Below, piece after piece: positions 1-64,000 of a stretch of 64,000 nt of DNA; the first letter of the stretch is position 1; every line of letters starts with the position of its first letter. The notes under the pieces were generated by a model, which was not told the origin of the DNA, did no database searches, and saw only the letters and a program-made list of their open reading frames with translations. The DNA lies in NCBI GenBank assembly GCA_021414235.1, contig JAIOOV010000003.1:37560-101559 (forward strand), in the 5' to 3' direction. The position numbers and the translations under genes are program-made. This DNA comes from Candidatus Parcubacteria bacterium (GTDB taxonomy: Bacteria > Patescibacteriota > Minisyncoccia > Phycocordibacterales > JAKFXT01).

Positions 1-533
1 TTATTTTGTTTTTTTACACACTGATCGGTATTGTCCAGAGTGTAGCCACTATCGCATTCACAGCTTTTGTCAGAATTATTGTAGCTAGAATAGAGACCAA
101 ATTTCGTATGACAAACACTGTCTCCATAAGTGCATTGACCTGACGAACCGATCACATAACCATAGCTACATTTACAGGAGTTACTTAGTGAATCATAGCT
201 TGAGTTATACCCCAATTGATCATGACACATACTGTCCGCGGACACGCAGCTGTTGCCACTTACCACATAACCAAAATTACATTTACATGATGAAATACCA
301 TCGTAATAAGAGTTTGAAGGACAGGTAGGCGTAGACAATGCGGCAGAGTTGTAACTTCCATAGGACGAACCTCCACATCCACTGGTATACCCCAAGTCTC
401 CGCAGACGTAACTTCCGGTATCCGATGGGCAACTATGCCACCGATGACACCCAGATTGGTGTGCAGATACTAGGATAGGAATACAAAAAAATAACGCTAA
501 AAAGATTGCTAAATGTATTAAATTTTTACCCAT
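1..533 (-). CDS. Secreted Cys-rich protein with EGF-like repeats (runs off the window edge)
   Basis: Manually translated from ATG at 533: MGKNLIHLAIFLALFFCIPILVSA-HQSGCHRWHSCPSDTGSYVCGDLGY, followed by CKCNFGY / CKCSYGY / CECDSGY repeats. No stop before position 1, so it is absent from the ORF track. AT-rich. Confidence 0.8.
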   Translation of the reverse strand, partial: MGKNLIHLAIFLALFFCIPILVSAHQSGCHRWHSCPSDTGSYVCGDLGYTSGCGGSSYGSYNSAALSTPTCPSNSYYDGISSCKCNFGYVVSGNSCVSADSMCHDQLGYNSSYDSLSNSCKCSYGYVIGSSGQCTYGDSVCHTKFGLYSSYNNSDKSCECDSGYTLDNTDQCVKKQN

Positions 534-579
534 ACTTTAACTAGAATGGTACGCCTTTCAAGCCTTACCGCAAGCACCT

Positions 580-813
580 CTAAAGGGAGCCAGGAACGAC
601 GCTTACTTCTTCAAATTTACCTTCTAGATCAGCTATTCTTTGATCAAGACTATTAAAATCATCTTTTAAGGTTTTTAATTCCGTCTTCTGAGCCTCCAAA
701 ACTGCTGGGATTCGATAGATACAGAGACCTACGAACAATGCGAGTACCGCCCACACCGGCCAACGGATTACTCGCCACACTTTTCCTAGCCATCCCCGCA
801 GGGACATATTCAT
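580..813 (-). CDS. Small single-TM protein with coiled-coil tail
   Basis: Hydrophobic segment followed by heptad-like LKTLKDDFNSLDQRIADLE. Confidence 0.5.
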   Translation of the reverse strand: MNMSLRGWLGKVWRVIRWPVWAVLALFVGLCIYRIPAVLEAQKTELKTLKDDFNSLDQRIADLEGKFEEVSVVPGSL

Positions 814-881
814 ATCCGAATCCTACCAGGCCCAGTTATCTAAAGACCAGCTACTTCTTCACACCACCTGTCTTATTCAGA

Positions 882-1346
882 TTAGGAAGCCCTTTTCAGC
901 GCCTCTCTAGCCAAAAACTTCATCTCGGGAATGAGAGCGTACTGCGGATCTTCCAACTCTTCTTCTGTAAACCAGCGAATCTGATCATGCTCCTCTTCTG
1001 CCAGTACCATCTTGTCCGACTTAGCGCGAGCAAAGTAGGCCAGAGAGATATGCCGATGGGTGTCATTGAAATGATGGATATCCATGTATGCAGGAGTAGG
1101 CAGGAGCTTCCTGCGAGAATCCGTAGGATATCCTTCCATCCTTTTGTCTCCGATGAGCTCAATCTCAAGGCCGCATTCCTCTTTTACCTCCCGATACAAT
1201 GTCTCTTCCGGGTCCTCGTCGAGTTCAACGTGCCCGCCGACAGGAAGCCAGAGCTGAGCCTTCTTATGAAAAATCATAAGCACGCGGTTTTCAAAGACGA
1301 TCCATATCGTCACCACAAAATCAATCTTCTCGTGTATATGAGCCAT
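882..1346 (-). CDS. NUDIX hydrolase
   Basis: Nudix box GGHVELDEDPEETLYREVKEECG. Confidence 0.9.
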   Translation of the reverse strand: MAHIHEKIDFVVTIWIVFENRVLMIFHKKAQLWLPVGGHVELDEDPEETLYREVKEECGLEIELIGDKRMEGYPTDSRRKLLPTPAYMDIHHFNDTHRHISLAYFARAKSDKMVLAEEEHDQIRWFTEEELEDPQYALIPEMKFLAREALKRAS

Positions 1347-1349
1347 GCG

Positions 1350-1763
1350 TTATATCTCCCCGCTTATCTTTAAGAAAAACTCTTTGTCCTTAGGATGAGT
1401 CAGTAAATCTGCCACCTTGTCCCTAGCCACCCATCTAGCTTCAGGATTATGCGGATCGATAGGCTTCAGCTCCAGCTGGCTCGTCCTAAACAAGAACATT
1501 ATTAGCGTCTTCAACTCCGTCTGATCGTCTTCCTTGCCGTCCTTACCAATCTTGAAGCGCTGATAGCTCCCGAGGTCACGTACAAATTCAAGCTCAGTAA
1601 CACCAGACTCTTCGTGAATCTCCCTCTTGGCTGTAGTGAGCGCATCTTCCCCGTCATCAATATGTCCCTTGGGGAGCGACCAGGAGACTCCTTTCTGATT
1701 CACCACTAGAACTTCTCCCTGAGGGTTCAGCACTACTCCACCTGCGCTCTGGGTTTCTCTCAT
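1350..1763 (-). CDS. NUDIX hydrolase (Ap4A hydrolase-like)
   Basis: SAGGVV...WSLPKGHIDDGEDALTTAKREIHEESG; start moved to ATG 1763, just after the secA stop. Confidence 0.9.
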   Translation of the reverse strand: MRETQSAGGVVLNPQGEVLVVNQKGVSWSLPKGHIDDGEDALTTAKREIHEESGVTELEFVRDLGSYQRFKIGKDGKEDDQTELKTLIMFLFRTSQLELKPIDPHNPEARWVARDKVADLLTHPKDKEFFLKISGEI

Positions 1764-1765
1764 TA

Positions 1766-4288
1766 TTATTTCTTCCCTGCCATCAAGCGCTGATGCTCTT
1801 CGGTATTCAAATCTCCGCACTTCTTCCACTTCTTGCCCGATCCGCACGGACAAGGATCGTTGCGGCCAATCCTGTCTCCCTCAGGCGTGATGGCAGAAGA
1901 CGGCAGAGCAGCGCCGGAGCCGTCTTCTGCACCAATGCGCACGGCTTGCTCGTGTACTTCGCGGAGACGCGTATTCTCAGCCTCACGGAAAGCGCCAGAG
2001 GTCACGTGTACCAGGAGCTTGCGAGCCTCATCGTCGATGGACATCTCCAGAGTCTTGAAAAGGCGTAGACCCTCCTTTTTGTACTCAACCAAGGGGTCAC
2101 GCTGGCCGTAGGCGCGCAAATTGACACTGTCCCTGAGGTATTCCATCTGCTCCAAGTGATCCACCCAGAACATATCGATGGTCTGGAGGAGAAGCCGGCG
2201 TGCGCCTTCGCAGAAAGCATCCACTCCGATCTCCTCCTTCCTCTTCTCTATAGCCGCCTCGAACTCGGCGTCTCCCGCAGAGAGCATGGCCACCTCTTCG
2301 GATATCTCCTCTACAGATCCGGTCAAGAGACGATGACGGCGGGAGTAGATGGAGGTGCGCTGGTGATTGAGCACATCATCGAATTCGAGCACGTGCTTAC
2401 GAGAGTCGAAGTGGAAACCTTCGATCTTAGTCTGCGCTGCTTCGAGCGAGCGGGTGATGAGACCGTTCTCGATAGGTTCGTCCTCCGGGATGCCGAAGCG
2501 GCCCATCATCTTCTTGATGGTATCGGAAGCAAACACGCGCATGAGGTCGTCCTCAAGAGAAACGAAGAACTGTGTCTCGCCAGGATCACCCTGACGGCCG
2601 GAACGGCCGCGCAACTGGTTGTCGATACGGCGCGCCTCGTGACGCTCCGTACCGAGAACAAAAAGACCTCCGAGCGTTTTGACCTCCTCGTACTCCTCGG
2701 CTGTCGCCGGGTTCCCTCCCAGTTTGATGTCCACGCCGCGGCCTGCCATGTTGGTAGCGATGGTCACTGCGCTCTTGCGTCCCGCCTGAGCGATGATCTC
2801 ACCCTCCTTTTCGTGGTTCTTGGCGTTGAGGATGGTATGCGGCACGCCTTCCTGTCGGAGATATGCGGAGAGGAGCTCGTTCTTCTCGATGGAGACGGTG
2901 CCGATGAGGACCGGCTGCCCTTTGGCGGAGAGTTCCTTGATATGGCGAGCCACTGCACGGAACTTACCCTGTTCCGTCTGGAAGATGAGGTCGTTGTGAT
3001 CCTTGCGGATAGCCGGACGATTAGTGGGAATAGCTACCACATCGAGGCCGTAGACCTTGTAGAACTCCTCAGTAGAGGTCATGGCCGTACCCGTCATGCC
3101 CGAGAGCTTCTTGTAGAGCCTGAAATAGTTCTGGTAGGTGATGGAAGCAAAGGTACGAGACTCTTTCTGCACAGAGACACCCTCTTTAGCTTCGACTGCC
3201 TGATGGAGCCCCTCAGACCATCGGCGGCCTGGCTGTAGGCGCCCAGTGAACTCATCCACAATGACTACTTCCCCATCCTTGACCACATACTCCTTGTCCT
3301 TAGTAAAGAGCGCCTTGGCCCGCACCGCGGTCTCTAGATGGTGTACAAATTTCACCCCTCCTTCCGTATAGATATTCTCCACACCAAGGAGCTTCTCGGC
3401 TTTGGTGATGCCGGAATCCGTGAGCACGATCTGGCGACGCTTCTCATCCACTGTAAAATCCTCCTCTTTAGTGAGGCGCGAAGCGATGCCTGCAAAGGTG
3501 TGATAGAGCTGCTCGGAGTCCGAGGTGGGTGCGGAGATGATGAGCGGAGTACGTGCCTCGTCGATGAGGATGGAGTCGATCTCGTCCACCACCGCATAGT
3601 GGTGCCCCCTCTGGCGAAGCTTGCTCTGCTCATATTCCAAATTGTCGCGGAGATAGTCGAAACCAAACTCGCTATTGGTGCCATAAGTGATATCAGCCTG
3701 GTAGGCCTCGCGGCGAGTCACCGGACGTAGGAATTCGCTCACGATACGAAACGAGCCTTCTGCATCACGCTCCTTGTCGAGATCGCGATGATTGGGATCA
3801 TAGAGAAAAGAAGAGTCGTGCGCGATCACGCCGACAGAGAGCCCCAGGAAGGAATAGATCTGTCCCATCCACACTGCGTCACGACGAGAGAGATAGTCGT
3901 TCACCGTGACCACGTGCACGCCTTTGCCCGCCAAAGCATTGAGATATACCGGAAGCGTCGCCACAAGCGTCTTACCCTCGCCAGTGCGCATCTCCGCGAT
4001 GCCGCGGCGATGAAGGACTTGTCCTCCCATGAGCTGCGCATCGAAGTGACGCTGGCCCAGGGTACGCTTGCCCGCCTCCCGCACGAGTGCAAAAGCCTCC
4101 GGCAGGAGAATATCAAGATCCTCTCCCCCCTCGGCACGGACCCGGAGCGCGGCCGTCTTGTCCCGCAGGGCTCCGTCAGGCAGGGATGCTATCTCCGCCT
4201 CTAGAGCGTTGATTGTAGCCACGGCAGGGGCCAAACCGCTTACTTTGCGGGCATTTCCGTCAGTGAGACTCTGGAGCCAGGAAAACAT
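1766..4288 (-). CDS. secA: Preprotein translocase ATPase SecA
   Basis: MRTGEGKT, DEIDSILIDEARTPLIIS, QLRGRSGRQGDPG, C-terminal SEC-C motif GRNDPCPCGSGKKWKKC. Confidence 0.99.
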   Translation of the reverse strand: MFSWLQSLTDGNARKVSGLAPAVATINALEAEIASLPDGALRDKTAALRVRAEGGEDLDILLPEAFALVREAGKRTLGQRHFDAQLMGGQVLHRRGIAEMRTGEGKTLVATLPVYLNALAGKGVHVVTVNDYLSRRDAVWMGQIYSFLGLSVGVIAHDSSFLYDPNHRDLDKERDAEGSFRIVSEFLRPVTRREAYQADITYGTNSEFGFDYLRDNLEYEQSKLRQRGHHYAVVDEIDSILIDEARTPLIISAPTSDSEQLYHTFAGIASRLTKEEDFTVDEKRRQIVLTDSGITKAEKLLGVENIYTEGGVKFVHHLETAVRAKALFTKDKEYVVKDGEVVIVDEFTGRLQPGRRWSEGLHQAVEAKEGVSVQKESRTFASITYQNYFRLYKKLSGMTGTAMTSTEEFYKVYGLDVVAIPTNRPAIRKDHNDLIFQTEQGKFRAVARHIKELSAKGQPVLIGTVSIEKNELLSAYLRQEGVPHTILNAKNHEKEGEIIAQAGRKSAVTIATNMAGRGVDIKLGGNPATAEEYEEVKTLGGLFVLGTERHEARRIDNQLRGRSGRQGDPGETQFFVSLEDDLMRVFASDTIKKMMGRFGIPEDEPIENGLITRSLEAAQTKIEGFHFDSRKHVLEFDDVLNHQRTSIYSRRHRLLTGSVEEISEEVAMLSAGDAEFEAAIEKRKEEIGVDAFCEGARRLLLQTIDMFWVDHLEQMEYLRDSVNLRAYGQRDPLVEYKKEGLRLFKTLEMSIDDEARKLLVHVTSGAFREAENTRLREVHEQAVRIGAEDGSGAALPSSAITPEGDRIGRNDPCPCGSGKKWKKCGDLNTEEHQRLMAGKK

Positions 4289-4350
4289 CTACCTATGCTA
4301 GCACATTAGGCCTCACTCCCGCAGAAAAAGCGTACCTTCAGCAGAAAAGC

Positions 4351-4370
4351 AAAAACCCCCGTAAGGGGGC
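4351..4370 (-). terminator. Intrinsic terminator downstream of the Lys-rich peptide gene
   Basis: CCCC-GTAA-GGGG hairpin with a U-tract on the minus strand. Confidence 0.6.
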
Positions 4371-4400
4371 TCTTGCTTGAAGTGAGAAACCGAAGAGAAT

Positions 4401-4448
4401 TTATCTCTTCTTCTTTGCGGCCTTCTTGGCCTTTTTCTTCTTTGCCAT
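4401..4448 (-). CDS. 15-aa Lys-rich peptide MAKKKKAKKAAKKKR
   Basis: ATG 4448 to TAA 4401; own terminator, structured leader and upstream -10-like element. Confidence 0.65.
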   Translation of the reverse strand: MAKKKKAKKAAKKKR

Positions 4449-4618
4449 ATGTTTGGTAAGAACTTTTTTAATAACTTTTCGTCCGCTGCCGACCTCTCGA
4501 TTCATCCCGATGATTACAAAAATTGTAGGTACTGAGGATGAGGAGATTTTTAGAGCGAACGCTCTGTGCGTATTATCATACGCGACGCATCACACCGCAA
4601 TATTTTTTCACGCGAATG

Positions 4619-4627
4619 TGTGGATAA
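4619..4627 (-). promoter_or_regulatory. DnaA box
   Basis: Perfect TTATCCACA on the minus strand in intergenic DNA. Confidence 0.6.
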
Positions 4628-4692
4628 CTTCGTATAAAAAATAAAATAGAAAATATTTGTGCGTAAAAAAATATTTTACGCACACGTAATTT

Positions 4693-5709
4693 TTATTTCT
4701 CTATGAAGCGAACTTCAGGTTCAAGCTCGATACCGCACTCTTCACGCACGCGTCGTATCACCTCTTCCGCAAGAACTCGCACCTCTTCCGCGCGTGCACC
4801 AGGCTCTGCAACTACAACAAATGCTTGTTTTTCAAAGAGACGCACGCGGCCTAAAGCATATCCGCGTAACCCCAGCACCTTATCCATTATCCAAGCAGCC
4901 GGCACTTTGACACCCGCAGTCTCCGGCATATCAAAAAGAGGCATCGAGGGATACCGAGCTTGGAGAGCCAGCGCTTCTGCCTTAGGCAATATGGGATTCT
5001 TGAAGAAAGAACCCGCCGTTCCCTCTTTGGAGAGATCCGGGAACTTCTCACGACGGATTTGAAGTACCGCTTCGCGAATATCAATAAGAGAAGGAGAACT
5101 CTCCCCAAAACGCACCGTCAGATCCTTATACGAAAGATTCGGTTGCGACTCCCGAGAGAGAGCGAACGAAGCCGAAAGGACGATGTGCGCTCCGCCATCA
5201 TGCTTGAAGAAACTGTCCCGGTAATCGAAAGAGCAGTCCTGTACTGAAAAAGTGCGAACCTGGCCACTCTTCGTATCGAGTACCTCAGCGCTCTCCAGTA
5301 CTTCAGAGATAGCCGCTCCGTAGGCGCCGATATTCTGAACAACCGCGCCTCCTACCGAACCAGGGACACCCGAGAGGTTCTCCAAGCCCCACAATCCCCA
5401 CTCGACCGTCCGTGCGACGAGCTCATCCCAGGAAACGCCTGCACCAGCACGCACGAGAGGAACACCATCTCTCTCCTCCAGGCGTATGCCGCCCATATCC
5501 ATCTTAATGACCAATCCGCGCCAACCTTCATCAGCGATGAGCACGTTGGAGCCGCCCCCGAGGATGAACATAGGGAGATTCTTCGACGCGGCAAAACGGC
5601 AGGCCTCCTCGAGCTCCGAGAGAGTAGCGGCTTCTACGAAAAAATCAGCCTTCCCGCCGATGCGGAAGGTGGTATAGGGGGCAAGCAGTACGTCAGAGAG
5701 AAGGCGCAT
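4693..5709 (-). CDS. murB: UDP-N-acetylenolpyruvoylglucosamine reductase
   Basis: YTTFRIGG, GGGSN, QNIGAYG, GTAGSFFKNP, LEPEV. Confidence 0.97.
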   Translation of the reverse strand: MRLLSDVLLAPYTTFRIGGKADFFVEAATLSELEEACRFAASKNLPMFILGGGSNVLIADEGWRGLVIKMDMGGIRLEERDGVPLVRAGAGVSWDELVARTVEWGLWGLENLSGVPGSVGGAVVQNIGAYGAAISEVLESAEVLDTKSGQVRTFSVQDCSFDYRDSFFKHDGGAHIVLSASFALSRESQPNLSYKDLTVRFGESSPSLIDIREAVLQIRREKFPDLSKEGTAGSFFKNPILPKAEALALQARYPSMPLFDMPETAGVKVPAAWIMDKVLGLRGYALGRVRLFEKQAFVVVAEPGARAEEVRVLAEEVIRRVREECGIELEPEVRFIEK

Positions 5710-5718
5710 AGGTTACGG

Positions 5719-5787
5719 CGAGATATGGCTCCCGGGTGCTAGCTCCAAAGAATATCTAATGTGAGTGCAGCCGGGAGCCATATCTCG
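5719..5787. repeat. 17-bp perfect inverted repeat forming a long hairpin in the murB leader
   Basis: CGAGATATGGCTCCCGG (5719-5735) / CCGGGAGCCATATCTCG (5771-5787). Confidence 0.8.
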
Positions 5788-5929
5788 GCACAACTAGAGA
5801 CATGATAGCAAAAAACGCTCGGGCGCGTAAAAGCCCGCTTTCGCGGGCCTTTGCGCAGACATTCTTTTGGAGCTAACACTTGTTAGCACTCACTCATCCA
5901 TCATAGCTCAAAAGAGCCTTCCGTCAATC

Positions 5930-8089
5930 CTATTTACACTCCCTACCCGCCTGAATCTCGGTGATGTAGTAGGTCGCCTGATCTTTGTAGCTCGGTGCGA
6001 TCTCGATAAGCTTCTTGAGAGCCGCTACCGCATTCGTCCCCTGGGAAGCCTGGCAGTAGGCAGCGGCGAGCGTGAGGTAGCCTTGCGCATCGGGATTCGC
6101 TTGGATGCGGAGCTTCACCAATTCGAGCATCTTCCCGTACTGCTGCGTGTCTCCATACGCTTTCACCAGGCGGTCATCTCCTACGAACGGGGTACCGAAG
6201 CCCTCGGTAAGGACCTTGGTCGCGGTCGCATTGTCCCCCGCATAGATAAGACCCATGGCGTAGATGATGCGGGCGTCTCTAAAGCCAGGCTCGAGCTCAT
6301 ACGCCTCCTTGAAGGCAGCGACCGCTTTCGGGAAGTCCTTAGCGTTGAGATAGTTCGAACCGATTTCAAAGAGGATGGTCTGCTTGCGCGGAGAGAGTTC
6401 ATGGGCACGCTCCAGGTAGGGAACGGCTTCTTCGTGGGATCCATAGTTGTTAAGCATAGCCCCGAGGAAGAGTGGGTGGCGGGCATCGTTCGGTACTTCA
6501 CCGATCATCTTCACATATTCGGTACGGGCGAGGTCGAAGAACTCCTGCTTCACCGGAAGCGCGATATTGGCGTTCCTAAGCGCGCTAGTGCCCTGAGAGA
6601 GCTGTTCGCGGATCTCCTGGTCGCCGAAGCTTCCGTAGGCGAGCGCCTTCTTGAAGTAGCTGATATTAGTGGCCGGATCCGCCTGAGGAGAGATAGCCTT
6701 AATCAGTAGATTGCTCGCGAGTATCGGCCGCACATTGAAGAAGTAGAGTGAAGCAAACGCTGCGAGTACGATCGCAGAGACTGCCACCTGGTAGCGATAC
6801 CCTGTCTCCGGAGAAGCCGAGCGAGTATCAGAAGCCGGCAGGCTGCGCTCATGGAGATATGCGAGAAAGGCGACGAAGTAGAGATAGCTGATCAGGTTGT
6901 CGAACACAAAGAGGTTGTGCACGAAATATGCGAGAAGCATACCTGCAAGCACCGCACGTTCGGTGAACGGGAGATTGATCCTGCGGAAGAGCGCATAGAG
7001 CGCAGCGGCGAAGAGGGCGAGATAGCCGAGGAGACCGAGAGCGCCTCCGGCGATGAGCCAGTCGAAGAACACATTGTGCGTACGATCAAACCACTGCTCC
7101 TGGTCGTACATCTTGGGATCGTAGTACTTGTTGAAGACGTAATTGAAATTCTCCTGACCCCAGCCGAAGACCGGATTCTCCTTGAAGCCTTGGAAGGCCA
7201 TGTTCCAGACCAGGAAGCGGGCCTTAACCGTACCCTCCGTGAGAGAGATGGAAGCGAAGCGCTGGAGGACACTGCTCTTCTGGACAAGAGCTGTTTCCTT
7301 AAGGGCTAAGAAAGCACCTACCAAGACGAGGATGCTGACGATGGAACCGATAGCAACACGACGCAGCATGCGGTTGTCGCGTTCAAAGAGCGCGATGAGG
7401 AGCGCCGCGAAACCTACACCAGCGATAAGGCCAAGCATGGAGCCGCGGGTGCCAGTGTTGTAGAGCACGAAGATATTGAGGAGAGCGACGGCGCCATAGG
7501 CGTAGCGCACCCAGGCACCACCCTTGTGACGCAGGAAGAGGAAGGCTGCAAGGAAGATATGAAAGAGTGTGTAGACCGCGAGGTAGGTGGCATTACCGAA
7601 GGTACCATCGAGACGATCCGCGCTCTGACTGATCCCCACTGCACCAAAATACTGGAGGAATGCGTAGCCGCACATGAGCGCGTTCGCGACAAGCGACGTC
7701 TGGAACCATCTCTCCCAAAGAGCCTCACGATTAAGCACCGCTCCAAGCACCAGGAAGTAGGCGCCGAGATGGAGGAGAGTGATGTAGCCCTCCATGCGCT
7801 CGAAGTTACTCCAAAAACTCTTGGCGGGATTCTCCGCGAAGATAGTGGAGATACCCATAGTGAGGACGAGAGCGCCGAAAGAAGCCGCGATAGCGGAGAA
7901 GCGCGGACGGTACGTGACATCGCGAAGCGCGAGCACCGCCCAGAGCGCGAGCATGATCTCTATAAGAGCGCGGAAAGCGAAATTCTTACCAGTGATGTAC
8001 GGGAAGAAGAGCGAGGGAGTGACGATGAAGGAGATGAACGGTACGGCAAAGAGTCCGGTAAGGAGAGCGTAACGAAGGTAGCGATTCAT
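5930..8089 (-). CDS. O-antigen ligase / O-oligosaccharyltransferase family membrane protein with C-terminal TPRs
   Basis: Multi-TM; GTFGNA, TGTRGS, FGWGQENF, DRTHNVFFD (Wzy_C-type motifs); TPR-like tail. Confidence 0.88.
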   Translation of the reverse strand: MNRYLRYALLTGLFAVPFISFIVTPSLFFPYITGKNFAFRALIEIMLALWAVLALRDVTYRPRFSAIAASFGALVLTMGISTIFAENPAKSFWSNFERMEGYITLLHLGAYFLVLGAVLNREALWERWFQTSLVANALMCGYAFLQYFGAVGISQSADRLDGTFGNATYLAVYTLFHIFLAAFLFLRHKGGAWVRYAYGAVALLNIFVLYNTGTRGSMLGLIAGVGFAALLIALFERDNRMLRRVAIGSIVSILVLVGAFLALKETALVQKSSVLQRFASISLTEGTVKARFLVWNMAFQGFKENPVFGWGQENFNYVFNKYYDPKMYDQEQWFDRTHNVFFDWLIAGGALGLLGYLALFAAALYALFRRINLPFTERAVLAGMLLAYFVHNLFVFDNLISYLYFVAFLAYLHERSLPASDTRSASPETGYRYQVAVSAIVLAAFASLYFFNVRPILASNLLIKAISPQADPATNISYFKKALAYGSFGDQEIREQLSQGTSALRNANIALPVKQEFFDLARTEYVKMIGEVPNDARHPLFLGAMLNNYGSHEEAVPYLERAHELSPRKQTILFEIGSNYLNAKDFPKAVAAFKEAYELEPGFRDARIIYAMGLIYAGDNATATKVLTEGFGTPFVGDDRLVKAYGDTQQYGKMLELVKLRIQANPDAQGYLTLAAAYCQASQGTNAVAALKKLIEIAPSYKDQATYYITEIQAGRECK

Positions 8090-8159
8090 ACGAAAAAGTG
8101 AAGAAGATTAAGGCGACGCGTACGGAAGCCACTATACCAAGGCGGGATTGCTAAGACAA

Positions 8160-9275
8160 TTAAAGCAAAGCCTCGGCTTCTCGGATAACTTCTTTGGGGG
8201 TAACAGCTTCCGCCTGTCGGCGAGCCTCCTCCAAATTAAATACAGCAGCGTTCATGATATGAAGCATCGGCCGCTCCCGCTGCGGCACCACCACCCGATG
8301 CTTCACACCCTGCGGCGGCTGCTCATTCTCATCCATGGGACCCACGATATCTACCGTAGGGATGCCGAACGCCTCTGCGATATAGATCGGACCAGTGTCG
8401 ACACTGATGAAGAGCGAGAGTTCCCCGATGACCGCCTTCAGCTCTTCGAGCGAAAGCTTGTTTGAAAGATCAATAAGAGGAAGAGATGAGGGAAGAGCGG
8501 AGCGCATCGCCCGGACTTCCTCTGCGTCCCCCGCTCCTCCGATGAGGACGATGCGTCTGCCCGGGCGTTCTCCGAGCGCCTGAGCGACCTCCGCGAAACG
8601 CGCGCCTCCCCAGACCTTGGCCTTGTTCCCTACTCCGGGAGCGATTCCTATAAGCTTCTCGCCGCTCACCCCGGGAACCTCGAGCATGTACTTGGCATGA
8701 GTAGTCGCTTCTTCAGATACATATAGTTCTTTGCGCGTATCCTCAGAAAATATACCGAGCGGTTCAAGCAGACGCAGATATTCTCGCGGAGCGTAGGAGC
8801 CCATATGGTGCGGCGCCGTATCCACGGAACGCGCGAGGAAGCGATATGAGAGGGTCTCATACGGCGACCAGCCGTTCTCGATACGCGGCACGATGACCTG
8901 AGATACACGTGCGAAAAGAAGAGCTTGGAGCGACTCGTTGTCGGGGCCGGGCAGAATAGCTGCGTCCGGCTGTATCTTTGAAATAGACTCTATGAGAGCA
9001 GAGAGACCCGGCGGACGGACCAGATATTCATTGATGTGAGGATTCCCAGCGAGAAGTTCTTTATTCAGCGCATTCCCCATCACATACAGTGCGCATCTCG
9101 GATAACGCTCCTTGATCGCACGGAAGAGCGGCGTCGTGCAGACCATATCTCCCATCTTGGCTCCCTGGATCACCAGGATGCGCTGCGGATCCCCCGCTTT
9201 CTTTCTTCGGAAGAGGTAGACGAAGCTCGCCGCAAGAGCGAGCAGCCCATTCTGAACGCGGGTCAGGAAGATCAT
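8160..9275 (-). CDS. Glycosyltransferase family 9
   Basis: KMGDMVCTTP and ISVDTGPIYIAEAFG motifs. Confidence 0.88.
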   Translation of the reverse strand: MIFLTRVQNGLLALAASFVYLFRRKKAGDPQRILVIQGAKMGDMVCTTPLFRAIKERYPRCALYVMGNALNKELLAGNPHINEYLVRPPGLSALIESISKIQPDAAILPGPDNESLQALLFARVSQVIVPRIENGWSPYETLSYRFLARSVDTAPHHMGSYAPREYLRLLEPLGIFSEDTRKELYVSEEATTHAKYMLEVPGVSGEKLIGIAPGVGNKAKVWGGARFAEVAQALGERPGRRIVLIGGAGDAEEVRAMRSALPSSLPLIDLSNKLSLEELKAVIGELSLFISVDTGPIYIAEAFGIPTVDIVGPMDENEQPPQGVKHRVVVPQRERPMLHIMNAAVFNLEEARRQAEAVTPKEVIREAEALL

Positions 9276-11098
9276 AGCGATATCTTGTACAGCTTCGCCC
9301 AGACCTGGAAAGTAAGCACAGCCCAGAGCTGATTAAGATGATACGCTTTCGCCTCAGTGTGTTCTTCGAGCATGCGTGATATCTCCGTCCAATTGAAAAG
9401 AGCAGCCGTGGGAGGATAGTAGCTCTCAGAGAGAACTTCGCGCGCAAAAGATTTAAACGGCTCTCGGCGCAGCCACTTAGCACCCGGCGAGAACCAGCCG
9501 CGCTTCGGCTCATTAAAGAGATACGCAGGGAGACGACCGCGAAACGCTTCCTTAAGAACAACCTTGGTATTCCGCAGACTGACCTTCTCAGAGAGCGGCA
9601 TGCGCGCGGAAAGCTCGATCATGTCCACATCAAGAAGCGGAGGCCTGCTCTCTACACCTGCAGACATGGACATGGAATCCGCCATAGCAAACGCCTCGTC
9701 TACGAGCCAGGTCTTACGATCAGCTTCCATGAAGGCGTCTTCGAAGTTTCGTGTGTCATGCACTAGGTGCGGAGCGAATACCTCTTTAAGATTCGGGAGC
9801 TCAATGCCAGGAGCGAGGAGTCGACGCACGGCTTCCTCCTTCTCAGCCATGAAGAGCGCGATGCGCGCAGGACCAGGAGGCGTATTCAATTTCGAGAGCG
9901 TGGGATGGAAAGACAGGAGAGAGCGGAGTACTCCTGGTACGTATTTCTGGTATCTGCTCGCCGCGAGCGAGAGACGATAGCGCTCATAGCCGCCGAAGAG
10001 TTCGTCTCCCCCGTCGCCGCCTAAAACAACAGTGGCTTTGTCTTTGGTGAACGCAGCCAGCTTGAACATCGGAAGGATAGTGGCGTTCGCTACCGGCTGA
10101 TCGAGGTGCCAAACGGCCCGCTCGAAGAGCTCTGCCGCGTCCGTAGTAGTCATCACCACTTCGTGGTGATTGGTGCCGTAGTGCGCCGCGGTGCGGCGCG
10201 CGAGATCAAAATCCGCATTGAAGCGCTCGGACTGCTCGCCCTCTCCGAGTTCGAAGCCGACAGAGAAGGTGTCTACGTTGGAGCGGATGCGCGAGACCGC
10301 ATCGAGCACCACACTCGAATCGATACCACCGGAGAGATAGATACCTATAGGACGATCCGAGACGAGCTGCATGGCGACAGAGGCATCTACCTGAGCAGCG
10401 ACTCGCCTCCTCCACTCGGCCGAAGTGAGTGAATCAGTTTTTACGCCGTTATGGACATCCCAATAGGTCTCGATGGAGAGCTTGCCATCCTTGTAGAGTG
10501 CGCGGGAACCAGCTGGCAGCTTGAAAATACCCTCGAACATTGTCTCTGGCCCCGGCGCGTAGAGGAGTCGCAGGTAGCGTCCGAAAGCTTCCATATTGAG
10601 ACGCCGCGGCAGATCGTACTCCAGGATACCCTTGATCTCGGAAGAGAAGATGAGCCCACGTTCCGTCTCCGCATAGTAGAGGGGCTTGATACCAGCATGA
10701 TCCCGCGCAAGAAAAAGCTCCTTGTTCTCCCTGTCCCAGATAGCGAGCGCGAACATTCCATTGAAACGCTCCACCGCCTTCTTGCCCCAGCGGATATAGG
10801 CTGCGAGGATGACCTCCGTGTCTCCTTCCGAACGGAAAGGATAATCCGAGAGCTCCGCTTTCAATTCTTTAAAATTATAAATCTGCCCGTTGAATACCAG
10901 CGTGTAGCGCCCGCTCGCATCCGTCATCGGCTGAGCAGAGCGCGGGGAGAGATCGATGATGGCAAGACGATTGTGTCCAAAGGAAATCCCCTCCTCAATG
11001 AACGTGTCGGTCGCATCCGGTCCCCGGTGCGCAGTGACCGCGTTCATGCGTTCTGCGAGCGCCTCATCCCTCCAAGTGAATCCGTTGATGGCGCACAT
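9272..11098 (-). CDS. asnB: Asparagine synthase (glutamine-hydrolyzing) family amidotransferase
   Basis: N-terminal Cys (MCAING), HRGPD, RLAIIDL, LSGGIDSS, GDGGDELFGGY. Confidence 0.93.
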   Translation of the reverse strand: MCAINGFTWRDEALAERMNAVTAHRGPDATDTFIEEGISFGHNRLAIIDLSPRSAQPMTDASGRYTLVFNGQIYNFKELKAELSDYPFRSEGDTEVILAAYIRWGKKAVERFNGMFALAIWDRENKELFLARDHAGIKPLYYAETERGLIFSSEIKGILEYDLPRRLNMEAFGRYLRLLYAPGPETMFEGIFKLPAGSRALYKDGKLSIETYWDVHNGVKTDSLTSAEWRRRVAAQVDASVAMQLVSDRPIGIYLSGGIDSSVVLDAVSRIRSNVDTFSVGFELGEGEQSERFNADFDLARRTAAHYGTNHHEVVMTTTDAAELFERAVWHLDQPVANATILPMFKLAAFTKDKATVVLGGDGGDELFGGYERYRLSLAASRYQKYVPGVLRSLLSFHPTLSKLNTPPGPARIALFMAEKEEAVRRLLAPGIELPNLKEVFAPHLVHDTRNFEDAFMEADRKTWLVDEAFAMADSMSMSAGVESRPPLLDVDMIELSARMPLSEKVSLRNTKVVLKEAFRGRLPAYLFNEPKRGWFSPGAKWLRREPFKSFAREVLSESYYPPTAALFNWTEISRMLEEHTEAKAYHLNQLWAVLTFQVWAKLYKISL

Positions 11099-11100
11099 GA

Positions 11101-11760
11101 CTATTTAATACAAGAAAAAGCGTACGCTAGCACGAAGCGATCCCGGAACGGGAACCGCTTCCCGAAGAAGCGCAGAAGGAAGGCATCCTTCGCATAGGCA
11201 GCAGCGAACCAAAGCGGCTTCAGGATGCGCGGCAGAAACATCTCCACCTGCGTGTACCCAGCAACGAAAGGTCCACGAGAGGCAGGAAGGATCTCTACCT
11301 CCCGGAATCCCGCTGCAGAGAACATGCGTTCGAGCTTCTCCGCAGTGAAGCGCTGGAAATCATGCGGGTCAGGATGCACGTTCACCAAGAAAGGAACGCT
11401 ACCAATGAGGCGGCCACCCGGAGCAAGGACCCGATGCATCTCTGCGACCACCTTCTCATACTTCTCTATATGCTCGAGCAGATTGAAACAAAGAACCGTA
11501 TCAAAAGATCCGTCAGGGACGGGCATGGGAGAGGCTTCGAGATCGACCACGTAATCAGGCCGTGCTTCCTCACGGATATTGAGCGTCTTCATCGCAAGCG
11601 ACGGATCAAGCCTAAGATACCGATAATGACTCTCTTCCCGCGTCCCACCCACATCGAGCGCGCGGCCTGAGACCGTGAAGCGAGGAAGGAGGATATTGGT
11701 GAGTGCGCGGGAAGCTGACTTCCCCCGGAGCACTTCGCGGAAGACGAGAGAGAAACTCAT
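11101..11760 (-). CDS. Class I SAM-dependent methyltransferase
   Basis: LDVGG, FDTVLCFNLLEH, VHPDPHDFQRFT. Confidence 0.85.
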   Translation of the reverse strand: MSFSLVFREVLRGKSASRALTNILLPRFTVSGRALDVGGTREESHYRYLRLDPSLAMKTLNIREEARPDYVVDLEASPMPVPDGSFDTVLCFNLLEHIEKYEKVVAEMHRVLAPGGRLIGSVPFLVNVHPDPHDFQRFTAEKLERMFSAAGFREVEILPASRGPFVAGYTQVEMFLPRILKPLWFAAAYAKDAFLLRFFGKRFPFRDRFVLAYAFSCIK

Positions 11761-12806
11761 GAGAGCAATTGTACTATGCGCGGGATGAGCCGCACGACGC
11801 TGTGATCGCGCTCGATGGAGCCGCGCAGGTGATTGCCGCTGCTCTGGCCGTTGTCCCCGAGCGCCAGGAGCTCGATCTTACCGGCCAGCTCACGGTGCCC
11901 TCCTTGCGGGAAGAAGTAGGTCTCGTCGAGCACGCCCTTGAAGCTCTCGTTTGAAGTAAGGACCGGAGTGTTGCAGGCCATAGCTTCGAGCACGGTCTTG
12001 TCGAGCGAGCCGGTCTGACTCGTATTCACGAACACATCCGCCGCTTGGTAGTACTTCACGATATCCTGGTACCCCACGCCGCCCACGAAACGCACCAAGC
12101 TCCCGAGGTCGTGTCTCTTGATGTAAGTCTTTATCTCATCGAAGTATTCCCTGTCCACGTCCGTCACCGGAAGCCCTACCACCATGAGGGTCACCGGAAG
12201 CGTCGCTCGCCCGCGGAGTTCCTGGATAGCTCGAACAAGGGTCATGATGTCTTTCACCGGAGCGATACGACTCACCGAGAGTACGCGGAACTGGCGCTCG
12301 GGCGGCGTCTCTACGCTCTTCTTCTCCGCGGGCTTGAAGTATTCGGTATCGATACCATGTCCCAGGACGTGCACCTTAGAAGAAGCGATACGGAAGCTCT
12401 CTGCTGAACCAGTGAACACCAGGTCGGTGAGTGCGAGCGCCCCGCGCAGACGCCAGTTGACCGCCTTGTGCATGTACCAGAGAGCAACGCGTTTGCGGAG
12501 CGCCTTCCAAAAGAGGCCGCCGAGAATCACGTACTCCGGATTCATGTGCACGAAGACCGCGTCGTACTTGTTGCGCTCCGCAAGGATGTATTTATAAAAC
12601 CGGAAGAGCCGCACGATGCGCCAGGTCTTCTTCTCCTTGCCAAGGGAGAGCACCTTCACGTTCTTAGGGAGAGATACCTTGCCCCGCTCCAGGCAGATGA
12701 CCGTGACAAAATCCACGGAACGCGCGAATTCCTCGAGCCAACGATGAAAGAAACCGAGGATGGGATCCTCCCGATCGACCTTCTGGGTAAGTATCAGTAA
12801 TCGCAT
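11757..12806 (-). CDS. Glycosyltransferase family 4
   Basis: MRLLILTQKVD start; SLDKTVLEAMAC. Confidence 0.9.
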   Translation of the reverse strand: MRLLILTQKVDREDPILGFFHRWLEEFARSVDFVTVICLERGKVSLPKNVKVLSLGKEKKTWRIVRLFRFYKYILAERNKYDAVFVHMNPEYVILGGLFWKALRKRVALWYMHKAVNWRLRGALALTDLVFTGSAESFRIASSKVHVLGHGIDTEYFKPAEKKSVETPPERQFRVLSVSRIAPVKDIMTLVRAIQELRGRATLPVTLMVVGLPVTDVDREYFDEIKTYIKRHDLGSLVRFVGGVGYQDIVKYYQAADVFVNTSQTGSLDKTVLEAMACNTPVLTSNESFKGVLDETYFFPQGGHRELAGKIELLALGDNGQSSGNHLRGSIERDHSVVRLIPRIVQLLS

Positions 12807-12822
12807 ACGTGTAGATATACGC

Positions 12823-13947
12823 CTAAACGCCGCGCGCGCAAGCCTCTCTCCAGAGACCGACGATCGTCTCTGCATAGCTCTCTGGCGTGAGCGGCGAGTG
12901 GCGCCTTACCGCCTCCATGGCCAGCTCCGCCTTCTCTCGCATGTACTGCGGATTCTCAAGCGCAGTCTGCCAGGCACGGGCCAGCGCGCGAATGTCTCCC
13001 GGAGGAACTACGGAAGCGTTCTCCTCGGTAATCACTTCGCCCACGATGCCAACGTCGGTGGTAAGGATGGGGCAGCCCGCCTGCGCCGCTTCGATGAGGG
13101 TGAGTCCGTATCCTTCGAAAAGAGAGTTGAGCACGTACAGATCGGCCTCTTTGTAATACGCAGCGGGAGATTGCCAGCCCTCGAAGAGGACGCGCTTCTC
13201 GATCCCGAGCGTGCGCGCATGACGCTCCAGAGCCTCACGCTCTCCCCCCTCCCCCACCAAGACAAGCGCAGCCTTCTCTTCCGTACGGGAGACTTCCGCG
13301 AACGCCTCGAGAAGCCTCCGGAGATCCTTCTCCGGCTCAAGGCGGGAGACAACGAGAGAGAAAGAAGAGAAATCAGAATGCCGCTCCTTGAGATGCACCT
13401 CCTCCGTCGGAACAGAAGAGGGGTTCATTATAGGAAGCACGGTCACTTTTTTCTCCGCGAGGCCATAGCGGGAGAGGATGCTTCTCTTGATGCGCAAAGA
13501 GACGACGCGTATGGAGCGAGCCTTCGGGAGGATGAGGCTAGCAAGCGCCACGCGTACGCGGTTTAGATATGAGTGTCGGGCAAAATACGGGCTCAAGAAA
13601 TCCGTGTGCACCTGCACCTCAAGAGGGATTTTCAAGAGCATGGAGAGGATGAAGCCAGCGAAACCTGTTTCAAAAGGATCTTGTGCCGTGACGAGAGAGA
13701 ACCCTTCCTTACGGAGAGAATATCCGGCACGGGCGAGCGCGAGAGGACGGAGAAAACGGGAGCGTGCGGAAACCGCACCCAAAACCACTCGCGGAGAAAG
13801 AGCCACCTCCTTCTCCTCAGAGAGCCCGCCCGCAGAGACGAGCACTCTGATCCCTTCCGTAAGTTCGCCATACGCAATAAGGCGCGACGCGACCGCGCTC
13901 CTAATATCGAATACCCGCGGATCAGTGGAGAGCATCAGTATTTTCAT
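12823..13947 (-). CDS. Glycosyltransferase family 4
   Basis: EGYGLTLIEAAQAG (EX7E). Confidence 0.9.
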   Translation of the reverse strand: MKILMLSTDPRVFDIRSAVASRLIAYGELTEGIRVLVSAGGLSEEKEVALSPRVVLGAVSARSRFLRPLALARAGYSLRKEGFSLVTAQDPFETGFAGFILSMLLKIPLEVQVHTDFLSPYFARHSYLNRVRVALASLILPKARSIRVVSLRIKRSILSRYGLAEKKVTVLPIMNPSSVPTEEVHLKERHSDFSSFSLVVSRLEPEKDLRRLLEAFAEVSRTEEKAALVLVGEGGEREALERHARTLGIEKRVLFEGWQSPAAYYKEADLYVLNSLFEGYGLTLIEAAQAGCPILTTDVGIVGEVITEENASVVPPGDIRALARAWQTALENPQYMREKAELAMEAVRRHSPLTPESYAETIVGLWREACARGV

Positions 13948-15056
13948 AGGGTCTTGAGTTCGCTCACTAACCTCTCCACCAACTCGCTTTCGTCGAATGC
14001 TGAGAGCCTCTCCTTGGCATTCCGCGCGAGCTTCCCTGCAAGGTCATGGTCCTTCAGCACCTCTTTAGCTCCCTCAAGGAGCGCAGTGCGATCGTCATAC
14101 GGCACCAGGAGCCCGCTCTCGCGATGAGTGATGAGCTCAGGATTCCCGCCCACGTTCGTGGTCAGGATGGGCGTCTCCATAGCCATGACCTCTACGAGCT
14201 GATGAGAAAAGCCTTCATAAGAAGTATTGAGCATGAAGAGGTCCGCCGCGCGTACATAATTGAAGACGACCGGCTGTGGCAAGCGGCCGAGGAGGGAAAC
14301 CTTGTCTCCGAGATGCGCCGAGCGGATCTTCTTGTCGAGCGCTCTCCGCTCAGGACCATCCCCGATGATGAGGAGGCGTACGTCCGGGAAGAAGCGCTCG
14401 AGCGCAGGTACAAGCTCGGTAAGCGTAGCGAAGCCCTTCCAAGGGACGAGCCTGCCTACGGAGACGATGATGGTACCCTCAAGGCCTAAGCGCTCCCGCA
14501 GTGCGGCCTTCTCTTCGATTCCGCTCGGCAGGGCATATGAATTGTAGATGACCGCGATACGGGAAGAGGGGACGCCCCACGTTTCCACGATCCGTTTGAG
14601 ATATTCACTCGGCACAATCACCCGATGCGCAGCGCGCACCACTCGGAACTGCAGCTTCCGAAGGAAGATGAGATACGGATTCCACTTCCAGGAAAAGACC
14701 GGAAAAGCATCAAGTGTCTCCGTCACCTTAAACCTCTGCACACCCTGCTCCCAGACATGGTCTCCCGGCACGCGCACGAAGAATCTCTTGCGCAAGAAGA
14801 GATTAGCGACATAGGCAGGCCAGCCCACGCTCATGGTGTCTTGTGCGTAGATGACGTCAGCAGAGAATCCCGCCGCAAGGAGGTGGATGAAATAGATGAT
14901 ATGCCGGATGACCGGAGGGAAATGCCGCACTCTCCCGAAGGAAGCTACAGAGACGGCGATCCCCCTCTTAGGGAGCTCCCGGAGGAGCATGGCGCTGTAG
15001 GTAGCGGGACCTCCGATATCAGGAGGAAAGAGTCCGGTGGCGATGAGCACCCGCAT
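13944..15056 (-). CDS. Glycosyltransferase family 4
   Basis: FPPDIGGPATY; EGFSHQLVEVMA. Confidence 0.9.
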   Translation of the reverse strand: MRVLIATGLFPPDIGGPATYSAMLLRELPKRGIAVSVASFGRVRHFPPVIRHIIYFIHLLAAGFSADVIYAQDTMSVGWPAYVANLFLRKRFFVRVPGDHVWEQGVQRFKVTETLDAFPVFSWKWNPYLIFLRKLQFRVVRAAHRVIVPSEYLKRIVETWGVPSSRIAVIYNSYALPSGIEEKAALRERLGLEGTIIVSVGRLVPWKGFATLTELVPALERFFPDVRLLIIGDGPERRALDKKIRSAHLGDKVSLLGRLPQPVVFNYVRAADLFMLNTSYEGFSHQLVEVMAMETPILTTNVGGNPELITHRESGLLVPYDDRTALLEGAKEVLKDHDLAGKLARNAKERLSAFDESELVERLVSELKTL

Positions 15057-15077
15057 AGTTTTTTGATTATGACACGC

Positions 15078-16280
15078 CTAAGAAAGCCTGTCGAAGACTT
15101 CCTCTTTCATCCTCGCCGCGATGAGATCCCAGTCATACTTCTCGGCGGCAGCGCGAGCGTTCTTGCGGATACGCTCGGTCATCTCCCTATCCCCTTCGTA
15201 GAGGTGCACCGCGCGGACAATGCTCGGGACATCCTTACGCTCCACCGCTCTCCCTGTAGGTTCTGCCCCGGCATCTTTCTCGGGATCAAACAGGAAATCG
15301 GAGATACCGCCCACCTGAGTAGCGATGATAGGAACACCTGCAGCCATCGCTTCGAGGAAAGAGATACCCAAGCCCTCTGAGAGAGAAGGACGGATGAAGA
15401 TACTGCCCAGCTTCAAGAATGGAGCGACATCCTTGTGAGCGAGAGCACCGGCGAATCTGACACGCTCCTCTACACCGAGCGAGCGAGCCAGTTCTTCGAG
15501 CTCTGCACGGAGAGGACCGTCGCCAGCGATGACAAAAATTACCTCAGGAAGCTCCGGCATCGCACGGATCACATATTCAACGCCGTTCTTAGGAACAAGA
15601 CGCGAAGTGGTCACCAGGATAGTGCCCTGCTCCGGAAGCTTCAGATACTCGCGAAGAGCCGCGGTCTCTTTCGCGTCCACTTCACTAAGTACCCTGAGAT
15701 CAACTCCGTTCGGTACGACCACCGGTTCTCCTTTGAAGCCAAGAGACTTGGAGAGACCTGCGAGATAGCGTGAGATCGCCTGTACCGCGCGAGCGCGCTT
15801 GAAGGCGGAGCGGATGAGCCAGACAAAGGGACGGATACGCGCGCGCTTGAACATATGCTCTACACTGTCTCCGTCCTGGAGAGTAATGAGGAGCGGTACG
15901 CGGAAAAGCATCGAGGCCAAAGATGCTCCGATGGCGTTGTATGACATGACCGCCCAGAGAAAAGCCGGACGTTCTTTCATGATGAGCCGGCACGCCTTGA
16001 AGAAAGAGAGCGGCGGATAGAACACCTTAGTGAGATACCAGGGCAAACGAAGGAGGTCCGAAGGAGCCGGGTTTCGCTTGGCGAAGCCGACCCGGTGAAT
16101 GCGGATATTTCCCTTCTCTTCGACGCGCGGGGAATTCCCGTCGAGAAGAGCGGTGATGAGGTCGAATTGATAATCAGGGAGTTTTGAAGTGATCTCCCTG
16201 ATAGCCACCTCCGCTCCTCCCCAGAACGGATCGTAGGAAAGGGAGAAGGCGATGACTCGGCGCGACTTAGTATCGGACAT
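15078..16280 (-). CDS. Glycosyltransferase family 4
   Basis: GGAE; EGLGISFLEAMAAG. Confidence 0.92.
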   Translation of the reverse strand: MSDTKSRRVIAFSLSYDPFWGGAEVAIREITSKLPDYQFDLITALLDGNSPRVEEKGNIRIHRVGFAKRNPAPSDLLRLPWYLTKVFYPPLSFFKACRLIMKERPAFLWAVMSYNAIGASLASMLFRVPLLITLQDGDSVEHMFKRARIRPFVWLIRSAFKRARAVQAISRYLAGLSKSLGFKGEPVVVPNGVDLRVLSEVDAKETAALREYLKLPEQGTILVTTSRLVPKNGVEYVIRAMPELPEVIFVIAGDGPLRAELEELARSLGVEERVRFAGALAHKDVAPFLKLGSIFIRPSLSEGLGISFLEAMAAGVPIIATQVGGISDFLFDPEKDAGAEPTGRAVERKDVPSIVRAVHLYEGDREMTERIRKNARAAAEKYDWDLIAARMKEEVFDRLS

Positions 16281-16307
16281 AGGGAAAGTAAACCCCGAGA
16301 GGAGTGA

Positions 16308-17747
16308 TTAGTACAGACCTTCAATTTCTTGCCTCCCCGCCCGTCCCAGCCAGAAGACACCGAGCAGAGTAGAGCCGAGAAGCGCTCCTAAGAGATAGAA
16401 CCACTTATACTCCCCCAAGTGCGATGAGGCAGCAGTCGTCGTCGGAAGAGATGCGGCGGCCACAGCCGCTACAACAGGAGAAGAGCGTTCGGGCACAGAA
16501 ACCCTGGTAGGAGCCTCCGGAGAGATCTTCGGCGCAGACCGCTGCGTAGCAACCGAAGAAACAACAACAGAGGAAGGAGCTGGAGTAGGAACAACGGAGA
16601 TAATGCCCTCTGCAGTGCTCGTGAGAGCGGGAGTCCCGTTTGGATAGCGAAGTTCTGCAGAAGGAGTGAAAGGAAGTGAGGTCACCCCTTCGGGGAAACG
16701 GACACTCTTCTTCGCGAGAAGGAAACTATCTTTCGGAAGAGTATACAACTTCCCTCCCGAGAGGAACTGCCAATACGAGAGGTCCACTTCCTCGCTTCCC
16801 CGGTTCTCAATCTCTAGGTACCCTCCGAGCGAATCCCGCCCGCTCCGCAGAGAGAGGTCCGCAGTGGCCACTGTTACGATGAGCTTGTCAGAGTTCGAGA
16901 ACTCTCCAGAAGAGACATCGAGGGTGGCAACGTAACTGCCGGGATAGTGGTAGGTATGGAGGACATGCTTCCCTTCAGCGTACGCTCCGTCCCCGAAGTT
17001 CCAGAGATAGCGGGCATTCTGGAGCGGCTTCTTATCAATCCCGAGCGCCTCTCCTATGAACTCCTCCGGAGTGCCTACGGTTACCGCTCTGTCATCCCCT
17101 GCATAGGAATAGATCTGCGGCTTAGTAGGCCATTTGGAAGAGCTGCCCGAGACAGGGGCGCTCGATTGGGTTACTGATGGAGTAGTCGAGGAAGTCTCTG
17201 TGGAAGTATCGGCAGAGGAAGATTCTGTGGAACTACTCGAGCTTCCTGCGGAAGATGAAGAGAGAGCGGATCCAGGCGTCGGGAGCGCTGCGATCCAGCT
17301 TCCCTCTGACTTTTGCAAACTCTTGCCATCACCTGCCGCACCCATCTCTGAGGAATAGGTGAACTGATCAATATCAAGGAGAGCAGTGTCCTTCAGTACG
17401 AGCGTCTCTCCAGTATTAGAAAGGGAGAAAGAACTATCGAAGATAGTTCCTGAGAACGACGGATTATCCGTCAGGAACTTAGCGGGGTTATCCGCAATAA
17501 TGGCGACACCTCCCGCAGCAAGCATCGCGTCCCCCTGGGAGAGGGTCAGAGCGTGGTTGGTCTCGGCTTCACGGAAGCGATAGTCGGAGACGTCTATAGC
17601 TGAGCTCCCGCTATTGCGTATCTCCACCCACTCCCGCCCACTATCACCCCCGGTCTCGAGGTCGTACATAACCTCGCTGAACTCTACCTGCGCGGAGGCA
17701 GAGAGTGGGAGAGCTATGGCGATGATCAGCGAAATTCGCGTGAACAT
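16308..17747 (-). CDS. Surface protein with lamin-tail and PKD domains and a C-terminal TM anchor
   Basis: Signal peptide; SEVMYD..EWVEIRN; Ser/Thr linker; YLWNFGDG; C-terminal hydrophobic helix. Confidence 0.85.
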   Translation of the reverse strand: MFTRISLIIAIALPLSASAQVEFSEVMYDLETGGDSGREWVEIRNSGSSAIDVSDYRFREAETNHALTLSQGDAMLAAGGVAIIADNPAKFLTDNPSFSGTIFDSSFSLSNTGETLVLKDTALLDIDQFTYSSEMGAAGDGKSLQKSEGSWIAALPTPGSALSSSSAGSSSSSTESSSADTSTETSSTTPSVTQSSAPVSGSSSKWPTKPQIYSYAGDDRAVTVGTPEEFIGEALGIDKKPLQNARYLWNFGDGAYAEGKHVLHTYHYPGSYVATLDVSSGEFSNSDKLIVTVATADLSLRSGRDSLGGYLEIENRGSEEVDLSYWQFLSGGKLYTLPKDSFLLAKKSVRFPEGVTSLPFTPSAELRYPNGTPALTSTAEGIISVVPTPAPSSVVVSSVATQRSAPKISPEAPTRVSVPERSSPVVAAVAAASLPTTTAASSHLGEYKWFYLLGALLGSTLLGVFWLGRAGRQEIEGLY

Positions 17748-17766
17748 AGACCGCGCCGCTTCGAAA

Positions 17767-19782
17767 CTATTCGAGCAGGCGCTTGAGTTCGTCTTCGGGT
17801 ACTTCGCGTACATGCGAAGCCTTGGGTCTTGGGGCAGGACGCTCAGCGGCTTGATTCGACTCAGGAGGATCTTCCCTTCTCTCTTCCTTCGGAAGCGGAT
17901 TAGGGGGAACAGGAGTCGCTTTCGGAGCAGAAGCTAGGCCGCTTGGATTCTGTTTCTTGAGGGCCTCCTGGAGCGCAGCATGGAGGAGCTCTTTGTTGGC
18001 GGTCTTGCCGCCGCGGACTTCCCCTTTCGGCTGGGGAGGTTTCCTGAGGCTTTCGTTCTGGGAAGGCTCGGATGAACGACTCGGGGCCGTTTTAGTCACA
18101 GGAGGACGCGGGGCTTGAGGCGCAGGCGTCTGGCTCTCTGACCTCGGAGGAGACGAGTCGCGTGGCGGTCTCGGCATCTCCGGCGGACGAACGACGGAGG
18201 GTTTCTCTACGGGAGGTCGATGAGCGGGTGCCGCAGCGGGAGGCACTTTGGGAATAGACGGTATGGAAGAAGCGTCTTCCTTTACCACAGAAGCAAGCAC
18301 CGCACGAAGGCCAGTGAGATGCTGCTTGGATTCAAAATTCTCGCGCTCTGCTTCGCGCACCAGCGCGGACGGAACGCGAGGGGCGTCTTCCCTCACAGAA
18401 GGCGGACGAGGCGTAGCTATAGGAGTCGGACGCGGAGCCGAGGTGGAAGCCGAAGGACCAGCAGCCTCTTTCGGCTTGAGGCTCGCCACCACCGCAGACG
18501 ACTGGGTCTGTTCAGCGATACTCACCTCCACCTGTGCACGCGGCTTAGCATAGACCATGCGCGAATTAGCGATGACACTATCCCTGAAAGAAAGCGCGGG
18601 AGCGGGTATCGGCGGCATGGTAGTGGCAGAAAAAGGCGTAGAGCTGACTCCGTCGATCATGAGCTTAAGATATATCTGGCGTATCCCTAGGTTCACGATG
18701 TCTTCGGCCAGGAAGTGTGGAGCGAACTCCTTCTCGAAGAGCTCTGCATCGATTGCCCCCACGCGGAAGGCGATCAGGGTACCGACGTTGCCGATGACTG
18801 CGGCACGCACTTCTTCCGACATCTGCTCCACGTACTGATGGGCGATGGTCAGATTCAACTTATACTTGCGCGCCTCCGAGAGGATGTCTGCGAAGGACTC
18901 GTTGGCGAAGGACTGGAATTCGTCCACGTAGAGATAGAAATTCGGGAGCTTAGCGAGCTTGTCTGCCGGCACATCCGCGCGGCTCATGGCCGCGAGATAT
19001 ATCTTGGTAATGAGCATGCTACCGAGGAGATTGGCATTGCTCTCCCCCACCTTGCCCTTAGAGAGGTTGATGATGAGGATCTTCTTCTCATCCATCATCT
19101 TACGGATATCAAAGGTGGAATTCTCCTGACCCACGATATTGCGGATGAGCGGATTAGAGGTGAACTGTCCCACTTTGTTCTGGATGGCAGGGGTCGCCTC
19201 CGCTGCGAACTTGTCCGTATACTTGGCGAACTCATCCACCCAGAAGGATTTGGTTCCGGGATCCTTCACCGACTCCACCACCTTGTTGCGGAACGCTTTG
19301 TCCGTGAGCATCTTGTTGATACCCATCATGGTGGCGCCGGGGAATTCAAGAAGAGCCAGCACCGTGTTCTGGAGGATGTACTCCATACGCGCAGACCAGG
19401 CATCCTCCCAGATCTTGTGGAAGGCACTCATGAGACCGGAGACCACTAAATGACGACGATCCGCACCGATATCCTCGATGACGTTGAAGCCGATGGGGTA
19501 CTCCATGTCGAAGGGCGCGAAATACAAAACATCCTTCACGCGATCTTCCGGTATGTAATCGAGGAGCTTCTCCGCAGTGCCGCCGTGCGGGTCGATGAAG
19601 GCGAGACCATCCCCATTCTGGATGTCCTGGATTGCCATGTTCTCGAGCAGGGTCGATTTACCCATGCCCGTCTTGCCGATGACGTAGACGTGCTTGGTAC
19701 GGTCCACCGCCTTGATGCCGAAGGGCACCTTCTTATTGCGCGTGTCGGTCAGGCCGAAATAGGTGATGCGATTGTCGTCCAT
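17767..19782 (-). CDS. VirD4/TraD/HerA-like P-loop ATPase with Pro-rich tail
   Basis: GKTGMGKS, IDPHG, LYVDEFQSF, ILSEARKY. Confidence 0.88.
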   Translation of the reverse strand: MDDNRITYFGLTDTRNKKVPFGIKAVDRTKHVYVIGKTGMGKSTLLENMAIQDIQNGDGLAFIDPHGGTAEKLLDYIPEDRVKDVLYFAPFDMEYPIGFNVIEDIGADRRHLVVSGLMSAFHKIWEDAWSARMEYILQNTVLALLEFPGATMMGINKMLTDKAFRNKVVESVKDPGTKSFWVDEFAKYTDKFAAEATPAIQNKVGQFTSNPLIRNIVGQENSTFDIRKMMDEKKILIINLSKGKVGESNANLLGSMLITKIYLAAMSRADVPADKLAKLPNFYLYVDEFQSFANESFADILSEARKYKLNLTIAHQYVEQMSEEVRAAVIGNVGTLIAFRVGAIDAELFEKEFAPHFLAEDIVNLGIRQIYLKLMIDGVSSTPFSATTMPPIPAPALSFRDSVIANSRMVYAKPRAQVEVSIAEQTQSSAVVASLKPKEAAGPSASTSAPRPTPIATPRPPSVREDAPRVPSALVREAERENFESKQHLTGLRAVLASVVKEDASSIPSIPKVPPAAAPAHRPPVEKPSVVRPPEMPRPPRDSSPPRSESQTPAPQAPRPPVTKTAPSRSSEPSQNESLRKPPQPKGEVRGGKTANKELLHAALQEALKKQNPSGLASAPKATPVPPNPLPKEERREDPPESNQAAERPAPRPKASHVREVPEDELKRLLE

Positions 19783-19851
19783 AGAAAGAAAGTCCCAGAT
19801 AGTATACCAAAAATAATTCGGGACCCCACTTTTCAGCGGGGTCCCTTCTGA

Positions 19852-20052
19852 TCATCTTAATTTCCACCGGTTGTGGGTACGATCGTACTGTTTGACCATC
19901 TCTCGGTAGACGGGCTCCATCTGAGCAAGGCCCGGCGAGTAGCCGACAAGCGGCTTTCCACTCTCCAACACCTCTATCATTTCGCCCACATGGCGGGGAT
20001 CCATGCGTCCGACGTAGCCTCCCCAGATAGCTTGGAGGGCTTCGAGCGGCAA
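19852..20052 (-). CDS. Hypothetical protein
   Basis: Fills the gap between genes and is followed by a hairpin at ~19820-19844; start uncertain. Confidence 0.4.
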   Translation of the reverse strand: MPLEALQAIWGGYVGRMDPRHVGEMIEVLESGKPLVGYSPGLAQMEPVYREMVKQYDRTHNRWKLR

Positions 20053-20134
20053 TTCATCGATTTCGATCAGAATCCTCCAGGAAAGAGCAGAGGCCGATAT
20101 TACCCTCTTCGACTTCGAATAGGCAAGCCTTCGG

Positions 20135-21355
20135 TTACTTCTCTAAAACCTGCCGCAGACTCGTGTATTTATTCGCCGCATCCCAGAAGATCCAGGACGT
20201 AAGCCCTGCGTCATACGTCGCCTGTATCTGCGCCTTCACCATCTCCGGAGTGTAGGGTACCGGGTAATCGAAGCTTTGGAGCCAGGGGCGCATCTTCGTA
20301 CGATCGTATGAAGGCTTAGCGTAGAGCTGCGGCGAAGTCGAAGCGATTAAGGTATGAGTGAGGGCTGCCACAATAGTCGTAGTGCCAGCCGCGCGGTCCG
20401 CTGCTCTCTTCATGGAAAACTGCACGATGTTGTAGGCATTAGCATTCACGTTCTTGTAGCCGTTGAAGCCTGTGGGATAGTGCGAGGGATAGACCATCGG
20501 ATAGATGTAGTCGAAGTACGGCAGCGCGCGCTCCAAAACCTGGCCGATGTTGAGATCATCCACATTAGTGGCGGTCATGCCGAAGAGATCCGCGGAGAGG
20601 ACTGCGCCCGTCGGGCGGAGCTTCTCACTGAGATATTTGAAAAACTCCTCGAGCGCCTCTGGCTTGCTCTTACCCTTGCTCCAAGTGTAATCCGCCTCCG
20701 CCATGGGGCCGTCGGAGGGGAAGCGTACGTAATCGAAATTGAGCTCGTCGAAGCCGAGCTCGTAGGAAATCTTGCCGAGCTCCACTACGTGATCCCAGTA
20801 CGGACGAGCACCGACATCCACGAAGGCGAGCCCCTTGTTGTCCTTCCAGACTCCCCCGCTCTTCTTCTGTACCGCCTGCTCCGGATACTGCGAAGTGTAG
20901 TAGGGGTTCTGGAACGTGGTAATGCGACCAATGACGAAGATGCCTTTCTCATGGAGCGAAGCGATGAACTCCTTCATATCCTTGGCGCCACAGGCGTCGG
21001 AGACGGAATCCTTCAATAGCGGATTGTCCGTAGGAAAGGAGATCTTGCCGGTGAAATCGCGGATATCGATGATGATCGCGTTAAGCTCTGTATCTTCCAC
21101 TAGCTTCACCAGGCCGTTGCGGATGGATGGAGTACCAGAAACACACTGGCTCATGTAGATGGCCTTGAGAGGTTCCGGAGCAGGTAGATGCTTGGCGGCA
21201 GGAAGAGTCGGCTTTAGAGGAGTCGAGCTTGCTACGGATACTTCAGCTGCAGCCGCCGGAGCATTCTCGTAGGTAATAGGGGTGAGATATGGAAAAGCAG
21301 AGACACCCGCAAGGAGGAGAAGAGCGGGTAAAGCGATGATCGGAAGAAATCGCAT
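20135..21355 (-). CDS. Putative glycoside hydrolase (DUF4015-like), exported
   Basis: GFDELNFDYVRFP, PMVYPSHY, MRPWLQSF. Confidence 0.8.
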   Translation of the reverse strand: MRFLPIIALPALLLLAGVSAFPYLTPITYENAPAAAAEVSVASSTPLKPTLPAAKHLPAPEPLKAIYMSQCVSGTPSIRNGLVKLVEDTELNAIIIDIRDFTGKISFPTDNPLLKDSVSDACGAKDMKEFIASLHEKGIFVIGRITTFQNPYYTSQYPEQAVQKKSGGVWKDNKGLAFVDVGARPYWDHVVELGKISYELGFDELNFDYVRFPSDGPMAEADYTWSKGKSKPEALEEFFKYLSEKLRPTGAVLSADLFGMTATNVDDLNIGQVLERALPYFDYIYPMVYPSHYPTGFNGYKNVNANAYNIVQFSMKRAADRAAGTTTIVAALTHTLIASTSPQLYAKPSYDRTKMRPWLQSFDYPVPYTPEMVKAQIQATYDAGLTSWIFWDAANKYTSLRQVLEK

Positions 21356-21358
21356 GAC

Positions 21359-21613
21359 TTACGCTTCCGAAGACGGATGGAGAGGAGCCGACTGATTACT
21401 CTGGGAAGATCCGCTGAACTCCTTGCGAGAACGACGTACGATGATGGGCTTCCCTGGCACGTGCTTCTTCTTGGGTACGCCCGAGTAGTAGCTCGCAGAA
21501 GCGATTCCCGCGCCGAGGATGAAATACAGAGGGGTCTTCCAGGAACCCGGAAGCCCTAGGAACGGCATGATGGCCACCAAGACGCCGAGCGTAGTAACAA
21601 GCTGTCTATACAT
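21359..21613 (-). CDS. Small two-TM membrane protein
   Basis: LGVLVAIMPFLGLPGSWK; TATAAT 6 nt upstream of the ATG. Confidence 0.7.
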   Translation of the reverse strand: MYRQLVTTLGVLVAIMPFLGLPGSWKTPLYFILGAGIASASYYSGVPKKKHVPGKPIIVRRSRKEFSGSSQSNQSAPLHPSSEA

Positions 21614-21645
21614 CACACGATTATACGACAGCGCTTTTTTCTGCG

Positions 21646-22332
21646 CTAGGCGCGACCGCTCACCATCAGCACGAATTCACCCCGCACTTTCTCTGGATTC
21701 TCGAGGAAATACGCCCTCACCTTCTCTGGCGAATCAGAGACGACTTCTTCATATATCTTGGATATCTCGCGGGAGACCACGAGAGTACGCGTGGGCTCGA
21801 GCTTCTCTACGAGCGCATCAAGCGTCTTTTCGAGACGATGTGGGGATTCATAGAAGGCCACCGTACGGGTGGAATCGGCGATCTCTGCAAACAGCGTGTT
21901 CCTCCCCTTCTTGTGCGGCAGGAATCCTAAGAACAGGAAGTCAGAAGACGGAAGACCGGAGACAGAGAGTGCTGCGGTGAGGGCGGAGGGTCCGGGGATG
22001 GCGATGATGGAAACTTCCGCGCCAAGCGAGGTACGGATAGCAGCCACAAGCTTAGCGCCGGGATCCGAGATCGCAGGCGTCCCGGCGTCCGAGACGAGCG
22101 CTAAATTCTTTCCTTCTTTCAAAAGCTCGACGATCTTCTCTTCTTTGGCCTCATCGGAATTCGAATGATATGAGAGCGTCGGCGTATGGATATCGTAATG
22201 AGAGAGGAGCTTGCGGGTGAGCCGCGTATCCTCGCAGAGGATCATGTCAACTTCTTTCAATATGCGAAGCGCGCGCGGAGAAACATCTTCTAAATTCCCG
22301 ATCGGTGTCGCAACGACGGAGAGAGTAGCCAT
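21646..22332 (-). CDS. rsmI: 16S rRNA C1402 2'-O-methyltransferase
   Basis: VATPIGNLED, SDAGTPAISDPG, YESPHRL. Confidence 0.96.
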   Translation of the reverse strand: MATLSVVATPIGNLEDVSPRALRILKEVDMILCEDTRLTRKLLSHYDIHTPTLSYHSNSDEAKEEKIVELLKEGKNLALVSDAGTPAISDPGAKLVAAIRTSLGAEVSIIAIPGPSALTAALSVSGLPSSDFLFLGFLPHKKGRNTLFAEIADSTRTVAFYESPHRLEKTLDALVEKLEPTRTLVVSREISKIYEEVVSDSPEKVRAYFLENPEKVRGEFVLMVSGRA

Positions 22333-22336
22333 AGAT

Positions 22337-23629
22337 TTATGAAAGTATAGCTTCACCTACCTTGTGCGCCTCGCCAGCGCCAAGCGTAAGTACAAGATCA
22401 GAGGGACCAAGCGTGCTCTTGAGATATTCTTCCGCTTCAATGAAGGAAAGCGGAGAAACTTTGACTCCGCGCTTTCCGAGTTCGTCAGCGAGCATCTCGG
22501 AAGAGGTGGACCCGTCATCCTGCTCGCGCGCGGCATAGATCGGGAGCACAATCACTTCGTTGGCATCCCCGAAGCTCTCCGCGAATTCCGGAAGCAGGAG
22601 CCGCGTACGGCTATAGAGGTGCGGCTGGAAGACCGCCACAATGCGGCGATCCGGATACTTCTCCCGCGTACCTTCGAGCGCCGCTCGTACCTTAGGAGGG
22701 TTGTGCGCGTAATCGTCATAGACAAAGGCTCCCGCAGGAGTCTCACCCTTATACTCGAAGCGCCGTGCGGTACCTTCAAAGGAAGCGAGTGCGGGCAATA
22801 CCACATCGTCTTTCACTCCTACAGTTCGCGCGGCAGAGAGTGCAGCCTTAGCATTCGCGATATTGTGTTTGCCTGGGAGCTTGAGCTGCGGGATTTCCCC
22901 CGCTTCAGCATAATTGACGACCGTAGCCCTGAGCCCCTCAATGACAGGAAACAGATGGGGGTTCGCCGTATCGCAGACGACGAAGCCGTCTTCAGGCACT
23001 TTGAGCGCAAGTTCGCGGAAGGCGCTCTGGATATCTTCAAGATCCCTGTAGTAATCGAGGTGATCCCGATCAATGTTGGTGATGACCAGCACCTGCGGAG
23101 AGAAGTAGAGGAAGTGCCTCATGTATTCGTCCGCCTCCACCACGAAATATTTTCCACCGCCTGGGCGGAAATTACTCTTGGTCTTGACGCGCAGCGATCC
23201 CACAACTGCCGTAGGATCAAGCTTTGCCTCCTCCAATATATCGGTAAGCATGGCAGTCGTGGTCGTCTTGCCGTGAGTACCCGCGACGGCAAAGAGGTAA
23301 TACCCACGGGTCGCTTTCCCAAGGGCTTCGAAATATGAGAGCGTGGGCACGCCGCGCGAGCGCGCTTCTTCAAGCACCGCCGGATGCTTGGTGAGCCAGG
23401 CGTCGCTATATATGTAGCAATCGGCGGAAGGGAGCGCCTTGGGATCTAGGTCAAGGGAGATGGAGACTCCCTGAGCACGGAGCTCATCAAGCGTCGCCGC
23501 GCTTTCGTTATCCTCCGTGCCGGAGATCACACGACCCTCGTGATGCAGGAGCCGTGCGAGCGCGGAGATACCGATCCCTCCGATGCCAATGAGGTGTATC
23601 CGCTTCGCCTGTGTGAGAGATTCTTCCAC
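22337..23629 (-). CDS. murC: UDP-N-acetylmuramate-L-alanine ligase
   Basis: GIGGIGIS, GTHGKTTT, EADEY, DDYAHNP, FQPHLYSRT. Confidence 0.96.
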   Translation of the reverse strand: MEESLTQAKRIHLIGIGGIGISALARLLHHEGRVISGTEDNESAATLDELRAQGVSISLDLDPKALPSADCYIYSDAWLTKHPAVLEEARSRGVPTLSYFEALGKATRGYYLFAVAGTHGKTTTTAMLTDILEEAKLDPTAVVGSLRVKTKSNFRPGGGKYFVVEADEYMRHFLYFSPQVLVITNIDRDHLDYYRDLEDIQSAFRELALKVPEDGFVVCDTANPHLFPVIEGLRATVVNYAEAGEIPQLKLPGKHNIANAKAALSAARTVGVKDDVVLPALASFEGTARRFEYKGETPAGAFVYDDYAHNPPKVRAALEGTREKYPDRRIVAVFQPHLYSRTRLLLPEFAESFGDANEVIVLPIYAAREQDDGSTSSEMLADELGKRGVKVSPLSFIEAEEYLKSTLGPSDLVLTLGAGEAHKVGEAILS

Positions 23630-23652
23630 GGAAAGGAGTATAGCAAATGACC

Positions 23653-24984
23653 CTACTTGAGCGCCCTGATGAGCTTCAGGAACTTCTCTCCCCTATCGTA
23701 TTCATTCTGGAAGAGACCGAAGGACGCAAAAGCCGGACTGAAGAGGATGACGTCCCCCTTCTCAGTGGCATCGAAGGCTTCGCGTATCGCCCCCGAGAGA
23801 TTGGTTACTCGCACAACCTTCTTTTCAAGCACCGCAGAAAGCACCAGCTTATCCGTCCCCGTTCCCGGCAGGAGGATTATCTTCTTCGTATGCTTCGGCA
23901 GGACCAAGAGGAGCTTACTCATATCGAGCTCCTTGTCCGCCCCGCCCATGATGAGGATGGGTTTCTGTGGGGCGAGAGCGGCGAGCGCTGCACGAGTCGC
24001 ATCCGGCGTAGTGGCGTTGGTGTCGTTGTACACTTTGACCCCGCGCACCTCGCGCACGAATTCGAGGCGTCCCGGAAGACCGATGAAATTAGCCAGCGTC
24101 TCTCGCATCACATTCTCCGGCACGCCGAGCGCGCGGACAGCTTCCACAGCAAGCGCTGCGTTCTCCCGGTTGTGCTCCCCGGGAATAGCGAGTTTGAAGG
24201 AAGGCGGTAGCTCCGAAGGAAGGATCAGCTTCCCCTTCCACTCATGCTCCTTAACGATGGTACGGATCTGCTTGGCAATCCCGCGGCCCGCCACCAGTAC
24301 ACCCCCTTTATCCTGATGCAGGAAGATCTGCGCCTTGTCCTTGAAATATTGCTCCGGGTCGCTCTTGTAGTAGTTGCGGTGATCCTCGAGCAGATTGCTG
24401 AAGACGGCGACCTGGGGAGAGATCCTGGCTTCGCCAAAGCCCTGGAGCTGCCAGGAGTCGAGCTCAAGGACGGTAATATCGCCCGGCTTCACCTTGGGTA
24501 AAAGACCCAGAGTAGAGACGCCACGGACATTGCCGCCGAGGTGCACTTTTTTTCCTGAGGCCTTGAGCATCTCATACACCAGATGCGTGATGGTGGATTT
24601 TCCGCGAGTGCCGGTGACACCCACGATCGGCCCTGGTGCAAAGCGCGCGAAGAGTGAGGCACTCATCTCCACTGGTATCCCCTGCGCATGCGCTTCCGCG
24701 ATGTAGGGAGAATGGAGCGGCACACCGGCATTCTTCACCACCAAATCAACGTTATGAAAATCTGCGATATCATGCTTCCCCAGGACATAGCGGATGTCTT
24801 TGTATTTCTTGAGCTTCGTAAGCGAAGGGCGAAGTTCCTCCTCGCTCTTGAGATCGGTCACCGTGAGCACAGCTCCGCACTTGGCCAGGAACTCAGCATC
24901 CCCTGCACCGCGGCCGAGAAGGCCTAGGCCCATGAGGGTAATGCGCTTCCCTTTGAAAAACGATTTATAGTCCGCAGGATTCAT
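23653..24984 (-). CDS. murD: UDP-MurNAc-L-Ala-D-Glu ligase
   Basis: GTRGKST, ELDSWQL, NDTNATT, SPAFASF; start at ATG 24984. Confidence 0.95.
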   Translation of the reverse strand: MNPADYKSFFKGKRITLMGLGLLGRGAGDAEFLAKCGAVLTVTDLKSEEELRPSLTKLKKYKDIRYVLGKHDIADFHNVDLVVKNAGVPLHSPYIAEAHAQGIPVEMSASLFARFAPGPIVGVTGTRGKSTITHLVYEMLKASGKKVHLGGNVRGVSTLGLLPKVKPGDITVLELDSWQLQGFGEARISPQVAVFSNLLEDHRNYYKSDPEQYFKDKAQIFLHQDKGGVLVAGRGIAKQIRTIVKEHEWKGKLILPSELPPSFKLAIPGEHNRENAALAVEAVRALGVPENVMRETLANFIGLPGRLEFVREVRGVKVYNDTNATTPDATRAALAALAPQKPILIMGGADKELDMSKLLLVLPKHTKKIILLPGTGTDKLVLSAVLEKKVVRVTNLSGAIREAFDATEKGDVILFSPAFASFGLFQNEYDRGEKFLKLIRALK

Positions 24985-25407
24985 AGGAGACACTATATCC
25001 ACCATACGGCTCTTTGCCCAGACCAGCCTCGTTAAACGGGATTGACTTTGCGCTGGCTGCGGAGTTATGGTGAAGCTTGGCCTTCCTGTTTTTCTGTGAA
25101 CCGGGGCCAACGTGTAACCATAGACTTCTAGCTTAGGGGACTAAAACGATGAGTGGTCTGGACAAACCTCTGGTCGCACATCCACTGGAACTCGGCGATA
25201 ACGGCGCACCTCTTCCCTTCGGAAGAGAACGCGGGCCACGAGACGAAGGCGAAAAGATCCCTCCTCCCTATGGAGATGATCTTGTCGTCCAAAATTGTCT
25301 CTTGGCTAAGACCAAGAAGCCGTAGAGCTAGGAACACAACCGGGGGCGAGGGTTCAGCGCAACCCTTGCCCCGGAAGGTAACGGCGTCCGATGAGGACGG
25401 CCGTTTT

Positions 25408-26622
25408 TTAATTTCGTCGCATGAACACGAAGAGGATACCCCAAGAGAGGAAAATGAGGGCGGAACCCGCGAGGAACGGAGCGTTCAAGCCGAGGAATCC
25501 ACCGCCAAGACCGGCGGCCACCGGGATCACTCCCTGAGCGAGCGCCATGAGGGAGCCATTGATGCCGAGTGCTGCTCCCTGCCGGTCCGCAGAGACGCTC
25601 TTTGAGACGAGCGCGCTCATGTTGGCCATAGTGAGACCTTGCGGGATAGCGAAGAACGGCATGAGCACGAAGAGGTAGAGTGCTTCGGGCATGAAGGGAT
25701 AAAGCGCGAGCATAGCCGCTACTGAGAAAATACTCACTTTCAGGATCTTCCTCTCTGCAAATTTTCCGGAGAGGATACGCAGGATCACGAGCTGAGTGAA
25801 GACGATCCAGAAGCCAGTAACAGCAAAGAAGGTGCCGACACCTTTCTCATCGAAGCCAAAGCGGTTTACCAAGAGGATGGAGATGAAGGAAGTGAAGAAA
25901 GCGAAGCCCGCCATATAGAGAAAGCTCGAGAGATATACTGGCCGGGCATCGTGATCATCGAACGCCGCCTTTATATTCTGAATCCCCTTCAGAATGTGGA
26001 AACTGCGCTTCTCAGCAGCAGGAGTGCGGCGTGTCTCCGGCAGGAAGAAATACAGGAAGAGGACGTTGAGGATGCCGAGCGCTCCTGCAAACCAGAACGG
26101 CGCAGACGCGCTATGAAAATACCCAGCGATCAATCCCCCGAGGAGCGGACCGAGGATGAAGCCGATGCCGAAAGCAGCCCCGGTGAGCCCGAAGTTCTTG
26201 GCCCGATCCTTGGGTTCGGTCACGTCCGCGATCGTCGCCTGCGCGATGCTGAAGTTCGCCCCCGCGATACCCGCCACGATACGGCTCACGATGAGGAGTG
26301 CGAGCGAAGCTGTCTCGACGCCGAAACCAAAGAGAAGCTGAGAAAGCGCAAGGACCGCGACGCCGGTAATAAGGAGTCGCTTGCGGCCATAGACGTCAGA
26401 GAGCTCGCCTAAGAGCGGCGCTGCGATGAATTGCATCAATCCGAACAAAGCAGTCACGAGCCCTGCAATGAGAAACTGCGCACTCTGCGAATAGCCCTGC
26501 AGAATAAAGTGCGAAGAAGCTGGATCGGTGAAGATGATCGGAATAATGGGAATGATCATCCCGATACCGATCATGTCGAGAAGCAGCGTGCCGAAGATAA
26601 CGGGGAGGATTCTTTTTTGCAT
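25408..26622 (-). CDS. MFS transporter (TetA/DHA1-like)
   Basis: [10 protein letters not shown] motif A; [10 protein letters not shown] motif C; about 12 TM segments. Confidence 0.92.
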
Positions 26623-26658
26623 AAATAAAAAGCCTAAAGTTCTTGATTATGCACTTTG

Positions 26659-26742
26659 TGGGCGAGGGGAGACTCGAACTCCCAATCCCTTGCGGGAACT
26701 ACGACCTGAACGTAGCGCGTCTACCAATTTCGCCACTCGCCC
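26659..26742 (-). tRNA. tRNA-Leu(CAG)
   Basis: Cloverleaf GGGCGAG.../CTCGCCC-A, anticodon loop TT-CAG-GT, long variable arm; CCA not encoded. Confidence 0.96.
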
Positions 26743-26791
26743 ACAAAATCCACAATGACCCGCCCATACTAGCGGAAACCCCGATGTCGGA

Positions 26792-27331
26792 CTAGCCCCG
26801 ACTTTCAAAAGAACGAGAAACGAGAGAAACAGCAAGCAACATCAGAAGCGCGCTGATTGCCATCACCGGGAAGGTCACGTAACCGAATTCCTGGAAATAG
26901 ATCTTGGAGCAATCGGGGCCATTCGCAGCACACGGAAGCAGAGAGAGATTGAAGGTCTGGAGAAGCCAGTGCGCCCCAGCGAAGAAGAGGCCGAAAACGG
27001 AGAGCGGGAGCGTGTAGCGCCAGATCCCGTTATCTCTCCGAAGCCAGGCAATGAAGAAGAGGACCACCTGCGGATAGATGAAGATGCGCTGCCACCAGCA
27101 GAGCGTGCATGGCTCGAAACCGACGATCTCTGAATAGTAGAGACTCAAGACGAAGGAGAAGAGAGCGATGAGTGCCCCCCAGAGGAGCATGGGCCGCACG
27201 AGCGAGGCAGGCAGATAATCCTGCGGATATTTCCCGAATAGCATCCCCGCAAATACTGCGACAAGCGCGATGTCCGCCACAACAGTAGCGAAAGAGAGGA
27301 TCGTGGTGATGAGAGCTGCGTTCTCTGCCAT
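26792..27331 (-). CDS. dsbB: Disulfide bond formation protein B
   Basis: PCTLCWWQR plus a second Cys pair; multi-TM. Confidence 0.9.
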   Translation of the reverse strand: MAENAALITTILSFATVVADIALVAVFAGMLFGKYPQDYLPASLVRPMLLWGALIALFSFVLSLYYSEIVGFEPCTLCWWQRIFIYPQVVLFFIAWLRRDNGIWRYTLPLSVFGLFFAGAHWLLQTFNLSLLPCAANGPDCSKIYFQEFGYVTFPVMAISALLMLLAVSLVSRSFESRG

Positions 27332-27337
27332 AAGGAC

Positions 27338-27727
27338 TTAATTGGAAGCAGGCAGCGGACATCCTGTCTTCTCGGCAAGGATGGCAGGAGTAAGCGTCTC
27401 AGCATCCCTCGTGCCGTCCGCGAATTGCCAGGTAGGATAGCCGGTAACGCCAGCATCCGTGCAGACCTTGAGCTGCCCCTTGCCGTTCGGCGTGGAGCAC
27501 TCCACATACGGGAGAAGCTTGGCCGACTTGGCACCGAAGAGCGCCTTCTGCTCCTTGCAGTGCGGGCACCAGAACGCTCCATAGAAGGTCACCCCTTTCT
27601 CCTTGAGACACAAGGCAAGGCCGTCATACTGTCCCGGCGTGCGGGCATCGATGACGTACCAGGCTAGGAGTCCTCCGATGATGAGAACGGTGATAACGCC
27701 CCATACCCATTTAGCGGTTCGGTTCAT
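27338..27727 (-). CDS. Membrane-anchored thioredoxin-like protein
   Basis: FYGAFWCPHC, YVECS, GYPTW. Confidence 0.88.
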   Translation of the reverse strand: MNRTAKWVWGVITVLIIGGLLAWYVIDARTPGQYDGLALCLKEKGVTFYGAFWCPHCKEQKALFGAKSAKLLPYVECSTPNGKGQLKVCTDAGVTGYPTWQFADGTRDAETLTPAILAEKTGCPLPASN

Positions 27728-27777
27728 AGGAAACATCCTAACATGCCGAATGACTCCTTAGGAAAGAGCATCTCCAC

Positions 27778-28851
27778 TCAAGCCGACCATTTGGAAAATG
27801 AGCTGACAATGGTTCCGTATACCGGCAAGGAGGGCAGCCACGTACCAGGGAGCTGTACAGGAGAGGAGGTGTAATTGGCATTTCCAAAGCCTAGCTTGCC
27901 ATTCAACCCATGCCCCCAAAGCCACAATGAACCATCGGCTTTTAAAGCAGATGTATGAAAATTCGCTGCAAAAACAGAAACCCAGGTGCCCGCAAGCTGC
28001 ACTGGAGAAGAACGGTCAATAGTATCCCCGAGCCCCAAGCGACCACTCGCACCAGTGCCCCAGATCCACAGAGAACCATCGTCTTTAATGGAAGCTGTGT
28101 GATTTGCTCCAGCGGCCACCATACTCCACGAGCCAGATATCTGCACCGGAGAAGAACGGTCAGCAGTATCAGCAAGACCGAGCTTCCCAAGCGCTCCAGC
28201 TCCCCAGACCCACAGAGAGTTATCAGGTCTTAAGGCAGCACCGAACGCGCCGCCAAGTTCTACGATTTTCCATGTTCCAGCGAGCTGCGCTGGAGAGGAG
28301 CGATTCAAAGTATTTCCAAGACCCTGTCTCGCGTTAGTACCCGCACCCCACACCCACAACGTTCCGTCCGATCTCACACTTGAGCCGAAGGCGATGCCAA
28401 GAGATACGCTTTTCCAAGTCCCCGCGATCTGCACCGGAGAAGAGTGGTCTATTATGACCCCAAGACCGTGTCGTCCGCTTGTGCCATTACCCCATCCCCA
28501 GAGCGAGCCGTCTGGCTTCAGCGCGATTGAATGGGTGTTACCAAGAGAAGCGGCACTCCATGTACCAGTGATCTGCGTGGGAGAGGAGCGATCAAGAGTA
28601 TCTCCAAGACCGTTCCTCCCGTTGGCAGCAGCCCCCCATAGCCACATGGAAGCATCTGGTCGAAAACCGATGGAGTGAGCGTTACCGAGCGTTATCGCGC
28701 TCCAAGTGCCCGCAAGTTGCACTGGAGAGGAGCGGTCGGCCGTATCTCCAAGACCCATCCGGCCACTGGAACCCGCGCCCCATATAAAAAGATTGGGACC
28801 GATATCCTTAGCGGCAGCCTGAGAATTGAAGGACAACCGATCCGACAGCAT
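27778..28851 (-). CDS. RCC1/BLIP-II-repeat beta-propeller protein
   Basis: Seven ~48-aa repeats WxWG..G.LGLGDT.DRSSPVQLAGTW. Confidence 0.88.
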   Translation of the reverse strand: MLSDRLSFNSQAAAKDIGPNLFIWGAGSSGRMGLGDTADRSSPVQLAGTWSAITLGNAHSIGFRPDASMWLWGAAANGRNGLGDTLDRSSPTQITGTWSAASLGNTHSIALKPDGSLWGWGNGTSGRHGLGVIIDHSSPVQIAGTWKSVSLGIAFGSSVRSDGTLWVWGAGTNARQGLGNTLNRSSPAQLAGTWKIVELGGAFGAALRPDNSLWVWGAGALGKLGLADTADRSSPVQISGSWSMVAAGANHTASIKDDGSLWIWGTGASGRLGLGDTIDRSSPVQLAGTWVSVFAANFHTSALKADGSLWLWGHGLNGKLGFGNANYTSSPVQLPGTWLPSLPVYGTIVSSFSKWSA

Positions 28852-28915
28852 GTCTCTGAATTATTCCACCCTTTCCTGACGTCAACAACCAGAGAAGGGC
28901 AGGGGTTCCTAGGAG

Positions 28916-29329
28916 TTAAGCGAAAAAATTCTCCAAGATCTTGTGATATTCAGGAAAAAGCGTGATTTCCTTAAGATCTTCCTTCCCTATCCAGCGAACC
29001 TCAGCAATCTCCCCATCGTCAAAAGAAAACTGAGTGCTTTCATCCAGAGAACCTCGGAAGGCAATCGCCACAGTTTGAAGACCGGTCTTTCGCTTGATGA
29101 AAGTCCCTGCCCAGATTACTTCCCCTATGGTGGGTTCTACCCCTATCTCCTCGCGGATCTCCCGAGCTAGGCCAATCTCCAAAGTCTCCCCCGCATTCAA
29201 GACTCCCCCAGGAAGATCCCAGAAATCCTGGTCATGCGCGTTCCGACAGACCACTACTTTCCCGTTCGGAGAAACCAAGACCCCTTTGCACGATACCTTG
29301 CCAACAAAATGCTCTTCTCCTTCTTTCAT
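28916..29329 (-). CDS. NUDIX hydrolase
   Basis: LPGGVLNAGETLEIGLAREIREEIG. Confidence 0.9.
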   Translation of the reverse strand: MKEGEEHFVGKVSCKGVLVSPNGKVVVCRNAHDQDFWDLPGGVLNAGETLEIGLAREIREEIGVEPTIGEVIWAGTFIKRKTGLQTVAIAFRGSLDESTQFSFDDGEIAEVRWIGKEDLKEITLFPEYHKILENFFA

Positions 29330-29330
29330 A

Positions 29331-29405
29331 TGGTGCGAGTGGAAGGAATCGGACCTTCGACCTTTTCATTATCAGTGAAATGCTCTACCACTGAGCTACA
29401 CTCGC
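29331..29405 (-). tRNA. tRNA-Ile(GAT)
   Basis: Cloverleaf, anticodon loop CT-GAT-AA, encoded CCA; T-loop variant TCCGATT. Confidence 0.94.
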
Positions 29406-29599
29406 TTGTCGGAGGAATATAACAGAAAGGAGGGTAGGTGACAATTGAACCCAAGGAGGGATTCTTGGTTATCCACCCCTTGTGCTCAGGGCCACGGAAT
29501 GTATGATAAGCGGCGTTACCAATTTTTTAGCCTCCTTCAAACAGACGGTCACCGACGTACTGGAGACGGAACGAGCGGAGGAAAATTCTCTAAGAGGAA

Positions 29600-30844
29600 A
29601 TGGATCACCCCCCACAGAAGGAATACGAGACGGAGGTCGTCGAGTACCCTTGGATACCAAGCACTACTAAGAACCGCCAGCAGAAAAAAAGCCTCAAAAG
29701 CTCCCCTATCGCCGCGCCGGATAAACTGTCACGACTGATCGCAGAGCAGAATCCCCAGACGCCCTTCCTGGCTGTCGACCTGGATGTCATCGCCGCCAAC
29801 TACAGATCCCTCCGCACCAACCTGCCGAAAGCGGAGGTCTTTTACGCAGTGAAAGCCAACCCAGAGCCAGAGGTGGTCCGTCTCCTCGTAGGACTCGGCT
29901 CCTCCTTCGACGTCGCGAGCCCTGCCGAGATAGAGCTCGTCCTCGGAGCCGGCGCAGAGGCGAACCAGGTCTCCTACGGCAACACCATCAAGAAGGAGCG
30001 CGATATCGCCTTCGCCTACGAGCAAGGCGTCCGCCTCTTCGCCTTCGATTCCGAAGAGGAACTCCTGAAGATCGCGCGAGTGGCCCCGAGATCCAAAGTC
30101 TTTTGTCGGATACTCACCAGCAATGAAGGCGCAGAGTGGCCGCTCTCACGCAAATTCGGCTGCGAGATAAGTATGGCCCGCGATCTCCTCATCAAAGCGC
30201 AGGAACTCGGCTTAGAGCCGCACGGAGTTTCCTTCCACGTAGGCTCACAGCAGACTCGTCTGGATCAGTGGGATACGCCACTCCGCGAAGCCTCTGAACT
30301 ATTCACCTCGCTCAAAGAGGCTGGTATCACCCTCTCCATGGTCAACATCGGCGGAGGACTCCCTGCACACTACCAGAACGACATCGAACCAGTAGAGGCC
30401 TATGCCGCCGCGATCTCTGATGCGATGACGAAGTCTTTCAGGACAGAGCAGCCGCAGATGATCATCGAGCCAGGTCGCTCGCTCGTCGGCGACTCCGGCA
30501 CTATCGAGACAGAGATCGTCCTTATATCTAAGAAGTCCTACACAGACGATGTCCGCTGGGTCTACCTCGATATCGGAAAATTCGGGGGTCTCGCCGAGAC
30601 GCACGACGAAGCCATCAAATACCGCATCGAAGTGATCGGGCGCAGCGGCCCCACCGCCCCCGTGATCCTCGCCGGTCCCTCCTGCGATTCCGTAGATATC
30701 CTCTACGAGAAGTTCCAGTATCAGCTGCCGCTCTCGATGAGGGTGGGTGACCGCATCCGCATCCATGCGACCGGTGCATATACCTCGAGCTATTCCTCCG
30801 TCGGCTTCAACGGCTTTGCGCCGCTGCCCACCTATTGCATCTAG
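29600..30844 (+). CDS. Ornithine/lysine decarboxylase (fold type III PLP)
   Basis: FYAVKAN, FDVAS, WPLSRKFG, SFHVGSQ, EPGR, GPSCDS, GAYT. Confidence 0.95.
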   Translation: MDHPPQKEYETEVVEYPWIPSTTKNRQQKKSLKSSPIAAPDKLSRLIAEQNPQTPFLAVDLDVIAANYRSLRTNLPKAEVFYAVKANPEPEVVRLLVGLGSSFDVASPAEIELVLGAGAEANQVSYGNTIKKERDIAFAYEQGVRLFAFDSEEELLKIARVAPRSKVFCRILTSNEGAEWPLSRKFGCEISMARDLLIKAQELGLEPHGVSFHVGSQQTRLDQWDTPLREASELFTSLKEAGITLSMVNIGGGLPAHYQNDIEPVEAYAAAISDAMTKSFRTEQPQMIIEPGRSLVGDSGTIETEIVLISKKSYTDDVRWVYLDIGKFGGLAETHDEAIKYRIEVIGRSGPTAPVILAGPSCDSVDILYEKFQYQLPLSMRVGDRIRIHATGAYTSSYSSVGFNGFAPLPTYCI

Positions 30845-30860
30845 AGAATAGCAGGAATAG

Positions 30861-30898
30861 ACTGCCACCAGACCAAAGTAGGTCTGGTGGCAGTTTTG
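30861..30898 (+). terminator. Intrinsic terminator
   Basis: ACTGCCACCAGACC / GGTCTGGTGGCAGT followed by T-tract. Confidence 0.85.
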
Positions 30899-30926
30899 CA
30901 ATCCTTCAACCTTAGAGCAGGGGCAC

Positions 30927-31184
30927 ATGCCAATCAAACGGATTAACGGACGCACCACTCAATACAAGGGACGCTCCAGACAGGCACGCCCTGGAACATC
31001 CCGGGCCCTTAGGACCCAAGAGCAAGACCAAGAGGTAACCCCGAGCGACAAGGTCGCATGGACGGCCAAGCCGCCTGCAAAAGAGACCAGCCGTCCTTCT
31101 GCACAAGCGAGCGCTCGTGCCGCGCGCGATCTCCTCGACAAGAAGGCTGCTGCGCGAGCTGCTGCCAGAACCTCCACCACCTGA
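30927..31184 (+). CDS. Basic Ala/Arg/Lys-rich low-complexity protein
   Basis: ATG preceded by AGGGG and followed by a strong hairpin. Confidence 0.55.
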   Translation: MPIKRINGRTTQYKGRSRQARPGTSRALRTQEQDQEVTPSDKVAWTAKPPAKETSRPSAQASARAARDLLDKKAAARAAARTSTT

Positions 31185-31193
31185 CCGATACAA

Positions 31194-31295
31194 CCCCGCC
31201 CGCCGTTCCTCAGAACGGCGGGCGGCGATTCGTTTACATACAAAAACAAAAGACCCCCTTGCTCTGCTGCGCGGAGTTGCGCGCAGCAGAGCAAG
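31194..31295. terminator. Two long GC-rich hairpins between convergent ORFs
   Basis: CCGCCCGCCGTTC/GAACGGCGGGCGG and CTTGCTCTGCTGCGCG/CGCGCAGCAGAGCAAG. Confidence 0.7.
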
Positions 31296-31307
31296 ATGGG
31301 TCCGAGA

Positions 31308-31538
31308 TCAGACGAGGAGAGACCGGAGCCAGGGATAGATATTCATCCATCCGTGAAGCCAGGGATAGTACTCGCTGTCAGCGAGAAACGTACCGATGCT
31401 GGCGGCGAAATAAAGCAGAAGAAGGAGAGCGAGGAAGGTGCGAATGTTGCCGTTACCAACGCATTCACCCTCGAGGTAGGCCCGTGAGTGGTTCTTGACC
31501 ACTTCAAAGTCGATAAGCTTCGAATCGGAGTTTGCCAC
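31308..31538 (-). CDS. Small membrane protein
   Basis: One TM segment; upstream TTGACA(31600-31595)-17-TATAGT(31577-31572) promoter. Confidence 0.55.
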   Translation of the reverse strand: MANSDSKLIDFEVVKNHSRAYLEGECVGNGNIRTFLALLLLLYFAASIGTFLADSEYYPWLHGWMNIYPWLRSLLV

Positions 31539-31616
31539 GGTGTTCCCCCTTCGGAACGTTAAGCTGTTTTAACTATACACACAATATACATATCTGTCAA
31601 CCCCCTCTCAAACAAA

Positions 31617-31647
31617 GCAAAAACCACCCTTTTGGGGTGGTTTTTGC
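31617..31647 (-). terminator. Terminator of the 16S transcript
   Basis: GCAAAAACCACCC-TTTT-GGGGTGGTTTTTGC. Confidence 0.85.
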
Positions 31648-31794
31648 GAGTATTACTATCCTTTCTTTTGTTCCGTTCTAACCGTCCTTTCCCGGTACGG
31701 TGTCGGTCGCTCCAATTTAAGGTTTAAGAGCGATTACCTACTTCTTGCGAAGTATCGGCCGATCAGTCCTAGGCTTGCGCCCGGACATTTCAAT

Positions 31795-33289
31795 TTGAAT
31801 AATTCCACGAACAGCTTCCGCTACCCGTGCCTTGTTACGACTTACTCCCTGTCACCGAGCTTACCGTGATCCCGCTTGCGCGGGGCTTCGGGTATTCCCG
31901 GCTCCCTTGAGTTGACGGGCGGTGAGTACAAGACTTGAGAACGTATTCACCGCGGTATAGCTGACCCGCGATTACTAGCGATTCCGGCTTCATGGAGTCG
32001 AGTTGCAGACTCCAATCTGAATTGGGGCCACCTTTCTAAGGATTTGCTCCGGCTCGCGCCATTGCGTCCCGTTGTAGTGGCCATTGTATCACGTGTGTAG
32101 CCCAGGGTATCTAAGGGCATGCTGACCTGGCGTCATCCTCTCCTTCCTCCCCCGCAGCTACGCACCTTTCTTTTTAGAAAAGCTGCGCAATTGCGGGGGC
32201 AGTCTCGCCTGACACTTGAAACAGGCAACGAGGGTTGCGTTCGTTACCCCACTGAAGGGAACAGTTCAAACCACGAACTGACGACGGCCATGCACCACCT
32301 GTCTAGCCGCCCTTGTGAGGCGCTAAATCTTTCGGCTTAGCTTCGTCTAGATTTCTAACCCTGGTAAGGTTCTTCGTTTAACGTCGAATTAAACCACATG
32401 ATCCACCGCTTGTGCAAGTCCCCGTCTATTCCTTTGAGTTTTAACCTTGCGGTCGTACTACCCAGGCGGTTTTCTTAACGCGTTAGCTTCGCCTCTCAGA
32501 GGGTCGATTCTCCGAAAAGCCAGAAAACAAAGTTTAGGGCGTGGACTACTGGGGTATCTAATCCCATTCGCTACCCACGCTTTCGTGTTTGAGTGTCAGA
32601 AATGCGCCAGCATGCTGCCTTCGCTTTCGGTGTTCCCCATAATATCAACGGATTTCACCCCTACACTATGAGTTCCGCATGCCTCTCGCACTCTCTAGTC
32701 GTACCGTTTCCCCCGCAGATCCAGGGTTGAGCCCCGGGTTTTAACAGAAGACTAATACGACCACCTACACACCCTTTACGCCCAATGATTCCGGATAACG
32801 CTTGGGGCCTCTGTATTACCGCTCCTGCTGGCACAGAGTTAGGAGCCCCTTATTCATGAGGTACCGTCAATTACTTCTTCCCTCATAAAAGACCTTTACG
32901 TCCCGAAGGACTTCATCAATCACGCGGCGTCGCTCCGTCAGGCTTGCGCCCATTGCGGAAGATTCTCGACTGCGGCCACCCGTAGGTGTATGGACCGTAT
33001 CTCAGTTCCATCGGTGGGGGTCAGCCTCTCAGCTCCCCTAAGCGTCGTCGCCTTGGTAGGCCATTACCCTACCAACTAGCTGATACTGCGCAGGCTTCTC
33101 CAGAAGCGATAAATCTTTACTCTCGCGAGACTATCGGGAATTATCCTGCCTTTCGGCAGGTTATGCCCGACTTCTGGGTAAATTCCTACGTGTTACTACC
33201 TCGTCTGCCGTGGGTCTAACCCACTCGACTTGCATGCCTTATCCACGCCGCCAGCGTTCATCCTGAGCTAGGATCAAACTCTAATAAAA
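31795..33289 (-). rRNA. rrs: 16S rRNA (Parcubacteria-like, no anti-SD, not linked to 23S)
   Basis: AGAGTTTGATCCTAGCTCAG at the 5' end, AAGTCGTAACAAGG near the 3' end; ends approximate. Confidence 0.98.
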
Positions 33290-33563
33290 GAGATGTTGTC
33301 GCGATACAAAGCTTGCGCCTTGTATCGGGACACTATATCCGTTCGAACGGAACAAGAGAAAAGATAGTCTTTACTCATGCGTTTCGATGGTACTCAGGAC
33401 TCCTGTTGATTAGACAGGATCCGAAATCATTTTTTGGAATAATTCTACTCCAACTTGCACAAGACCAATGTCTTGTTTGGCCCCTCGCAGCCGATGAGGG
33501 CGGAGGGGCTATGTCGTAACTTTTTCAAACATCAAGCCTCACCCATTCGTGAGGCAGGAATGC

Positions 33564-33591
33564 ATTATACGCACGGGGAACCCTAAGTCAA
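33564..33591 (-). promoter_or_regulatory. 16S rRNA promoter
   Basis: TTGACT-16 bp-TATAAT; boxA-like GATGTTTGAAAA at 33533-33522. Confidence 0.8.
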
Positions 33592-33670
33592 GGAGCCCTG
33601 GAGGGCCCTTGACGAGGGGCTGAAATAAGGGCATTTTATGCCTCAGTCCCGTCCCCCACCGAGGTGATCC

Positions 33671-33973
33671 ATGCGCCACTTCTCCCTGGCCATCTTGGCC
33701 TTCGTGGTTCTCGGTTTCCCCCCAAGCTCCGCAGGATGGATGTCGGTCCCAGAGGTCGAGGAGTGCAGTATCTTCGAAGTCGGCAGGACCGGCGTACTGC
33801 GGGCCGAACTCAATGAGACGACGAGGAAGAGGCGGGTATGCAGGATCCCCTGCCAAGCGGATCCCGCAATTCCAGCCTTCGCCCGCCACCCCGCCATCAT
33901 CAAATTCGAGCCCAAAGAAGAAAGGTACTTCTTCAAGTGCGTACAAGAAGGGCCGATGAAGATTGAACGCTGA
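33671..33973 (+). CDS. Small secreted hypothetical protein with 4 Cys
   Basis: Signal-peptide-like N-terminus; GAGGTG 4 nt before the ATG. Confidence 0.55.
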   Translation: MRHFSLAILAFVVLGFPPSSAGWMSVPEVEECSIFEVGRTGVLRAELNETTRKRRVCRIPCQADPAIPAFARHPAIIKFEPKEERYFFKCVQEGPMKIER

Positions 33974-34032
33974 AGCAGAAAGCGCCTGACGACCCATCGT
34001 CAGGCGCTCCCCTTTTTATATACGAACACCGC

Positions 34033-34941
34033 CTACTTCCTCCGCTGCCACACTTCCGCAGTCACCAAGAGAGGCGACGCGATGAAGATCGAAGAGTAGG
34101 TACCTGCGATGATACCCACGAGGAGGGCGAGCGAGAAGTGCTGGGTAGAGTGGCTACCGAAGACATAGAGCGCCACGAGTGCAAGGACGGTGGTGAGGGA
34201 GGTATTGATAGAGCGAGCGAAGGTCTGGGAGATACTCTTCCCCACCGTCTCCTCGAAGGTCTCCCGGATACCCTTCTCGGAGTTACGACGCAGATTCTCA
34301 CGCACGCGGTCGAAGACCACGATGGTGTCGTGGATGGAGAAACCGAGGATCACGAGGAGCGCAGTCACGAAGAGTGTATCCACTTCTGCACCCGTGTAGT
34401 GGCCGAGGACGGCGAAGAGGCCGACTGGGATGATCACGTCGTGCGCGAGGCCCACCACCGCCATGAGGCCGTACTTCCAAGAAGAGACAGGTGCAGAGAC
34501 CTTGCGGAAGGCGAAAGCGATAAAGAGCACGATAGCGAGGATCACGAGCAGGATAGAGAAGAGCGCCTTAGTGCGAAGCTCCTTGCCCACGGTAGGCCCG
34601 ATAGCATCAAAACGCGTCTCCGTGAGCGGCACCGTGCCCCCACGAGAAAGGACCGTCAGGGCATCCGCGTGGCCGCTACCCTCCAGGAAAGGAGTGCGCA
34701 AGATGAAGCCCTGCTCACCCGTCGGGCGCACTGAGTAGCCGCGGAAAGCGGGGTTCACATCGAGATCGAGCTTGATCACCTCGATATCCGGACGCTCGGC
34801 GGCATATTCCACCTCCATGATGGAACCGCCTTTAAAATCGATGCCGAAGTTGAGCCCGAAGACCGCCACCGCAGAGAGCGAAGCGACGAGGAGGAGCACC
34901 GAGAGGAGGTAGAAGGCTGCGCGGTGTTTAACGATGAACAT
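34033..34941 (-). CDS. secF: Protein translocase subunit SecF
   Basis: GIDFKGG, GFSIHDTIVVFDRVREN, RSINTS. Confidence 0.97.
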   Translation of the reverse strand: MFIVKHRAAFYLLSVLLLVASLSAVAVFGLNFGIDFKGGSIMEVEYAAERPDIEVIKLDLDVNPAFRGYSVRPTGEQGFILRTPFLEGSGHADALTVLSRGGTVPLTETRFDAIGPTVGKELRTKALFSILLVILAIVLFIAFAFRKVSAPVSSWKYGLMAVVGLAHDVIIPVGLFAVLGHYTGAEVDTLFVTALLVILGFSIHDTIVVFDRVRENLRRNSEKGIRETFEETVGKSISQTFARSINTSLTTVLALVALYVFGSHSTQHFSLALLVGIIAGTYSSIFIASPLLVTAEVWQRRK

Positions 34942-34942
34942 A

Positions 34943-36280
34943 TTATTTGTTGGAAAAGCCATTACCGAAGAGGAAGCGGACCGCGCCCTCGTTCTTACGG
35001 AGACCAAGGCCCAAGGAGAAGAGGAGCGTACGGGTCACAGTGATTGCGGTGAACATGGAGACGAGCACGCCGATGACGAAGACGAGGGCAAAGCCTTTAA
35101 TGATCGGTGTGCCACCCATCCAGAAGAGGATGGCAGCCGTGATGATGCTTGAGAGGTTTGAATCCCTAATGGAGAGCCACGCGCGCGCGAAGCCCTCACG
35201 CACCGCATCATTGAGCAAGCTGCCATTGCGGAGCTCTTCCTTCATGCGCTCGAAGATGAGGATGTTGGCATCTACCGCCATACCGATGGAGAGGATGAAG
35301 GCAGCGAGGCCCGCGGCAGTGAGCGTCACCGGGATGAGCTTGAAGAGCGCCAGGTTAAGGCAGACGTAGAAGATGAGCGCGATAATCGCGAGAAAACCAG
35401 GGAGACGATACCAGAGAAGCAGGAAAGCGGCGATGAGCGCAAAGCCGATGAGACCCGCGTAGACGCTGCGCGCAGTAGCCTCATCACCAAGGGATGCACC
35501 GATGGTCTGGGTAGAGACGAGCTCGATCGGCACGGGGAGCGCACCGTAGTTGAGGTCGCGCACCAGAGTACGCGCTTCCTCCGGAGTGAACTGCCCGAAG
35601 ATCTGAGCCTGTCCGTTCGGGATAGATTCGCGGATGACCGGAGTGGATATCGCTGCGCCGTCGAGGAAGATGGCGAGAGTGCGTCCCGTGTTCTCACGAG
35701 TGATCTTGGCGAACAGCGCCTTACCTTCATCATTGAACTGCAGAGCGACCAGAGGCTCTCCGCTCGTCGAATCGAATTCGAGTGTGGTGCGCTCAAGGAG
35801 ACGACCGGTGAGTCCGGTCTCCTCAAAAGCACTCTTCAACACCTCCGGATCTGCGAGCGTGTCGAGAGAGATTCCCTGCTTCAAGAGCTTGAATTCGAGC
35901 TCGGGAGTAGCGCCGATCATCTTGATAGCCTTGTCGATATCCGTGACTCCCGGGAGCTCCACGATGAGACGCTCTTCTGGAGAACCCGTAAGAAGACCTG
36001 AGCGCTCTACCTGAACCAAGGGCTCGGAGACACCGAAGAGGTTGACCCGGCGCTCGATGACACCGCGAAGAGACTCCATAGAGCTCGCTACATCCCCTGC
36101 CGCGAGCTTGGTAGTATCCGCGCGATACACGAGATGCGCCCCTCCCTTGAGGTCGAGACCAAGGACGAAGGGGAACCGGCCGAGAGCGGAGGATGGCTTC
36201 GTTTCAGAGTTATATACAAACGCAGCGATGAGGCCGGCAGCAAGGATGAGGGCAGCAGCCCCGAGTCGTATTTTCCACAT
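34943..36280 (-). CDS. secD: Protein translocase subunit SecD
   Basis: LGLDLKGG, GMAVDANILIFER, AWLSIRDSN. Confidence 0.97.
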   Translation of the reverse strand: MWKIRLGAAALILAAGLIAAFVYNSETKPSSALGRFPFVLGLDLKGGAHLVYRADTTKLAAGDVASSMESLRGVIERRVNLFGVSEPLVQVERSGLLTGSPEERLIVELPGVTDIDKAIKMIGATPELEFKLLKQGISLDTLADPEVLKSAFEETGLTGRLLERTTLEFDSTSGEPLVALQFNDEGKALFAKITRENTGRTLAIFLDGAAISTPVIRESIPNGQAQIFGQFTPEEARTLVRDLNYGALPVPIELVSTQTIGASLGDEATARSVYAGLIGFALIAAFLLLWYRLPGFLAIIALIFYVCLNLALFKLIPVTLTAAGLAAFILSIGMAVDANILIFERMKEELRNGSLLNDAVREGFARAWLSIRDSNLSSIITAAILFWMGGTPIIKGFALVFVIGVLVSMFTAITVTRTLLFSLGLGLRKNEGAVRFLFGNGFSNK

Positions 36281-36333
36281 AGGCGCTAGTATAGCCGCTA
36301 AACAGCTCTGTGCAACTTCGATATGCAAATAGG

Positions 36334-37248
36334 CTACTCCACCCCGAAGATCCTTTTCAGCTCAGCGATGCCCTCTTCAAGCCTCACCTTAGGCTCCCAG
36401 CCGAGGAGCTCCCGCGCCTTCCTGTTGTCCGCCATGGAATCATGCGCTTCGATGCGCGCCGGGCCATAGACGATCTCGCCCCCGAAGAGGTCTGCCAAAG
36501 CCTTGATGGAAACGTTGCGCCCGGCGCCTACGTTTACCACCTCACCCTTCCCCACCCGAGGACTTTCTGCCGCAAGGAGATTTGCTGCCACCACGTCGCT
36601 TACATGAGTAAAGTCGCGGGTCACCGTACCATCCCCATAGATAGTGATGGGTGTACCGTTTTTTCTTGCAGAAAGGAACCTGCCGATGGCGAGCGCATAA
36701 GGACCTTCAGGGTCAAGTCCAGGACCATAGACATTGAAATAGCGAAGAGAGACGGTCTCGATCCCATAGATCTCTGACCACATGCGCGCAAAAAGTTCGC
36801 CGACATACTTCTGGAGACCGTACGGATTCACCGGGTTCGCAGGCAGACCCTCGGAAAGAGGGAGCGTCTCCTGGGATCCATAAGCGGAGCCGGAAGCAGA
36901 ATAGACGACACGGCGCACCTTGGCCCGGGCAGCGGCAGTAAGTACGGAGACGGTGCCAGTGATGTTCTCGTCGGTTGTCTCGACCGGGTGCTCGATGGAG
37001 TACGGCACGCGCGGGATAGCGGCGGTATGAAAAACCACATCCGCACCTTCCATAATCGTCTGGATCTTGTCAGTCTTGCGCACATCTACCTCATGAAGCA
37101 CAGCTTCCTTGGGCAAGGTCGCTCGGCGAAGCGATGGATCCTTATCGATGATGGAGACCTCCCATCCGGCTTTGACGAGGGCGGCGGAGAGATTACTTCC
37201 GATGAATCCAGCACCTCCAGTGACCACCGCTTTTTGAGACTGTCCCAT
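36334..37248 (-). CDS. NAD-dependent nucleotide-sugar epimerase/dehydratase
   Basis: TGGAGFIGS, YGLQK, RYFNVYGP. Confidence 0.93.
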   Translation of the reverse strand: MGQSQKAVVTGGAGFIGSNLSAALVKAGWEVSIIDKDPSLRRATLPKEAVLHEVDVRKTDKIQTIMEGADVVFHTAAIPRVPYSIEHPVETTDENITGTVSVLTAAARAKVRRVVYSASGSAYGSQETLPLSEGLPANPVNPYGLQKYVGELFARMWSEIYGIETVSLRYFNVYGPGLDPEGPYALAIGRFLSARKNGTPITIYGDGTVTRDFTHVSDVVAANLLAAESPRVGKGEVVNVGAGRNVSIKALADLFGGEIVYGPARIEAHDSMADNRKARELLGWEPKVRLEEGIAELKRIFGVE

Positions 37249-37263
37249 GTCGCCGATTATACA

Positions 37264-38598
37264 CTACGCGCCCGAGCGAGAGAGGATTGTCTTTATGGTC
37301 TTAAGCGCGATCTTGAGATCGAGGACGAGGGAGCGGTTCTTGAGATAGTAGAGATCGTAGGAGAGCTTGCGGCGGGTCTCGGGGATATCTACGCCATGAT
37401 GAGGGTGAGCGTCATGGTAGATCTGCGCCCAGCCGGAGAGGCCCGGAGTGATGAGGTGACGGAGGTGATAGAACGGAATGGCGGCGACATACTCAGCGAC
37501 GAGCGCGGGCAATTCGGGACGCGGACCGATGAGCGAATAGTCTCCCCAGAGAATATTCCAGAGCTGCGGCAGCTCATCAATACGGGTCTTGCGGAGGAAG
37601 GCACCTACCGGGGTTACCTTGTTCACTACGCCAGCCACACCCTGCACGCCCTTGTCGTCGACGGACATGGACATGGAGCGGAACTTGATCAGACGGACGG
37701 ATTTTCCCTCCTTGCCGATGCGTTCCTGGTGAATGAAGAGCGGCCCTCCATCCTGGAGCTTCAAAGCGATCCAGACGAAGGGATAGAAGACGAGAGAGAC
37801 TGCGCCGAGCACTGCCGCGAGGAGGATATCGAAGGCACGGCGCATGGCGCTGTACCAAAGAGACACTTCGTTCACATATTCGATCGCCCAGTTAGGCTTC
37901 AGGAGCGTAAGCGGCATGCGGTCAAAAATCTCTTCATAGAGGCGACCCGCATCGACAAAACGCACAGAGGGCTTCCCGTAGAGAGCGGAGGAGATAGTGC
38001 TCGCCACGGAGGAATCGTGAAAGTCAGCGACAATGAGGGAGGCTCCGCTCTTCTCGAGAACTTCCGGAAGCGCGGAGAGGTCGTCCTTGAGGATGACCGG
38101 AAAATGGAACGAGTAACGCGGATTCTGATTAATCTCTCGGGCGAGGTCCTCGATATCTTCCCCGGAACCTATGAGTATCGCCTTCTCGCGGGAGCGGAGT
38201 GCGAGGAGTTCCGGACCATAGAGGCGCCAGAAGAACAGGAGCCCGGAAGAGACCAAGAAGTAGAGGAAGAGACTCGTCTTAGGGTTGATGCCATAGGAAG
38301 GGCTCACATAGAAAAACGCTACCGCTATCCCCGCATTCGCGATCTGGGCGTTCGCGAGAAGAAGAGCGAGCTTCCTCTTGAAGAAGAGCGTGTGCTTTTC
38401 ATAAAGACCGGCGATGAAGAAAACCACGATCCAAAATACGGAGAGGATGGAGAACGGGAGGGCGTGCAGGCTCCAGAGAGATGCGCTCGGCACCTCGAGA
38501 TAGCGGAGATAGAGAGCGAGCCAGAGACCGACGGCGAAACACGCTAAGTCACCCGCAAGGAGTACGAAGGGCTCGCGGCTCTTCGGAGAAATTTTCAT
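37264..38598 (-). CDS. Polyprenyl glycosylphosphotransferase (priming sugar transferase)
   Basis: KFRSM, RIDELPQLWN, GPRPE, PGLSGWAQ. Confidence 0.93.
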   Translation of the reverse strand: MKISPKSREPFVLLAGDLACFAVGLWLALYLRYLEVPSASLWSLHALPFSILSVFWIVVFFIAGLYEKHTLFFKRKLALLLANAQIANAGIAVAFFYVSPSYGINPKTSLFLYFLVSSGLLFFWRLYGPELLALRSREKAILIGSGEDIEDLAREINQNPRYSFHFPVILKDDLSALPEVLEKSGASLIVADFHDSSVASTISSALYGKPSVRFVDAGRLYEEIFDRMPLTLLKPNWAIEYVNEVSLWYSAMRRAFDILLAAVLGAVSLVFYPFVWIALKLQDGGPLFIHQERIGKEGKSVRLIKFRSMSMSVDDKGVQGVAGVVNKVTPVGAFLRKTRIDELPQLWNILWGDYSLIGPRPELPALVAEYVAAIPFYHLRHLITPGLSGWAQIYHDAHPHHGVDIPETRRKLSYDLYYLKNRSLVLDLKIALKTIKTILSRSGA

Positions 38599-38714
38599 AC
38601 GGTATATTATCCCACAGAGTCACCACTTTGACAATGTGTTCAAAAAGTGTTACTTTTAGGGCGATTTCAGGGTTACCTAAGGATAACTCTCCCCGACCAC
38701 CCAAAGTCACACCT

Positions 38715-39833
38715 ATGAGCAAGAAGATTCTCTTCGTGATTACCAAATCAAATTGGGGCGGCGCCCAGCGCTACGTCTTCAATATGGCTCGCGCCATGCA
38801 CGAAAAAGGATACGAGGTATCTGTTGCCGCAGGAACCGCAGGACTGCTCGCTGACAGACTGCGGGAGATTAATATCCCCTTCCGCGCGATCTCCGGCATG
38901 GGCCGCGACATGCGCCCTCTTTCTTCCGATATCCGCGCGTTCTTCTCTCTCGCTCGCATCATCCGCGAAGAGAAGCCGGATATCCTCCATCTCAACAGTT
39001 CCAAAGCTGGCGGCATGGGCGCCCTCCTCGGACGCATCCTTTCCGTACCTCGCATCATCTACACCGCGCATGGCTGGCCGACCAGGGAGAAGCGCTTCTT
39101 TCTCTCCCGCCTCCTCATCACATTCTTCTCCTGGCTTACTGCCGCTTTCGCCCACACAGTCATCGCGGTATCCCGCGCCGATCAGGAAGAAGCATCCGCG
39201 TGGCCATTCATGAGAAAGAAGCTCGTCACCATCCACAACGGAGTCGAAGCGCCTATGCTTCTCCCGCGCGAGGAAGCGCAGCAAGAGCTCGGCATAGAGA
39301 ATAAGGACGCCTGGCAACTCGGAACGATTGCGGAACTTCATCCCAACAAGAATCTCTCCGCCGCCATCCTTGCAGTGGCTGGATACAACGAAACGCATAC
39401 TAAGAAGATCGAGTACACCATCATCAGCGACGGAGAAGAACGAGAGAGACTGGAACACCTCATCGCCGAGAAAAATATAGGTGATTTCGTCCGCCTCGCC
39501 GGTTTCCGGAAGAACGCGACCTCCCTCCTTTCTGCCTTCGATGCTTTCCTCCTGCCCTCGATCAAAGAAGGCCTGCCTCTCACCCTCCTTGAAGCAGGGT
39601 TCGCAGGGCTTCCCACGATTGCTACCACCACGGGCGGTATCCCCGAGATCATCGAACAGAGAGAGACTGGCCTTCTTCTTGCCACGCCAGATACTGCTTC
39701 AATCGCGGATGCGCTTGCCGAGCTTTTCAATGAATATTCAACTCACCTTGGCGAACGCCTAAAAGAAAAAGTACGCGCTGATTTCTCCTTGGAGCGATGC
39801 GTCACGGACACCGTAGCTGTATACGAACGCTAG
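38715..39833 (+). CDS. Glycosyltransferase family 4
   Basis: ITKSNWGGAQRY; EGLPLTLLEAG. Confidence 0.92.
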   Translation: MSKKILFVITKSNWGGAQRYVFNMARAMHEKGYEVSVAAGTAGLLADRLREINIPFRAISGMGRDMRPLSSDIRAFFSLARIIREEKPDILHLNSSKAGGMGALLGRILSVPRIIYTAHGWPTREKRFFLSRLLITFFSWLTAAFAHTVIAVSRADQEEASAWPFMRKKLVTIHNGVEAPMLLPREEAQQELGIENKDAWQLGTIAELHPNKNLSAAILAVAGYNETHTKKIEYTIISDGEERERLEHLIAEKNIGDFVRLAGFRKNATSLLSAFDAFLLPSIKEGLPLTLLEAGFAGLPTIATTTGGIPEIIEQRETGLLLATPDTASIADALAELFNEYSTHLGERLKEKVRADFSLERCVTDTVAVYER

Positions 39834-40972
39834 ATCCCCAGGAATTCCCTGCTGGCGTCCTCACGATGCATCCCGCGGGAGTAGCGCCGCATACTCATGA
39901 GGAGACCTAACCCGAGAAAGGTAGTGATGAGATGAGAGCCGCCGTAGCTCATGAACGGCATAGTCACACCCGTCACCGGAAGCAGCCCGATATTCATACC
40001 GACATGGATGAGGAAGTGCGAGAGCAGGATCACCGCGAGCCCCGCCGCAAAGAGTGTTTCAAAATTAGTAGCCCCGTAGAGTGCAGAGCGCACCAGGCGG
40101 AAGATGACGATACCGTAGAGAAGAAAAAGTACGAGCACTCCGAGGAAGCCCCATTCCTCCGCAAAAGCGGCGAAGATGAAGTCAGTCTGATACTCCGGCA
40201 GGAATTGGAGCTTGGACTGAGTGCCGTAGCCGATACCCTTGCCCCACAGCTCTCCGGAGCCTACCGCGATGGTGGATTGATACGCGTTGTAGCCCGCGCC
40301 GCGAATGTCCGCGAGCGGATGGAGAAAAGTCTTCACGCGCTGCTGCTGATACGGCGCGAGCACGAAGAACCAGAGACAGACGGCTGCTACCGCAGCCCCT
40401 CCGAGCACCAGGAACAGGTGTTTTTTTGAGATGCCGGAAACGAGCACCATCCCGAACCACACCGAGCCGATGATGAGCGCCTGACCGAAGTCAGGCTGTA
40501 TGAATACGAGCCCGAAGAGAAGGCCTGCGTAGAGGCCGGAGATGAGGATATGGCGAAAGTTCGCGATCTCGATATGCCGTCGCGAAAAGTACTTGGCGAG
40601 AACCAACACCAGGATGAGCTTGGCGGGGTCGGACGGCTGCACCGCGAAGAGCCCCAGGTTGAACCAGCTCTGTGCTCCTTTGAATACTGACCCTACTGCG
40701 AAGAGCGCGAGGAGAGTGCCGATGGTCGCGAGGTATAGGAAGACGAGGACCCCCGTACGCCGTAGGAACCGCACGTCTATCCCTGCTACGAAAAAGAATA
40801 CGAGAAGCGCTAGACCAAGGAGAATGAACTGCTTCTCGAAGAAGTAATTCTCCCCCTCGAAGGAGTTCATGGTGAGAAGCCCTGCGCCGAGTATCGGCAC
40901 GAGCGCAGCAAAGAGCACCCAGTCCACCGAAGCGCGCAGCGCCTGGAAGTATTCCCCGAGCACGCGTCCCAT
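39830..40972 (-). CDS. rodA: SEDS protein RodA
   Basis: QPSDPAK, QPDFG, FLPEYQTDFIF, GVTMPFMSYGGS. Confidence 0.93.
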   Translation of the reverse strand: MGRVLGEYFQALRASVDWVLFAALVPILGAGLLTMNSFEGENYFFEKQFILLGLALLVFFFVAGIDVRFLRRTGVLVFLYLATIGTLLALFAVGSVFKGAQSWFNLGLFAVQPSDPAKLILVLVLAKYFSRRHIEIANFRHILISGLYAGLLFGLVFIQPDFGQALIIGSVWFGMVLVSGISKKHLFLVLGGAAVAAVCLWFFVLAPYQQQRVKTFLHPLADIRGAGYNAYQSTIAVGSGELWGKGIGYGTQSKLQFLPEYQTDFIFAAFAEEWGFLGVLVLFLLYGIVIFRLVRSALYGATNFETLFAAGLAVILLSHFLIHVGMNIGLLPVTGVTMPFMSYGGSHLITTFLGLGLLMSMRRYSRGMHREDASREFLGI

Positions 40973-40975
40973 AGA

Positions 40976-41728
40976 TTACTCGCCCTGCGGCACTAAGAAG
41001 TAAATACGCTCTGAGACCGCTGAGGAAGTGAAGGGCGCAAGCCAGGTGAAGACCACGTGGGCAGTGCCACCGCCCGCGATACGATCGATGATCGTCTTGG
41101 ACGCACCGATAGCGTTGTCTTCTTCATCATAGATAACGCCGATAGCTTCGATGTTGCGCAAGGTACTGACACCGGGGTTAGCCACATCAGCCTCCAAGAC
41201 AAGCGCCTGTTCATCAAAGGACTGATTTCTTATCGAGAGATCCGGCGGGCTCGTCTGCGGCCGCCACGCAGGTTCACTGGTGAACTCAAGGAAAGCGCGA
41301 GAAGGGATGCGGTTCCCTACCGGGATACCACCTTCGAAGATAGGAAACTGCGCGTTCGGGAGGATGTCGGCAACTCCGCGACGCTCGGCAATGAGGATAT
41401 TCTCCGTGTCATAGAGACGCAGCCGATAGCTGACATCTGAAGCACCGAGAGCGGGATTCGGATTGAGTACAAAAGCAGCGCCCGAAGCTACTCCCGGAGC
41501 GACGAAGAAGGAGCGAGTCCAGAGTACGCGCAGAGGCTGTGTCGCCGCAGCGCATATCTTGCTGCAAGAGCCGCCGCAATCCACCCCTTGTTCGTCCTGA
41601 TTGCGCTTCCCGTCCGAACAAGAGGGCTTGGGATAGATATACCAGAAGAGCGGAGCGAGAATGGCCGCCAAGATGAGCATCCCGAAGGAGGAATAGAGGA
41701 GTTTCCGGCGCGTCGCCCAGGTAGACAT
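40976..41728 (-). CDS. Membrane-anchored hypothetical protein with CxDG..NQDE.GVDCGG.C motif
   Basis: N-terminal TM, Cys motif, Ig-like tail. Confidence 0.75.
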   Translation of the reverse strand: MSTWATRRKLLYSSFGMLILAAILAPLFWYIYPKPSCSDGKRNQDEQGVDCGGSCSKICAAATQPLRVLWTRSFFVAPGVASGAAFVLNPNPALGASDVSYRLRLYDTENILIAERRGVADILPNAQFPIFEGGIPVGNRIPSRAFLEFTSEPAWRPQTSPPDLSIRNQSFDEQALVLEADVANPGVSTLRNIEAIGVIYDEEDNAIGASKTIIDRIAGGGTAHVVFTWLAPFTSSAVSERIYFLVPQGE

Positions 41729-41744
41729 GCGGATATTGTAACAG

Positions 41745-41784
41745 AAAATAAATAGCCCCGCCGGGAGGCGGGGCTATTTATTTT
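41745..41784 (-). terminator. Terminator of the 23S-5S transcript
   Basis: AAAATAAATAGCCCCGCC-GGGA-GGCGGGGCTATTTATTTT. Confidence 0.9.
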
Positions 41785-41815
41785 ACGATCTAAAATGAGT
41801 CATTGAATGCTTTAA

Positions 41816-41920
41816 CCTGGCGACTACCTACTTTCCCCTTGCGAGTATCATCGGCACTACGGTGCTTAACGGCTCTGTTCGGAATGGGAAGAGGTGTGGC
41901 CACCGCGTTAAATCACCAGA
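41816..41920 (-). rRNA. rrf: 5S rRNA (short, about 105 nt)
   Basis: TCTGGTG...CCCATTCCGAAC...GTAGGTAGTCGCCAGG; flanking CATTGAAT/ATTCAATG stem. Confidence 0.93.
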
Positions 41921-41939
41921 TTGAAGGATTCAATGTCAT

Positions 41940-42166
41940 AAGCAGGAAGAACGGGGAGGGGGAGCTAGTCCGAGAGTTAAGGATATCTCCTAAGGATCAA
42001 AGGTGGCGGTCTGGCACCCTAGTCATCCGAAGAAAAAACCACACTCTCAAGGATTCGCCGTCACACCCTCCCCTGCGCCGCACCACGTCTCTCCGGAGAG
42101 ACTTTCCCTTGCTCCTCAATCGCCATCGAGAGAAACAAGGGTAGGTACGGCATGTCTGCCCTGCTT
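41940..42166 (-). ncRNA. Unidentified multi-branched structured RNA in the 23S-5S spacer
   Basis: Closing stem AAGCAGG/CCTGCTT with at least five internal helices. Confidence 0.5.
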
Positions 42167-43171
42167 TTTAACGAATTCGAGTAAGTATGTCAAACAATGC
42201 GTGCTTCACAGATACCCTGACGGGAGTCGACGGATTAGTAGTTCTCGGCTCAACGCCTTGCGGCGCTTACACCTGAACCCTATCAACGTGATAATCTCTC
42301 ACGGGTCTAATAACGATTACTAATCTTGGAGCTGGCTTCCCTCTTAGATGCTTTCAGAGGTTATCCATTCCCGACATAGCTACTCTGCGGTGCCCTTGGC
42401 AGGACAGCAGATAGACCAGAGGTCAGTTCACTTCGGTCCTCTCGTACTAGAAGTAACTCTCCTCAATAATCAACGCCTGCAGTAGATAGGAGACCAACCT
42501 GTCTCACGACGGTTTGAACCCAGCTCACGTACCTTTTTAATTGGCGAACAGCCAAACCCTTGGAAGCTTCTCCACCTCCAGGATAAGATGAGCCGACATC
42601 GAGGTGCCGAACTCTGCCGTCGATATGAACTCTTGGGCAGAACTAGCCTGTTATCCCCAGGGTAGCTTTTATCCGTTAATCTCCGGCCGCATCTAACGCG
42701 GACCGTCGGTTCACTATGTTCCACTTTCGTGCTTGCTTGGCATGTACGCCTTGCAATCAAGCCACCTTGTGCCATTACACTATCGGCACGGTTTCCATTC
42801 GCGCCTAGGTGACCTTGATAAACTCCTCCGTTACTTTTTAGGAGGATATCGCCCCAATAAAACTACCCACCAGATACGGTCCCGTAACGTTTTTTCCGTT
42901 ATGGTTAGCTGGTGCATTCGCGCAGAATGGTATTTCACTGACGAGTCCAGAATGACCGAAACCATTCCTTCAACCTCTCCCATCTATTCTACGCAGCGCA
43001 AACGCAACAGCAATATCAAGCTATAGTAAAGCTCCTGGGGTCTTTTCGTCTAACTGCAGGTAACCGGCATCTTCACCGGTACTGTATTTTCACCGAGCTA
43101 TTCCCCGAGACAGTTCCCCAGTCATTACACTATTCGTGCGCGTCTGAACTTACCAGACAAGGAATTTCGCT

Positions 43172-43376
43172 CAACTATTCCTCTCAGTTGGACTCTCTCT
43201 TAACCCACTTTTGCAAGTTTGGGTCCGTGACGTTGGTCTCTCGTTGATCACGTTGGACTATCCGCGTATCTCGACGCGGTAGGTAGCTGGAAGTGCAATG
43301 ATTATTGTTTTATAACGGTTTACCTTTTTCTATAACGGTCCCAGTCCTTGTGCGCACGAATTACTTCGTTCGCACA
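43172..43376 (-). mobile_element. ORF-less group I-type intron at 23S position 1931 (E. coli numbering), 205 nt
   Basis: Interrupts CCUAAGGU|AGCGAAAU; follows a U and ends in G; S-like UAAGAGAGAGUCC with P8 and P9 hairpins. Confidence 0.8.
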
Positions 43377-43411
<35 letters not shown>

Positions 43412-44120
43412 CAGGGCTTGCAACAGTCACCACCACATCTTGCGACATGGCAACGCCGTTGTTTGACCTTCTGGCATTGGTCAAGTGTCACCCCCTATAC
43501 ATCCTCTTACGAGTTCGCAGGGAGCTGTGTTTTTGGTAAACAGTTGCCAGGGATACTTTCGCTGCGCCCGTCTTGCGACGGGAAGCCTTATTCCGAAGTT
43601 ACGGCTGCTTTTTTGCCGAGTTCCTTGGGGAAATTTCACTCGTTCGCCTTGCTCTACTCGAGCTGACCACCTGTGTCGGTTTGCGGTACGGTTTCCTGCA
43701 TATTGAAGCTTAGAAGATTTTCTTGGAAGGCTCTTCGGAAGGCTCCCCCGCTTGCGCAGAGTCGTACGAATGAACGAAGTTCGCATTTAAGCGAGTATCC
43801 CGGATTTTCCTGGGATACGCTTCTCATCACCCATAATGCAAATCCAATAATGCACCTTTCCTTGTGTCCTCCGTCCCTCCATCGCATATGCACGAAGTCA
43901 TGGAATATTAACCATGTGTCCATTAGGTGCGGCTTTCGCCATCCCCTTAGGCCCGACTAACCCTTGGCTGATTGTCATCGCCAAGGAAACCTCGGTCTTT
44001 CGGCGTGGCGCGTTCTCAGCGCCATTGTGGTTACTTGTGCCAACATTCTTACTTCCACACGCTCCAGAGTGGGTCACCCCTTCTCCTTCATCGCAGAGTG
44101 GAATATTCTCCTACCGCTCA

Positions 44121-44277
44121 TGAGTTCCATTGAGGAGGCGAAGTGATACCTTCGCCAAAGAACAATATTTGTTGGTCGCCCCGGATGGAGTAGAACCATC
44201 GACCCCTCGTTTGCACGAGTGCTCTTCTATCCTGAGCTACGGGACGACTACCCAACAAACTTCCTCAATGGAACTCA
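44121..44277 (-). other. Intervening sequence in 23S helix 45
   Basis: Perfect 16-bp stem TGAGTTCCATTGAGGA/TCCTCAATGGAACTCA between conserved flanks CTCCTACC and CAGTTTCGGT. Confidence 0.85.
44173..44246 (-). ncRNA. tRNA-like element lacking an anticodon loop, inside the 23S IVS
   Basis: CGUCCCG-UA-GCUC(AGGAUAGAA)GAGC-A-CUCGU(GCAA)ACGAG-GGGUC-GAUGG(UUCUACU)CCAUC-CGGGGCG-A-CCA. Confidence 0.85.
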
Positions 44278-44359
44278 CAAGCCCTCAGTTTCGGTACTAC
44301 GCTTAAGCCCCGATTATTTGCGGCGCGAAATCTCTTGATGAGTGAGCTGTTACGCTTTC

Positions 44360-44391
<32 letters not shown>

Positions 44392-44968
44392 TCATTGTCG
44401 GAGAAATAACACCTCCTTTAGTGCACTGAGCGTAGATTTAGGGACCTTAACCGGAGATCAGGGCTGTTTCCCTTTACACCTGTGAAGCTTAGCCCCCACG
44501 GTGTTACTGCCGAGTAATTACTCTTGGTATTCGGAGTTTGATAGGTCTCGCGAGCTTTCGCCCTGTCGAGACCTTCCAGTGCTCTACCCCCAAGAGATAC
44601 GCTCGACGCTATGCCTAAACATATTTCGGAGAAAACCAGCTATTACCAGGTTCGGTTAGCTTTTCACTCCAACCCACAAGTCATCCGAGAGTGTTGAACG
44701 GCTCACCGGTTCGGGCCTCCATCTGTCTTTCGACAAACTTCACCCTGCTCATGGGTAGCTCACCTGGCTTCGGGTCTGATGCATACTACTTAATTTCGCG
44801 CTATTCACACTCGGTTTCCCTATGGCTCCGGCCTCGCGGCCTTAGCCGTGCAGCATGCATCAACTCGTTGGCTCATTCTTCAATAGGCACGCCATGACGG
44901 TCTTGCGACCGCTCTGACTCCTTGTAAGCACACGGTTTCAGGTCTATTTCACTGTCCTCACTGGACTG

Positions 44969-45007
<39 letters not shown>

Positions 45008-45775
45008 ATTTGAGAGTATTTAGCCTTGCCGGTTAGTTCCGGCGGATTCACTCAAGCTTTTCGTGTCCTGAGTTACTCAAGAATGGCAAAAGAAAGTTGG
45101 CTGCATTTTCGGCTACAGGGCTGTTACCTTCTCGGGCGCTGCTTCCCAGCAGCTTCGCCTAATGCGCCAATTTTTAACTTTCCGAACATAAATGTTCATA
45201 TGCCACCTTACAACCCCTAGTCTCACTATCGGTCAACATTTGCATGCGGACCGAAAGTAAGACTAGGTTTGGGCTCTTTCCGTTTCGCTCGCCGCTACTA
45301 AGGAAATACTGTTTGGTTTCTTTTCCTCCAGGTACTGAGATGTTTCACTTCCCTGGGTGCGCGTCCTGGATCAAGTCGCAGGACTATAGCGGTTCACGCT
45401 ATAGGGTTTCCCCATTCGGAGATCTTCGGATCAAAGGTTGCTAGGCACCTCCCCGAAGCTTATCGCAGCTATGCTACGTCCTTCATCGCCTCTCAAATCC
45501 TAGGCATCCACCGTGTGCTCTTAATCTCCCGTCAGGAGATCTATGAATCACTACTTTGTTGTCTTACTTACCTGCCCCTCTCCATCGCCCTAAAAGACCC
45601 TTAAGCCCCGCTTGCGCGGGAAAAGGAGGCGGCGTGAGGGAATGAAGTTGTCAACGTTCGTGGATTCGGTCGATTCTCCCAACAAAAAACCCGCCTTCCG
45701 GCGGGCAGAGCAACTGGCTCGTCCTACCGGTTAACAGTGAGGTTTTTTGTCGTAGCCATAGTCAGAATGAGGGTA

Positions 45776-45803
45776 AGTATACGGATATATAGATAGCTGT
45801 CAA
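45776..45803 (-). promoter_or_regulatory. 23S-5S promoter
   Basis: TTGACA-16 bp-TATACT; boxA-like GAACGTTGACAA at 45659-45648. Confidence 0.8.
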
Positions 45804-45852
45804 CAAACCCTGAAGAGGGGCAAAAGGAGGCCTAAATATGGCCATAAACGGC

Positions 45853-45884
45853 AAATCCCCACCGCTCAAAGAGCGGTGGGGATT
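45853..45884 (-). terminator. Intrinsic terminator
   Basis: AAATCCCCACCGCTC-AAA-GAGCGGTGGGGATTT. Confidence 0.8.
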
Positions 45885-45896
45885 TGGAGTAAAAGA

Positions 45897-46583
45897 CTAC
45901 TTGTCTGCGAGTTCCTTGCGGGTGCGGTCGATGAGCTTGGCTGCTGCATCCTGGCCGCCGAGGCCGAAGGCGAGGCCCACCGCGATGGAGATGGCCACCA
46001 CGAAGCCAGTGAAGAGTGTCTGGACAAAAGGAGCCGCCACGCCGAGCTGATAGAGCGCGGTAAGGATGGCGAAGATCCAGATGGACCACTTGGTCACTCC
46101 CGCGAGGAAGTTGGCCGAGGAGACGCCGGCCGCGCGCGCAGCGCCACCCACCACTTCCTTCATAGTCTCAGCCACCACGCCTGCCACAAGGAGGACAAGG
46201 ATGGCTACGATGACCTGCGGCAAGTAGAGGAGCACTACCTGCTGGAGGAAGATGTTCACCTGCACCAGACCCAAGACATCAAAAGATGCGATGAGGAAAG
46301 AAACGATGACAAACCACTCCACGAGGAGGCCCAAGAACTTACCGGAATTGAGCCTAAAGCCCGCACGAGAGACGAGCACGCCGATACCAGCGCCCTCGAG
46401 CACCTCGTCGATGCGGAGCATGTCGATCACTCGAGCGATCGCACGCGCGAGGAGAGAGCCCACCACCCAACCGGCGAGGAAGATGATGACTGCTAATAAG
46501 ACCTTCGGCAGGAAGGCCACGAGCCCGAAACCGAGATCCTGGAACGAGCGCAAGAGCACGTCGCCCCACATTTCAAGTGCCAT
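45897..46583 (-). CDS. Conserved TM-helix repeat protein (MscS/CmpX-like)
   Basis: Repeated FLPKVLLA / YLPQVIVA units; GLAFGLGG. Confidence 0.85.
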   Translation of the reverse strand: MALEMWGDVLLRSFQDLGFGLVAFLPKVLLAVIIFLAGWVVGSLLARAIARVIDMLRIDEVLEGAGIGVLVSRAGFRLNSGKFLGLLVEWFVIVSFLIASFDVLGLVQVNIFLQQVVLLYLPQVIVAILVLLVAGVVAETMKEVVGGAARAAGVSSANFLAGVTKWSIWIFAILTALYQLGVAAPFVQTLFTGFVVAISIAVGLAFGLGGQDAAAKLIDRTRKELADK

Positions 46584-46655
46584 ACGTATGTTAAACGCGA
46601 CCGCATGATAGCGGCGCAACTATGCTAGTAAAGAACAATGAAATTGTAGCACCCT

Positions 46656-47279
46656 CTAGACACGCGCTGCAGCACGTCGTGTGGATAAGCCAGTCTGCCG
46701 AGCGAGGTCGTAACGATCAACGATGACCCGATGCGGGTAATCAAACACATCGCGCACGAGCTTGTCATAGATATTCAAACGATAGTCGAAGTCCGCACCA
46801 GAGAGCACCGCATAGCGGAGCTCTCTGGTGCACTCGAGCTCGAGTTCGCGCACCGCCTTCTCCAGATGCTTCCTCTTAAGCTTGTCCCCCACGATAAGGA
46901 GATCGAGACGGCTCTCCGGATTGTCCACGAAGAAGCCAGCGGAAACCAGGAGCTTCATCGTGCCCGCCTTAGTGAAGCGCTCCTTAAGCTGGGCATCCCC
47001 GAAAGGGGCTATCTCTCGTACCAGCTCGCGGAGGACATCCGCATGCGGGAACTGACGGTTGAGAGAGAGCCTGACCTCCTTCTTGCCGCGGAGCGGGGTG
47101 CGCTCCATGACGAGCCCCATGCTCTTGAGGGAGGAGAGTTCCCGACGAGCTTTCTTAGCGTCTACGCCGGTGCGCTTGCGGATATGTTCCCCATCGAAAG
47201 CAGTAGTCGGATTGAACAGGAAGAGACGAAGGAGCTTAGCCATGCGTTCTCCACCGAAGAGCTTAGGGGCGATATCCAT
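46656..47279 (-). CDS. HTH plus nucleotidyltransferase-like protein
   Basis: LFGG..AKLLRLFLFNP; LDLLIVGD. Confidence 0.7.
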   Translation of the reverse strand: MDIAPKLFGGERMAKLLRLFLFNPTTAFDGEHIRKRTGVDAKKARRELSSLKSMGLVMERTPLRGKKEVRLSLNRQFPHADVLRELVREIAPFGDAQLKERFTKAGTMKLLVSAGFFVDNPESRLDLLIVGDKLKRKHLEKAVRELELECTRELRYAVLSGADFDYRLNIYDKLVRDVFDYPHRVIVDRYDLARQTGLSTRRAAARV

Positions 47280-47312
47280 AGGTGGCTCAATAGTACTAAA
47301 GGGGTCTAAAAA

Positions 47313-47343
47313 GAAAAGTCCCGCCTTCGGGCGGGACTTTTCT
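47313..47343 (-). terminator. rplJL terminator
   Basis: GAAAAGTCCCGCC-TTCG-GGCGGGACTTTTC. Confidence 0.9.
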
Positions 47344-47359
47344 GCGAGAAAGATAGGGC

Positions 47360-47755
47360 TTATTTCAGCTCCACCTTGCCGCCTGCCTCTTCGATCTTCT
47401 TCTTGAGAGCTTCTGCCTCTTCCTTCTTCAAGCCTTGCTTGAGCTTGGAAGGAGCGGCATCCACGAGATCCTTGGCTTCCTTGAGGCCGAGAGCGAGGGC
47501 CTCCTTGACCACCTTGATGACGGCGATCTTGTTGGCACCTGCTTCCTTGAGCTCGACATCGAAAGAGGACTTCTCTTCGGCCGCCGATGCTCCGGCACCC
47601 GGGGCTGCCGCAACTGCGACCGCAGCTGCAGAGACACCGAAGCGCTTCTCGAGAAGCTTCACGAGTTCATGGAGGTCGAGCACACTGAGCGCCTCGATGG
47701 AATCCACGAACGACTTGAACTTCGCCGGTACTTCTACCTGAGTGTTTTCGTCCAT
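47360..47755 (-). CDS. rplL: 50S ribosomal protein L7/L12
   Basis: [29 protein letters not shown]. Confidence 0.98.
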
Positions 47756-47789
47756 ACGTTTGAGATGATTGATAAGTTAAGTGATTCGC

Positions 47790-48368
47790 TTAGACCGTAG
47801 CTACTTCGCCTGAAGGCTCCGAAGCCGGAGCTGCTTCTGCCGCAGGAGCGACTGCTTCGGGAGCTGCGGGAGCCGCAGTACCCTTTGATTCCGCGATTGC
47901 ACTCAGCGCCAATACGAGGCCCTGGATCGGCGAGTTGATGAGATTCAACAGCTGGCCATAGAGCACCGGCATGGACGGAATGGATGCGATCGAAACCATC
48001 TTTTCGCGCTCGGCGTAAGTACCTTCGAAGATACCACCGACGATAGAGACGTTGTCCTTCAGCTTCTTCTCGAAGCTGTAGACTTCGCGCGCAGGAGCCA
48101 TAAGGTCCTCTGTGCTGTACGCAATCGCGATCTCGCCTGGAAGCTCCGGTACGGAGCCCTCGAAGCCGAGCTTCTCCAGCACGCGACGGAGAAGGGTCTT
48201 CTTAGCCACGAAGTAGCCCACGCCCTTGGAGCGGAGTTCCTTGCGGAGGGCTGTCGTGTTGGCGACATTGAGCCCGTGGAAATTCACGAAGACCGCAGAA
48301 GAGATGCCGGTGAGGGCTTTCTCCGCCTTCTCCATTATTCCCTGCTTGTCTTTCTTGCTGATTGCCAT
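47790..48368 (-). CDS. rplJ: 50S ribosomal protein L10
   Basis: ALRKELR...VAKKTL; directly upstream of rplL. Confidence 0.96.
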   Translation of the reverse strand: MAISKKDKQGIMEKAEKALTGISSAVFVNFHGLNVANTTALRKELRSKGVGYFVAKKTLLRRVLEKLGFEGSVPELPGEIAIAYSTEDLMAPAREVYSFEKKLKDNVSIVGGIFEGTYAEREKMVSIASIPSMPVLYGQLLNLINSPIQGLVLALSAIAESKGTAAPAAPEAVAPAAEAAPASEPSGEVATV

Positions 48369-48439
48369 AGTTTCTTCTTTTTATAGGGGCAAACAAAAAG
48401 CCCCTTACAGGGCTCTCACCCAGCTGAGCTGGGACGTAG

Positions 48440-48500
48440 ATTCGACCTTCGGTAGGCTAGATTAAGGCTCTTGCGAGCCGCCTACTGTCTTGAGGCCTGT
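48440..48500 (-). promoter_or_regulatory. L10 ribosomal protein leader
   Basis: CAAGACAGTAGG...TTAAT...CCTACCGAAGGT upstream of rplJ. Confidence 0.8.
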
Positions 48501-48538
48501 GAGGAGGATAGTACCGAGAGACTGGCTTGGTGTCAAAC

Positions 48539-48570
48539 GAAACCGGCCCCGCTAAAGCGGGGCCGGTTTC
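48539..48570 (-). terminator. Intrinsic terminator
   Basis: GAAACCGGCCCCGC-TAAA-GCGGGGCCGGTTTC. Confidence 0.85.
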
Positions 48571-48586
48571 TTCCTGCTCTTCCCGG

Positions 48587-48742
48587 CTAGCGCAATGCCG
48601 ATTCCCAGAAGGAAGCTACAGAGGCACCAAGCTCTGCACCCGAAGCATAGCTATACAGGGAGAGTCCCAGGAAGAAGATCATGCCCATGGTGATGATCCC
48701 CACGAAGCTCGCTGCGAACCGGAAGAAGGATTTATTGAACAT
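48587..48742 (-). CDS. 51-aa single-TM protein (below the ORF-track cutoff)
   Basis: MFNKSFFRFAASFVGIITMGMIFFLGLSLYSYASGAELGASVASFWESALR. Confidence 0.65.
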   Translation of the reverse strand: MFNKSFFRFAASFVGIITMGMIFFLGLSLYSYASGAELGASVASFWESALR

Positions 48743-48757
48743 TCTCTATTTCTTTTG

Positions 48758-49561
48758 CTACTCGATAGCTTTGAGTTCGGCCTTGAGAGTGATCACTAGA
48801 GCGTCATTCTTAAGCTCTGTGGCCACCACGATCGCCTGCTGATAGTAAGTGCGTGCATCAGCGAGATTGCCCTTACTGCGATAGTAGGTCGCAAGCGCCA
48901 CCATGAGGTCAACCGCTTTAGGGTTCTGCTTTATCCCCTGCTGCAGGATATCAGCCGCCTTAGTGGTGTTCTGCTGATAAGAGAGACGGTAAAGATCGTG
49001 GAGGTTGAGGTAGGAAAGCAAGTACTGAGGATCATTATGAACAGCCTGCTTTAAGTTCATCTCCGCGCGCACGTAATCCTTGAGCTCGTAGTGATAGAGA
49101 TTGCCGATGTTGTTGTAGGAGACGATGTTGGTCGGACTCATAAGCGAGACATACTCCCAGGCTTCGCGCGCCGCCTCGTAGTCATTAATCGTCTTGTACC
49201 GGATGCCGAGGTCGATCCAAGCATTGAGGTCCTTCGGGTTATTACGGAGTCGGACACGGACAGCTTCAATATCTGCCAAGACGATAGCCTTCTCCTGGAC
49301 CGTGAAGCTCGCAGGAACAGAGATCTCCCGGTTGATGAACGGATGAGGAGGAAGACCAGAGCCAGACTCAGAAGGCACCGGAAGCGGAGTGATGGTTACT
49401 GGCGCGCTCGTGGAAGCACTGACCGGGAAATTAGATTCGGGGGTGGTAGTAGCGCCAGAAGCGGGAGTATCAGAAGAAAGACTCTGCCATTTCCAAACAC
49501 CGAAACCTGCTACTCCTATGAGTACTGCTGCACCGACAACTATCAGGATATTTTTCTGCAT
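48758..49561 (-). CDS. Membrane-anchored TPR protein
   Basis: N-terminal TM, Pro/Ser/Thr linker, TPR motifs (AWIDLG, SYNNIGNLY). Confidence 0.85.
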   Translation of the reverse strand: MQKNILIVVGAAVLIGVAGFGVWKWQSLSSDTPASGATTTPESNFPVSASTSAPVTITPLPVPSESGSGLPPHPFINREISVPASFTVQEKAIVLADIEAVRVRLRNNPKDLNAWIDLGIRYKTINDYEAAREAWEYVSLMSPTNIVSYNNIGNLYHYELKDYVRAEMNLKQAVHNDPQYLLSYLNLHDLYRLSYQQNTTKAADILQQGIKQNPKAVDLMVALATYYRSKGNLADARTYYQQAIVVATELKNDALVITLKAELKAIE

Positions 49562-49591
49562 AGAGCTATTGTAGCTATATTTCCAAGTAAC

Positions 49592-49623
49592 GCAAAAACC
49601 CCGCCGTGAGGCGGGGTTTTTGC
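49592..49623 (-). terminator. Terminator of the S-layer-like gene
   Basis: GCAAAAACCCCGCC-GTGA-GGCGGGGTTTTTGC. Confidence 0.9.
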
Positions 49624-49677
49624 TAACCGTCCCGACGATTAGCCTAAGCTAACCGTGGGATCCAGAGTAACGATGTG

Positions 49678-52600
49678 TTACTTGGAGATGGTGACGGAAT
49701 CCATGTTGTCGGACGGAAGGCCCGAGACAAAGTATCCGTTGGTCCAGTCGTTGCCAGTCGTAGCAGACGTGGTGGTCGAGTTCGGAGACCAGACGAAGTC
49801 GTCATTGCCATCCGCATCGATTGCCACAGCGTCATCCATGAGAGCGGCGAGAGACGGGTATGCCGCATCTCCATCGATCTTAGTGATGACCTGACCGCTG
49901 GTTACGCCGCCCGTGAGAGTGACATCACCCTGTACCTTGAAGTAGTAGGTGCTGCCAGTCGGGATGCGGAAGTAGCCAGAGGAAGCGCCCGTTACAAGCA
50001 CATCGTTAGCACCGCTCGAGACGAGTCCGGCGATAGTCGTGTTGACCTGACCAGAAGTGGTGAAGCCAGAGACTGCCGAGCTGAACGAGCTATCGGTGTA
50101 GGCCATGATCTTGAGGTTCGTCACGGTCGTGGAAGAAGTTCCAGACGGAGTGGACGAAGTCGAGACGTTGACCGTGAACTTGTAGATGGAGACTCCGTCG
50201 CTGCCGGCCTGACCAGTAGAGGTCACGCTGAAGCGGTAGAGATCCATGCCGGACTGCGTGCTGAGGACGCTATTCGGGATGCTCAAGCGAGCAAATACCG
50301 GATAGGACTTCATGACGCGGATGCCGTCAACGTCGGAGTCCGAAGAGGAACCGGTGTTGAGGGTGGTGCCGGATTCAACGCCCGTACCCTGGGTACCCGT
50401 CGAGTCGTTGCCATCGTAGTCAACCTTCACGAGGTGACCAGAGGAAGTGGCGTTCTGGCCAGTACCAACGGTGCTCAGGTCAACCTTGACGGTGATGAGC
50501 TTGGTGCTGTCCTTAGGGACGCGGAAGGACTGGGTAAGAGTCGAGGTAGCCGTGCGATTCTCACCGGTGAAGGTGGCCTCGCCGACCTTAGTGGAGCCAT
50601 CCCAGAGGGAGACCTTCGTAAGGTGAGACGGGGTGCTCGAAGCGGCTACGCCCGAGAGCTGGAGAGCAACACGAGTGATGTCTACAGCTTCGTTGGTGCC
50701 TGCGAAGCGGAGTACGCCTGCAGTGACACCGGAAGTTCCGCCAGCCGCGATCTGGTAAGACGGGCTAGAAGAATCCTTGGTAACAGTGAACGAACCTGCG
50801 CCGATGGTCTGAGTCTGACCGGTAGCAGCCGTGACAGTCTCAGAGACGTCAGCAGAGGACGTTACGCCAGTGACCGTGATGGAAGGAGACGATGCGATAC
50901 CCCACGAGAAGGTGTTGTTCGTCACAGCAGAAGCCGAGACGTTACACTTAAGCGTAAGAGTCTTGATCGTGCCCTTCGAAACCACGAGGGACTGGTCGAA
51001 GGTGTAAGTCGCAGAGCCAGAAGCCGACGGATTGACCACGTTCGAGCTGTTGAGCGCGGTGGTGCCGTCGTAAAGCTGACAAGACGAGAGAGAGGTGGCT
51101 ACAGCCGATCCGCCGAGCGTGAGCGTAAGCGGGATCGAAGAGAAGCGCACATCCTCGCCAGACTGAGTCGCGTCAAGCTGGACGTTCGTGAAGATACGAG
51201 ACTGTCCACCAGGAACGATGGTCTGAGCAGCCGGATCGGACGAGATCGTGATGGCAAGAGCTGCGCCCTTGACCGTCATGGTGTTCATCGCGAACTGACC
51301 GTTCGAGAGAGTGATGCTGTTACCAGTAGTCTGACCGCGAACCGTCGTCCAGTTGTCCGAAGGAGTAGTGGACGCGATGTAGGTCGAGTTAGAGGCAACA
51401 CCAGTCGGGACCTTACCCTTGAGGGTGTAGGTCTGCTTGCCAACCGGGTAGGTGATGGTGTCCGAGAAGACAACCTTCTGGTTCGTACCGCCTACGGCAG
51501 TTGCATCTACCGGACCTGCGACGACCGCACCGTTCGAGTCAACGAGGGTAACGTTCGTGAGGAGAGCAGAAGAAGCTGCACCGGAAGTGGTGAAGTAGAA
51601 GGTAGAAGACTGGACAGTGATCGCCTCGCCCTTGATGTCGGTCTCATAGCCGCCGAGTACCTGGTTAGGCACGTTGACAGCGATGTTCTGAGAAGCGACA
51701 GAGGTGGCCTTGGCGATCGTGGTTGCAGTACCGCCAGTGACGGTCACGAGAGAACCGTGGAACCAAGGGGTACCAGCGGTGAACTCAGACGTGCTGTCGG
51801 AAGCAGAGCTTGCGCCAGCCGGAGGAGTCACGCCGTAACCGTAGGTCTCGCCAGTTGCGTAGACGTCAGTGCGGTTTGCGATGTCGAAGCGGACCGTGCG
51901 GCCAGCAGCGTTGCCACCGACGATGTCACCCTGGATGTAGATATCCTTGGAGAGACCCTTGTCGATGACGAGACCGGAGCCGAAGGAAGCAGTGACATAC
52001 TTACCATCTGCAGAAACCATGGTGTCGTAGCTCGTGCCATCTACGAAGACCTTGATGTTAGCGAGGTCAGTCGTGAGAGAAGCAGAACCGGCCTGGTTCC
52101 AACGAACGGACCAGAGGCGGAGCTTCTCGGCAGAACCCGCGGTGACGCGGACGCCGGCAAACTTGTAGCCAGTGGTGCCGATCTCCTTGCTTGCCGAAGT
52201 GTTCGGGTCAAACGAAGAGACAGCGTTGGTGATAGTACCGATTGTGAGAGACGCGTTGATGGTGTGACCTGCGCCGGCGATCGGGAGCGAGCCAGAGACC
52301 GTAGCAGAGGTGTTCACTGCGACGACCGAGAGCATTGCTACCTGACCAGCGTAGGAGTCAAGCGTCGAAGCCATGTTACCAGCGACAGTCACCGTCTTAG
52401 AAGTTCCCTTCTTGACGACGAACGGCTCGCCTACAGTAGCCTGGTTGTTCGAGTTGAGAGTCTTTGCGATGCCGATCTGAGTACCGTTCTCATCGAGGAG
52501 GACGATACCGTCGAAGACGGCGTTCTGAGCGAGACCGCCGCGCTCAACCACAAGGCTGTTGACCGTCACATCACCATCGTTAGACGCGGTGAGGACGACC

Positions 52601-53178
52601 TTGGTGAAGGGAACGCGAGAAGCGTTCTCAGGAGCCAAGGAAGCCGCAGGCTGAGTTGCCGCAGAGATCGAGAGACCCGTACCGGCAGGAGTGGTGGGAG
52701 TGGTAGGGGTAGTAGGGGTGGTCGGAGTCGTCACCACGACCAAGGAGTTGAGCTTGGCGCGGGTGAGCGGACCGACAGTACCCGTAGTGGAGATTCCGTA
52801 CTTAGCCTGGAGCTTCATCACTGCAGCCCGGGTAGCCGGACCGAAAGTGGTGGTTTCCATGCCAGGAGAACCTGCACCTGAGAGAGCGACGCGAGTCGCT
52901 GCATCCCTGTTGAGAGCTATCTGGAGCTGCTTCACTGCCTCGCCCTTCGAGCCGAGCTGAAGGTTAGTAGTGAAGTTGTAGCCCGTGCCAGCAGTAGAGC
53001 CGCCCGTGTTGAGCTGACCCTGAAGCTGGGAAATCATCGCCAAGAGGCTGGCAATCTGCGCCTGAAGCTCTTCAGCAGTGGCCGCGTTTGCAGACGACGG
53101 CGCAACTACGAAGGACAGGGCCATTGCGAAGCCCACAAAACCGGCGACTACTTTCGCAGTTTTCGATTTTAATGCCAT
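49678..53178 (-). CDS. Major surface / S-layer-like protein with peptidoglycan-binding domain
   Basis: Signal peptide, LQAQIASLLAMI coiled coil, PG-binding motif FGPATRAAV..GTVGPLTR, PTT linker, Thr/Ser/Gly-rich beta domains, strong codon bias. Confidence 0.85.
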   Translation of the reverse strand: MALKSKTAKVVAGFVGFAMALSFVVAPSSANAATAEELQAQIASLLAMISQLQGQLNTGGSTAGTGYNFTTNLQLGSKGEAVKQLQIALNRDAATRVALSGAGSPGMETTTFGPATRAAVMKLQAKYGISTTGTVGPLTRAKLNSLVVVTTPTTPTTPTTPTTPAGTGLSISAATQPAASLAPENASRVPFTKVVLTASNDGDVTVNSLVVERGGLAQNAVFDGIVLLDENGTQIGIAKTLNSNNQATVGEPFVVKKGTSKTVTVAGNMASTLDSYAGQVAMLSVVAVNTSATVSGSLPIAGAGHTINASLTIGTITNAVSSFDPNTSASKEIGTTGYKFAGVRVTAGSAEKLRLWSVRWNQAGSASLTTDLANIKVFVDGTSYDTMVSADGKYVTASFGSGLVIDKGLSKDIYIQGDIVGGNAAGRTVRFDIANRTDVYATGETYGYGVTPPAGASSASDSTSEFTAGTPWFHGSLVTVTGGTATTIAKATSVASQNIAVNVPNQVLGGYETDIKGEAITVQSSTFYFTTSGAASSALLTNVTLVDSNGAVVAGPVDATAVGGTNQKVVFSDTITYPVGKQTYTLKGKVPTGVASNSTYIASTTPSDNWTTVRGQTTGNSITLSNGQFAMNTMTVKGAALAITISSDPAAQTIVPGGQSRIFTNVQLDATQSGEDVRFSSIPLTLTLGGSAVATSLSSCQLYDGTTALNSSNVVNPSASGSATYTFDQSLVVSKGTIKTLTLKCNVSASAVTNNTFSWGIASSPSITVTGVTSSADVSETVTAATGQTQTIGAGSFTVTKDSSSPSYQIAAGGTSGVTAGVLRFAGTNEAVDITRVALQLSGVAASSTPSHLTKVSLWDGSTKVGEATFTGENRTATSTLTQSFRVPKDSTKLITVKVDLSTVGTGQNATSSGHLVKVDYDGNDSTGTQGTGVESGTTLNTGSSSDSDVDGIRVMKSYPVFARLSIPNSVLSTQSGMDLYRFSVTSTGQAGSDGVSIYKFTVNVSTSSTPSGTSSTTVTNLKIMAYTDSSFSSAVSGFTTSGQVNTTIAGLVSSGANDVLVTGASSGYFRIPTGSTYYFKVQGDVTLTGGVTSGQVITKIDGDAAYPSLAALMDDAVAIDADGNDDFVWSPNSTTTSATTGNDWTNGYFVSGLPSDNMDSVTISK

Positions 53179-53572
53179 ACGTTATTAATTACTGAACGAA
53201 AGATATGCAGCACGCGTTGTGCCGCATATTCCCTCGGTGTGGGATTTGACGTCGGAATCGACTTACCGACTATCCACACTGCAACGCACACGGAGTGACC
53301 CGCACGCGCTACACAACTATCCCGTACGCTTCTCTATCTTTCGACAGAGGGCGTACAGGGTAGCTTGCGGAATGATAATGGTGGTTCGGACACGCGGTAA
53401 AAGAGAGGGATTGATCATCCATTCGGGAATGCTTTGAGTTTGGTGGTTTTCCAAACCTCTATGAAATTGTCAACGATCGTTCTTTTGAGGGCCGGTCGGA
53501 AACTTCTTCGGTATATCGGTCGTTCAGTAGTGATGACGGACACGACATAGAATATGTCGAACCGTAGCGCGA

Positions 53573-53618
53573 ATTATAGTATTCGCCTCACTCCCCTGCA
53601 AAAGTTTTTTGTGGATAA
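53573..53618 (-). promoter_or_regulatory. Promoter of the S-layer-like gene with upstream DnaA box
   Basis: TTGCAG(53601-53596)-17-TATAAT(53578-53573); TTATCCACA at 53618-53610. Confidence 0.7.
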
Positions 53619-53787
53619 CTCCCGAAAAAAGCCTTTATCAGGCTCTTTTTTGTGGGAATAAGCCACCTCGCCATGCTCGCATAAAAAGACCCCGAAGTCA
53701 ACGAAATTAAGGGATATTCCTATATAAGGAGAAAGCCGGCGCACCCGCGCCGGCTCAAAAGCCCTATCAGAGTAGTTTTAAGGACAC

Positions 53788-54549
53788 TTACCGCAGAGAG
53801 TAGCGGCTCCAGCGACGCTCCCCTTCACGCTTAAGGACACCCTGAGCGACCAAGCTTCCGAGCTCGCGCTGGATGGTCTTCTCACCTACGCCCCGTATAT
53901 GGCTGGCAATGTCTTTTATACTCAACGGCAACGAGCTCCTCTTGATGAGGTCGAGAATAGAGAGGGAGCGCTCCTTGGTCACGGCAGGTTCTTGTCCTTT
54001 ATTCTGTCCCATAGAAGAAGGCGTGCGGCGCGGGAGACTGCTCGCAGGCGTAGCAAAGGTGGAAGCCGATACATAGCTCGGATCAAGCACGCTCGAGACA
54101 GGAAGGAGGCTAGGGACCGGGGGCATCGCATCAGTTTTTAAAAGCTCTTCGGAGAGAGCGATGACCGGAGCTGAGGAGAGATTCTCCGCCTTAGCGAGAA
54201 TCTCAAGCACCTGGTCGTACTCATGCTTCAGCACCTCCGCATTCATAGGAGAGATGAGGCGTGCGCCAGAGGCGATCTCGAGGAGCGAGAGAATCTCCAG
54301 GATCTTCACGGACGGAAGCATCCCGCGCATCGTAGCCGAAGAGAGGATGTCCTTAACGAGTCCCACGGAGAGCTCGCGCAAATCACGACGAAGCTTCTCC
54401 TCCTCAGAGACAAGATCTGTCACCAGGTAGACAGCGGCCGCGAGCTTCTGGCTCTTCTTGAATGCAAAGAGAAGACCGTCATTCCCCTTGAACAGGGCGG
54501 TATTCTGGTAGCTCGGAATCATCTTGTCCTTTTGTTCTGTATCGGACAT
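53788..54549 (-). CDS. Protein with C-terminal DeoR-like winged HTH
   Basis: LSIKDIA...GEKTIQREL..LV..GVLKREGERRWSRY. Confidence 0.85.
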   Translation of the reverse strand: MSDTEQKDKMIPSYQNTALFKGNDGLLFAFKKSQKLAAAVYLVTDLVSEEEKLRRDLRELSVGLVKDILSSATMRGMLPSVKILEILSLLEIASGARLISPMNAEVLKHEYDQVLEILAKAENLSSAPVIALSEELLKTDAMPPVPSLLPVSSVLDPSYVSASTFATPASSLPRRTPSSMGQNKGQEPAVTKERSLSILDLIKRSSLPLSIKDIASHIRGVGEKTIQRELGSLVAQGVLKREGERRWSRYSLR

Positions 54550-54688
54550 ATTGTATGTCTTTTATACCACGTATGTGTCTTTTAATCAAGTGTAACACCG
54601 TCCTAAACGCCTGTCCAATAGAAAAAAGGCCTTATTTATGGCTGTGCATTAGGTTTTCCCCAGCCTGTGCTAAAATTGCCCTATCTAT

Positions 54689-56902
54689 ATGGCCAGGGCC
54701 AACTCTAAGCAAGATAAGCAGGAGAAGCTCGATGCAGCTCCCCCGTTCAAGAACCCCTGGAGCTCTCTTAAAGAGGGTACTCGTCGCGGCATCGCCGCCG
54801 TGCTCTACGGCTCCGCGACCATCTTCTTCCTTCTTGCCGCCCTCTCGCTCGCGGGCGTAGCCGGGAACGAGGCCTACTCCCTCCTCTCATATCTCTTAGG
54901 TTACGGATACTTCCTCCTCCCCATCCTTTCTCTCTTCCTGACCGTCTCCTACGCCCGCACCAAGCGGGAAGAGCCCATCGGCCTCAAGGCCTTCGGCTCC
55001 GTCCTCTTCGTCATCTCAGGTCTTGGTGTTGCCGCCCTCCTCTCCCCGGAAGCCGGTGGCATCGTGGGCAGCTCCATTGCCTCCCCTCTCCAGAGCGCCT
55101 TCGATTTCTACGCGAGCGCGGTAATCCTCGGCGCAGCACTCCTCGTCTCCGTTTTCATACTCTTCGAACTCTCCTTCCCTGAAGTAGCCTTCTCAGGCTT
55201 CAGCAACCCGTTCAAGAAAAAAGGAGCGAACGAAGACGAACTCCTCGCTCCTCTTGAAAGTGAGCAGTATGAGGATGCGCCGCTACCAGAAGAACGACCG
55301 GAAGCTACCGAAGAACCTCAGGAAGAAGCTGCTCGCCCGACCCCAGTAGTCGCGAGCGAAGCCTCGGGCGACAAGATCGAGGGTTACAATTTTAAGATCA
55401 CCAGCTCCTTCGGCACTCCTTTCGTGCCGCCACCTTTGACCCTCCTCGAGAAGGATCGCGGCAAGCCAGCAGTCGGCGACGTGAAGGCGAACGGCAACAT
55501 CATCAAGCGCACCCTCCAGAACTTCGGCATCGTGGTGGAGATGGATGAGATCTCCATCGGTCCATCGGTGACTCGCTATGCGCTGAAGCCCGCAGAGGGC
55601 GTGAAGCTCTCCCGCATCGTCGCGCTCCAGAACGACCTCTCACTCGCGCTCGCCGCACACCCCATCCGTATCGAAGCGCCGATCCCGGGTAAATCTCTGG
55701 TGGGTGTAGAGATTCCTAATAGCGTAAAGGCGACCGTCGGTCTCTCCGGTCTCCTCTCTAACGAAGAGTTCCAGAAGTCGGACAAGCCGCTCTTGGTAGC
55801 CCTCGGCAAAGGCGTCTCCGGCAAGTTCCACTACGCCAACATCGCCAAGATGCCTCACGGCCTCATCGCCGGCGCTACCGGCTCCGGCAAATCCGTGACC
55901 ATTCACGTAGTGGTCACCTCCCTCCTCTTCCGCAATTCCCCAGAGAACCTGCGCTTCATCATGATTGACCCGAAGCGCGTGGAGCTTACGTTGTACAACA
56001 AGATCCCCCACCTGCTCACTCCAGTCATCACGGATGCAAAGAAAGCCATCCAAGCGCTCAAATGGGCAGCCAAGGAGATGGATCGCCGCTACGACATCCT
56101 GGAAACAGAGAGCGTGCGCGATATCGAGAGTTATCATAAGAACGTGCAGAAAGGCACCACGAAGATGAAGAAGGATGGCCCAGAATCCGCCGGTCCCGAG
56201 CCTATGCCCTACATCGTAATCATCATCGACGAGCTCGCCGACATCATGCAGGCCTACCCACGCGAACTCGAATCCTCTATCGTGCGCCTCGCTCAGATGA
56301 GCCGTGCGGTGGGTATCCATCTCCTGCTCTCCACCCAGCGCCCCTCAGTGAACGTCATCACCGGCCTCATCAAAGCGAACGTCCCCGCTCGTATCGCCCT
56401 CCAGGTAGCCTCCCAGATCGACTCCCGCACCATCCTCGATATGGCAGGCGCCGAGAAGCTCCTTGGCGCGGGCGATATGCTCTACCTCTCGGGCGAGATG
56501 TCCCAGCCACAGCGTATCCAGTCCCCCTACATTTCTGAGGACGAGGTGAAGAAGGTGGTGAAGTTCCTCGCAGAGACATACAAGGATGAAGTGCCGAACG
56601 AGATCAATCTCGGTGGCCCTGCTGCTGCCACTGAAGGCGGGATATTCGCCTCCATGGTCTCTGATGACGACGTGGACGACGACATGTACGAGGACGCTCG
56701 AGAGACGGTCATCTCCGCCGGCAAAGCCTCTACTTCCTACCTCCAGCGCAAGCTCGGCGTGGGTTACGCCAGGGCTGCCCGCCTCATGGATATCCTCGAA
56801 GAGAAAGGTGTCATCGGCCCTGGCTCTGGCTCCAAGCCCCGCGACGTACTCATCAAGTCCGGGAACGCTACTTCCTCCTCCGAAGTCCCTGAAGAGATAT
56901 GA
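54689..56902 (+). CDS. ftsK: DNA translocase FtsK/SpoIIIE
   Basis: N-terminal TMs, AGATGSGKS, IIDELAD, TQRPSV, gamma domain LQRKLGVGYARAAR. Confidence 0.97.
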   Translation: MARANSKQDKQEKLDAAPPFKNPWSSLKEGTRRGIAAVLYGSATIFFLLAALSLAGVAGNEAYSLLSYLLGYGYFLLPILSLFLTVSYARTKREEPIGLKAFGSVLFVISGLGVAALLSPEAGGIVGSSIASPLQSAFDFYASAVILGAALLVSVFILFELSFPEVAFSGFSNPFKKKGANEDELLAPLESEQYEDAPLPEERPEATEEPQEEAARPTPVVASEASGDKIEGYNFKITSSFGTPFVPPPLTLLEKDRGKPAVGDVKANGNIIKRTLQNFGIVVEMDEISIGPSVTRYALKPAEGVKLSRIVALQNDLSLALAAHPIRIEAPIPGKSLVGVEIPNSVKATVGLSGLLSNEEFQKSDKPLLVALGKGVSGKFHYANIAKMPHGLIAGATGSGKSVTIHVVVTSLLFRNSPENLRFIMIDPKRVELTLYNKIPHLLTPVITDAKKAIQALKWAAKEMDRRYDILETESVRDIESYHKNVQKGTTKMKKDGPESAGPEPMPYIVIIIDELADIMQAYPRELESSIVRLAQMSRAVGIHLLLSTQRPSVNVITGLIKANVPARIALQVASQIDSRTILDMAGAEKLLGAGDMLYLSGEMSQPQRIQSPYISEDEVKKVVKFLAETYKDEVPNEINLGGPAAATEGGIFASMVSDDDVDDDMYEDARETVISAGKASTSYLQRKLGVGYARAARLMDILEEKGVIGPGSGSKPRDVLIKSGNATSSSEVPEEI

Positions 56903-57246
56903 GGACGGTCAGAGAGTCACTCCGTCCCCTTTTTATAATAGTCATCCTGGTTGGCGCTGTAGCCTATGGCTATTTCCAGGCCCGCGCCTACCTCGACGGC
57001 CCCGTCATCACCCTGGAGTCCCCGCTTGAGGGCACACCCTTGGAAGGACCCCTCTTTACGGTCTCCGGCTCTATCAAGAACGCCGCGTTCATAAGCCTGG
57101 ATGGGAGGCAGATTTACACCACGGAAGAAGGCCGCTTTCGAGAGCAGCTCTTAGCCCCCCTGGGCTATACTATAGTCACGCTTAAGGCCCGGGATCGCTT
57201 CGGCCACAGCGCCGAAAGAGAGATCGAGCTGGTACGCACTAAGTAA
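56899..57246 (+). CDS. Small membrane-anchored Ig-like protein
   Basis: N-terminal TM then beta-rich domain; ATGA overlap with ftsK. Confidence 0.75.
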   Translation: MRTVRESLRPLFIIVILVGAVAYGYFQARAYLDGPVITLESPLEGTPLEGPLFTVSGSIKNAAFISLDGRQIYTTEEGRFREQLLAPLGYTIVTLKARDRFGHSAEREIELVRTK

Positions 57247-57252
57247 TTTTCT

Positions 57253-58302
57253 ATGCAGAAAAATAAGAAAGAAAAGAAGGAGAAGGAAGCAGTAGGAATG
57301 TCCGGCATCGAGGACACCCTACGCTCTATCCGCACCAAGTTCGGCGAAGAATCCATCATGAAGCTCGGCGACAAGCCGCGCGTAGACGTGGAAGCCGTCC
57401 CCACCGGCTCCATCGGGCTCGATGCAGCCCTCGGCATCGGCGGTCTCCCCCGCGGACGCATTGTGGAGATCTTTGGCCCCGAGAGTTCCGGCAAGACCAC
57501 TCTCGCTCTCCATGTGGTAGCAGAAGCGCAGAAGCGCGGCGGCATCTGCGCCTACATCGACGCAGAGCACGCCATGGATCCGGAGTACGCTAAGAAGCTC
57601 GGCGTGAACATCGAGCACCTCCTCATCTCCCAGCCGGACACCGGCGAGCAGGCGCTCGAGATCGTAGAGAGCCTAGTACGCTCGGCCAAGCTCGACGTCA
57701 TCGTCATCGACTCCGTAGCGGCCCTCACCCCCAAAGACGAGATCGAGGGTGACATGGGCGCGCAGCACGTGGGCAAGCAGGCTCGCCTCATGTCCCAGGC
57801 GCTGCGCAAGCTCACCGCCATCGTGGCACGCAGCAAGACCATCATCATCTTCATCAACCAGATCCGCATGCAGATCGGCGTAATGTTCGGCAACCCCGAG
57901 ACTACCCCAGGCGGCAAGGCGCTTAAATTCTACGCCTCCGTGCGTCTCGATATCCGCCGTATCGCCTCGATCAAGAAGGGCGATGAAGTCATGGGCGGCC
58001 GCGCGCGTGTGAAGGTAGTCAAGAACAAAGTGGCTGCTCCATTCCGTCAGACCGAGTTCGACCTCATGTACGGAGAAGGTATCTCCAAAGAGGGCGAAAT
58101 GCTCGCGCTCGGTGAGAAGTTCAACATCATCCAGAAGTCCGGCGCCTCCTACAAGTACGGGAATGAAGCCATCGGCCGCGGCTATGATGCTGCACGCACC
58201 TTCCTCAAGGAGAATCCCAAGATAAGCAAAGAGATTCTGGAAGAGATCAAGAAGAAATTACAGGAAGAAGGAGCGACCGCAGCAGGAGGATCGGAGGATT
58301 AA
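57253..58302 (+). CDS. recA: Recombinase A
   Basis: [30 protein letters not shown]. Confidence 0.99.
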
Positions 58303-58336
58303 GAGAACTTTTCGCTTGAACGAAAAACTCTGCTCT

Positions 58337-59767
58337 CTACTGCTTCAGACCCAAGCTGTTATTCCTGCCTCCAGACATAAGTCCCCAAGCGCCCGTAACC
58401 TGCACAGGAGATGAACGATTGACGAGATCGCTTAGACCAAGCTGCCCCGTATCGTTGAGGCCCCACGCGAACATCTGACCATTGGTCCTCGATGCTACGT
58501 GATGATATTGGCCGGATCCGACAGATAACCATGTACCCGCAAGCTGAGTCGGCGAAGAGCGAGTGACGACATCGCCATGACCGAGGGCCCCCTGGGAGCC
58601 AAACCCCATAGAGAACAGAGCGCCATTCGAACGGAGAGCCAGTGAATGGTGGCTGGTGTTATGAGAGAAAACCGAAGACCAAGAAGTGTCGGCCCCCACC
58701 TGTACCGGAGACGACCGATTAATCGCATCGCCGAGTCCCATAGCCCCAAGGGCGTTATACCCTCCTATCCCCCAGAGGGTTCCGTTGCTACGCACCCCCA
58801 TGGTGAGATGTACGCCGCAAGCAACAGAAGACCAGGTGCCCCCAATCTGTACTGGGGAGGAGCGGTTTACCTTATCTCCTAAACCTAGATGCCCGAAAGT
58901 GGTATTCCCGCCGGTGCCGAACAGCTCTCCGGAAGAATTTATAAAATGCGAACGTCCGCTCCCGCCGAAGACGTCCGTCCAAACACCAGAAGATATCTGG
59001 ACGGGAGAGGATCGCTTAGCCGTATCAGAGAGGCCAAGTGCGCCAGAGGCGTTATACCCCCACCCCCAGAGCGTACCGTCAGCCTTTATACCGAGAGTAT
59101 GGTACTGCCCCGCAGACACGGCCACCCAGGTCCCCGCGACCTGCGTCGGGGAAGAGCGGCTAGCGATATCGCCAAGCCCTAGTTGTCCGTTGCCATTATC
59201 ACCCCAAGCAAACAAAGAGCCGTCCGTACGCAAAGCCAAAGCGTCATAGCGTCCTCCTGTGGCGCGTACCCAGGTGCCCGCCAATTGGACAGGAGAAGAG
59301 GCGTTGACAGTGGTAAGTCCTTGTCCCACGGCACCAACGCCTCCATGACTGCCCCAACTAAAGAGCTGACTTCCGCTTGATGAGTTTGGCATCGCTACGC
59401 TCCCTCTCCAGGTCGTGCCGTTGTCAGTCGTAAATAAAGTCAGAACATCAGTACCGATAACCGAGAGCGTCGGCGCAACAGAGTTCTGCCACTTAGTGCC
59501 ACTCATCCAGGTAGTGGTGAATCTGCCACCGTTGGTGAGGACTAAGGTGAAAGAAACATATTGAGTGGCAGAGGGAATATTAGTTATCGAGAAGGTGGTG
59601 GCTGCGGTTACCGTAGCCGTCACTACCGTGCCGAGGGAAAGATCTATGGCGGTAGCGCCGCTCACGTTGCCGAGGGCATTCTGTGTCTCCGCGTAGCCAC
59701 GCAGGTCAGCGTTGTCTAAACGCGCATTGCTCAAATCGAGACGGGAGGCAGATAGCTTGATAGCCAT
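58337..59767 (-). CDS. RCC1-repeat protein with phage-tail-fibre-like N-terminal domain
   Basis: IDLSLG...FTLVLTNGG...APTLS..GTDVL...DNGTTWRG followed by seven RSSPVQ repeats; start ATG 59767. Confidence 0.85.
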   Translation of the reverse strand: MAIKLSASRLDLSNARLDNADLRGYAETQNALGNVSGATAIDLSLGTVVTATVTAATTFSITNIPSATQYVSFTLVLTNGGRFTTTWMSGTKWQNSVAPTLSVIGTDVLTLFTTDNGTTWRGSVAMPNSSSGSQLFSWGSHGGVGAVGQGLTTVNASSPVQLAGTWVRATGGRYDALALRTDGSLFAWGDNGNGQLGLGDIASRSSPTQVAGTWVAVSAGQYHTLGIKADGTLWGWGYNASGALGLSDTAKRSSPVQISSGVWTDVFGGSGRSHFINSSGELFGTGGNTTFGHLGLGDKVNRSSPVQIGGTWSSVACGVHLTMGVRSNGTLWGIGGYNALGAMGLGDAINRSSPVQVGADTSWSSVFSHNTSHHSLALRSNGALFSMGFGSQGALGHGDVVTRSSPTQLAGTWLSVGSGQYHHVASRTNGQMFAWGLNDTGQLGLSDLVNRSSPVQVTGAWGLMSGGRNNSLGLKQ

Positions 59768-59849
59768 TTTAGGAATTATAGCAAACTTCAATAGCTTCTC
59801 CTCTTGTCCTAAAGCGTAAGACGAGGCACAAGGAGCCGTCTCCTCCTCT

Positions 59850-60113
59850 ATGAATGTAGCTCTCTACTGGACCATCGGATTTATCGCCCTCGTCATCCTC
59901 GCCGTAGGTGCCTATTTCCTCTTCTTCCGGAGCGAATCCCTCAACATCACCGGAGCGCCGCAATCTTCCAGAGTCTGCACCATGGACGTGAAGCTCTGCC
60001 CTGATGGCTCCTACGTGAGCCGTATCCCTCCCTCCTGTGCCTTTGCCGCCTGCCCCGCTCCCACGGAGGAAGCTCCGGCAGGAGGAAACCCGGATTTCGA
60101 CGTTAAAGGCTAG
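59850..60113 (+). CDS. Small membrane protein with CTMDVKLCPDGS Cys motif
   Basis: TM followed by CTMDVKLCPDGSYVSRIPPSCAFAACP. Confidence 0.8.
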   Translation: MNVALYWTIGFIALVILAVGAYFLFFRSESLNITGAPQSSRVCTMDVKLCPDGSYVSRIPPSCAFAACPAPTEEAPAGGNPDFDVKG

Positions 60114-60125
60114 CCACATAATTTT

Positions 60126-60278
60126 ATGCTTATCACCATCGCCGCCCTCCTCCTCATCCTCTGGTTCCTTGGCGTCATTGGCACCTACTCCATCGGCTGG
60201 TTCGTGCACCTCCTCCTCGTGGCTGCGATCGTCATGTTCCTCATCCGGGTCATCCAAGGAGAGAATCCGTTGAAATAA
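60126..60278 (+). CDS. lmo0937-family small membrane protein (50 aa)
   Basis: MLITIAALLLILWFLGVIGTYSIGWFVHLLLVAAIVMFLIRVIQGENPLK. Confidence 0.8.
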   Translation: MLITIAALLLILWFLGVIGTYSIGWFVHLLLVAAIVMFLIRVIQGENPLK

Positions 60279-60279
60279 C

Positions 60280-60307
60280 AAAAAGCTCCCCGTATGGGGA
60301 GCTTTTT
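60280..60307. terminator. Bidirectional terminator
   Basis: AAAAAGCTCCCC-GTAT-GGGGAGCTTTTT between convergent genes. Confidence 0.9.
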
Positions 60308-60324
60308 GTTTTCCCTTGTCTTAG

Positions 60325-62667
60325 TTAAACGATCTCGCACGTACCTCCTGCGCACGCTAATTCCTTCTTCTGCTCCGTCTCATCCTGCATCTCGTAGGTC
60401 ACGAGCTTGGAGTAGTCGATGCTGCCGAGGCGCGAAGAGAGGAGTTCGTACGTCTCCTTGGTGCACTTCTCGTAGGGCGCCAGACGATAAACATGGTTCT
60501 CGCGCGGGAGGAAGGAGAGGCCGCCAATTATCTCCCAGTTCTTGTAGACCCAGTTGACCACGTCGATCCATTCATCGTCCCCCACCGAGATGGTGGTCGA
60601 AGGGTTATGCTCGGTGAAGTTGAGCTTGACCATCTTCCAGTACTCGAGCTGCTCGATAGCGGTCTGATCATCTTTGAAGATAGAGCCGCTCGGTGCCTTG
60701 ATCGGGAACTCCAGCACGTAGGTATTGGCGTTCTCCATGGTCTGGCCCACTTCCGGATGATACGGCACACCCTGATCCTTCATCATCTTAAAGAGCGAGT
60801 CGGTCGCAGAGATGCGCACGCGGCGGATGTAGTAGGGCGCATGGCGCGGATGCATGCCGGAAGAGCTGTTGATGGTCTGAGAGACGGTGCCAGAGGGCTT
60901 CACGCAGGTGATGGAGGAGGAGACGTTCACTCCGAAGCGCTTGGCATACTTCTGGTTCACCTTGATAGACTCATTCTTCATAGCCTTCATGGTGTCCGCA
61001 TTACGCACCGCCGGGGAGTCCCACTGGCCGGTGATGGAGACGCCGAGGAGGCGCTCCTTCTCGCAGTTGTCCTTCCATTCCTTGGAGAGGTAGCCGAAAT
61101 TAGTGAGAGTTGATTGATAGGTACCGACGAGGGTGGCGAGGCGCGTCTTCCTGAGGAGAGACTCCTTGGTGTCGCTCGCACGCGCTACCACCTCAGTGAG
61201 ATTACAGAACTGCTTGCTCTGGAGGATGATCTCGCCACAGGGGTTGGTGCCCACCTGACCGAGGCGGCCCTTGCCATACTTCTTCTCGAGGAGCTCGATA
61301 CGGCGCTTCGGCATGGTCTTCGCCAAGGATCCACGATTGAAGATGCCGCGCTCGCCGCTCTTACTCTTCATGAGAGCCACCCACTCATCCATGAGCTCTT
61401 CGGTAGAAGGCTTCTGCTCGTAGACGGCGGAGTTGTTGGAGATGGAGCGGTGTGGGTCGGTGAGGAAGAACTGACCCTTCTTGGCATCACGGATGAGATC
61501 GTCATCGAGGTCAGAGAGGGAGATCATGGCCGAGCGACGCACGCCACCTGCCACTACGCACTCACCGATCTTACAAAGGATGTCGTGGGCATCGATGTTG
61601 CGGAGGCGCCGTCCCTGGCGGGAGAGGATCGCACTGCGGGAGAAAGCGAGAAGAGACTGGAGAGGTGCCGGGCCGGAGGCCTTGCCACCCATGGTCTTGA
61701 GGCGCGCACCGGCTGGCCTGATCTGGGAATAATCAAAATCGATATCCTTGCCTGCGTACCATGTCTCAAGGCCCAAGGTGAGCGCATCGCACCAGCCCTC
61801 CTTGGAGTCGTCGACAACGTGGGTCTTCAGTTTTTCTCCGATCTGCCTCTCAATCTGCGGAAGCTGCTGGATGTTCTGGCTCTCTGCAGAGAAGCCGACG
61901 CCAGTGCCGCACATAGAGATGTACATAACCTCAGCGAAGTCCCGAAGCTTGGTGGGGGCGATAAAGGAGCAGTTGTAAGCACAGACGTTCGTCTTGGCGG
62001 CTGCCTTGCCTGCGAACTGCATGAGACGCATAGACGGCATGATCTCCTGCTTGCGGATGGCTTCGCGCACCTCATCGTACTCTTTCTTAGTGAGCTTGTC
62101 TCCCAAGTTCTGCTTCATGAAATCTATATAACGCTCCACCGTCTCCACCCAGGTCTCGCGGCGGCCTTCTGCTTCGATCCAGGAAGAGTAGCTGCGGAGA
62201 TACACGAACTCGCCGAGCGGATTGTTCTTGAAATATTTAGCGCTCTCCTCCGCGAGCTGACGCACGCGCTCCGGGACTTCCACGCCCATAGAGCGAAGCT
62301 CTGAGCGCTTCTGGCGATAGAGGATGTAGTTCTTGGCAGTCTGCACGTACTCCGAGAGGATGAGCTCCCGCTCCACCGTGTCCTGTATCCCCTCCACCGT
62401 CGGCAGGAAGTTCTTGTACTTCTTGCTGATCCTCACCAGGTCAGCAAGCACCTTGTTGGCCACGAGCGCAGCCTCGTCCACCGAACCCTCGCCGGAGGCG
62501 AGCATGGCCTTGTAGATGGCCGTCTCCACCTTGTCCATGTCGAAAGGAGCGATGGTGCCGTCGCGCTTCTGGATCTGTTTGACGAATTCGTTCGTCTTGG
62601 GCGTCCGAGCCAAGGGCACCTTTGCCTTGGGGAGAGAAGCGGAGACAGCTGTTTTGGTGAGGGTCAT
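60325..62667 (-). CDS. nrdJ: Class II (AdoCbl-dependent) ribonucleotide reductase with ATP-cone
   Basis: IQKRDG ATP-cone, AYNCSF, GGVRRSA, TNPCGEI, VKPSGT, C-terminal CAGGTCE. Confidence 0.93.
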   Translation of the reverse strand: MTLTKTAVSASLPKAKVPLARTPKTNEFVKQIQKRDGTIAPFDMDKVETAIYKAMLASGEGSVDEAALVANKVLADLVRISKKYKNFLPTVEGIQDTVERELILSEYVQTAKNYILYRQKRSELRSMGVEVPERVRQLAEESAKYFKNNPLGEFVYLRSYSSWIEAEGRRETWVETVERYIDFMKQNLGDKLTKKEYDEVREAIRKQEIMPSMRLMQFAGKAAAKTNVCAYNCSFIAPTKLRDFAEVMYISMCGTGVGFSAESQNIQQLPQIERQIGEKLKTHVVDDSKEGWCDALTLGLETWYAGKDIDFDYSQIRPAGARLKTMGGKASGPAPLQSLLAFSRSAILSRQGRRLRNIDAHDILCKIGECVVAGGVRRSAMISLSDLDDDLIRDAKKGQFFLTDPHRSISNNSAVYEQKPSTEELMDEWVALMKSKSGERGIFNRGSLAKTMPKRRIELLEKKYGKGRLGQVGTNPCGEIILQSKQFCNLTEVVARASDTKESLLRKTRLATLVGTYQSTLTNFGYLSKEWKDNCEKERLLGVSITGQWDSPAVRNADTMKAMKNESIKVNQKYAKRFGVNVSSSITCVKPSGTVSQTINSSSGMHPRHAPYYIRRVRISATDSLFKMMKDQGVPYHPEVGQTMENANTYVLEFPIKAPSGSIFKDDQTAIEQLEYWKMVKLNFTEHNPSTTISVGDDEWIDVVNWVYKNWEIIGGLSFLPRENHVYRLAPYEKCTKETYELLSSRLGSIDYSKLVTYEMQDETEQKKELACAGGTCEIV

Positions 62668-62747
62668 ACGTGGTGAGGGGGAGCTTAATGAGTAATTAAA
62701 TTGGTAAAGGTAATGACTATTCTACCCCGCCGGGAGCAGGCATTTTT

Positions 62748-62756
62748 TGTGGATAA
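62748..62756 (-). promoter_or_regulatory. DnaA box upstream of nrdJ
   Basis: TTATCCACA upstream of the TAGAAT -10 (62724-62719). Confidence 0.65.
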
Positions 62757-62942
62757 CCCCCTCATTCCCCTCCTTAGAACGATTTAGGGGGCGTGTAAAC
62801 CTCGGTGGGAGAAAACTAGCGTAAAACAGGGGTTATACGGGACTAAGTGGAGGTAATTTTATTAAAAAGGCGAAAATCAGTTTAAAAAATGTATTTTTGT
62901 GCTCAGTTTTTTGCAAAAGATGTAGATAAAGTTACAAAAAAG

Positions 62943-63140
62943 CTAATCGAGCTTACGAAAGCGGGGCTGCCGCTTGCCTTCTACCTCTATTTCCTCAAGG
63001 AACATAGGCTTAGGACGCACCCAGACCTCCCCTGTATCAAGGTGGCGATAGATGACCATCTCCTCCAAGGTCTCGCTATGCTTGCCGAGGCCGGTCACCT
63101 CTACCTCCGCCCCCTTGTAGTGCCTGTAGCGCCCGAGCAT
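62943..63140 (-). CDS. DUF1653 family protein
   Basis: GRYRHYKG...HSETLE.MVIY...WVRP..MF. Confidence 0.9.
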   Translation of the reverse strand: MLGRYRHYKGAEVEVTGLGKHSETLEEMVIYRHLDTGEVWVRPKPMFLEEIEVEGKRQPRFRKLD

Positions 63141-63245
63141 AGCCCCATGATACCAGAGGAGGGATAAGAGGGTCGCATGAGGGAGTCAAACAGGGCATAA
63201 TGGGGAGACGTTCCCTCTAGATTGCCGCTCGGGCAGTTTCCCAAC

Positions 63246-63767
63246 ATGAAAAGGACTCTTCACACCGGACCAATCCTCTTTCTCATACTCGCCATAGCCC
63301 TCCTCCTCTATCTCGGATTTGCCAAGAACCTGGAGGGCAACCTGAGCCTCCTCCCCAAGGCCGCTACCTCCCCTATCCCCGTAGTCACAGAAAAGCCCAC
63401 CCCGTCCGTCTCCATACACGGGACCCGCATTCGGGTGGATGTGGCCACCACAACAGCGGCCGTGCGCAAAGGTCTCTCCGGCCGTACCCGGCTCGAGGAG
63501 GATGAGGGCATGCTCTTCATCTTCTCCGTTCCCGATATCTACCGTTTCTGGATGCCTGACATGAATTTCCCGATCGACATCATCTGGGTACACGACGGCG
63601 TAGTGGCGGACATCAGCCGCAACGTGTCCAACGAGTTCGATCCCGCTAAGCCCGTCTTCTACTCCCCCCGCGTCAAGGTAGAGCAGGTGCTCGAGGTGAA
63701 CGCAGGCTTTGCCGCAGAGCACGGCATCGAAGTCGGAGACCCCGTGGTCCTCCGCAATATCTTTTAA
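63246..63767 (+). CDS. DUF192 family protein
   Basis: GLSGR, GMLFIF, FWMPDMNFPIDIIW, VLEVNAG. Confidence 0.9.
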   Translation: MKRTLHTGPILFLILAIALLLYLGFAKNLEGNLSLLPKAATSPIPVVTEKPTPSVSIHGTRIRVDVATTTAAVRKGLSGRTRLEEDEGMLFIFSVPDIYRFWMPDMNFPIDIIWVHDGVVADISRNVSNEFDPAKPVFYSPRVKVEQVLEVNAGFAAEHGIEVGDPVVLRNIF

Positions 63768-63770
63768 ACC

Positions 63771-64000
63771 ATGAAGATACTCGCCTATCGTCACGACAAG
63801 GACCACTGGAACGAATTCGTACGTAGGCACTACCCATCGGTAGGAAATTTCATGCTCTCCTGGGAATGGGGCGCGTTCCAGAAGAAGCTGGGACGAGAGA
63901 CGAATCGCTTCGCTATTGAGAATGATGCGGGAGAAACCGTCGGCCTCTTCACCCTCGTCTACTACTCCCTCCCCTTCGGCTTCCGCTACGCCTACCTTCC
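63771..64000 (+). CDS. FemAB/FemX-family peptidoglycan bridge aminoacyltransferase (partial)
   Basis: MKILAYRHDKDHWNEFV...FMLSWEWGAFQ...LPFGFRYAYLP; open at the window end. Confidence 0.75.
   Translation, partial: MKILAYRHDKDHWNEFVRRHYPSVGNFMLSWEWGAFQKKLGRETNRFAIENDAGETVGLFTLVYYSLPFGFRYAYL

Follow-up and report, generated by a model that had tools for sequence, protein, structure and literature searches.

A helix-45 intervening sequence with apparently swappable cargo and a putatively shape-selected, non-decoding tRNA-like module in a Parcubacteria 23S rRNA gene

Helix-45 intervening sequences and the insert in the window

Intervening sequences (IVSs) in bacterial rRNA are generally regarded as near-neutral passengers that are degraded after excision. 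The closest described elements are the helix-45 IVSs of Salmonella, Campylobacter and Coxiella burnetii, which share the site studied here, are closed by a double-stranded stem, are patchily distributed, sometimes carry an ORF and are described as excised by RNase III without ligation (PMC8708148; PMC4990558). The Coxiella helix-45 IVS is described as rapidly degraded after excision, and known IVSs may be neutral (PMC4990558). In CPR bacteria, short non-intron inserts at the known IVS sites 23IS2 and 23IS4 were judged to be probable RNase III IVSs; the survey leaves them uncharacterised, and the word "tRNA" occurs 0 times in its main text (PMC11270868). The insert family described below is probably among them. 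The 16S-23S spacer also resembles the present locus in that tRNA genes and boxA lie inside the rRNA transcript; in the spacer, as in the leader, boxA is the nucleation site of rRNA antitermination (PMC8632103). A literature search found no description of tRNA-like elements inside bacterial 23S IVSs.

The window is a stretch of 64,000 nucleotides from a Candidatus Parcubacteria genome (GCA_021414235.1, contig JAIOOV010000003.1, positions 37,560 to 101,559), and plain coordinates refer to it. Its 23S rRNA gene lies at 42214-45536 on the minus strand (RF02541, 2417.5 bits), and the Rfam alignment placed an insertion of ~146 nt in the loop of the helix after the GTPase centre, which we take to be helix 45. 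The flanking 23S helices are left intact and the whole insert folds as a single closed domain (-78 kcal/mol, z -7.76; 0 of 200 shuffles as good), with 58 of 59 pairs at a probability of at least 0.8. An earlier reading of this DNA from its sequence only (the sequence-only reading) had reported a perfect 16-bp stem in helix 45 (44262-44277/44121-44136). Folding and a stem check confirmed it and showed that it runs on into the native helix base, so that the closing stem measures 21 bp, its 5' strand (44262-44282, minus strand) comprising 5 bp of native helix-45 base and 16 bp of insert and its 3' strand lying at 44116-44136.

Both junctions are spanned by a 306-nt contig of DNA run X1, which covers 44061-44366 with 0 differences at a depth of 13.9. 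Since X1 is possibly the source sample, this contig counts as a second assembly and not as an independent sample. Contigs of RNA run X13, which shares its sample with X1, contain exact pieces at 43666-43968, 43945-44052 and 44037-44088; depth was 0 in the bin 44157-44277, and the uncovered part was not counted as evidence. Joints skipping 159-160 nt in contigs of X7 and X14 were ruled out as splicing, because other letters stand between the two sides; they come from other organisms' short helices.

In rRNA sense, the 5' strand of the stem is followed by a leader strand (44252-44260) that folds into 9 bp with the CCA and trailer (44167-44175), after which come a 4-nt bulge (44248-44251) and a U-A73 pair. 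The tRNA-like module itself (44173-44246, minus strand) was recovered by our own parser, by ARAGORN as a tRNA of undetermined type, and by RF00005 at 42.3 bits (gathering score 29), its anticodon loop being 3 nt shorter than in the model. It is built of an acceptor stem (44240-44246/44177-44183), a D stem (44234-44237/44221-44224), an anticodon stem (44215-44219/44206-44210) capped by GCAA (44211-44214), a T stem (44196-44200/44184-44188), A73 (44176) and CCA (44173-44175). The 74-nt cloverleaf proposed from the letters is borne out, with its C1-G72 and U3.G70 pairs, A73, CCA, GCAA loop and leader/trailer pairing all as claimed. Downstream lie a UGUUCUUU motif (44157-44164), which we liken to boxA and whose role is putative, and a 7-bp terminal hairpin (44137-44156) that folds directly onto the outer stem.

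Measured against a decoding tRNA, the module has the cloverleaf with acceptor, D and T arms and lacks the 7-nt anticodon loop with U33. It has U at position 57, found in one of 33 family T loops, and its D-loop GG stands directly after A14, so the elbow may be imperfect. The CCA is buried in the leader/trailer helix, and because of this long pairing RNase P could be hindered at the window's module. The sequence-only reading mentions none of the bulge, the buried CCA, U57, the placement of the GG or the boxA-like motif. A tmRNA was ruled out, as the module has U3.G70 instead of G3.U70 and neither ARAGORN nor Rfam made a tmRNA call on the insert; a group I or group II intron was rejected, there being no intron family among the three Rfam matches up to E 10 for the 157-nt insert. 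The phage records that resemble the module (best 20 of 25 listed at E 0.07-0.8) show generic tRNA likeness only.

The genome that carries the window (G000; 695 kb, five contigs) has 43 intron-less canonical tRNAs in addition to intron-containing ones. A second copy of the module was not found in it, and its own tRNAs closest to the module are Arg(UCU) and Lys, with weak and near-equal scores. As every amino acid has a tRNA elsewhere, the element is not needed for decoding in G000. The genome encodes RNase III (PF14622, 139.6 bits), RNase P RNA and protein, NusB, a CCA-adding/poly(A) polymerase-family enzyme and ComEC, and a search for a Rho_N match found none. nusB and rnc lie on the same strand within ~600 bases (G000:C4:489981-491346; RNase III in the region C4:489981-490370), and three tRNA genes contain long anticodon-arm introns (C4:173484, 176460 and 329903), one of ~540 nt. 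The rRNA operon is split in the window (31793-33289 and 41815-45536), the 23S-5S part lying ~8 kb upstream of the 16S with ftsW/rodA-family, sugar transferase, epimerase and secD/secF genes in between. A separate insertion of 208 nt (43172-43379) sits immediately after 23S helix 69, a site that group I introns often occupy in CPR; RNA contigs bridge the insertion but possibly come from other organisms.

The insert family, its cargo and its exchange between genomes

A kinship sample of 29 helix-45 regions contained 18 plain hairpins of 30-33 nt, seven unrelated long inserts and four regions that share one stem type (G000, G001, G060 and G033). Collection by pattern scans gave 47 genome loci and at least 118 metagenome loci, 27 of which entered the set, plus further additions; the metagenome pattern mostly matched the 3' flank of non-CPR 23S genes. 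After duplicate removal the Paceibacteria insert family comprised 74 distinct copies, 66 of them complete, and one further member missed by the pattern (L055) stands outside the 74 counted.

The family layout is mostly a 21-bp covarying stem, a boxA-like motif, a variable cargo and a stacked end hairpin. Of the 66 complete copies, 47 have a closing stem of 21 bp and 61 have one of 20-23 bp. In the outer half of the stem the pairs covary, with as many as 33 two-sided changes at a pair, and the inner part, UUCAU(U/A)GAGGA, is nearly invariant; the end hairpin is stacked on the inner end of the stem in 55 of 62 complete copies of at least 90 nt. Insert sizes range from 61 to >600 nt. By cargo, 24 copies hold tRNA only, 4 tRNA and ORF, 14 ORF, 7 are short or empty and 25 hold other structures; 28 of the 74 carry 34 clear tRNA modules and 46 carry no clear module. 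Other copies hold Shine-Dalgarno (SD)-led mini-ORFs or nothing, so a tRNA module is no constant component of the insert. No tRNA module was found in 12 long inserts outside the family. The comparison of helix-45 regions that the sequence-only reading had proposed thus yielded a covarying stem and recurring modules, together with something that this reading had missed: the window's element is one cargo of an exchangeable cassette. Unlike known helix-45 IVSs, the family has a fixed stem length, a conserved inner sequence, exchangeable cargo, a boxA-like motif and a stacked hairpin, and its cargo consists of tRNA-like modules, intact-looking tRNAs and small ORFs without Pfam match.

The boxA-like core was present in 39 of the 74 copies vs ~2 expected, and it is tied to tRNA cargo (24/28, vs 0/13 hand-picked ORF-only copies). 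Unlike the boxA of the spacer, the cassette motif is absent from the 23S leaders of 35 of 36 relatives; the cassette also differs from the 16S-23S spacer in lying inside the 23S coding sequence and in that more than half of its modules are non-decoding.

There are 19 copies that lack a clear tRNA module and in which the longest ORF takes up half of the loop or more; an SD-like motif is present in 13 of them. In G000 such a motif precedes 13 of 361 long genes, below the in-gene background of 25 (for a slightly narrower motif set), and CCUCC is absent from the 16S 3' ends of G000 and five ORF-cargo genomes (6/6). Loss of the anti-SD has been described in part of the Parcubacteria (PMC9297842). 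The SD-led cargo ORFs would be either recent imports or meant for other ribosomes. Searches of 11 cargo proteins against Pfam and PHROGs gave no match better than E 0.004 for any of them, and no 23S_rRNA_IVP; an alignment of five cargo proteins (16-25% identity) revealed no clear family. For the cargo of L067, the closest Atlas clusters score 0.86-0.88, the upper value being the best obtained, and contain unnamed proteins of bacteria and phages. As further observations, SD-led soluble mini-ORFs of 58-77 aa occur at L059:359-586, L067:383-586, L119:948-1121, L175:678-878 and L071:344-574, SD-led hydrophobic mini-ORFs of 30-60 aa occur in the inserts of L003, L053, L054, L069, L182 and L192, and the 16S 3' end without the anti-SD CCUCC lies at ~31795-31810 in the window.

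The cassette appears to have been exchanged between close relatives. G001, which belongs to the same genus as G000 and is 99.0% identical to it over 690 flank bases, carries a 61-nt helix that is empty; five bases of its 5' stem strand are changed, and the 3' strand has changed to match. Near-identical flanks around an empty and differently spelled stem argue that the cassette was swapped as a block. Sister pairs at 95-96% identity carry tRNA cargo in one member vs ORF cargo in the other. On a flank tree of 77 rows, whose frequencies are not prevalence as family rows were collected by motif, 14 changes are required to account for the 41 family rows, strong branches forcing three or more of these, and a single clade for the family was rejected (p-AU 2.3e-6). 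We infer block replacement via recombination in the conserved flanks, to which repeated loss could also contribute, and the cassette likely moves between Paceibacteria as a block.

The same stem was also seen at the helix-25 region of L137 and in the 23S of G388, where it lies inside a weak group I intron match (25.5 bits, below gathering). That intron match encloses the same cassette (L304, G388:C3:91737-91952), here with a boxA-like motif, an SD-like sequence, a short ORF and the end hairpin. A scan of 401 genomes with an 11-nt stem pattern gave mostly chance matches, as judged from a reversed control, and one inverted pair was kept (G388); no conclusion draws on G258. In viral contigs no convincing cassette was found among 83 pattern matches, 0 of which had a tRNA module and 8 a loose partner strand (1-2 mismatches in 16). 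General mimicry of rRNA by the cargo was not found, with 3 of 68 cargoes matching window rRNAs vs 0-3 in 20 shuffles; the sole strong mimicry case is the helix-45 insert of L047, where 24 nt of 23S helix 69 are copied almost exactly within a stem of the cargo itself (E 1.7e-6).

The tRNA-like modules of the family

Our parser recovered 43 of 43 host tRNAs with 7-nt loops and gave two matches in 222 shuffles at a score of 35. With the cut-off set at 38.5 we obtained the 34 modules in 28 copies and excluded 17 lower-scoring parses; Rfam independently gave 17 tRNA matches above gathering in 13 of 20 loci, which had been chosen for long inserts. Anticodon loops that differ from 7 nt (4-6, 8-9 or 24-79 nt) were found in 18 of the 34 modules vs 0 of 43 host tRNAs. 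The rest of the tRNA shape is kept: 695 of 714 stem pairs are standard (with the caveat that the parser requires intact stems), U54, U55 and A58 are invariant in 33/33 seven-nt T loops, and the D-loop GG is present in 31 modules. CCA is encoded in 27/34 modules vs 10/43 host tRNAs (p 1e-6), and the leader/trailer pairing is longer in modules than in host tRNAs (p 4e-7). If decay were uniform, ~6,650 modules would have been needed for 34 of this kind to remain, and the set amounts to 21 kb. Anticodon loops are hot spots for introns and integrase crossover, and this could raise the indel rate there without selection. Taken with the kept stems, T loops and CCA, the comparison supports selection on tRNA shape in the insert family, as the sequence-only reading had suggested from the paired stems of a single copy.

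Loss of decoding is not universal, since 16 of the 34 modules keep a 7-nt anticodon loop, several of them looking fully canonical; the modules thus range from intact-looking to non-decoding, and some copies hold two or three of them. The insert of G406 contains tRNA-Gly(UCC) and tRNA-Trp(CCA), which duplicate and yet differ from free-standing host copies, indicating a foreign origin. The possibility that insert tRNAs serve as sole isoacceptors was rejected for G406, the only genome tested, as separate Gly(UCC) and Trp(CCA) genes are present.

The discriminators of the 34 modules are A in 13, U in 10, G in 10 and C in one, the pairs 1:72 and 3:70 vary, and G3.U70 occurs in two, the window having the reversed U3.G70. 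With discriminators and first pairs so variable, no single synthetase fits the family. Eight modules, the window's included, combine C1-G72, A73 and CCA and keep their stems with loops of 4, 6, 7, 8, 9, 49, 71 and 79 nt; we take C1-G72 with A73 to be the proline identity set. The nearest relative of the window's module is in L033 (70% over stem positions). The module of the window is probably of proline-type origin, with an arginine-like D loop, and the modules appear to be derived from several tRNA species. The insert module of L185 has unusual D-loop ends like those of the window (AGGA ... UAGAA) around an inserted hairpin. Retention of acceptor stem and elbow with a dispensable anticodon is known from the tRNA-like domain of tmRNA, bacterial Y RNA and mascRNA/menRNA. 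Unlike tmRNA, Y RNA and mascRNA, the modules have no G3.U70 alanine identity, no tag frame and no sequence-conserved family.

Excision and possible roles of the cargo

The insert shares several features with RNase III-excised IVSs, namely the helix-45 site, a long closing stem, a host RNase III and a sporadic distribution. Cut positions were estimated with the E. coli RNase III consensus (score out of 32), which is weak by its own description (PMC4357697). On the family average, the best-scoring register, which gives a 2-nt 3' overhang, reached 18.0/32 vs at most 15.5 in 11 other registers. The window's own stem scores 14/32 in this register and 21/32 four bases further in, so the exact cut position in the window is uncertain. 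In the family register, staggered RNase III cuts are predicted at 44268/44267 and 44129/44128; they would free ~139 nt and leave ~13 bp of helix 45, a remnant close to the native helix of relatives. In the 23S processing stalk of G000, cuts in the same register would fall 6-8 nt upstream of the 5' end and 6 nt downstream of the 3' end defined by Rfam, and E. coli 23S processing cuts are given as +7/+7 (PMC8708148); the exact stalk motif was found in 2 of 38 23S leaders of relatives. We concluded that the insert is probably cut from the rRNA precursor by RNase III.

As to the fate of the excised RNA, our preferred reading, to which we give a little under an even chance, is that a horizontally exchanged cassette at the tip of 23S helix 45 is excised by RNase III and that the released, shape-selected tRNA mimic acts in trans as a tRNA-shape decoy. 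The cargo in the window, a tRNA-derived RNA without anticodon, would be released at ribosome-scale amounts, RNase P would trim the module, and the product would titrate proteins with affinity for the tRNA elbow or acceptor end; the cassette would be exchanged by recombination in the conserved rRNA flanks.

RNase P recognizes acceptor stem, T arm and CCA, and the anticodon arm is not among its determinants. The module might, unlikely as we think it, act in cis: following RNase III or alongside it, RNase P would cut its 5' end, thereby opening, processing or destroying the excised piece or backing up fragmentation of the 23S. The features kept in the modules are just these determinants, and G000 has both RNase P RNA and protein. 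This account is at odds with the 46 of 74 copies in which a clear module is missing (7 are short or empty, 14 hold only an ORF and 25 hold other structures), with the copies that hold two or three modules where one would do, and with the pairing of the window's CCA to the leader. The sequence-only reading had made a related proposal, a punctuation signal for fragmentation of the 23S; with the 21-bp stem constant and those 46 copies doing without a clear module, there is no need for such a signal.

We also consider it unlikely that helix 45 is a neutral or selfish safe-harbour slot, with tRNA pieces that are captured foreign tRNAs or integration-site relics and are paired for the sake of rRNA folding. 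The heterogeneous cargo and its fast turnover, the G406 insert tRNAs that duplicate and differ from host copies, and the dispensability of the element for decoding in G000 would all suit such a slot, as would the possible neutrality of known IVSs (PMC4990558). However, the unpaired T-loop bases, the D-loop GG (31/34) and the CCA would not be kept if pairing were all that was required, and the eight C1-G72/A73/CCA modules keep their stems despite varied loops, although their compensatory changes may predate capture.

Because the cargo ORFs are SD-led though the 16S of their carriers has lost the anti-SD, the excised RNA may target the ribosomes of a bacterial host on which the carriers live. 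Helix 45 of Paceibacteria might then be a slot, driven by the rRNA promoter and readily exchanged, from which tRNA mimics and small proteins are directed against another organism's translation machinery, a broader proposal that we regard as rather improbable.

Retention of the insert in mature 23S and its display on the 50S surface as a tRNA mimic, the second role offered by the sequence-only reading, are very unlikely. The single closed domain and the intact flanking helices would allow it, but the fixed 21-bp, RNase III-type stem with invariant inner sequence, the ORF cargo and the sizes from 61 to >600 nt fit excision better, as does the judgement that CPR inserts at 23IS2 and 23IS4 are probable RNase III IVSs (PMC11270868). 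Of the third role, a non-decoding tRNA released with ribosomes, release at ribosome scale stands as the most likely part, and aminoacylation of the released RNA as a non-ribosomal amino-acid donor is highly improbable: CCA is usually encoded (27/34) and eight modules, including the window's, have C1-G72 with A73 (the presumed proline set), but discriminators and the 1:72 and 3:70 pairs vary freely, G3.U70 is found in 2/34, and no one synthetase would serve them all.

A family with a standardised stem and exchangeable, shape-selected tRNA mimics or small ORFs would turn the rRNA gene into a mobile site of expression, with an RNA copy number unmatched in the cell. This bears on why IVSs persist and defines exact cut sites and substrates on which RNase III, RNase P and synthetases, enzymes that the G000 genome itself encodes, can be tested.

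Two arrangements outside the 23S recall parts of the cassette. The host tRNA-Pro(CGG) gene (G000:C4:444359-444432) has a 16-bp leader/trailer stem like those of the insert modules, and it is the only one of the 43 host tRNAs with a stem this long. In G406, the cargo layout is repeated outside any rRNA in the stretch examined (L242, G406:C5:101661-101903), where an odd tRNA-like gene of 93 nt is accompanied by a boxA-like motif, an additional CCA-bearing tRNA-Arg(UCU) and a hairpin.
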